Part shown: in pieces, positions 1-26,658 of the stretch
How positions within the stretch are numbered: position 1 is the first letter of the stretch
Layout of the letters: the number at the start of each line of letters is the position of its first letter
Assembly: GCA_040755315.1 (NCBI GenBank)
Contig: JBFMBF010000016.1
Span: 1 to 26,658, forward strand
Source: Candidatus Hadarchaeota archaeon
GTDB taxonomy: Archaea; Hadarchaeota; Hadarchaeia; Hadarchaeales; Hadarchaeaceae
Reading direction: 5' to 3'
DNA: 26,658 bases
The notes under the pieces: model-generated
Database searches by the model: none
What the model was told of the DNA's origin: nothing
Seen by the model: the letters and a program-made list of their open reading frames with translations, nothing else
Translations under genes and position numbers: made by a program

Positions 1-285
1 TTCAGGGTATGTAAGTCCCGGAGAGCACTCTGGGTGGTAGTGCCCAGCAGTTTTGACAAGCTCACGGCCGAGTGTGCGCGGAGGGATTACTGTGATGTCG
101 TAACGCAAATTGTTCTGCAAAATCTTTTTTTCGTCTCCCCACTTCCAAAGATCTCTGTACATGTAGTAGAGCTCCACATCCTCGTTCTTCTTCAGCCACT
201 CTTTGTCTAGGATGACCTCCTTCATGTCTTTGGCCAGCCTGACGTCGGCCTCCCTCTCCAGGCCACCAAATTTCAAAACTTTCAT
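1..285 (-). CDS. pgiA: Cupin-type glucose-6-phosphate isomerase, N-terminal part (runs off the window edge)
   Basis: Not in the ORF track. Hand translation from the ATG at 285: MKVLKFGGLEREADVRL...LYYMYRDL...LRYDITVIPPRTLGRELVKTAGHYHPECSPGLTYPE. The LRYDITVIPP and KTxGHYHP..TYPE motifs are typical of archaeal cupin PGI. Confidence 0.85.
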   Translation of the reverse strand, partial: MKVLKFGGLEREADVRLAKDMKEVILDKEWLKKNEDVELYYMYRDLWKWGDEKKILQNNLRYDITVIPPRTLGRELVKTAGHYHPECSPGLTYPE

Positions 286-306
286 GTTGCCAGATGCTCC
301 AGAACT

Positions 307-1095
307 TCAGTAAACTATCACGCTGCGGACGCTCGGCAGCTTCCGCATGGCGTCTATCACGTCACCTTTCACAGGCTCGTCAGTGATGATGGTGAGCTTC
401 GGCTGCGGCGTCAGGTAGGGATCGTCCGCCACCGCCTGCCTTATGCTTATGCCGAACTTTGCGAGGACGCCCGTGGTCTCCTTTATTATGCCAGGCTTCG
501 CCGCGTCCTTTGGCACTATCTCCACGACGCCCATCCCCAGTTGCTGGGCCACACCCTTCAGGTAGGCCACAGGCTCCAAGTTGGAAAATATCCCGGCCAG
601 CCCCTCGTCTTTCAGAATTCTCCCGGCCGTGAGGTCGACCACCCGCCTGTCCACCCCGGCCTCCTCGGCAATCTGGACTGCCGGAACCCTCATGTTGCCG
701 CAGAGGATGTCTCCGTCATTTCCGACCCTGAGCCCGTGCTTGAAGATGACCTTGGCGACGTTGAGCTGGGCCGGGAAATCCTTGAAGGCCTCCTGCACCC
801 TCGACCACATCCCGATCTCCCCCATGTGCTCCCTCTCCTCGCCGACCATCTGCGCCATGACCAGCCGCATCACGCTTTCGACAAAAGAAGGGTCGACCCC
901 TAGCTGCCTGGCCTGCTCCTTCGCCCTGTCAACAACCGCCCGCTCGCGCAGCTCGTCCCTCGCCCCCAGCTTCATGTTTTTCTTCAAGATGGCCAGTTCC
1001 TGCGCAACCTTGAGCCGCTGCGCAAGAATGGTTATTATCTGAGTATCCAGTTGGTCAATCTGCTTCCTGATTTCTTTCAGCCTGCTTTCGCTCAT
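307..1095 (-). CDS. Chorismate mutase (AroQ type) fused to an archaeal HTH+ACT regulator-like domain (COG2150-like)
   Basis: N-terminal LKEIRKQIDQLDTQIITILAQR...RDELRE AroQ pattern. From M96 (MWSRVQEAFKDFPAQ...IAEEAGVDRRVV...PGII...GISIRQAVADDP) it resembles the archaeal ACT-containing regulator. Lies in an operon with aroK and aroC. Confidence 0.8.
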   Translation of the reverse strand: MSESRLKEIRKQIDQLDTQIITILAQRLKVAQELAILKKNMKLGARDELRERAVVDRAKEQARQLGVDPSFVESVMRLVMAQMVGEEREHMGEIGMWSRVQEAFKDFPAQLNVAKVIFKHGLRVGNDGDILCGNMRVPAVQIAEEAGVDRRVVDLTAGRILKDEGLAGIFSNLEPVAYLKGVAQQLGMGVVEIVPKDAAKPGIIKETTGVLAKFGISIRQAVADDPYLTPQPKLTIITDEPVKGDVIDAMRKLPSVRSVIVY

Positions 1096-1961
1096 GCTGC
1101 CGCCCTCGCACCCATTTTAGCTGGGGAAGTTATAATCACTTTCCCAGACCTTTTCATCCAGGCCGCCGCTATCTCTCCAGAGACGTCGGGGGCAGCCACC
1201 GCCACCGTCGCCGGCCCGGTCCCCGTGAGTCCCGCTGCCATGGCCCCCCTTGCTAGGGCCTCAATGGCCGGGGTCGCATCCTGCCTGAGGGCGCTCGAGT
1301 AAAGCAGCCCGTTGAAAGTCATCGCCCCCCAGACATCGCCGTTCATGGCCATGCCGTGAGCGGCTTCCGCCCCGTCCCTGATTGCATCAAACTTCATCTT
1401 TCTCAGACCCTTGGTGTACGTCTTAAACGGCGGGACGTGAATCAGAATTTTCAGCCCCGGGTCGACCTTGAACTTCTTGAGCACCTTGCGCTCGAGGTTG
1501 TCGGTCACCACCCCGTAGCCGTAAAGCGATGCAGCGGCGTCGTCGAAAGCCCCAGTCAATGTGACTCCCGCCTCGAAAGCCGAATCTATTCCAATCTTGA
1601 GCACCTCATCTGCCCTGGCCTTCCTGCCGAAAGCCGAGAAAGTCGCCATGACGGCGGCGTTGGCTGCGGCGCTGCTGCTCGAGAGGCCGACGGCGATTGG
1701 AATTTCCGATCTCGTCTCGACCTCGGCGCCAAACCCCTTGACTCCCAGGTGCTTCATGGTTCTCTTCGCACATATCTCTATCAGCTTGGGGTTCTCCCTC
1801 ACGCCGACTATTTTTCCCCTGACATCATTCAATCCTTCGATGGCTCGGACCTTCGCTCTGACTTTTAGATTAACACCGAAGGCCGCTCCCTTGCCGGTGG
1901 CAAATGCATTCACGACGGTCGCGGAGCCGAAGGCCGAAGCTTCACCCATCATTTTTTTCAT
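1092..1961 (-). CDS. aroK: Archaeal (GHMP-family) shikimate kinase
   Basis: ATVVNAFATGKGAAF, PIAVGLSSSSAAANA, TGAFDDA and GLTGTGPA motifs. 4-bp overlaps with both neighbours. Confidence 0.93.
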   Translation of the reverse strand: MKKMMGEASAFGSATVVNAFATGKGAAFGVNLKVRAKVRAIEGLNDVRGKIVGVRENPKLIEICAKRTMKHLGVKGFGAEVETRSEIPIAVGLSSSSAAANAAVMATFSAFGRKARADEVLKIGIDSAFEAGVTLTGAFDDAAASLYGYGVVTDNLERKVLKKFKVDPGLKILIHVPPFKTYTKGLRKMKFDAIRDGAEAAHGMAMNGDVWGAMTFNGLLYSSALRQDATPAIEALARGAMAAGLTGTGPATVAVAAPDVSGEIAAAWMKRSGKVIITSPAKMGARAAA

Positions 1962-3067
1962 CGCGATTCCTTTCGGAATTTATCCGGGTCGACCTTCCCC
2001 GCCCTGATCATGTGGTCGGCCAGAACCAGCGCCAGCATGGCCTCGGCAATTGGGACCACTCTCGGGCAGAGGTTGGGGTCGAACCTCCCGCGAAGCCTGA
2101 TCTCAGCCTCTTCCATTTTTTCTAGGTCGACCGTGTGCTGCGGTTTTGTAATTGAAGATGGGGGCTTGACAGCTACCTTCACGACAACCGGCATCCCGTT
2201 GGATATCCCGCCGAGGATCCCCCCAGCAAGGTTTGTCTTGGTCTCTATCTTTCCCTTTTTCAGAATAATCTGGTCGTTCGCCTGAGAGCCCAGCATCTTG
2301 ACCAACTCTTTCCCCGCGCCGATTTCCACGGCCTTCACCGCGCCTATTGACATCATGGCTCCAGCGATCTCCGCGCTCAGTTTGTCGAAGACGGGCTCCC
2401 CGATGCCCGGCGGAACGTTAAGCGCTATAACTTCCACCACTCCTCCGGTTGTGTCTCCCTCTTTCGCCGCCTCGAGCACCTTGTTCTTCATCAGCTCGGC
2501 GACCTTTTGGTCGGCGCACCTCATCGGGTTGTTCTCGGCATTCCTTCGGATCTCTTCAGGGGAAGCGTTACGTTGCACCGCCACTCCTGCCGCCTCCACA
2601 GTGTGACCGAGTATCTCCACGCCGTGAGCTGCCAGCAGCTTCTTTGCCACGGCTCCAGCCGCGACCCTGCCAATCGTCTCTCTCGCCGAGCTCCTGCCTC
2701 CCCCTCTGTGGTCGACATGGCCGAACTTCAGCCAGTATGTCAGGTCGGCGTGGCCAGGGCGCGGTTTGTTTTTTATTTCATCGTAAGGGGTCGAGTCCAC
2801 ATCGACGTTTCGCACAATCATTGAAATCGGCGTGCCAAGCGTCTTTCCCTGGAAGACGCCCGACAATATCTCCACCTTGTCCTCTTCTCTTCTGGGACTC
2901 GTCAGGAGGGACTGTCCGGGGCGCCGCCTGTCCAGCTCGGCTTGGATGTCAGCTTCGTTCAGCGGCATGCCGGCCGGAGTTCCCTCTACTACCACCCCAA
3001 TCGCGGGGCCGTGCGACTCACCGTAAGTGGTCGTGCGGAAAATTTTCCCGAAGGTGTTCCCGCCCAT
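1958..3067 (-). CDS. aroC: Chorismate synthase
   Basis: GESHG, RRRPGQS, RPGHAD and [10 protein letters not shown] signatures. Start placed at ATG 3067, behind a GGTGA SD, rather than at GTG 3094. Confidence 0.97.
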
Positions 3068-3095
3068 AATCACCGCCTGAAAATTGTCTCCCACT

Positions 3096-3110
3096 CTATA
3101 AACCCTTGCG
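3096..3110 (-). promoter_or_regulatory. Putative BRE/TATA promoter of the aroC operon
   Basis: Minus strand reads CGCAAGGG-TTTATAG about 30 nt upstream of the aroC ATG. Confidence 0.5.
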
Positions 3111-3126
3111 CCGCGAAGGTCCGGCT

Positions 3127-3900
3127 TCAGACACCGACAAAAGGTACCAGGAGCATGCGAACTCCGATGACTATGAATATGGTTGCCAGAATTTTTCTCA
3201 ATGTGCTTGCCCGCGTTCGCTTTGAAATGTAAGGTCCAATCTGTCCGCCCACGACGCAGCCTGTCGCCAGTGGGACCGCGTAACCGAGCGCGATGTTACC
3301 TAAAAACCAGTGAGGAACAACGGCGGCGACAGTGGTGATCGCCATTCCGAACATTGCAGTCCCAGCTGATAGATGGATGGACATGCCGAGCATGAGAATT
3401 AGGACCATCTCATCTATAACTCCGCCGCCAATGCCAAACAACCCTGAAACCACCCCACTCATCAAACTCCCGAGCAGGCAGTACGTAAGTATCCTAGTGG
3501 ACATTCTGCAGTATTTTCTGTCTGAACTGCCCTCTGTTTTGGAGTTCTTTATCAAAAACATGTAAATGACGATGGACAGCAAAAGGGCCCCGAACATCCC
3601 GGCCAACAGAGTTGAAGACACCAGAGTTGTTATGAATGCCCCAAGAACGGCACCCGGGATGTCAAGGGTGTCCAGCATCAGGCCAACTTTATAGTGAATC
3701 TTCTTTTGCCGTGCGTAAGCCAGAGTCGCCGAAATGCTGAGAAACATTATCGCGAATAGGCTCGCCCCAACGGCTTTCTGCGTGCTCAAGCCGAAGACAA
3801 GCACCAGCATCGGGACCATGAAGCTGCCGCCGGCCAGCCCCACCATTGACGAAACTGTGGCTATCAGCAGCCCTATCAACAGAAGTGATAGCTCAATCAT
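3127..3900 (-). CDS. TSUP (TauE/SafE) family membrane transporter
   Basis: Duplicated GLAGGSFMVP / GIGGGVI motifs, AVGASL / SAGTAM, multiple TM helices. Confidence 0.9.
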   Translation of the reverse strand: MIELSLLLIGLLIATVSSMVGLAGGSFMVPMLVLVFGLSTQKAVGASLFAIMFLSISATLAYARQKKIHYKVGLMLDTLDIPGAVLGAFITTLVSSTLLAGMFGALLLSIVIYMFLIKNSKTEGSSDRKYCRMSTRILTYCLLGSLMSGVVSGLFGIGGGVIDEMVLILMLGMSIHLSAGTAMFGMAITTVAAVVPHWFLGNIALGYAVPLATGCVVGGQIGPYISKRTRASTLRKILATIFIVIGVRMLLVPFVGV

Positions 3901-3957
3901 CGGCTGCAACTAAATCCACAAAGATAAAAACCCCCCGACAGAGCTTGAACTGGTCAA

Positions 3958-4929
3958 ATGAGGTTAGGCCGCGACTATACAAACTGCCTGGTCCTCGACC
4001 ACCTGGAGGAGAACGATAGGCGCGCCTTCGAGCAGGGCAAGCTGGACTTGGCGTCTGTGAACGCCATAGGATTGGAGAAGGCAAAGCTCGACGTGGAGAT
4101 GCAGCTCAAGGTCACGCGGGAGCTCGGGATGGACCATGTGGAGCTTGACTCCGACCCCCCCAACCCTTACATCCGCCTCGACCAGGGCCAGCGCAAGAAA
4201 ATCAGGAAGGCCGCCGAAGACAATGGGATAACTCTCTCTCTTCACCTCCCTTATTCCTACGTGGGCGGCAGCATCTGCTCTCCAGGGGAGGAGGAACGCA
4301 GGACGGCCGTCGAGTTCCACAAGCGCTGCATGAAGTTCGCCTCTGATGTCGGGGCCCTTTACGTGAACATCCACCCTGGTTCCGCACCTTTCTACCACCG
4401 GCTGGGGAAGTACAACGCAATCATCCGTTCCTCGATAATCAACAGCCTCGTTGAGCTGGAAGCGTTCGCCAAAGAACTTGACCTGTTGATGCATCTCGAG
4501 AACAACACCGCGTTTGACGGGATTTACAGCGAGCTTGAGGACTGCATCTCACTTGTGGAGGAGCTGAGGGGCAGGGGCGCGAACGTCTACTTCAACTTCG
4601 ACATCGGCCACTGGTTCACGAGGGCCGACACCGGTTCCCAGATTACGGACCCGCCGGAAGACTCGATGAAAAAGATTCCCAGTGGTTACATGAAGGAAGT
4701 CCATCTCAACGATTATGTTCCGGGCAAAAAGATGTTCCACCCACCCCTCCACCTTGAGTGGGGGCTGCTGAAGAGAGAAAACATGAAGAGATACGTGGAA
4801 ATCGTGAAGGGGGCCGGTGTGGAAGTCGTGGTCCTGGAAACTGCCATGAAAAGCAACGAGCAGATGTTGGACTGGCGCTACCTCCTGAAGCAGGAGTCTG
4901 ATTACATAAAAGACCTGTTTGGAGTGTGA
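3958..4929 (+). CDS. Sugar-phosphate isomerase/epimerase / AP endonuclease 2-like TIM-barrel protein
   Basis: Metal-binding pattern SLHLP, NIHPG, LEN, FDIGH, EVHLND, VLE. Confidence 0.8.
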   Translation: MRLGRDYTNCLVLDHLEENDRRAFEQGKLDLASVNAIGLEKAKLDVEMQLKVTRELGMDHVELDSDPPNPYIRLDQGQRKKIRKAAEDNGITLSLHLPYSYVGGSICSPGEEERRTAVEFHKRCMKFASDVGALYVNIHPGSAPFYHRLGKYNAIIRSSIINSLVELEAFAKELDLLMHLENNTAFDGIYSELEDCISLVEELRGRGANVYFNFDIGHWFTRADTGSQITDPPEDSMKKIPSGYMKEVHLNDYVPGKKMFHPPLHLEWGLLKRENMKRYVEIVKGAGVEVVVLETAMKSNEQMLDWRYLLKQESDYIKDLFGV

Positions 4930-4936
4930 GGGATCA

Positions 4937-5407
4937 TTGCCTCATCTTTATGGAGACCCTGAAAAGTGCACCGGCTGCAAGATATGTGAGCTCTACTGCG
5001 CGCAGGCGAGGGAGCGGGTGATGAACCCGAAGCGCGCGCGTCTCAGGATATTCAGGGGACACCGCTCTGACAGGATTGAGGCCTGCAGGCAGTGCGTGGA
5101 CGCCCCCTGCGCGGAGGCCTGCCCACAGGAAGCCATAGTCAGGAACCAGAAGACCGGGATTGTTTTTGTGAACGAGAGCAAGTGCGATGGGTGCGGGGTT
5201 TGTGTCGTGGCCTGCCCTTATGAAATGATATGGGTGAACCCGGACAGGGGAAAGGCAATAAAGTGCGACCTCTGCAAGCAATGCATCGCACAGTGTCCCA
5301 CCGGCGCCTTGAGCGTGGTGCAGAAAGAGTGGTCGGCTTTAAAAGATTCTAATATTGCTCAACCAGTGAGCAGCCTCGAAACTTCGTCCTCTGAGAGTTC
5401 CCTGTAA
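4937..5407 (+). CDS. Multi-[4Fe-4S] electron-transfer protein (AorA/CooF/HydN-like)
   Basis: CTGCKICELYC, CRQCVDAPCAEACP, CDGCGVCVVACP and KCDLC..CIAQCP motifs. Probable TTG start at 4937 (track start 4919). The 3' end overlaps the convergent psmB by 49 bp. Confidence 0.85.
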   Translation: MPHLYGDPEKCTGCKICELYCAQARERVMNPKRARLRIFRGHRSDRIEACRQCVDAPCAEACPQEAIVRNQKTGIVFVNESKCDGCGVCVVACPYEMIWVNPDRGKAIKCDLCKQCIAQCPTGALSVVQKEWSALKDSNIAQPVSSLETSSSESSL

Positions 5408-5973
5408 CCCTTTTTGTTGACTGTTGCGACGACGGTCTTTTCTCCAGTCGCGGCGTCTCTTTCTATGGCCGTCTGGATTGATTTGGCCGCCAGCTTAACC
5501 CCTTCTTCCAAGATTATGCCGTCTTTGAACTCCCCTTCCAGCACGCCGTAAGCCACTGTCGCCCCGGTCCCTCCGGCCGCGAACTTCTTTTCCTCCAGCT
5601 TACCACCCACAGGGTCCAAAAAGTAGAGGTGGGCCCCGTCGCTGTCCACTCCGGTGATCATCCCCTCCAAGATGTAAGGAAAGTACCTGCGGCCGTGGAG
5701 AAGGTTGGACGCCATCTGGGCCAGGCCTCTCGTGGAAATCGATCGCCCCTCGTTCAGCCTGTATAAGTTGGCCTCCGTCCTCAGCATCCCGATGAAGCTC
5801 TGGACATCTCCCGTGCTCCCGGCCACAGCGGCGCCTATCCTATCCTCAAGCTTGAAGACCTTCTGGACCCTCTTGCTGAGCACATGGTAGTATGCCGTTC
5901 CCCTGGAGTCGGAGGCAAGCGCCACGCCGTCGTCACATCTCACCGCGACCACAGTTCCGGAGAACCAATACAT
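5359..5973 (-). CDS. psmB: Proteasome beta-type subunit, probably non-catalytic
   Basis: GVALASDSR..KVFK..AGSTGD..DPVGG..YGVLE..ERDAATG Ntn-hydrolase pattern. Gly aligns with the catalytic Thr1. Confidence 0.9.
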   Translation of the reverse strand: MYWFSGTVVAVRCDDGVALASDSRGTAYYHVLSKRVQKVFKLEDRIGAAVAGSTGDVQSFIGMLRTEANLYRLNEGRSISTRGLAQMASNLLHGRRYFPYILEGMITGVDSDGAHLYFLDPVGGKLEEKKFAAGGTGATVAYGVLEGEFKDGIILEEGVKLAAKSIQTAIERDAATGEKTVVATVNKKGYRELSEDEVSRLLTG

Positions 5974-5997
5974 GGCATCACTCTAAATTGTCCCGCC

Positions 5998-6008
5998 GGT
6001 TATAAAAT
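5998..6008 (-). promoter_or_regulatory. TATA box upstream of psmB
   Basis: Minus strand TTTTATAA about 27 nt upstream of the ATG, implying a short or absent leader. Confidence 0.5.
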
Positions 6009-7480
6009 CATCGCCGGGCGACGGCGACGGCAACCACGACCGCCACGCCGATGACGACCACTATCAAGAGGTAAAACATGATGTCCTGAGGCACAAGCGG
6101 GACCTCCGGTCTGGCGGCGATGGAAAGCCCCCTCTCTCCCACGGCCAGCAGTCCTCCCGCGACCCCCGAGTAAGAACTCTCATAGTTGGCGTTTGCTTTT
6201 ATGGTGTGGCTATTCCCGTAGGCGTTGTCCTTCAAGCGGGCGCTGAAGGTCGCCACCCACTGCTCGTTGCTGACCAGGCTTGATTTTGTTTGCGCTGACG
6301 GAGCCTCGAAGAAGTTTGAATCTAAATCAAGCGCAAGAGAGAGGTTGTCTACCTTGTTTTTTCCCATGTTCTTTACCGTCACGGTCACTGCCATGTTGTC
6401 CCCTGTTATCTGGGAAGATGGCTCAACGTTGATATCCAGCAGAACTTCAGGAGCGACTGTTCCCGAGATGCTCCTTGTAATTTCATCGCTTGCGACAGGC
6501 TGCCCGCCATAGTACTGCCAGTTTGTTGAAATGGCGCCTGGTCCGGGCCAGTTTATGCTACCCTGCGCGTCGACAACACCTTCCCCGCCTGTCGATGCAC
6601 CCACTATGTGGTAGTAATCGCTTTTCCCGAATGACCCCAAGTTCAAAGGCCATACACCGTCAACAGGCACCCAGCCGTAGTTTGGCAGGTAAAAGATTGG
6701 CCAAGCGTGTCCGACTGTGTTTATGTCGGCCCCGGCCCCCGTGACGTTGTATATCGTGAGATAAGCATTTCCGGAAATCCCCTTGGCAGGTATCCCAGCG
6801 GCCCTGGCCAGTGCCACGAAAAGGTTGGCGTATTCCGTGCAGTCCCCGACCTTTGTGTTGAACCCGACGAGCGCGCTGCGCTCCGAACTCTGGCGCTGGT
6901 AGGTCATGTTGCCCACCACCCACCTGAATATCTGCCAGGCTTTGTTGTACGGGTTCGTCGTGTTATCGGTGAGGTTTTCGGCCAGAGCAGAAATGGATGA
7001 GTTGTTGCTTTGGTACAGCCCCGCGACCGGCTGGGTGTACTGCGACACCTCAGATGGATAAGATGTGCCTACTGAGTTAGGGTTTATTGAGAACCGAACA
7101 GTCTTGACCTTCAGCGTCTGAGTGACTGAAATCCTCTTGGTGGCGCCGCCCGCTATGTCCCCCAACTGAAGCTCCACCCAGCGGTTGTCATCGGTCCTGA
7201 GTATTTGTGACTGTGTGTAAGACTGCCCATCAACAGTTATGCTCTCGCTCAGCACTTCCTGCTCGGCCCACCCAGTGATGTTGTCGAAAAGGTAAATGGT
7301 GGCGCGCGCATTGAGCGCAGTGTACTGACTGACGTTCTGCAGGTCATAGTTTATTGTGAAAGTGTATACTGCGGCTTCATCCGCAGCGCTCGCGACTGGC
7401 ATGGCCAGAAGCATCAGCGCGAAAAAACATAGCACTGCTGGAGCTTTCAAGCGGACACCAGTTGGAATATTCTTCGCCAT
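6008..7480 (-). CDS. Membrane-anchored transglutaminase-like (TGc) surface protein
   Basis: Signal peptide (..MPVASA); catalytic GDCTEYA..ARAAGIPA, GHAW and GWVPVD; Ig/CARDB-like region; C-terminal TM helix followed by RR. Confidence 0.85.
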   Translation of the reverse strand: MAKNIPTGVRLKAPAVLCFFALMLLAMPVASAADEAAVYTFTINYDLQNVSQYTALNARATIYLFDNITGWAEQEVLSESITVDGQSYTQSQILRTDDNRWVELQLGDIAGGATKRISVTQTLKVKTVRFSINPNSVGTSYPSEVSQYTQPVAGLYQSNNSSISALAENLTDNTTNPYNKAWQIFRWVVGNMTYQRQSSERSALVGFNTKVGDCTEYANLFVALARAAGIPAKGISGNAYLTIYNVTGAGADINTVGHAWPIFYLPNYGWVPVDGVWPLNLGSFGKSDYYHIVGASTGGEGVVDAQGSINWPGPGAISTNWQYYGGQPVASDEITRSISGTVAPEVLLDINVEPSSQITGDNMAVTVTVKNMGKNKVDNLSLALDLDSNFFEAPSAQTKSSLVSNEQWVATFSARLKDNAYGNSHTIKANANYESSYSGVAGGLLAVGERGLSIAARPEVPLVPQDIMFYLLIVVVIGVAVVVAVAVARR

Positions 7481-7497
7481 TTAAATTACCTCCGTCT

Positions 7498-8685
7498 TCA
7501 TGCCGTTCGTCCAATCAAGAGGTCGTCCAGCTTCCTGAACACCACCTGCTGCTTGCAGAAGCCCGGCAGGTAGTTGGCCGCCTTCCCTGAGTCGACGCCA
7601 GTGGTCTTGAACCCCATCCGCTCGATCGGGGAGACGACGGCGCATGTGTCCGCCACAACCTTGCCGCCGGCATTTTCTATTATTTTTGTGTACCCCATCT
7701 TGGATGCAGTCTCCTTTGTGGATCTAGCCGTGCAGATCCACAGCGGCTTTTTCAGCCTCTTGCCTTCCAGCTTGCACGCGAGGGTCGCGATCTCGTTCAG
7801 GGACGCATGGGGGCAGCCGAGGATTACGATGTCTGGATCTTGGCCGGTGTTCAGTGTCTTGTAGGCTTCCAGAAGCTCCTTGTCTCCGACCTCTATGGAT
7901 TCCAAACCCTCGACCGACATCATCGAAGCTTCGGGAGTTATTCCTTCGGCGTGGTAGAGGGCCACGGCGCCAGAGGCGGCCATCGCGGCCCCGAGGGCTT
8001 TGAGGTTGTCCACTGAAGCGCGCTTGATCCCTTGGAAGTAGGGAATGCCGCTCTTGACTATCTTGCCCACGTGGTAGCCAAGCGCCCCGAAATCTGCCGT
8101 GTCCTCCAGGTCCGTTTTTACATTAACCAGCAGCGTCGGCTTCCTGTTTTCATCCAGGTGCAGCCCGTAGTTGGGAGTTACCCCGCACAGGGCGGCCGCG
8201 AGAGCTGACGGTCCACCCTCTCTGTTTGTTCGCGCACCGAGAACAGAGTTGGCGAACGAAACAGCGGAGGATTCCGACCAGGCTATGTGCTCCCTATAGT
8301 GGGGAAGGTTTCCAACAAGGTACGGTGTGCACGTTGCGGTGAGCATTATTCCCATCTTCCTGAAAGCCTCGATAATCTGCAGCTGTTTTTTCGCAAAGTC
8401 TTCCGGAAAACCCAGCTCCTTCCAGTCCACGAGGTCCATGCCGGGGGGGTTCAGGGTTGTCGGGACTTTTGCTTTTGCACCCTTGTTCGCCAAGTCTTCA
8501 AGGAACTCCAGCCCGGGGTCGCCGATTGACTTGTAGGAGACTCCCGCCACTTGGACGGAACTCACTGGCATCATCCTGTCTGCGCCGTAAATCTCACCCA
8601 AGCGCACTAGGAGCCTGAAGTTCCTCTCGGCAACCTCGCCATACTCTCCGGCGAGCATCCTTTCCTCATCTTTTGTCAAATGCAT
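7498..8685 (-). CDS. Aconitase X catalytic (large) subunit; in archaea usually the phosphomevalonate dehydratase large subunit
   Basis: MHLTKDEERMLAGEYG, TCTPY, AWSESSAVSFANSVLGARTNREGGP, LGCPHAS, DTCAVVSP and DSGKAA motifs. Confidence 0.92.
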   Translation of the reverse strand: MHLTKDEERMLAGEYGEVAERNFRLLVRLGEIYGADRMMPVSSVQVAGVSYKSIGDPGLEFLEDLANKGAKAKVPTTLNPPGMDLVDWKELGFPEDFAKKQLQIIEAFRKMGIMLTATCTPYLVGNLPHYREHIAWSESSAVSFANSVLGARTNREGGPSALAAALCGVTPNYGLHLDENRKPTLLVNVKTDLEDTADFGALGYHVGKIVKSGIPYFQGIKRASVDNLKALGAAMAASGAVALYHAEGITPEASMMSVEGLESIEVGDKELLEAYKTLNTGQDPDIVILGCPHASLNEIATLACKLEGKRLKKPLWICTARSTKETASKMGYTKIIENAGGKVVADTCAVVSPIERMGFKTTGVDSGKAANYLPGFCKQQVVFRKLDDLLIGRTA

Positions 8686-8761
8686 GTGTCACGCCGTGCT
8701 ATTTTTTCGCGGGCCATTTTAAGGGTTGCCGGTGCAGCCGATGAATTATACATTTAGTAGT

Positions 8762-8838
8762 ATGTCAAACGTTTGACACTCACACCAAAGATGTCAAACG
8801 TTTATCACGCAATCTAAGCAATGTCAAACGTTTATCAG
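8762..8838. repeat. Three near-palindromic repeats ATGTCAAACGTTT(G/A)(A/T)CA
   Basis: Copies start at 8762, 8791 and 8821 (29 and 30 bp spacing). The first contains the perfect palindrome TGTCAAACGTTTGACA. Located in a divergent intergenic region. Confidence 0.95.
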
Positions 8839-8922
8839 TGAAATTTTGGGGAGGTGGACCCTGCACGGTTAAAAATTAAGAAAATGGTATATTTGGCGAG
8901 GCGGGATAGAGGTGACGGGAAC

Positions 8923-9315
8923 ATGTGGCAATATCACGCGGCCTTGATGGTACTGGGCTTCTCGCTCATGGTAACCGGCGCGGGCGTCTCCAAGTTCATG
9001 AAAAAGATGCCATGGTGACTCAGGGTTCACAAACGGTTGGAGGTATCCGCATCAGCGTTTTCACTGTTCGGGTTGGTTGCGGCAATTTACTATGTGCAGT
9101 CTACCAGTGGGATACACTTTAGAGTTCCTCACACATTTTTCGGCGCAATCACAATAGCGTTTGTTGTAATCACTCCAATATCCGGCTATGCTCAATTCAA
9201 GTCAAAAACTCACGGCCCGCAAATCAGGAAGACCCATCCATGGCTGGGGCGCGTCACCATTCTCTTGATGTTGATAACAATCATTGGCGGGCTTTCAGCG
9301 GCGGGAATTTTTTAA
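8923..9315 (+). pseudogene. Cytochrome b561-like 4-TM heme protein interrupted by an in-frame TGA at 9016-9018
   Basis: GAGGTGA SD at 8909-8915 and ATG at 8923: MWQYHAALM...KKMPW*LRVHKRL...VPHTFFG...KTHPWLGR. It has four spaced His residues and is in frame with track ORF 9037-9315. Confidence 0.75.
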
Positions 9316-9351
9316 CAGTCAAAAGCCACAAAAACCACCGATTTTCCCCTT

Positions 9352-9366
9352 CCGAAAGTTTAAATA
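9352..9366 (+). promoter_or_regulatory. Strong-consensus archaeal BRE+TATA promoter
   Basis: CCGAAAG immediately followed by TTTAAATA. Predicted start site near 9389-9392. Confidence 0.75.
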
Positions 9367-9391
9367 GGGCAAAACATCAAAAATGGCTATT

Positions 9392-9585
9392 GCGGGGAAA
9401 AGCCAGTCATCAAGGCCAAACCTTGGCTCAAGGGCCTGGGGGAACCGCGGAGAAACCCAGCGACTGGGGAAGGACGCGGATGGGCGCACTGGCAGCGGTG
9501 CGCTGAGACCAAGTGACTGGAAAAAGATCGACAGACGAAAAGCGCAGCTTGACTGCCACGGAGTAATCTGGCGGTCGAACCCCGT
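9392..9585 (+). ncRNA. Candidate structured non-coding RNA (~194 nt), family unassigned
   Basis: Terminal helix GCGGGG/CCCCGT plus five nested or internal helices, GUAA and GCAG tetraloops, an upstream promoter and a downstream T-run (9595-9600). Confidence 0.65.
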
Positions 9586-11490
9586 TCATGGCAGTTTTTT
9601 CAACCTTTCAAGCTCGTTTGCCACGTCTCCGAGGCCGAGCTCCTCCAGCCTCGCCCGCGGGATCCATCCTGTATTCCAGTCCCACTGTCGGAGCTGGTAG
9701 TACTCCGGAAGCATGTAGTCTAGCTCCACGACATGGCCCCTTGGAGGGCCCTCCGGTGCCGGAGATTTTATCATTCGAGAAGGCAGCCTGTCATCCTTGC
9801 GGGTAACTCCCTCTCGAATGTTGAACGCCCTCTCAAGCGAAAATATCCGGGCACCTGTCGTGAAGAGAGAGCTGGCCGTGTGCTTGATGCCGGTGACGGC
9901 GGTGAGGGCCCTTGCGTAATCTTCAAAGTAGAAGACGGGCGGCCAGCAGGCGCCGAACTTGCAGGTCACGAGGGAGTCCACGACTGCGCAGAAGTTCTCC
10001 CCGTCCCTGACCATCAGCGCCTTGTACTTTGGGTTCAAGCGGTCGGCACCCTCGGGCATGACCTTCTTTCCGAACCTTCGCTCTATCTCCTCGACGAAGC
10101 CGACCTCGCTCAGGACCTCGAAAGATGTGAGGTGGTCCGCTCCCCTGTTTGCGGTGGCGTGGGAGAGCCCCATGGACTTCTGGGCCCGCCCGTCCTGCGC
10201 TGGCTCGTCCATCCCCTTGACGGTCATGTTGAACTCCTCGGTGGCAGGGCCGAGCCTCTTGGCGAGCCTGTCGGTCCCCTCGGCCAGCAGGTTCCCGAAG
10301 CCTTCCCGCCTCACCAGCTTTTCTATACACTCGATTATCGCTTCCGCATTGCCCCAGCTCAAGTCTATCCCGCCCGTGTCCGCTTTCTTCAGGAGTCCCC
10401 GCTCGTAGCACTCCATGGCGAATGCGATAACCCCCCCGCAGGAGATCGTATCGAGGCCGTAGATGTTGCAGAGCCTGTTGGCGTAGAGTATGGCCTCCAT
10501 GTCCGAGTTCCCGCACCTCCCGCCCAAACTTGAAAGGGTCTCGTACTCGACTTTCCCCTCAAGCGGCCTGCCCCCCGCATTGTTTTTCAGGAAGCACTCA
10601 CAGCGGAGCGGGCAGCCGAAGCACGCGCGATCCCTCAGCTTGAAGTCCCTGACTATTTTTTCGCCGCCTATCTCGTGCGCCATGTCGAAGACGCCGCTTT
10701 GGAAGTTCCTAGTGGGGAAGCGGCCTATCTCGTTCATGAGTTCCACGAGTATGGTTGTCCCGTACTTTGTGGTGGAAGCGGAGAACTTGTGTGAAACAAC
10801 CCTTTTCCTTCCTTCGGTAGCCAGCTTTGAGAACTCGTCCAGGTCGGCGATGGGGACGCTGAAGTCGCCCCTGACGGAGATGGCCTTCAGGTTCTTGGAC
10901 CCCATGACGGCGCCAGGGCCCGTGCGGGCGGCCGAGCGGTAGTCGTGCATGATGGCGGCGAATCTGACGAGGTTTTCTCCCGCTTGCCCGATGGAGACCA
11001 CCTCGCAGCCGTCCCCCTTTTCCTCCCGGAGCATCTGCTCGGTCTCGAGGGCGTCCCGACCCCAGAGCCTCTCCGCGCTTTTCAGCTGGGCCGCGCCGTT
11101 CTCCACATCCAGATAAACCGGCTTTTCCGCCCTGCCGTGAACCACGATGGCGTCGAAGCCGGAGTACTTCAGCTCTGAGCCCCAGTGGCCCCCTGAGTTA
11201 GCTTCGCCGTAGAGTCCCGTCAGGGGGGACTTCGCCGCTACCTCGTACCTTCCAGTCTGGGACCAGGTTGTCCCGTTAAGCGGGCCGGTGGCGAATATCA
11301 GGACATTTTCTGGGCCGAGGGAGTCTATCCCCGGCTTTAGGAGGTTGAAGAGGAGCCTGGTGCAGAGGCCGTTCCCCCCGATGTAGTTCATGGCGAGCTC
11401 TTTGTCGAGCTTTTGCTGCACAGCTTTTCCGCGGGTCAGGTCGACTTCCAGCACTTTTCCCATGTAGCCTCCTATTCTGTACTCAGCCAT
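9586..11490 (-). CDS. aor: Tungsten-dependent aldehyde:ferredoxin oxidoreductase family protein
   Basis: GYMGKVLEVDLT, KSPLTG, SIGQAGENLVRFA, GAVMGSKNLKAI, CFGCPLRC, EYET, GLDTIS and RGADH motifs. Confidence 0.96.
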   Translation of the reverse strand: MAEYRIGGYMGKVLEVDLTRGKAVQQKLDKELAMNYIGGNGLCTRLLFNLLKPGIDSLGPENVLIFATGPLNGTTWSQTGRYEVAAKSPLTGLYGEANSGGHWGSELKYSGFDAIVVHGRAEKPVYLDVENGAAQLKSAERLWGRDALETEQMLREEKGDGCEVVSIGQAGENLVRFAAIMHDYRSAARTGPGAVMGSKNLKAISVRGDFSVPIADLDEFSKLATEGRKRVVSHKFSASTTKYGTTILVELMNEIGRFPTRNFQSGVFDMAHEIGGEKIVRDFKLRDRACFGCPLRCECFLKNNAGGRPLEGKVEYETLSSLGGRCGNSDMEAILYANRLCNIYGLDTISCGGVIAFAMECYERGLLKKADTGGIDLSWGNAEAIIECIEKLVRREGFGNLLAEGTDRLAKRLGPATEEFNMTVKGMDEPAQDGRAQKSMGLSHATANRGADHLTSFEVLSEVGFVEEIERRFGKKVMPEGADRLNPKYKALMVRDGENFCAVVDSLVTCKFGACWPPVFYFEDYARALTAVTGIKHTASSLFTTGARIFSLERAFNIREGVTRKDDRLPSRMIKSPAPEGPPRGHVVELDYMLPEYYQLRQWDWNTGWIPRARLEELGLGDVANELERLKKLP

Positions 11491-11601
11491 GCGCTCGTGG
11501 AGGGTTGTTCCGGAAGGCGTAAAAATTTACCGCCGAGGACAAGCGCCTGACGAACGTTCGCAATCGACCGCGATTTTTGTGGTGCACGTGTGTCATACAC
11601 A

Positions 11602-11701
11602 ATGTCAAACGTTTATCACTGAAGCTTGGCATTAAACGGTTTCTCTGATGAGGCATGTCAAACGTTTGTCACGCTACCCCACGATGTCAAACGTTTATCG
11701 C
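11602..11701. repeat. Second triplet of ATGTCAAACGTTT(A/G)TC repeats
   Basis: Copies start at 11602, 11655 and 11684, in the aor/porG divergent region and in the same orientation as the 8.8-kb triplet. Confidence 0.95.
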
Positions 11702-11792
11702 CACCCCCGCATGACACATGTGTACTATCTGTCGGTTCCCACCGCGTTAAAAAGAAAGGCTTAAGCAAACGCCAAATTAGTGTTTTCAGAAA

Positions 11793-12323
11793 ATGATAGA
11801 AGTCAGATTCCACGGCCGGGGAGGCCAAGGCGCCGTGACAGCAGCGCGGCTTTTAGCGGATGCTGCATTTCTGGAAGGCAGGTACAGCCAGGCATTCCCG
11901 TTTTTCGGAGCCGAGAGGCGCGGCGCCCCCGTCGTTGCCTTCACGAGAATAAACAAAAAACCCATCCGCAGCAGGAGCCAGATTTACGAGCCCCACCATG
12001 TCGTCGTGCTCGACCCCCTCCTCCCGCAGGTCGTGAACGTCGCGGCTGGCATCAAAAAGAACGGCATCATCGTGATCAACTCCAAAAACCCGCCGCAGAT
12101 AGAGGGCGCCAGGATAGCTTTCGTCGACGCGACTTCGATAGCGATGGAGACAATCGGCGCCGCAATCACCAACACGGCGATGCTTGGGGCGCTGGCTCGA
12201 GCCACCAACATTGTTTCATTGGACTCGGCAGTGGAAGCCGTCAGGAAAAGGTTCAAGGGGGAAGCCGCAGAAAAAAATGCGGCAGCTGTGATAAAAGCTT
12301 ACGAGCAGACGGTGATTGGATGA
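11793..12323 (+). CDS. porG: Pyruvate/2-ketoisovalerate:ferredoxin oxidoreductase gamma subunit
   Basis: [27 protein letters not shown] and NTAMLGA motifs. Confidence 0.95.
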
Positions 12324-12589
12324 AAAAGAAACGCAGCATTGTGATAACCGAATCAGGCTCTTCCGAGAAAGTCCACACGGGAAGCTGGAGGACTTTCAAG
12401 CCAGTGATAATTCCCGAGAAGTGCACGGCCTGCTCCCTTTGTTGGCTTTACTGCCCGGAGCCGGCGATAATCAAGGGAAAGCCGCACGCCATAGACTACA
12501 GATACTGCAAGGGGTGCGGAATATGCGCGCGCGAGTGTCCTGTGAAGGCGATAGTGATGGTGAGGGAGAAAGATGAAGCAGCTCCTTGA
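12320..12589 (+). CDS. porD: 2-oxoacid:ferredoxin oxidoreductase delta subunit (2x[4Fe-4S])
   Basis: C-terminal part of track ORF 11780-12589, starting at ATG 12320 (ATGA overlap with porG): [38 protein letters not shown]. Confidence 0.95.
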
Positions 12590-13757
12590 CGGGAACGAGG
12601 CGGCGGCCATCGCGGCCAAGCTTGCCAAGGTTAAGGTAATCTCGGCTTACCCGATAACTCCCCAGACCGTGGTAGTCGAGAAGCTCTCGGAGTTCGTGGC
12701 GAGCGGTGACCTAGAGGCCGAGTTCATAAAGGTGGAGTCCGAGCACAGCGCCATGAGCGCCTGCATAGGGGCGGCCGCGACGGGAGTCAGGACTTTCACG
12801 GCAACGTCTTCACAAGGACTCATGCTGATGAGCGAGATGCTTTTCGTGGCGTCAGGCTTGAGGCTCCCAATAGTGATGACGAACGCCAACAGATCCCTTT
12901 CAGCGCCCCTCTCGATATGGTGCGACCAGCAGGACTCGATGGCCGTCAGGGACGCCGGCTGGATTCAGCTCTATTGTGAGGACAACCAGGAAATAATCGA
13001 CACTACCATCCAGGCCTTCAAGATAGCGGAGGAAACTTTAGTGCCCGTGATGGTCTGTTATGATGGGTACATCCTTTCCCATACGGCTGAGCCGGTCGAG
13101 GTGCCGGAGCAGCATGAAGTGGATGGTTTCCTCCCGCCATACAACTACCCGACCCCTCTCAATCCCGAGCGCCCTGTGACAATGGGGGCGGTGGGAGTGC
13201 CTGACTACTATACGGAGTTCAGGTACGTGCTCCAGAAGGCCGTGATGGACTCGAAGGAGACAATTCTGAATGTCGGTCGCGAGTTCAAGAAAAAGTTTGG
13301 GAGAGGGCACGGCCTTGTGGAGAAGTACAGGAGTGATGATGCAAAAATAATAGTTGTGACGGCAGGGTCGCTGGCTGGCACCGTGAAAGACGTCGTGGAC
13401 AAGTACAGGAAGAAGGGCAGTAAGATTGGGCTTGTACGGGTGAGAAGCTTCAGGCCATTCCCAGATGAAGAACTGGTTGAAGCAATCGGAGACGCAAAAG
13501 CAGTCGCTGTAATCGAGAAAGACATTTCGCTGGGGTCGGCGGGCGCTCTTTATCTTGATGTCGTGGCTGCGCTTTCAAAAGTCAAGTCGCCCCCGATGGC
13601 GCTCAACTTCATCTGTGGGCTCGGAGGCAGGGATGTTTCGCCGCTTCAGATAAGGACAGCTGTCAAAGAAACTGCGAAAGCGGCCGAAAAGAGAAAGGTC
13701 AAGCAGTCCGTCAGGTGGCTCGGACTCAGGGAAAAAGAGGTAGGGTTAGAAGAATGA
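12573..13757 (+). CDS. porA: Pyruvate:ferredoxin oxidoreductase alpha subunit
   Basis: [25 protein letters not shown] and RSFRPFP motifs. Confidence 0.95.
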
Positions 13758-14626
13758 AGGAGATACCTGAGGCCGAACTCTTCGCACCGGGGCACACGGC
13801 GTGCGCCGGGTGCGGGTGTGTTTTGGGAATCCGCCACATTTTGAAGGCGCTCGGGAAAGATGTTGTTGTGAGCATGGCGACCGGCTGCATGGAAGTCATC
13901 TCCTCCCCCTACCCCCAGACCTCCTGGAGGGTGCCGTGGATTCACGTGGCTTTTGAAAATGCCGCCGCGGTCGCCTCCGGTGTTTCCAGGGCCTTGAAGG
14001 TCCTCGGCAAGAGTAACGTGAAGGCGGTGGCAATTGCAGGGGACGGCGGCACCGCCGATATCGGGCTCCAGGCCCTTTCTGGCGCGGTGGAGCGCGGCGA
14101 GGACATGGTTTACATCTGCTACGATAACGAGGCTTATGAAAATACGGGCATTCAGAGAAGCGGCGCGACGCCATTTGGCGCATGGACCACAACCACCCCC
14201 ATCAGCAAACTCAGCCGGGGTGAAGACCGACCGAAGAAAGATATCCCCGCGATCATAGCTGTCCACGGTGCACCTTACGTCGCAACCGCTTCCGTTGCCT
14301 ACCCGCTAGACCTGATAAAAAAGGTCAAAAAAGCCGTTTCAATAAAGGGCCCGTCTTACATCCATGTTCAGGCGCCATGCACCCCAGGCTGGCGAATAGA
14401 GCCAGACAGGACAATCGAGGTCGCGCGACTTTCTGTCCTGACCGGAGCATGGATCCTCTACGAGATTGAAAACGGGAAGCCGAGCGTCACTTTCAAACCC
14501 CCAAAAAGAAGGCCCGTCGCTGAATACCTGAAGATTCAGGGCAGGTACAGGCACCTGACCGAGAAAGACATCGCGGAGATACAGAAGATGGTGGACGACC
14601 AGTGCAAGAAGTTGGGCATAGAGTGA
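13754..14626 (+). CDS. porB: Pyruvate:ferredoxin oxidoreductase beta subunit
   Basis: [20 protein letters not shown]-binding [24 protein letters not shown] 13754 overlaps the porA stop. Confidence 0.95.
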
Positions 14627-14644
14627 AAGGCAGTATTTCCAGCT

Positions 14645-15244
14645 TCACCTGCTGACAGCATCAACTATTACGAGGAACGAGTTGTAAGAGTTGTGAGCAA
14701 ACAGGGCGCCGCCCAGGCCGACCTTAAGGTAACAGATTCCCAGAAGTATGCTTGAGGGGACGAGCGTCAAGACAAAGGGGAGGTATGTGCCGGGGTTGGA
14801 CAGGTGAAACGCGGCGAACAGGAGCGAGGAGGAAAACACGGCGAACGCCTTGGACCTGCCGCGCCTGATGAGTTCATCTATGAGGATGGCCCGGAAAACC
14901 CATTCCTCAAACACTGGCAGGATGTTAGCAGCTATCAGGACAAGCCACGGGTAGTCCTGCTGGATCTGCGTGAAGGGGTACTCCTCCGGGTTGACCAAGG
15001 GGGTTCCAATCTGGTAAAAATAATTTGAAATGATGTTGGTTATAACAAGAGAAGCCGCAGCCACCCATAGAGCCACTGTGATGAGCCTGACCCACTGCGA
15101 CTTTTTCATCCTCCTTGCAGCCCTCAACCAGAAGCGCGGCCGGAGGCGTTCGAGGTGAAAGGGCCTAGAGGCGACAACCATTCCCACCAGAATGCCGAGC
15201 AGGATGCCGGGCGCGAGAATTCTGACGATGTCTACCAGGTCCAA
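14645..15244 (-). CDS. CPBP/CAAX (Abi) intramembrane glutamic protease
   Basis: PVFEEWVFR, FAAFH and AHNSYN motifs. Confidence 0.88.
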   Translation of the reverse strand: MDLVDIVRILAPGILLGILVGMVVASRPFHLERLRPRFWLRAARRMKKSQWVRLITVALWVAAASLVITNIISNYFYQIGTPLVNPEEYPFTQIQQDYPWLVLIAANILPVFEEWVFRAILIDELIRRGRSKAFAVFSSSLLFAAFHLSNPGTYLPFVLTLVPSSILLGICYLKVGLGGALFAHNSYNSFLVIVDAVSR

Positions 15245-15255
15245 AGCATTGCCTC

Positions 15256-15588
15256 CTATTTTTTCGTTAGCTTCAGCTTTTCAAGGGCTTCCAGAGTTGA
15301 CTTTATGCTTTCCAGAATCGCCGCAGTCTTGGTGTGATCAGTTTCTTTTGCAAGCTGCTCAGAAAGGGTGTCGAGCTTCGCGTTCAGGGCCGCCTCGACC
15401 TTCTTCAGTGGGGAAGTTTCCGCGCCGGCTTTCGGCGCCTGCGGCTTAGTCTCCGCCCCACAAATGGGGCAAAGAACCTGCCCCTTGAATTCAAAAAGTG
15501 GGCTCATGCACTTCCCACAGTGGACCCCCAGCATCTTTCCCCCGGAAAGCAGCATTTCCGTTATTTTCGAAAGTCTCTCTTCCTCCAT
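15256..15588 (-). CDS. UPF0148 / Sjogren's autoantigen p27-like zinc-ribbon protein
   Basis: From ATG 15588: LLSGGKMLGVHCGKCMSPLF...CPICG followed by a helical tail. The track's longer N-terminus is a shadow of the opposite-strand gene. Confidence 0.85.
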   Translation of the reverse strand: MEEERLSKITEMLLSGGKMLGVHCGKCMSPLFEFKGQVLCPICGAETKPQAPKAGAETSPLKKVEAALNAKLDTLSEQLAKETDHTKTAAILESIKSTLEALEKLKLTKK

Positions 15589-15652
15589 CCTCTCAAAACC
15601 CTTATGAAGGCCCACTCTAAAAGTTAGTTGACTGCCATGGCAGGTGTCGCAA

Positions 15653-15907
15653 ATGTCATTCGAAGAAAAACTGAAACAGGTGGTAGACATAATGACGCGC
15701 GTCAGCGGAGATACCACAGTCCCCCGCAACATCCGGAGGGCTGCCAGCGAAGCCAAGGTAGCCCTTCTGAAAAAAGATGAGGACCCGGTGGTCAGGGCCG
15801 CTTCGGCAAGAATAACTCTTGAAGAGATAAGCAACGATTCCAATATGCCGATCCACGCCAGGACTCAGATATGGAACGCCCTGAGTATTCTGGAAACAAT
15901 AAAGTGA
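15653..15907 (+). CDS. UPF0147 family archaeal protein
   Basis: DTTVPRNIRRAA..LEEISNDSNMPIHARTQIWN motif; AGGTG SD before ATG 15653. Confidence 0.9.
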   Translation: MSFEEKLKQVVDIMTRVSGDTTVPRNIRRAASEAKVALLKKDEDPVVRAASARITLEEISNDSNMPIHARTQIWNALSILETIK

Positions 15908-16002
15908 GGGTTTGATTGGGATTAACAGACTCCGCTGGACATAAACAGGCATGATAAGCAGTCACGACTGTCGATACCGTCAGCGGGTTTTTCCAGAGCT
16001 AA

Positions 16003-16590
16003 TCATTCGATTGTCGCGTGGCGGGCCTTCAGATCCTCTTCCTTCTTCCCCAGCTTCACCATCATTGCGGCGATGACTCCATCTAGGAAAACCATCACGC
16101 CCACCTCAAAGAGAGTCCCGAGGGGCGCCAGGGGAGCATATTCCCCGAACAGCTCACGCTTCATGTAATCGGCTATGGCCGCAACCTCCTTTCTCCCCGG
16201 GAGGGTCACAACTACATCTGCGAGACGAGCAAGCGGGGACTTTGGGTAAGATGTCACGGCGATTATCTTGGCCCCTATTTTTTTGCCGATTTTTGCGGTT
16301 TCGACTATCAACTCAGTTTCTCCGGACCCCGAAATGGCAAGCAGGGTGTCATTGCCCTTGAGTGCAGGAGTGATTGTCTCCCCGATCACATAAACATCCA
16401 TCCCAAGGTGCATCAGCCTCATCACGAAGGCCTTGGCGACCAAACCTGACCTTCCGGCCCCGACAACGAAAACCCTTTTTGACTTCAGGAGAGTGTCTAT
16501 GAACTGCTCTACTTCATGCACCTTCATGTTCTTCTGGAGCGACTGTATGTGCTCCAAAATTTCGCTCATGGCGCGTTTAGTGTCTTCCAT
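16003..16590 (-). CDS. hxlB: 6-phospho-3-hexuloisomerase (SIS domain)
   Basis: GAGRSG..AFVMRLMHLG, GETITP, ISGSGET, APLGTLFE and RHATIE motifs. Confidence 0.93.
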   Translation of the reverse strand: MEDTKRAMSEILEHIQSLQKNMKVHEVEQFIDTLLKSKRVFVVGAGRSGLVAKAFVMRLMHLGMDVYVIGETITPALKGNDTLLAISGSGETELIVETAKIGKKIGAKIIAVTSYPKSPLARLADVVVTLPGRKEVAAIADYMKRELFGEYAPLAPLGTLFEVGVMVFLDGVIAAMMVKLGKKEEDLKARHATIE

Positions 16591-16641
16591 CGCACCACAA
16601 AAATACTAGCTTCCGGGTGGTTTTAAACCTGCACCCAGCCT

Positions 16642-17244
16642 TCAGCGCCTCTCCTCAGGCCCCTTTTTTGTGGGAGGCCTAACGAAGATGTTGTACTTGT
16701 CCTTTCCTTCAAGCTCCATCTCGACCCTCTTGGCGATCAGTGCTTTCGGGTTGGCGAGCCCCTTCACGCGCCTTTCCAAGTCGTCGAAGTCGGCGAATGG
16801 CCCCTTGTCCCTCTCCTCAATGATGGCCCACATGAGCTTTTTTCCTATGCCTGGAATCAATTCAAGCTGGTGGAATCTAGTCGTAAGCGGCCCCGCCCGG
16901 TTGAAAAAGTCTATGAATCTCTCGGGTGAAGCGCCGACGATGGTCTGGATGGCAACCTGCAGCTCCCCCTTCGCGGTTGTGGTCAGCTCGTCATACCCAA
17001 CCCTTCGCTTTATCCTCTCTACTTTTTCCCTCGCCTCTTTCCCGATGTAGATCTTCTCCTGCGGGGCGAAAGTCGTCCCGGGCAGCTGGACCACTTCAAG
17101 TAGGGTGAAAAAAGTGTCCCCAATGACCTGAAGTATCGGCTCCCGCAAGTGGATGGGCCGGGGGTCGTTCGGGTGGCCCTGGGGCAGGACATCAAGAACT
17201 ACTGCTCTATCTTCGTACTTCTTCTCGGACAAGGCAGTCACCAA
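16642..17244 (-). CDS. DUF655 family putative RNA-binding protein
   Basis: VLDVLPQG, FTLLEV, PLTTRFHQLELIPGIGKK; conserved position downstream of rpo4. Confidence 0.92.
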   Translation of the reverse strand: MVTALSEKKYEDRAVVLDVLPQGHPNDPRPIHLREPILQVIGDTFFTLLEVVQLPGTTFAPQEKIYIGKEAREKVERIKRRVGYDELTTTAKGELQVAIQTIVGASPERFIDFFNRAGPLTTRFHQLELIPGIGKKLMWAIIEERDKGPFADFDDLERRVKGLANPKALIAKRVEMELEGKDKYNIFVRPPTKKGPEERR

Positions 17245-17252
17245 TCAGGCAT

Positions 17253-17594
17253 TTATTTGCCGTATTTCTCGACTATCTCGAGGATTTTCTTGACGTCGCC
17301 TTCCTCGAGCTTCGTCCTTTCCTTCAGAAAGAGGAGTTCCAGATCCTCCTTGGTTTCAGGCATTATGTTGACGATGGAGACGACCTGGTGGTCCTTGAGG
17401 TTGCCGAGCTTCAGCAACTCCTCCACCATCTCTCCAGCTTTTTTGGATTCCAGTTTGGCGAACTTCTGCGCATAGTCATAAGCCAGCCTCTGGGTGTAGT
17501 CGAGGTCCCCCTTCTTCTTCTCCTTCTCTAGGGTCTCAAGGACCTCCGCCAGGGAGACCGGCTTTTCAGCAGTGACTTGTTTTCCCACCATCAT
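17253..17594 (-). CDS. rpo4: RNA polymerase subunit Rpo4 (RpoF)
   Basis: LDYTQRLAYDYAQKFAKL..IVNIMPET..; conserved rpl21e-rpoF-DUF655 order. Confidence 0.92.
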   Translation of the reverse strand: MMVGKQVTAEKPVSLAEVLETLEKEKKKGDLDYTQRLAYDYAQKFAKLESKKAGEMVEELLKLGNLKDHQVVSIVNIMPETKEDLELLFLKERTKLEEGDVKKILEIVEKYGK

Positions 17595-17884
17595 CTCACC
17601 CTTTTAAGGTGTTCTGGGCCTGAAATAACCTTTTTTGTTTTCCCGCCGTCGCTCACCCCGACCACATATCCCCTGCCGACCTTCGCCTCTATAACCCCAA
17701 TCCTACCATGGTACCGGTGGTGGGGCTGTCCCTTGGTGACGCTGGGTTCTATGATTACCGCCACCCTCGCCCCGAGCGGGAGCTCCTGGATGGCCCTGAT
17801 CACGGAAGTCTGGCCACGCTCGCGCGGGCGTTTCATGAACTTCCCGCGCCCCTTGCTCTTCAGTCCCTTTGAACGTCTAGCCAT
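17591..17884 (-). CDS. rpl21e: 50S ribosomal protein eL21
   Basis: RSKG, IEPSVTKGQPHHRYHGRIG and GGKTKKVISGPEHL motifs. Confidence 0.95.
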   Translation of the reverse strand: MARRSKGLKSKGRGKFMKRPRERGQTSVIRAIQELPLGARVAVIIEPSVTKGQPHHRYHGRIGVIEAKVGRGYVVGVSDGGKTKKVISGPEHLKRVR

Positions 17885-17921
17885 CAAAACACCAGAGATG
17901 TCTCCTCACGAGTCTATAAAA

Positions 17922-18041
17922 TCAGCCTAGTCTGCCCATCTTGCGCTGCTTGATCCTGCGCATCTTCCGCCGCATCCTCTTCCTGACCCACTTCCATCTC
18001 ATGCGGCCCTTTTTTTTCCATTTTCGTGGTCTTTTCCCGAT
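17922..18041 (-). CDS. rpl41e: Ribosomal protein eL41 (eS32), 39 aa, apparent ATC start
   Basis: Not in the track. Hand translation: (M)[38 protein letters not shown]. The first ATG is at 18002, and a G-rich SD lies upstream of the ATC at 18041. Confidence 0.88.
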
Positions 18042-18114
18042 TTGAATTCCCCCTGTTTATCACGTATTCTAATCAATATATCAAGCTTTTGAGCCTTCCT
18101 AACAATCGAAAAAC

Positions 18115-18810
18115 CTACTTGCTCGCGAAAGCGCTTACATCTCTCTCTCGATTTATGAACAACATCAAGTAAGGTTTACAATTGCGCTTGCGTTCTTTTA
18201 CTTTGTAGATTTTGTGGTGAATTGAAAATCGGTCTAGCAACCTTCCCACATACTCCATGACTTCAAAATTAGTGTTTTTTGCGCCTATGTAACCATACAC
18301 ATATTTTTCTCTTTTGTGTCCGCCAACATGTCCTTCTCCATCAAAGAATCCTCTGAGGAACTCTTTTGGGTAAGCATCGATTATTGGCTTGTGTGCGTCG
18401 AGCGGCTTCTGCATAAAATTCACGATTGATCGAACAGCTGTTTCGGTACCCCATATTCCCCCACTGTTGTGAATTTTGTATGGTCGCCCCATAACATTTG
18501 AAAGACATCTACCAAATTCCTCGACAAAATCCTTATCCATAGCTTCAAGCTTGAACACTTCTTTGCTTGCAGTACAGTCACTGTAGCGTGCGGCAAGAAG
18601 ATAAGAAAGATTTGGAGAATAGGTTTCATCGAAGACTCCTATAACAACTGGTTTCCTGCCTTCATGTATCCAGCTGTCGATGGTACGCCGATTGACTATT
18701 CCTACTCCCAGTTCTTTCTCAATCTTCCTGCTCCCCCACCCTTTCGTTTCGTGTAATTTGATTGCACGCTCATAGAGATGGAGCGGTGTTGAATACCGCA
18801 TCGATTCCAC
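18115..18810 (-). CDS. Free-standing LAGLIDADG homing-endonuclease-like protein with N-terminal HTH; C-terminus frameshifted
   Basis: Motif 1 is degenerate (LSYLLAARYSDC) and motif 2 is intact (FLRGFFDGEG). AT-richer than its flanks. The expected VGFSIVRKAQKL tail lies in another frame, past the TAG. Confidence 0.85.
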   Translation of the reverse strand: MESMRYSTPLHLYERAIKLHETKGWGSRKIEKELGVGIVNRRTIDSWIHEGRKPVVIGVFDETYSPNLSYLLAARYSDCTASKEVFKLEAMDKDFVEEFGRCLSNVMGRPYKIHNSGGIWGTETAVRSIVNFMQKPLDAHKPIIDAYPKEFLRGFFDGEGHVGGHKREKYVYGYIGAKNTNFEVMEYVGRLLDRFSIHHKIYKVKERKRNCKPYLMLFINRERDVSAFASK

Positions 18811-18866
18811 CGCCCAGCATTTGCGTGAAGGACCTTTATAAGGGGAAAAATATCATCTTCGATTTC

Positions 18867-19817
18867 TTATTCATTCCAGTTTTCACCAACTGAATGCTTG
18901 GGCGATGCAACCTCCCTTAGCGCGATTTTGTCCATATTTTTCGCTGCGGTTATCAGGTAAAGCTCCTCGAAAGAGAACTTCTCCCGCATGATCCTGGCAT
19001 GGAATCCCATCTCCTTCAAAACTTCCAGTGTTTTGAAGATGTTTGAGAGGGAGGACTGCACGAACATCGCCCGGCCGTTCTTTTCCAAGTGGTCTGGCAG
19101 CTCCCGCAAAAATCGGTCTATCACTAACCGCCCGTCAGGCCCCGCCTCCCAGGCGCGGTCAAGCCGCCCGCCAATCTCTTCACCCGGCCCGACAGGGAGG
19201 TAGGGAGGGTTGAACAGGATGAGGTCGAATCTCTCGCCCGCCACAGGTTCGAAAAGATCCCCCAGACGAAAGTCTATGCGGTCAGCCACTCCGTGGGCGG
19301 CGGCATTCCCGCGGGCGCACTCGATGGCAGAGGGGTTGATGTCAGTCGCCACAGTCTTGGCCCCGCCCTTCGCGGCCATAATCGCGAGCATCCCGCAGCC
19401 GGTGCCCAGCTCGAGGACCTTCTCGCCCGCCTGAGTTTCTAGGTTTTTTGCCAGTATCAGGGTGTCGTCAGCCGGCTCGTAAACTTCCGGGTGAACTGAG
19501 AACTTCATATTTTTGTAGAGCACGGCCTTCCCCATGCCGCCCGCCACAGGAGGGAATATTGAAATCACGTCGCCTTCCTCGAGTTTGGTGAGGGGACCGT
19601 CCAATCTGGCTATCAATTGCTCGTTTACAAGGATGCTGAACATTTTTCTCAGGTGCCCAGCTTCGTCGATGACCCTCCCCTGGAACTCCTTGCCCAGCCG
19701 CCCTGCCAGTTTTTTCACAGCGTCCTCGACCGTGGCTCCTTCTGGCACCTCCTCGTGGACAGATTTTTGACCGGCGAGCTCCCGCAGGTTGGAGAACAGC
19801 CTTATTTCCACCTTCAT
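18867..19817 (-). CDS. MoaD/SAMP ubiquitin-like domain fused in frame to a HemK2/PrmC-type N5-glutamine methyltransferase
   Basis: MKVEIRLFSNLRELAG...LEEGDVISIFPPVAGG followed directly by MGKAV...VYEPADDT, VLELGTGCG, FNPPY. Likely start ATG 19817 (track start 19826). Confidence 0.85.
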   Translation of the reverse strand: MKVEIRLFSNLRELAGQKSVHEEVPEGATVEDAVKKLAGRLGKEFQGRVIDEAGHLRKMFSILVNEQLIARLDGPLTKLEEGDVISIFPPVAGGMGKAVLYKNMKFSVHPEVYEPADDTLILAKNLETQAGEKVLELGTGCGMLAIMAAKGGAKTVATDINPSAIECARGNAAAHGVADRIDFRLGDLFEPVAGERFDLILFNPPYLPVGPGEEIGGRLDRAWEAGPDGRLVIDRFLRELPDHLEKNGRAMFVQSSLSNIFKTLEVLKEMGFHARIMREKFSFEELYLITAAKNMDKIALREVASPKHSVGENWNE

Positions 19818-19868
19818 GTTACACATAATGTCTGTTGTGAGTATTTTAGGGGGATTGTTGCGGGGGGT

Positions 19869-21056
19869 TCAGGTCAGGAAAAGCCTCGCGAACTTGACAA
19901 GCCGCATCGCCCCGACCTTTCTCAAGATCCCAGGAGCGTTCTTCATCAGCGCCACGAGAAGCTTTCCGTGGTCGTCGAACGAGAAGTTTTCATCCACCAG
20001 TTTTTTCACATCCTCGTCCCGGAGAAGCTCAACAACAGCGTCAAGGTCATCGTCTGACATCCTCTGGAAGGCCCTTCTGGCCCTCAGCCCCATCTGGACC
20101 TCCATGCCGAACTTTTTCCTCACGCGCGATTCATATTCGGCAAGATTCTTCCAGCTTGGCTCGCCCAAGACTTTGACCGCCACGTCTGATGCAATTTTGG
20201 CGCAAGAGAGGCCGAGGTAAATGCCTCCGCCCGTGAGAGGCTTCACCTGGCCAGCGGCGTCGCCCACGAGGATGACTCCGTCGGCACAAGTCCTTGTGGA
20301 GAAGGGCGGCGGGATTGGGGCGGCGCAGTAGCCAGCTATTTTTGTACTTGGAATTTTGGCTGACATTACAGGATGGTTTTGCATGAAGGACTGGAGGAGT
20401 TTTACCGGGTTTCCCTCAGTTGTGCCCAGCCCGATCCTGGATTTTCCCCCGGCCTTCACGGCCCACCCGAAGAATCCCGGGGCGAATTTTTTGCTAAGGT
20501 AAACCTCGGCCGTGCCGGCCTCGACATCGGCCTTGCACTCCACCTGCGCGCATCTTGTGGCGCCTTTCAAATTTCCGAGCCCGGCGTCTCTTGCGACCAC
20601 CGAGGCAGGGCCGTCGGCGCCGACCACCAGCCTGGCCTTCAGCTCCCCGCCGCCATCCCCCTGAAGCGTGAGAGCATGTTCACGACCGAACTTCACGCCG
20701 GAGCACCTGGTGTTCTGAAGGATGGCGGCGCCGGCTTTCGCGGCCTCCTCGCCGAGCCACCTGTCGAACTTGTGCCTGTCGACGACGAAGGCCTCCAGCC
20801 TCCCCCTGCCAAACTCCGCCGGCTCGCCTGAAGGAGGAAAGAAAACCGCCCGCCTCAGCTTCCCGACCACCCATTTGCCCGGTTTTATCCCGAGCTCTTG
20901 GAGCCCACTGGCGCCCACAATCCCGGCGCAGCAGACATTGCTCCCTATCTCCTCGTGTTCCTCGATGATCACGACCTCGATGCCTTCCTGAGCGAGGCTT
21001 TTCCCGAGGAAGCACCCTGCCGGGCCGCCCCCGACAATCGCCACATCCCACTTCAT
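19869..21056 (-). CDS. Geranylgeranyl reductase family FAD oxidoreductase (DGGGPL reductase-like)
   Basis: DVAIVGGGPAG, VGADGPASVV, APGFFGW and VGDAAGQVKPLTGGGI motifs. Confidence 0.9.
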   Translation of the reverse strand: MKWDVAIVGGGPAGCFLGKSLAQEGIEVVIIEEHEEIGSNVCCAGIVGASGLQELGIKPGKWVVGKLRRAVFFPPSGEPAEFGRGRLEAFVVDRHKFDRWLGEEAAKAGAAILQNTRCSGVKFGREHALTLQGDGGGELKARLVVGADGPASVVARDAGLGNLKGATRCAQVECKADVEAGTAEVYLSKKFAPGFFGWAVKAGGKSRIGLGTTEGNPVKLLQSFMQNHPVMSAKIPSTKIAGYCAAPIPPPFSTRTCADGVILVGDAAGQVKPLTGGGIYLGLSCAKIASDVAVKVLGEPSWKNLAEYESRVRKKFGMEVQMGLRARRAFQRMSDDDLDAVVELLRDEDVKKLVDENFSFDDHGKLLVALMKNAPGILRKVGAMRLVKFARLFLT

Positions 21057-21109
21057 AACAACCCTCAATCTTTTAGGGTGGGTGGAGATAAACCCTAACG
21101 AGTGGTAAG

Positions 21110-21505
21110 ATGCTGGATGTGATTGGATACATCATTGCCGGGGCCCTGCTGGTGTTCATCCCAGGGTTCCTCTTCGCGCTGGTGCTTTACCCGAAGATGG
21201 AGGACATGGACTTCTGGGTTAGGGTTGGCTCAAGCTTTGGTCTGGGCGCGATGGTAATGCTTTACGAGGCTTACGCGATAGCGAGGGTCGGCTCCCTGAC
21301 GATTGGGGCTTTCATAATCGCCGTTGCGGTGACGAGCGGGGCCCTGCTTTTCGGCGTCTACATCCGGAAAGGGGGCGGGGTGGTATCAGCCTACTGGAAA
21401 GCCTTCATCAAGGGAGTCGGAAAAATTTTTTCTATGGTAAGGAAACCGAAGCCCGCACATCCGAGCGTTTCACCCGACTCCTCTAAAGCCGAGGAGAAGG
21501 CCTGA
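21110..21505 (+). CDS. DUF1616-like membrane protein
   Basis: LLVFIPGF..LYPK..DFWVRVGSSFGLG pattern; 3 TM segments. Confidence 0.6.
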   Translation: MLDVIGYIIAGALLVFIPGFLFALVLYPKMEDMDFWVRVGSSFGLGAMVMLYEAYAIARVGSLTIGAFIIAVAVTSGALLFGVYIRKGGGVVSAYWKAFIKGVGKIFSMVRKPKPAHPSVSPDSSKAEEKA

Positions 21506-21861
21506 TGTTCAGGTACAAGCAGGTGATAGTTGTAAGGGGCGACCTCGGGATGAGCCCGGGGAAGATGGCGGTCCAGGTGGCGCACGGTTCTGTGATTTCA
21601 GCTGAAAAAACTAGGAGAGAGCGCCCGGAGTGGTTCAAGGGCTGGCTGGAGGAGGGCCAGAAAAAAGTCGTGGCCGAAGTGGCGGCCGAGAAGGAACTCA
21701 AGAATCTTCAGGAGATGGCTCAGGAGGCAGGCCTCACCGATGGCCTGGTGCAGGACGCCGGACTCACCGAGCTGCCAGCCGGGACTGTGACCGCCCTTGC
21801 GATAGGGCCGGCCCCCGCGGAAAAAGTGGACAAGATAACAGGGAAACTTCCTCTTCTTTGA
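21505..21861 (+). CDS. pth2: Peptidyl-tRNA hydrolase Pth2
   Basis: KQVIVVRGDLGMSPGKMAVQVAH, GQKKVV, DAGLTE and IGP motifs. Confidence 0.96.
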   Translation: MFRYKQVIVVRGDLGMSPGKMAVQVAHGSVISAEKTRRERPEWFKGWLEEGQKKVVAEVAAEKELKNLQEMAQEAGLTDGLVQDAGLTELPAGTVTALAIGPAPAEKVDKITGKLPLL

Positions 21862-21869
21862 GTGGTTTC

Positions 21870-22850
21870 ATGAAGCTGAGCCAGGCCGGGGAAAAAAAGC
21901 TGATAGAAGTCGCGCGGAAGGTATTCAGGAAGGGGCCGAGGGTCAGGATAGGGATTGGCGACGACGCCGCTGTTCTGGACCTGGACGGCGTCGGGCTCGT
22001 GGCAACCACAGACATGCTTGTCTTAAGCACCCACTTCCCGCCAGGCGCCACTCCCGAGGACATGGCGAGGAAGGCCGTAGTCACCAACCTCAGTGACCTG
22101 GCGGCGATGGGGGCGGAGCCCCTCGGGCTGCTCTTCTCGGTGGCTTTGCCGAGGAGGCGGGACATGGCCTTCGTCAAGCGGATGATGCTTGAGATGGACT
22201 CGGTGGCAAAAGAATACGGGACATATGTGGTTGGGGGGGACCTCGACGAAAACGACGAGATAATCATCGCTGGGGTCGCGCTCGGGCAGGTGAAAAAATG
22301 GAAGCCGCTTGCAAGGGCTGGGGCCAAAGCCGGGGACTTGGTCGCGGTGACAGGGAACATCGGCTCGGCATCAGCCGGGTTGAAGATTCTGATGGGAAAA
22401 TTGCCCCGGGGGAGGTTCAAGGCGCTGGTGGACGCCCAGCTCAGGCCGGTCGCGAGGGTCAGGGAGGGCTTGGCGCTGGCGAAAAGCGGCGCGGTCACCT
22501 CGGCCATCGACATCACGGACGGGCTCGCGGCCAACCTATGGCAGCTGGCCCGGGAGAGCGGCGTGAGGATCGAGATCGAGCGGGAGAAAATTCCTGAAGA
22601 CCCTCTTGTGAGCCGCCTGTGCTACCAGCGCGGGTTCAGGCTGGACGACTTCGTGCTTTACGGCGGGGAGGACTTTGAGCTCCTTTTCACGGTGAGGCCC
22701 GGCGGCTGGAGAAAAGTCTCGAACGCCATGCGGAGGCTCGGGACGAAGGCGACGCTTATCGGGAGGGTCTCCGGGGGTGAGGGGGTTTTTGTCTTTGAAA
22801 ACTGGAGGAAGAAGCAGCTGCCGGACAGGGGCTACGAGCACTTCAGATAA
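21870..22850 (+). CDS. thiL: Thiamine-monophosphate kinase
   Basis: GIGDDAA, NLSDLAAMGAEP, GGDL, DITDGL, GGEDFELLFT and GYEHF motifs; ATG at 21870. Confidence 0.96.
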   Translation: MKLSQAGEKKLIEVARKVFRKGPRVRIGIGDDAAVLDLDGVGLVATTDMLVLSTHFPPGATPEDMARKAVVTNLSDLAAMGAEPLGLLFSVALPRRRDMAFVKRMMLEMDSVAKEYGTYVVGGDLDENDEIIIAGVALGQVKKWKPLARAGAKAGDLVAVTGNIGSASAGLKILMGKLPRGRFKALVDAQLRPVARVREGLALAKSGAVTSAIDITDGLAANLWQLARESGVRIEIEREKIPEDPLVSRLCYQRGFRLDDFVLYGGEDFELLFTVRPGGWRKVSNAMRRLGTKATLIGRVSGGEGVFVFENWRKKQLPDRGYEHFR

Positions 22851-22923
22851 TCTGGAACATGCGAACGTTCGCAGTGTCTCGACATGGCACAACGAGTTTC
22901 TGATTTGTCGCGCTTTTCCTGCT

Positions 22924-23619
22924 TCATATAGCCGAGAGCTCCCACCAAACTCCCCCCAGCCCATTTTCAGTCCTGCTAAACTGCTCAACCACCTGCAGAA
23001 TCCGGTAGTTTTCATCGATTCTGTAAAGGCCGGAGAAGAACGAAGCGTTTATTCTTTTCCCTGGAGTGTTGTAATAAATAAGAGACGTGGTTGGGTAGAA
23101 CGACGGGTTGAAATCGCGCAGTGTTATTTTGTCAGCAATACTTGCCGGGACCTCCCACCACAGCTCGATTTGCAAGGTCTCACCTGGATAAATGCGGTCC
23201 ATTTCGCTGAACGAATATTTTGGCCCCCAAAGCGAAGTATTGTATCCCATGCTTGGTATCACAAGCTCTGAGGTTCTAGGAGCCACCAACTGCAGTACGG
23301 TCATGCCACGAATTTCGGTAACGAGCTGGTTATCAACATAAGCATAAAGATTCCAATCCGCATTTTTTATGTAATCCCTATTCAATATTTTGTTGTCGCT
23401 TATAGTCAGGTCTGGAAAATAGATTGTAACGTTCTCCAGCTGCCCGTTGTCCTCAGTTCCTTGAAGGTAAAAGCTCGCCTTAGTGTAGAACCGCACGGTG
23501 CCTCCAGAGTTAATCCACTTCCAAGGTTGGAACACGGCCACGGCGCCAGCTACGGTGGCGGCCATGACCAACACAACTACAAGCTTGGTGAGCGATTTTG
23601 AGTTACTTCTTGACATCAT
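22924..23619 (-). CDS. Hypothetical N-terminally anchored or secreted protein
   Basis: 231-aa ORF with a basic then hydrophobic N-terminus; no family recognised. Confidence 0.7.
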   Translation of the reverse strand: MMSRSNSKSLTKLVVVLVMAATVAGAVAVFQPWKWINSGGTVRFYTKASFYLQGTEDNGQLENVTIYFPDLTISDNKILNRDYIKNADWNLYAYVDNQLVTEIRGMTVLQLVAPRTSELVIPSMGYNTSLWGPKYSFSEMDRIYPGETLQIELWWEVPASIADKITLRDFNPSFYPTTSLIYYNTPGKRINASFFSGLYRIDENYRILQVVEQFSRTENGLGGVWWELSAI

Positions 23620-23631
23620 GTATCCCTGCGT

Positions 23632-24411
23632 CTACTCCCTAATGAGGTTTAGCGCTTTCAAGAAAGTAATGGCGACATTCACGGCTGCTTTCGCCGTTTG
23701 CGTGTTGCCCGCGCTGGAAGATGGCTTTGCTGTAGTAGGTGCAGAGCTAACCGCATTTTTGACCGTATTGACAACGGTTTTTACACCTTCAACAATTTTT
23801 TCAGCCAATGGCTTGACTTTTCCTATCACAGAGTTTAACGTGCGGTTAAAAACCTCCCCAATCCTTCTTGTATCCGGTCCTTTAGTCTTTTCAACCTCCT
23901 GTTTCAACATCGTCTCGTTCTGGTAGTTCGGAATCGTTACGCCGTTGATGGTTATCGCCGGCTTGTTAACGGGCACTACGTACGCCGATGTCATCGTCCC
24001 GGGCTTCGCGGATGGGCCCCCGTCATGCATTGGTCCCATAACATACGTGTAATCCGCTGCCTCCCTGAGTTCCTCGCACACATCTATGGCCGCGCTTCCC
24101 GACCGCGCCACCCCGTCGTGAGTTCCGGTGACAGTAATCGTGTAGCTTCCCGCCCGGGTGGAGCTCGTGGTGTTGATGCTGATCACGCTGAGAGCTTGGC
24201 CGCCTGTCGTGACCCGCAAGCGTGCGGGATAGGAATAGGTCGCGGCGTTTGGCATGCCGGAAACGCCAATCGAGACATCTCCAGAGAAGCCGTTCAGGGA
24301 CCTAATCACTACTGTGAAGCTCTTGAAGCGGTTGACTTCCACGGCCAAAATCCCGCTCCCGTAACTGTCCACCTCCCTCGTCGCCAGCTTCCCGTTTTTG
24401 AACTCCTGCAC
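23632..24411 (-). CDS. Ig-like surface-protein domain plus low-complexity tail; 5' start uncertain
   Basis: SLNGFSGDVSIGVSGMP...AGSYTITVTGT resembles archaeal surface Ig-like repeats. The frame stays open upstream to 24519 without a canonical start. Confidence 0.6.
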   Translation of the reverse strand: MQEFKNGKLATREVDSYGSGILAVEVNRFKSFTVVIRSLNGFSGDVSIGVSGMPNAATYSYPARLRVTTGGQALSVISINTTSSTRAGSYTITVTGTHDGVARSGSAAIDVCEELREAADYTYVMGPMHDGGPSAKPGTMTSAYVVPVNKPAITINGVTIPNYQNETMLKQEVEKTKGPDTRRIGEVFNRTLNSVIGKVKPLAEKIVEGVKTVVNTVKNAVSSAPTTAKPSSSAGNTQTAKAAVNVAITFLKALNLIRE

Positions 24412-24488
24412 CGTTATCCTGTTCAGAATCCTTGCGGAAACGGGCGTGGCGAAAACTAAAAATTTGTGGATAAAGAACGGCGATACAA

Positions 24489-24887
24489 TTAAGACAATTC
24501 GTTGCCGAACACATGGTAGTTAAATCGGTCGGTCTTGGCCTTTTTACGAAAGTAGAATCCAAGATACAGCATAATTATGCTGGAAAATATTCCCAATATG
24601 CCGTCCCTCATTCTGGCTTCTCCCCATAAACCTGGGGATGTTGCACCGATGTAATAAATACCTGCAGAGGCAAGCACGGCAACAATCCACATTCCAAACA
24701 TTAAATTTCCCATCTTACGCCAGAACTGTGCTAGCGTTACGGGTTTAATAGCAGAGTGGGATTTTGCTGCGGGGAGCTTGAATGGAATAGCGACCATTAT
24801 TGGCACACCACAGGTAGGACACGATTTGTTTTCTTGCTTGATTTCTGCCCCGCATTTAGGGCAATAAAGCAGGGTTAACCTCGACAT
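24489..24887 (-). CDS. Zinc-ribbon membrane protein
   Basis: YCPKCG..CPTCG followed by two hydrophobic segments. Confidence 0.7.
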   Translation of the reverse strand: MSRLTLLYCPKCGAEIKQENKSCPTCGVPIMVAIPFKLPAAKSHSAIKPVTLAQFWRKMGNLMFGMWIVAVLASAGIYYIGATSPGLWGEARMRDGILGIFSSIIMLYLGFYFRKKAKTDRFNYHVFGNELS

Positions 24888-26496
24888 ATCCCCAGCGCCT
24901 CTTCAACCACAATACGATGACCACCAATGTGACAATGCCAGCCGATAGCGCGACAATCTGAACTTCATCCAGCGGGAAGTTTTCGACCTGCAGACTAATC
25001 ATCGTTTCATCTGAATACGCGCCGTTTGTGTAAAGAATTCTCGCCCTGACGGTGTTGGTGCCGTTTGGGACGCTCCGAGAGTTCCAGTCGTGGGACCAGT
25101 TGTTTATGTAGCGTGTTGTATTCATGGCATACTCCACTCCCCATGGGTTGTATGCTGTTTCAGTCTGCAACTTCAGCGAGGCGGCGTTCACCCAGCCGCT
25201 TCCCCAGTTCAGCTGGACGGCTTGGACGGCGTCGCCCAAAGCGGTGCCGCTGAGCTTGATGGTGCCAGAGACTTTCTGGCCACTGTTATTTTCGATTGTC
25301 GGAGCCGGGGTGCCGAACGAGTAAAATTTGTATTCCTCGCCAGCCTTGACCCCGCCAGTATACACCTTTTCATTGGAAATAACTGGGTGTGCTTTTCCTA
25401 TGCTTCTCTCCCAAATAACATGACCGTTCTCTGACCACAAAGCAACTAACTTGTAACTGGCTGTAACGAGAACTACGTTGTCGGCAATCGCTGGTGAAAA
25501 ATTGCCAACGTACATTCCTGGGCTATCGTATGTCCAAAGTACCGAACCAGTCTCAAGAGACAGAGCGTAATTTTTTCCGTTTTCGGCAATGCCTCCGATG
25601 TATTGGTAACCTTCACTTCCCCCTCCAATAAACAGTTTGCCAGCGGCCACAGCCGGCGATGAACGAACCGGATAGTCTAAAGTAGAGACCCAGATAACGC
25701 CGCCGTTTTCCACGCTGAGCACATGGACCGCCCACGTTTCTCCGAGCACCTTGCCTGACCCGATATACAACACTCCATTGACAACAGCTGGAGTTGAATC
25801 GATGGTTCCGCCAGTCGAGTAACTCCATTTTAGATTACCATCCGCGGCATTCAAAGCGTAGAGTTTGCCATCCCATGAGCCAATGTATACTGTGTTGTCA
25901 ACTACAGTAGGCGAAGCAGTATAAATCGTGTCGCCAGTTTGGAAGCTCCATATTTCATTGCCGTTTGCCGCGTCAAGCGCGTGAACCTTGCCATCAAACG
26001 AACCTACAAACACTTTTTCACCCACAACCGCTGGGGAAGAGTCGACCGAACCACCAAGCTTTTTGCTCCATACCTCATCTCCGTTTTCGATGTTCAAAGC
26101 GTAAATTATTCGTCCATTCTCCAATCCGCCGTGCTCTGTCCCAAAATAAACTTTCCCCCCAGCGACGGTAGGAGATGAAGTATGTACCCAACCATCAACA
26201 TCACGCTTCCATATCTGCGCCCCGTTATCCGCGTCAAGAGCGAAGAATGCGCCTGCCCAAGAGCCGAAGTACACCATGCCGTCAACCACCGCAGGTGTAT
26301 TTCCAACCGCACCCCCGTTGAAATCCCAAAGCACGTTCGGCGCCATCGGCACTTTCGATGTCGTGTACCCCGTGTGCGCTTGGTCGCGTCGGTACATCGG
26401 CCAGTCCTCTCCAGACGCAATCTCAACCGATACAGCCAGCGCAACCGTCACCACCAGAAAAATTGGCAGTAGTATTTGGAATGTTGGTTTCACCAT
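24856..26496 (-). CDS. PQQ-like (BamB-type) beta-propeller surface protein with Ig-like domain and C-terminal TM anchor
   Basis: Signal peptide, DWPMYRRDQAHTG, repeated SSPAVV..VYxGSxDGxxYALxAxxGxxxW blades, C-terminal TM helix followed by KRR. Likely start ATG 26496 (track start 26565). Confidence 0.85.
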   Translation of the reverse strand: MVKPTFQILLPIFLVVTVALAVSVEIASGEDWPMYRRDQAHTGYTTSKVPMAPNVLWDFNGGAVGNTPAVVDGMVYFGSWAGAFFALDADNGAQIWKRDVDGWVHTSSPTVAGGKVYFGTEHGGLENGRIIYALNIENGDEVWSKKLGGSVDSSPAVVGEKVFVGSFDGKVHALDAANGNEIWSFQTGDTIYTASPTVVDNTVYIGSWDGKLYALNAADGNLKWSYSTGGTIDSTPAVVNGVLYIGSGKVLGETWAVHVLSVENGGVIWVSTLDYPVRSSPAVAAGKLFIGGGSEGYQYIGGIAENGKNYALSLETGSVLWTYDSPGMYVGNFSPAIADNVVLVTASYKLVALWSENGHVIWERSIGKAHPVISNEKVYTGGVKAGEEYKFYSFGTPAPTIENNSGQKVSGTIKLSGTALGDAVQAVQLNWGSGWVNAASLKLQTETAYNPWGVEYAMNTTRYINNWSHDWNSRSVPNGTNTVRARILYTNGAYSDETMISLQVENFPLDEVQIVALSAGIVTLVVIVLWLKRRWGYVEVNPALLP

Positions 26497-26658
26497 ATCA
26501 CTTCCAAAACATTTAAGCAATACAAAACATAGGTTCTCCTCGGAACTCTTGATTCGAGTGTGCACGAATCATCATCTCCCGTTTGAATTGTCGTGCCCTG
26601 CCGAATAAAACTTGTGCGGCCGACGCCACACAAACAATTTTCTGCCCTGTGGAAGATA

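Follow-up and report, generated by a model that had tools for sequence, protein, structure and literature searches.

An apparently undescribed family of structured RNA genes in Hadarchaeota

The archaeal DNA analysed here (the window: 26,658 nucleotides of Candidatus Hadarchaeota archaeon, GCA_040755315.1 JBFMBF010000016.1:1-26658) carries, next to the aldehyde:ferredoxin oxidoreductase gene aor, a feature that is almost certainly a genuine non-coding RNA gene. It represents an apparently undescribed, phylum-restricted family of archaeal structured RNAs with paralogue classes, found as genes of about 195-235 nt in deep-subsurface and hot-spring archaea. The two-arm secondary structure of the RNA is conserved under purifying selection, and comparative sequence analysis indicates non-coding, structurally selected, independently promoted, multi-copy RNA genes that are tied to no single downstream gene. 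An earlier note, made from the window alone, had proposed an undescribed archaeal non-coding RNA with its own promoter at this site; the proposal is supported, with corrections to its structure model and terminator.

The window copy and the conserved fold

The window copy lies between a cytochrome b561-like gene and the convergent aor (Pfam search). Its features, in window positions with the strand in brackets, are these:

9352-9358 and 9359-9366 (+): BRE and TATA box, read in the sequence
9389-9589 (+): RNA gene, class A copy (covariance model R1, 153.9 bits)
About 9392-9586 (+): predicted mature RNA of the window copy
9392-9397 with 9580-9585 (+): closing helix P1, base of the three-way junction; 6/6 pairs changed on both sides; 8 bp in class B
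9403-9520 (+): arm 1; P2 9403-9409/9514-9520, internal loop, and P3 9414-9417/9507-9510 closing the four-way junction
9418-9443 (+): P4 hairpin element; 9421-9423/9438-9440 and 9426-9428/9433-9435, loop CAAG; 99% of cells paired
9445-9479 (+): P5-P6; P5 9445-9449/9475-9479, purine-rich symmetric internal loop, P6 9456-9460/9464-9468
9484-9503 (+): P7 hairpin (8 bp), from comparative alignments and the same-genus orthologue
9526-9576 (+): arm 2; P8/P9 9526-9536/9566-9576, GAAAA 9537-9541 with GAGUA 9561-9565, P10 9542-9547/9553-9559, tip shortened
9586-11490 (-): aor (Pfam AFOR_N/AFOR_C), convergent neighbour outside the RNA
9595-9600 (+): T6 run, antisense of aor Lys-Lys codons; possible substitute terminator

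The BRE and TATA strings sit where the earlier note had placed them, and archaeal promoter geometry predicts a start site at about 9389-9392. Across the family, a TATA-like box occurs at start-site distance in 72 of 76 copies (6 of 82 alignment rows were dropped as fragments or false), against 2.6% of control positions, and a 3' T-tract follows 59 of the 76, against 6.8% in the control, with class A accounting for most of the misses. Class-B RNA probably starts at the first G of P1, because this G lies 22-27 nt past the TATA box. At the 3' end of the window copy, the T6 run pointed out earlier reads, on the other strand, as the final Lys-Lys codons of aor (KKLP and stop). The abutment of the RNA on the aor stop codon, also claimed earlier, is present here but is secondary: the same-genus orthologue has its own T4 directly after P1 and 28 more bases ahead of the aor stop, and a 28-nt deletion in the window genome removed the T-tract, so that P1 now abuts the stop. 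The T6 run may serve as terminator of the window copy. Between the window copy and this orthologue, 179 of 195 positions are identical, compared with 334 of 459 third codon positions of aor, and several of the differences are compensatory (for example, A9409-U9514 in the window is C-G in the orthologue). On the other side of the element, the cytochrome b561-like gene (window 8923-9315, plus strand) carries a TGA in frame at codon 32, a position occupied by Trp in the same-genus orthologue; this is probably due to a nonsense mutation or an assembly error.

An open frame of 105 codons (ORF 9383-9700) spans the element, and its equivalent is stop-free within the element in the same-genus orthologue, which could suggest a small protein gene whose DNA folds by chance. 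This reading is refuted, and we give it practically no weight: differences fall on codon positions 1, 2 and 3 at 32, 38 and 31%, with no third-position excess, so that the codon-type conservation named earlier as an argument against an RNA is missing; all three frames are interrupted by stops in 12 of 18 class-A homologues; the same-genus orthologue lacks the ATG; and the frame has no Pfam match. Many class-B copies have a different ATG, at nt 8; it lacks conservation, and variants with a UAAG loop close its frame.

The conserved fold begins with the closing helix P1, which leads into a three-way junction bearing two arms. Arm 1 consists of P2, an internal loop and P3, and P3 closes a four-way junction with the hairpins P4, P5-P6 and P7; arm 2 consists of P8-P9, a GAAA/AGUA motif that we take to be loop-E-like, and P10. 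Among 160 distinct full-length sequences, P4 is flanked by conserved RAAC (151 copies) and GGRGA (154), and its loop is UACG in 67, UAAG in 58 and CAAG in 22. P5 and P6 are paired in 94-100% of cells, with two-sided changes present; UAA precedes P7 in 121 of the 160 copies and is replaced by UGG in the window copy, which also differs in its shortened arm-2 tip. The two strands of the arm-2 motif, GAAA and AGUA, occur in 159 and 149 copies. The tip of arm 2 is a GGUCGA loop in 94 of 109 long copies (at least 216 nt) and a GNRA-type loop in 30 of 51 short ones.

Pairing is strongly conserved by every measure used. In 82 rows fitted to a covariance model, 93.8% of cells are paired and 37 of 42 pairs show two-sided changes; in a plain MAFFT alignment of 32 rows, scored against a structure drawn from those same sequences, the values are 95.0% and 46 of 62. 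Slid-register controls reach at most 48% paired, and 0 of 500 shuffles attained the observed values, in a test inflated by relatedness among the sequences. The top 25 APC-corrected mutual information pairs (92 of 97 rows) all fall in helices; the same analysis found no covariation for a tertiary pair or pseudoknot. Unpaired columns are 84% purine (92 of 97 rows), and invariant residues are concentrated at the junctions. Homologues and covariation, named in the earlier note as the check on its proposal, are thus both found, and the helices covary strongly.

The window copy itself folds better than shuffled sequence on the plus strand (z -3.48, 0 of 200 shuffles as good), as the RNA interpretation had predicted, compared with z -1.29 and 19 of 200 on the minus strand. 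Each helix proposed from the single sequence does join complementary segments at the coordinates given for it. Homologues uphold P1, P2 and the 8-bp hairpin P7; the other three fare poorly in a 19-row class-A alignment, where the CTTGG+CTCA/TGAG+CCAAG helix is paired in 57.8% of cells, the CTGGG helix (9436-9440/9456-9460) in 66.3%; for the 3' hairpin with its GUAA cap the value is 66.7%, and none of its pairs changes on both sides. For class A, the comparative fold pairs 89.9% of cells (a value that includes a poorly aligning short hairpin, P10b, at 24.3%), compared with 67.0% for the five internal helices proposed earlier (in which P7 is under-counted through an alignment offset). Single-sequence folding is misleading here because the minimum-energy fold of the window also favours the non-conserved 3' hairpin.

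Distribution, paralogue classes and promoters

BLAST across 61 related genomes gave matches in 15, a few of them spurious, and found a second copy in the window genome. Covariance models built from 15 and 32 sequences matched 51 of 66 Hadarchaeota genomes (20 of 26 high-quality ones), with 1-5 full-length copies per positive genome and tandem pairs in one genus. In the window genome the search finds three copies: the one in the window, C33:4883-5113, and a diverged one at C18:8991-9196. A pattern scan of metagenomes returned 112 loci, and among the matches listed 79 of 80 fit the covariance model. Three exact-pattern scans of 185,579 genomes returned 29, 45 and 39 loci, and the named records place the family in Hadarchaeota; a few genuine copies come from records titled too broadly to assign; six bacterial and four viral pattern matches are chance occurrences, with covariance model scores of at most 12.9 bits or none, and the one viral match inspected lies inside an ORF. 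In four other archaeal phyla the models matched 0/151, 0/38, 0/151 and 0/1 genomes (341 in total); only 14-58 candidates were scored per genome in the three large sets, two of them under stricter filters, so this result means not found in the genomes searched. Viral, phage and plasmid collections held no full match, plasmid and phage BLAST was empty, and a protein-based retrieval aimed at other archaeal lineages yielded only 2 Hadarchaeota loci.

Within the phylum, 15 of 66 genomes (6 of 26 high-quality ones) lack a covariance model match, including 7 of 7 in one genus, and the canonical form must therefore be dispensable. Apparent absence can also be extreme divergence, because slots upstream of polB in genomes negative by covariance model hold remodelled copies. 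In a genus with three of four genomes negative, the interior of the copy in the polB slot is remodelled, with a TATA box and an enclosing GGCGG..CCGCC helix still in place; two of these copies fold with z of -4.2 and -4.9, the third is a 3' half at a contig end, and the copy in the fourth, positive genome scores 27 bits. These diverged copies retain their helices and strong folding and have lost most of the purine and loop motifs. The remodelled copies upstream of polB are:

L170 3935-4126 (-)
L171 1321-1468 (+)
L301 1262-1465 (+)
L178 2492-2697 (-)

A tree of 75 distinct copies, which carries long-branch warnings, divides the family into class A, to which the window copy belongs (23 rows, 100/99), class C (9 rows, 99/92), and class B, which comprises the long copies (40 rows, 89/91); classes A and C are supported clades spanning genera, and class B is weakly supported. 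The family has three old paralogue classes at stable loci: polB, DRG-GTPase/GGR, and moeA/glnA/aor. Class A has moeA, glnA/gdh, aor or a CDF transporter as neighbours; classes B and C have a DRG GTPase or trkA on one side and a geranylgeranyl-reductase-like gene (GGR) on the other, and class B also lies directly upstream of polB. The downstream neighbour, considered for 95 copies, is convergent in 42 (GGR 30, glnA 7, aor 5, so that aor faces just 5 of the 95) and on the same strand in 27 (polB 21, CDF 5, aor 1), with 26 unassigned. In two families with a single copy per genome, the copy is upstream of polB in 9 of 9 genomes. In the window genome's own family, a TATA-like box precedes the polB start by about 30 nt, after the RNA, and this box persists where another gene separates polB from the RNA. 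At one class-A locus the adjoining gene is a eukaryote-type topoisomerase IB gene (L052 3-1364, minus strand).

Class-B promoters carry a 14-bp palindrome, TGGARATATYTCCA, about 14 nt ahead of the TATA box and centred near -52. Among 66 genomes, 23 of 27 distinct matches to the combined palindrome and TATA geometry lie directly upstream of a copy, compared with 1 for the reversed control; the geometry is unique within the window genome, where it precedes no convincing protein gene. From these patterns, TGGARATATYTCCA appears to be a nearly dedicated candidate operator. GTTAC-N7-GTAAC, just upstream of BRE in the class-A promoters of one genus (L059, L060, L062, L067, L070, L071, L102), is a second candidate operator. 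The window copy has neither. A genome-wide scan for a TATA box followed by a closing helix found the class-B copy as well as tRNAs; it missed the window and polB copies and is therefore insensitive. In a genome with no detectable copy, TGGARATATYTCCA with TATA lies ahead of an ORF whose start resembles the CxxxCxxC of radical-SAM proteins (L334 1501-1560; judged by eye, a single match that may be chance).

A different palindrome, TGTCAAACGTTTGACA, occurs in six copies within window 8763-8837 and 11603-11700 (0.01 expected by chance), three upstream of the aconitase X/cytochrome b561-like gene and three in the interval that separates aor from the 2-oxoacid:ferredoxin oxidoreductase genes. Allowing up to 3 mismatches gives 19 sites at about nine places in the genome, a pattern that makes it a candidate operator of a regulon. 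Elsewhere in the window, an ORF with a LAGLIDADG-like domain (18115-18810, minus strand; Pfam) lies upstream of the rpl21e-rpoF cluster. In G000:C10:1-1600, an insertion of some 400 nt, group I intron-like as judged by eye, seems to split the 3' part of 23S rRNA.

Comparison with known RNAs

Rfam 15 gave no match at gathering threshold for the window and 19 related loci, and at E<=10 the 401-nt region yielded three weak unrelated matches, the best with E of 0.2. The literature we searched holds no description of the RNA; supplementary motif tables of large screens or subscription papers may hold one. Motif scans over the 160 copies bear out the earlier failure to find tRNA, SRP RNA, RNase P RNA, C/D or H/ACA signatures. 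RNase P RNA, including reduced type T, is rejected because CR-I (the pattern as we take it to be) occurs in 0/160 copies, there is no pseudoknot covariation, and a canonical gene lies elsewhere in the genome; a loose CR-V string occurs in 26/160. Archaeal SRP RNA is rejected with 2/160 copies matching what we presume to be the helix-8 pattern and a canonical gene elsewhere, and local alignments of the RNA with RNase P and SRP RNA do not outscore shuffled sequence. Against tRNA and tmRNA, ARAGORN found none in the window and 20 loci, TTCGA occurs in 4/160 copies and SmpB in 0/5 genomes; a T-loop-like GGUCGAA pairs within P8 by covariation. Box C, box D and 3' ACA each occur in 1/160 copies, arguing against guides. 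Y RNA with Ro60 is rejected with PF05731 (TROVE) in 0/5 RNA-positive genomes, 3 of them at least 90% complete, and a retron or other retroelement RNA with PF00078 in 0/5 genomes and no reverse transcriptase among 59 neighbours. A sarcin-ricin/5S mimic looks unlikely, since the GAA strand comes ahead of the AGUA strand, opposite to the order in that motif; the corresponding regular expression matched 46/160 copies and is too loose to inform. Riboswitch membership is rejected with 42/95 copies facing a convergent gene and RF00379 negative. Short strings of the RNA (GCUGAA..GGGGGAACC; GUAGGG..CCGAACC) resemble what we take to be the consensus of that c-di-AMP riboswitch, but the RF00379 model finds nothing in the genome at E<=10, the pairings differ, and the copies are mostly outside 5' UTRs.

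The Hadarchaeota RNA does have the hallmarks of a stand-alone large structured non-coding RNA: a covarying structure, its own promoter and terminator, and no coding function. What it works most like, with no homology, is the raiA motif RNA of Bacillota and Actinomycetota, described as 205 nt long (PMC12286853) and as trans-acting with unknown biochemistry (PMC10861870). The likeness is that both are intergenic, intricately structured, of similar size (PMC12286853; PMC10861870) and trans-acting, the last being conjectural for the Hadarchaeota RNA; unlike raiA, the Hadarchaeota RNA is archaeal and multi-copy with paralogue classes, shows no pseudoknot covariation and has no Rfam match. OLE, ROOL and GOLLD likewise stand alone, are ornate and have no known function, and A-minor contacts stabilise them (PMC12286853), but they are much larger (ROOL 659 nt, same source), bacterial or phage-borne, and give no Rfam match here. 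With archaeal RNase P RNA (RF00373) and SRP RNA (RF01857) it shares its own TATA promoter, a G-C-rich helix joining the ends, and multi-way junctions; it differs in the respects given above. CsrB/C and 6S-1/6S-2 type decoys are paralogous, separately regulated bacterial RNAs that act by shape, and theirs is the logic proposed below, although the Hadarchaeota fold has neither repeated GGA hairpins nor a 6S-like rod. Novelty here means lack of homology to any family tested, and the function may prove to be that of a decoy or scaffold of familiar type.

Possible modes of action

The best explanation, in which we place middling confidence, is a Hadarchaeota-specific structured RNA of about 195-235 nt, with several old paralogues, that is transcribed independently, acts in trans and serves as a protein-binding scaffold or decoy. 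The transcript would begin at or just before P1's first G and end in the T-tract, so that little processing would be needed. Invariant purine-rich junctions and internal loops would then pack the arms into a compact tertiary fold, whose surface, and not base-pairing to a target, would bind a protein; the RNA would thereby be a scaffold or titrating decoy in a ribonucleoprotein, its level set by class-specific promoters. Action in trans through such a fold is suggested by the concentration of conservation in purine-rich junctions and loops and by the lack of a variable guide strand. The partner and pathway are a guess, for which the sole lead is the most widespread slot, directly upstream of polB. 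Against a scaffold or decoy stand the lack of tertiary covariation, the 15/66 genomes with no covariance model match, and the diverged copies that keep only helices, a pattern that selection for stability alone would explain as well as selection for a binding surface.

A ribozyme, a ligand-binding RNA or an RNA-only assembly is a possible but doubtful alternative, in which the purine-rich junctions would be an active site or self-association contacts and no protein would be obligatory. The clustering of invariant residues at junctions fits it, as does the class-B tip GGUCGA, which contains the self-complementary UCGA, and most large bacterial non-coding RNA classes of established function are reported to be catalytic (PMC10861870), and GOLLD, ROOL and OLE to form oligomers made of RNA alone (PMC12286853). 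However, no Rfam ribozyme or riboswitch matches, covariation gives no pseudoknot signal, the GGUCGA tip is missing from classes A and C (short copies often having the GNRA-type tip instead), and diverged copies drop the putative core yet retain the helices. A guide or antisense RNA that base-pairs with rRNA, tRNA or mRNA seems improbable. Multi-copy, separately regulated paralogues are typical of regulatory sRNAs, and the family resembles them in this, but its loops are short and purine-rich with no variable single-stranded guide segment, the guide boxes are missing as described, and a search against the 3' part of 23S rRNA, as far as it is assembled, and against the rest of the genome gave no significant complementarity, in an assembly where no 16S marker motif was found.

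We consider it very improbable that the element acts in cis, either as a riboswitch or attenuator for the downstream polB or as a minus-strand 3' UTR or terminator of aor. The 21 copies that immediately precede polB, among them those of all 9 single-copy genomes in two families, and a terminator-like hairpin on the minus strand (9543-9560) would fit such a role; the many copies that face a convergent gene, rarely aor, the separate TATA-like box of polB, the shuffle-level folding of the minus strand and the negative RF00379 result do not. Least credible among these is a non-autonomous mobile element or relic (a MITE, a retro-copy or an omega/bridge-type RNA), which we regard as largely refuted: the several loci per genome, tandem pairs and decayed copies could recall one, but the loci are syntenic across genera, the classes are old clades, the copies have promoters upstream, which would not travel with an RNA copy, neither reverse transcriptase (5 genomes) nor transposase (59 neighbours scanned) was found, and the viral, phage and plasmid collections hold no full match.

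Apart from the universal ones, archaea are known to have few stand-alone RNA families that are both large and tertiary-folded. The present family is common across a whole phylum and offers 160 full-length sequences for structure work, with G+C-rich variants that suit cryo-EM, and natural comparisons among three classes, degenerate copies, lineages with no detectable copy and a nearly dedicated operator, which together make the fold, partner and regulator directly testable. More speculatively, and on balance unlikely, the family could be a further archaeal core ribonucleoprotein or ribozyme class beside rRNA, RNase P, SRP and guide RNAs, having arisen next to polB and acquired its own transcription factor and condition-specific paralogues, for example as a decoy or scaffold controlling DNA replication or dormancy in slow-growing subsurface archaea. 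If the RNA is catalytic, or controls replication or dormancy, it would represent a new RNA-based function for the archaeal domain.

Follow-up and report, generated by a model that had tools for sequence, protein, structure and literature searches.

A MoaD/SAMP-type ubiquitin-like domain joined through Gly-Gly to a HemK2 methyltransferase in Hadarchaeota: a probable linear precursor processed by a JAMM protease

RESULTS AND DISCUSSION

A ubiquitin-like domain, Gly-Gly and HemK2 in one reading frame

The window, by which we mean the whole 26,658-nt stretch of DNA from a Candidatus Hadarchaeota archaeon (genome G000), carries on its reverse strand an open reading frame in which a MoaD/SAMP-type ubiquitin-like (Ubl) domain, a Gly-Gly pair and a HemK2-type methyltransferase follow one another in a single chain (P0001, Table 1); an in-frame ATG upstream at 19826 could add three residues. 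A preliminary description of this DNA had pointed out the arrangement, and coordinates and translation agree with it. Residues 3–94 score above the cut-offs of the NCBIfam model SAMP1 (NF041918, 72 bits, cut-off 60) and of moaD_arch (TIGR01687, 66.7 bits, cut-off 49.5), the Ubl domain matches PF02597 with an E-value of 2.8e-16 and the PDB entries 2m19, 1vjk, 2l83 and 3po0, and this part of the structural model shows the strand and helix order of a beta-grasp. The domain ends in PPVAGG (junction codons CCT GTG GCG GGC GGC ATG GGG), and as the Gly-Gly is internal and followed by 222 residues, the protein as translated has no free C-terminal Gly-Gly.

The methyltransferase part is complete, as had been claimed: the HemK2/MTQ2 model TIGR00537 covers residues 112–291 (188.6 bits, cut-off 87) and NF011529 covers residues 99–294 (209.2 bits, cut-off 162), and the score against the bacterial PrmC model TIGR03534 (89.4 bits) stays below its cut-off of 199.1. 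The motifs YEPADD, ELGTGCG and NPPY are present, and the SAM-binding GxGxG and NPPY are invariant in the alignment of fusions. The best PDB sequence matches of this part are N6AMT1/HEMK2, and the best Foldseek matches are N6AMT1/KMT9 (human N6AMT1/HEMK2) with a TM-score of ∼0.8 by target. In the AlphaFold model (mean pLDDT 83.2, pTM 0.67, alignment of 68 rows) two folded domains are separated by exposed coil, with pLDDT below 50 at residues 91–95, and residues 302–316 are disordered. The fused copy is the sole HemK2 in G000.

Table 1. Features of the window (positions in the 26,658-nt stretch)
Feature	Position	Strand	Basis
Ubl-GG-HemK2 fusion P0001, one 316-aa reading frame	18867..19817	-	zero internal stop codons; homologous fusions P0002–P0011
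SAMP1/MoaD-type beta-grasp (ubiquitin-like) domain, residues 1–94	19536..19817	-	NF041918, TIGR01687, PF02597 and PDB matches
Gly93-Gly94, predicted cleavage site (cut after Gly94)	19536..19541	-	invariant in 11/11 clusters; exposed coil; at the modelled JAMM interface
ATG at P1′, putative former hemK2 start codon	19533..19535	-	sister locus L208 reads GG-TGA-ATG-GGG; P1′ variable among fusions
HemK2/Mtq2 (N6AMT1-like) release-factor glutamine methyltransferase domain	18867..19535	-	TIGR00537, NF011529, PDB and fold matches
Free-standing LAGLIDADG endonuclease gene	18115..18810	-	PF14528
26-aa Arg/Lys-rich reading frame	17922..18002	-	
Chorismate mutase domain fused to ACT-domain regulator	307..1095	-	

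The Gly-Gly is conserved among fusions and the following residue is not

The same architecture, for which the preliminary description had proposed a search in related genomes, was found among the matches listed in 4 of 66 genomes of the phylum, belonging to three genera (G000, G002, G004 and G061), and in three further genomes (G013, G020 and G056) the Ubl and hemK2 genes are adjacent but separate. At least 11 protein clusters (90% identity) from NCBI, JGI, ENA and Logan are fused among the best 120 of 2303 database matches, and the closest homologues of P0001 bear Hadarchaeota names in their sources. hemK2 is mostly stand-alone across Hadarchaeota among the matches listed, and 74 of 80 metagenome hemK2 loci have no upstream Ubl. 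The ‘longer’ protein search beyond Hadarchaeota, an insensitive one, returned P0001 and P0002 as sole matches, and the best 150 matches from 1.84 billion representatives contained no full-length fusion, the known fusions being likewise missing there. The annotations seen on fusions name one domain (HemK2 for P0002, MoaD for P0008), and fused Ubl genes are liable to be annotated in this way.

Gly-Gly (G93 and G94) is invariant in all 11 fusion clusters, as are P89, P90 and V91; loss of Gly-Gly among fusion homologues had been named as an observation that would speak against the arrangement. The residue at P1′ is M, M, E, E, E, K, D, E, E, C and F in the 11 clusters. Met is limited to the lineage of G000 and its congener G002 (2 of 11 clusters), which have the same junction at 89% protein identity. 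By this alignment the conserved feature is Gly-Gly, and the Gly-Gly|Met junction, whose conservation had been proposed for checking, is particular to one lineage. The fused Ubl domains have a mean identity of 55%, and the fusion is present down to 58% identity (58–63%). A paralogous Ubl family with an HKDE motif in the same genomes has Gly-Gly in only 10 of 30 copies (among the matches listed) at a mean identity of 71%, and because the less similar fused domains keep it in 11 of 11 (Fisher p 1.6e-4, overstated as the members are kin), Gly-Gly clearly decays in this lineage once nothing requires it. The HKDE subfamily (G000:C2:53977–54309, L197 and relatives), in which Gly-Gly is gone from 20 of 30 copies while identity stays at 71%, is possibly a non-conjugating Ubl with a different role.

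No ATG, GTG or TTG was seen among the junction codons of the G061 fusion (up to the VYEP motif) or of the metagenome fusion L201 (first 25 codons), so that HemK2 in these two seems to arise solely as part of the fusion. Retention of the Gly-Gly codons merely as a ribosome-binding site is unlikely, because their third positions vary and in these two fusions no junction start codon was seen.

Fused and split forms differ at the Ubl stop codon

A split metagenome locus (L208) is sister to G000/G002 (support 99/98), and its gene order, Pth2, membrane protein, one extra gene, geranylgeranyl reductase, Ubl and hemK2, resembles that of the window. A stop codon occupies the P1′ slot of its junction and the start codon comes next (Table 1). 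At L208:3254–3330, near the hemK2 start, a run of six T contains a shift by one base, either real or a sequencing error. Spacing from Gly-Gly to VYEP is 17 codons in most fusions, and the E, K and C codons at P1′ can each be one base from a stop codon, which would fit stop-loss mutations. In a second junction type, shared by P0011 and L201, a spacer is read through; its length of 88–92 bases is frame-variable in seven split relatives, so that the spacer is non-coding there, and the hemK2 ATG in this type of fusion appears to have turned into ACG.

In an unrooted tree of 21 rows (12 of them fused), built from both domains with the junction left out, placing the 12 fused rows in one clade was rejected (AU p 1.9e-48), which eliminates a single origin of the fusion without reversals, and parsimony needs at least four changes between fused and split states. 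The tree of the methyltransferase alone is poorly resolved. Several separate fusions and an ancestral fusion with later fissions and a single re-fusion are equally possible. The boundary that shifts between fused and split forms always lies directly after Gly-Gly, and this comparison supports an origin of the fusion by loss of the Ubl stop codon before a neighbouring gene. Separate genes in close relatives, together with reads showing a stop or indel at the junction, had been regarded beforehand as grounds for giving up the fusion. Separate genes do exist (L208, G013, G020 and G056), yet they show where the fusion comes from and do not refute it.

Other Ubls are extended or fused beyond Gly-Gly

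We surveyed 146 Ubl rows of 61 genomes among the matches listed, a set outside which short ThiS-type Ubls fall. Of 116 non-HKDE rows, 63 end at Gly-Gly, 22 have short extensions, 28 are fusions, two are without Gly-Gly and one is truncated. Partners in the 28 fusions are E1 (22 rows in 21 genomes), HemK2 (four), an HD-domain protein (one) and a membrane protein (one), again among the matches listed. The Ubl-HD fusion (L084:777–2486 in G013; PF01966 and PF19276) has a GG-TTG junction, and in G020, G056 and G050 the two genes abut but are split, reading GG-TAG-TTG/GTG. In the membrane-protein case the Ubl of G002 (L077:1241–2197) reads through into a membrane-anchored protein with a carboxypeptidase-regulatory-like domain, where that of its congener G000 (G000:C3:10530–11482) does not, the codons being CAA and TAA, respectively. 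Both cases directly parallel the stop-codon loss at the Ubl-HemK2 boundary.

The Ubl-E1 fusions are of two kinds with internal Gly-Gly, PPVSGG and IPAVAGG (21 genomes; L071–L085, L088 and others among the matches listed), and three of the PPVSGG kind precede moaE. Ubls linked to moaE require a free Gly-Gly to function; five of 22 such Ubls, chosen from coordinates, have extensions and three are fused to E1. These moaE-linked Ubls are other paralogues than the Ubl fused to HemK2. G000 has five other Ubls, of which two are extended (GG|RI and GG|TAPV). Outside the phylum ∼40 of 134 MoaD-like representatives of a global library, which may favour odd sequences, extend past Gly-Gly; post-GG extensions are not peculiar to Hadarchaeota. 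The same library holds two tandem two-Ubl proteins with internal Gly-Gly (P0142 and P0162) and a protein (P0186) in which a Ubl is joined to an unannotated domain of ∼85 residues.

Extended Ubls accompany a PfJAMM1-type protease

The genes that Ubl processing and activation would call for, and that had been proposed for checking, are present: G000 encodes one E1 (PF00899, 277.8 bits) and two JAMMs. The closest PDB match of the JAMM on contig C4 (C4:55384–55833) is PfJAMM1 (5ld9 and 5lda), and that on C18 is closest to AfJAMM. The PfJAMM1 type (type A) and the AfJAMM type form two clean clades, and in 29 of 29 the JAMM motif E-HSH-S-D is unchanged. Some JAMM is present in 56 of 66 genomes, so that its mere presence predicts extended Ubls only weakly, and the split into two types alone is informative. 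We compared genomes that are at least 88% complete and have a sampled GG-bearing Ubl: of those with a type-A JAMM, 13 of 14 have an extended or fused Ubl, and of those without it, 0 of 14. The independence of this contrast is overstated, as the genomes are kin, and each type-A-negative genome contributed fewer sampled Ubls on average (1.5 versus 2.3). In G027, counted as without, a type-A-like fragment lies at a contig end; moving this genome gives 13 of 15 versus 0 of 13. At all levels of completeness the figures are 26 of 30 versus 5 of 25, four type-A genomes have only clean Ubls, and contrasts within the genera g7, g8 and g15 agree with the association. The five genomes with extended or fused Ubls in which a type-A JAMM was not found are 56–87% complete; one is the fusion genome G061 (80% complete), and the other three of the four fusion genomes have it. 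Methanobacteria were considered as a JAMM-free control and rejected as such, since a JAMM match is present in 61 of 61; they serve as a control for the AfJAMM type only, their nine classified JAMMs (one weak match left out) being all of that type and 14 of 14 MoaD ending at Gly-Gly. These comparisons point to the PfJAMM1 type rather than the AfJAMM type as the maturing enzyme.

A model of the C4 JAMM in complex with zinc and P0001 residues 1–102 scored 0.67, compared with 0.18 for the best control, passing a mark that 116 of 157 solved complexes and two of 215 mismatched pairs attain; the score expresses likeness to the solved 5lda, not binding, and the model may pass by that likeness. At least 93% of contacts were shared between runs, the partner had a pLDDT of 81 or more, and residues 88–99 of P0001 lay in the JAMM interface, against the metal-ligand region.

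Of the partner genes, Trm112 is present in 4/4 fusion genomes, which rules out the Ubl as a Trm112 substitute, and G000 also has an aRF1 gene. In G003 a PfJAMM1-type JAMM gene lies directly upstream of hemK2 and overlaps it (L011:1049–2103), which may be chance. MoaE is present in 50 of 66 genomes of the phylum and was not found in G000 (86.6% complete) or G004. Relatives of the fused Ubl lie near an AOR-like gene (identified by eye) and a radical SAM gene. The preliminary description had concluded from an AOR near the fusion that MoaD is needed; the AOR is there but ∼8 kb off, and with MoaE not found in G000 the argument is weak in the window.

A cleaved, near-neutral precursor as the preferred reading

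We consider it probable, at roughly 0.6, that the fusion is a cleaved, near-neutral linear precursor, cut by a JAMM and derived from stop-codon loss between neighbouring genes. The C4 protease, a zinc enzyme of the PfJAMM1 type, would bind the Ubl fold of the single chain and cut after Gly94 irrespective of the next residue. A ThiF/UbaA-type E1 would then, by its known chemistry, adenylate the freed Ubl-GG for sulfur transfer or sampylation, and freed HemK2 with Trm112 would methylate aRF1 at its GGQ. Loss of the Ubl stop codon before an adjacent gene would give the fusion, and since the mature C-terminus would be set by the protease and not by the stop codon, such losses would be tolerated and recurrent. 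HemK2 is probably a passenger that lay downstream rather than a functional partner. Persistence of the fusion down to 58% identity fits some benefit, and initiation at the junction ATG is possible in G000 and G002. That the Ubl is made as a proteolytically processed precursor had been suggested in the preliminary description; the invariant Gly-Gly with free P1′, the presence of E1 and a PfJAMM1-type JAMM, and the way in which extended and fused Ubls track JAMM type across the phylum all favour this suggestion.

The free P1′ matches the reported indifference of PfJAMM1 to what comes after Gly (PMC8832034, citing Cao 2017). The preferred reading also resembles known linear fusions of MoaD/SAMP domains, SAMP1-MoaE with HvJAMM1 (PMC4443979) and DrMoaD-MoaE with DR0402 (PMC8832034), where a second protein is likewise peptide-bonded after an internal Gly-Gly and the genome has a JAMM. 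Both in vivo and in vitro, HvJAMM1 is described as cutting an engineered SAMP1-MoaE exactly behind the final Gly (PMC4443979), and linear Ubl-MoaE fusions as inactive until cut by JAMM (PMC4443979, PMC8832034). Without Gly-Gly no in vivo cleavage was seen according to one report (PMC4443979), whereas according to another HvJAMM1 did not require it on linear fusions (PMC8832034). The partner in these fusions is an enzyme of the Ubl's own pathway; here it is a methyltransferase of a translation factor, not known to be connected with sulfur transfer, and the cleavage is predicted. Another parallel is ubiquitin-eL40/eS31, an N-terminal GG modifier on a translation-related protein, together with the ‘neutral’ algal ubiquitin fusions, which share varied partners once a protease makes fusion harmless (PMC11354881); unlike ubiquitin-eL40/eS31, the Hadarchaeal fusion has a MoaD/SAMP-type modifier and a predicted JAMM protease, and is patchy and reversible rather than fixed. 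The pro-ubiquitin of Caldiarchaeum subterraneum is another archaeal modifier with residues after Gly-Gly, described as refractory to E1 until cut by the JAMM Rpn11, which also cuts an engineered Ub-GFP (PMC5654768), but there a 9-residue pro-peptide follows a true ubiquitin, and here a whole enzyme follows a MoaD/SAMP Ubl. The MoaD-MoaE, Ubl-E1-TBP and Cgi121-Ubl fusions of archaea were catalogued earlier (PMC2948915), and the Hadarchaeal Ubl-E1 is of that kind; in the passages on such fusions in that catalogue, to which its supplement may add, we found neither a HemK2 or HD-domain partner nor a link to JAMM type. The methyltransferase itself resembles archaeal Mtq2-Trm112 in its class I fold with NPPY motif and in the accompanying Trm112 and aRF1 genes, and differs from HvoMtq2 in that the passages on the latter report no Ubl fusion (PMC6144793). 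The mechanism is thus known from MoaD-MoaE and pro-ubiquitin, and the literature searched contained neither the HemK2 partner nor the pattern across the lineage: none of the papers found deals with a Ubl-HemK2 fusion or with how Hadarchaeal Ubls are processed, though subscription journals or the supplements of PMC2948915 and PMC4443979 could list such a fusion.

Other readings have to be weighed against this one. The fusion might be cleaved but adaptive, the Ubl helping a HemK2 prone to aggregation as cis-chaperone or expression tag, or coupling Ubl supply to translation, as ubiquitin does for eL40 and eS31. H. volcanii Mtq2 is reported to be insoluble in E. coli without Trm112 (PMC6144793), a cis-chaperone role of ubiquitin has been described (PMC11354881), and the fusion is old (58–63% identity), recurs at the Ubl-HemK2 boundary and has lost the hemK2 start codon in G061 and L201. 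However, Trm112 is present in all four fusion genomes, HemK2 stands alone in most Hadarchaeota (among the matches listed) and sister lineages are split, and unrelated partners (HD domain, membrane protein and E1) fuse likewise, so that we regard an adaptive fusion as unlikely. It is less probable again that the Ubl stays attached, or is removed conditionally, as a degradation tag sending HemK2 to the 20S proteasome with the JAMM as switch. N-terminal Urm1 fusions of S. acidocaldarius are described as targeted to the 20S proteasome with PAN (PMC4569737), and G000 has a proteasome subunit and a Cdc48-like AAA ATPase (judged by length and Walker A motif), but a permanent tag has no obvious need for Gly-Gly, which is invariant here and decays in the HKDE paralogues, the extensions track the protease, and a constitutive degron is hard to reconcile with the doubled generation time reported on loss of mtq2 in H. 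volcanii (PMC6144793). A built-in degradation or folding tag, which the preliminary description had offered as an option, is weakly supported at best, since fused and split forms interchange and Trm112 accompanies the fusion in 4/4 genomes.

Somewhat more doubtful even than a degradation tag is a bypass in which translation of HemK2 begins internally, at the junction, and the Ubl read through in front of it is carried along without function. In G000 and G002 the ATG at P1′ is preceded by GGCGG ∼5 bases upstream, G004 has an ATG at P2′, and G000 has five other Ubls; yet no junction start codon was seen in G061 or L201, and the Ubl core and Gly-Gly are conserved across all fusions. Removal of the stop codon by an assembly or sequencing error might be suspected from the stop at the same place in L208, but G002 has the junction of G000 at 89% protein identity and 11 clusters from four sources are fused, which speaks against chance as well; because independent assemblies agree, an artefact is in practice excluded and we give it next to no weight.

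A wider view, which we put forward tentatively and at rather less than even odds, is that Hadarchaeota with a PfJAMM1-type protease arrived on their own at the manner in which eukaryotes make ubiquitin: the protease instead of the stop codon would define the Ubl end, and the genes would fuse repeatedly to whichever gene comes next, be it for HemK2, E1, an HD-domain protein or a membrane protein. The HemK2 fusion has perhaps become locked in by loss of the enzyme's own start codon, in which case a translation enzyme important for growth would rely on a cut of the deubiquitinase kind and would emerge with an N-terminal residue particular to its lineage. Hadarchaeota would then offer a present-day model, open to dating, for the origin of ubiquitin-ribosomal protein precursors by constructive neutral evolution. 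The fusion-precursor habit of eukaryotic ubiquitin is usually argued from fixed end states. In Hadarchaeota fused, split and short-extension states stand side by side in close relatives, the stop-codon changes are visible and the protease predicts them, and ‘protease first, fusions follow neutrally’ is thereby directly testable. The interest would lie less in HemK2 than in the comparative series tying repeated losses of Ubl stop codons to one JAMM type.

Other features of the window

Rfam gave no match in the window or in three loci. The 26-aa reading frame (Table 1), for which Pfam gave no match either, lies directly upstream of rpl21e and presumably resembles the ribosomal protein eL41; a similar sequence is found downstream of hemK2 in relatives, as antisense frames. 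Between this frame and the fusion lies the LAGLIDADG gene, which was seen at that place in none of the other loci examined and is 95% identical in G002.
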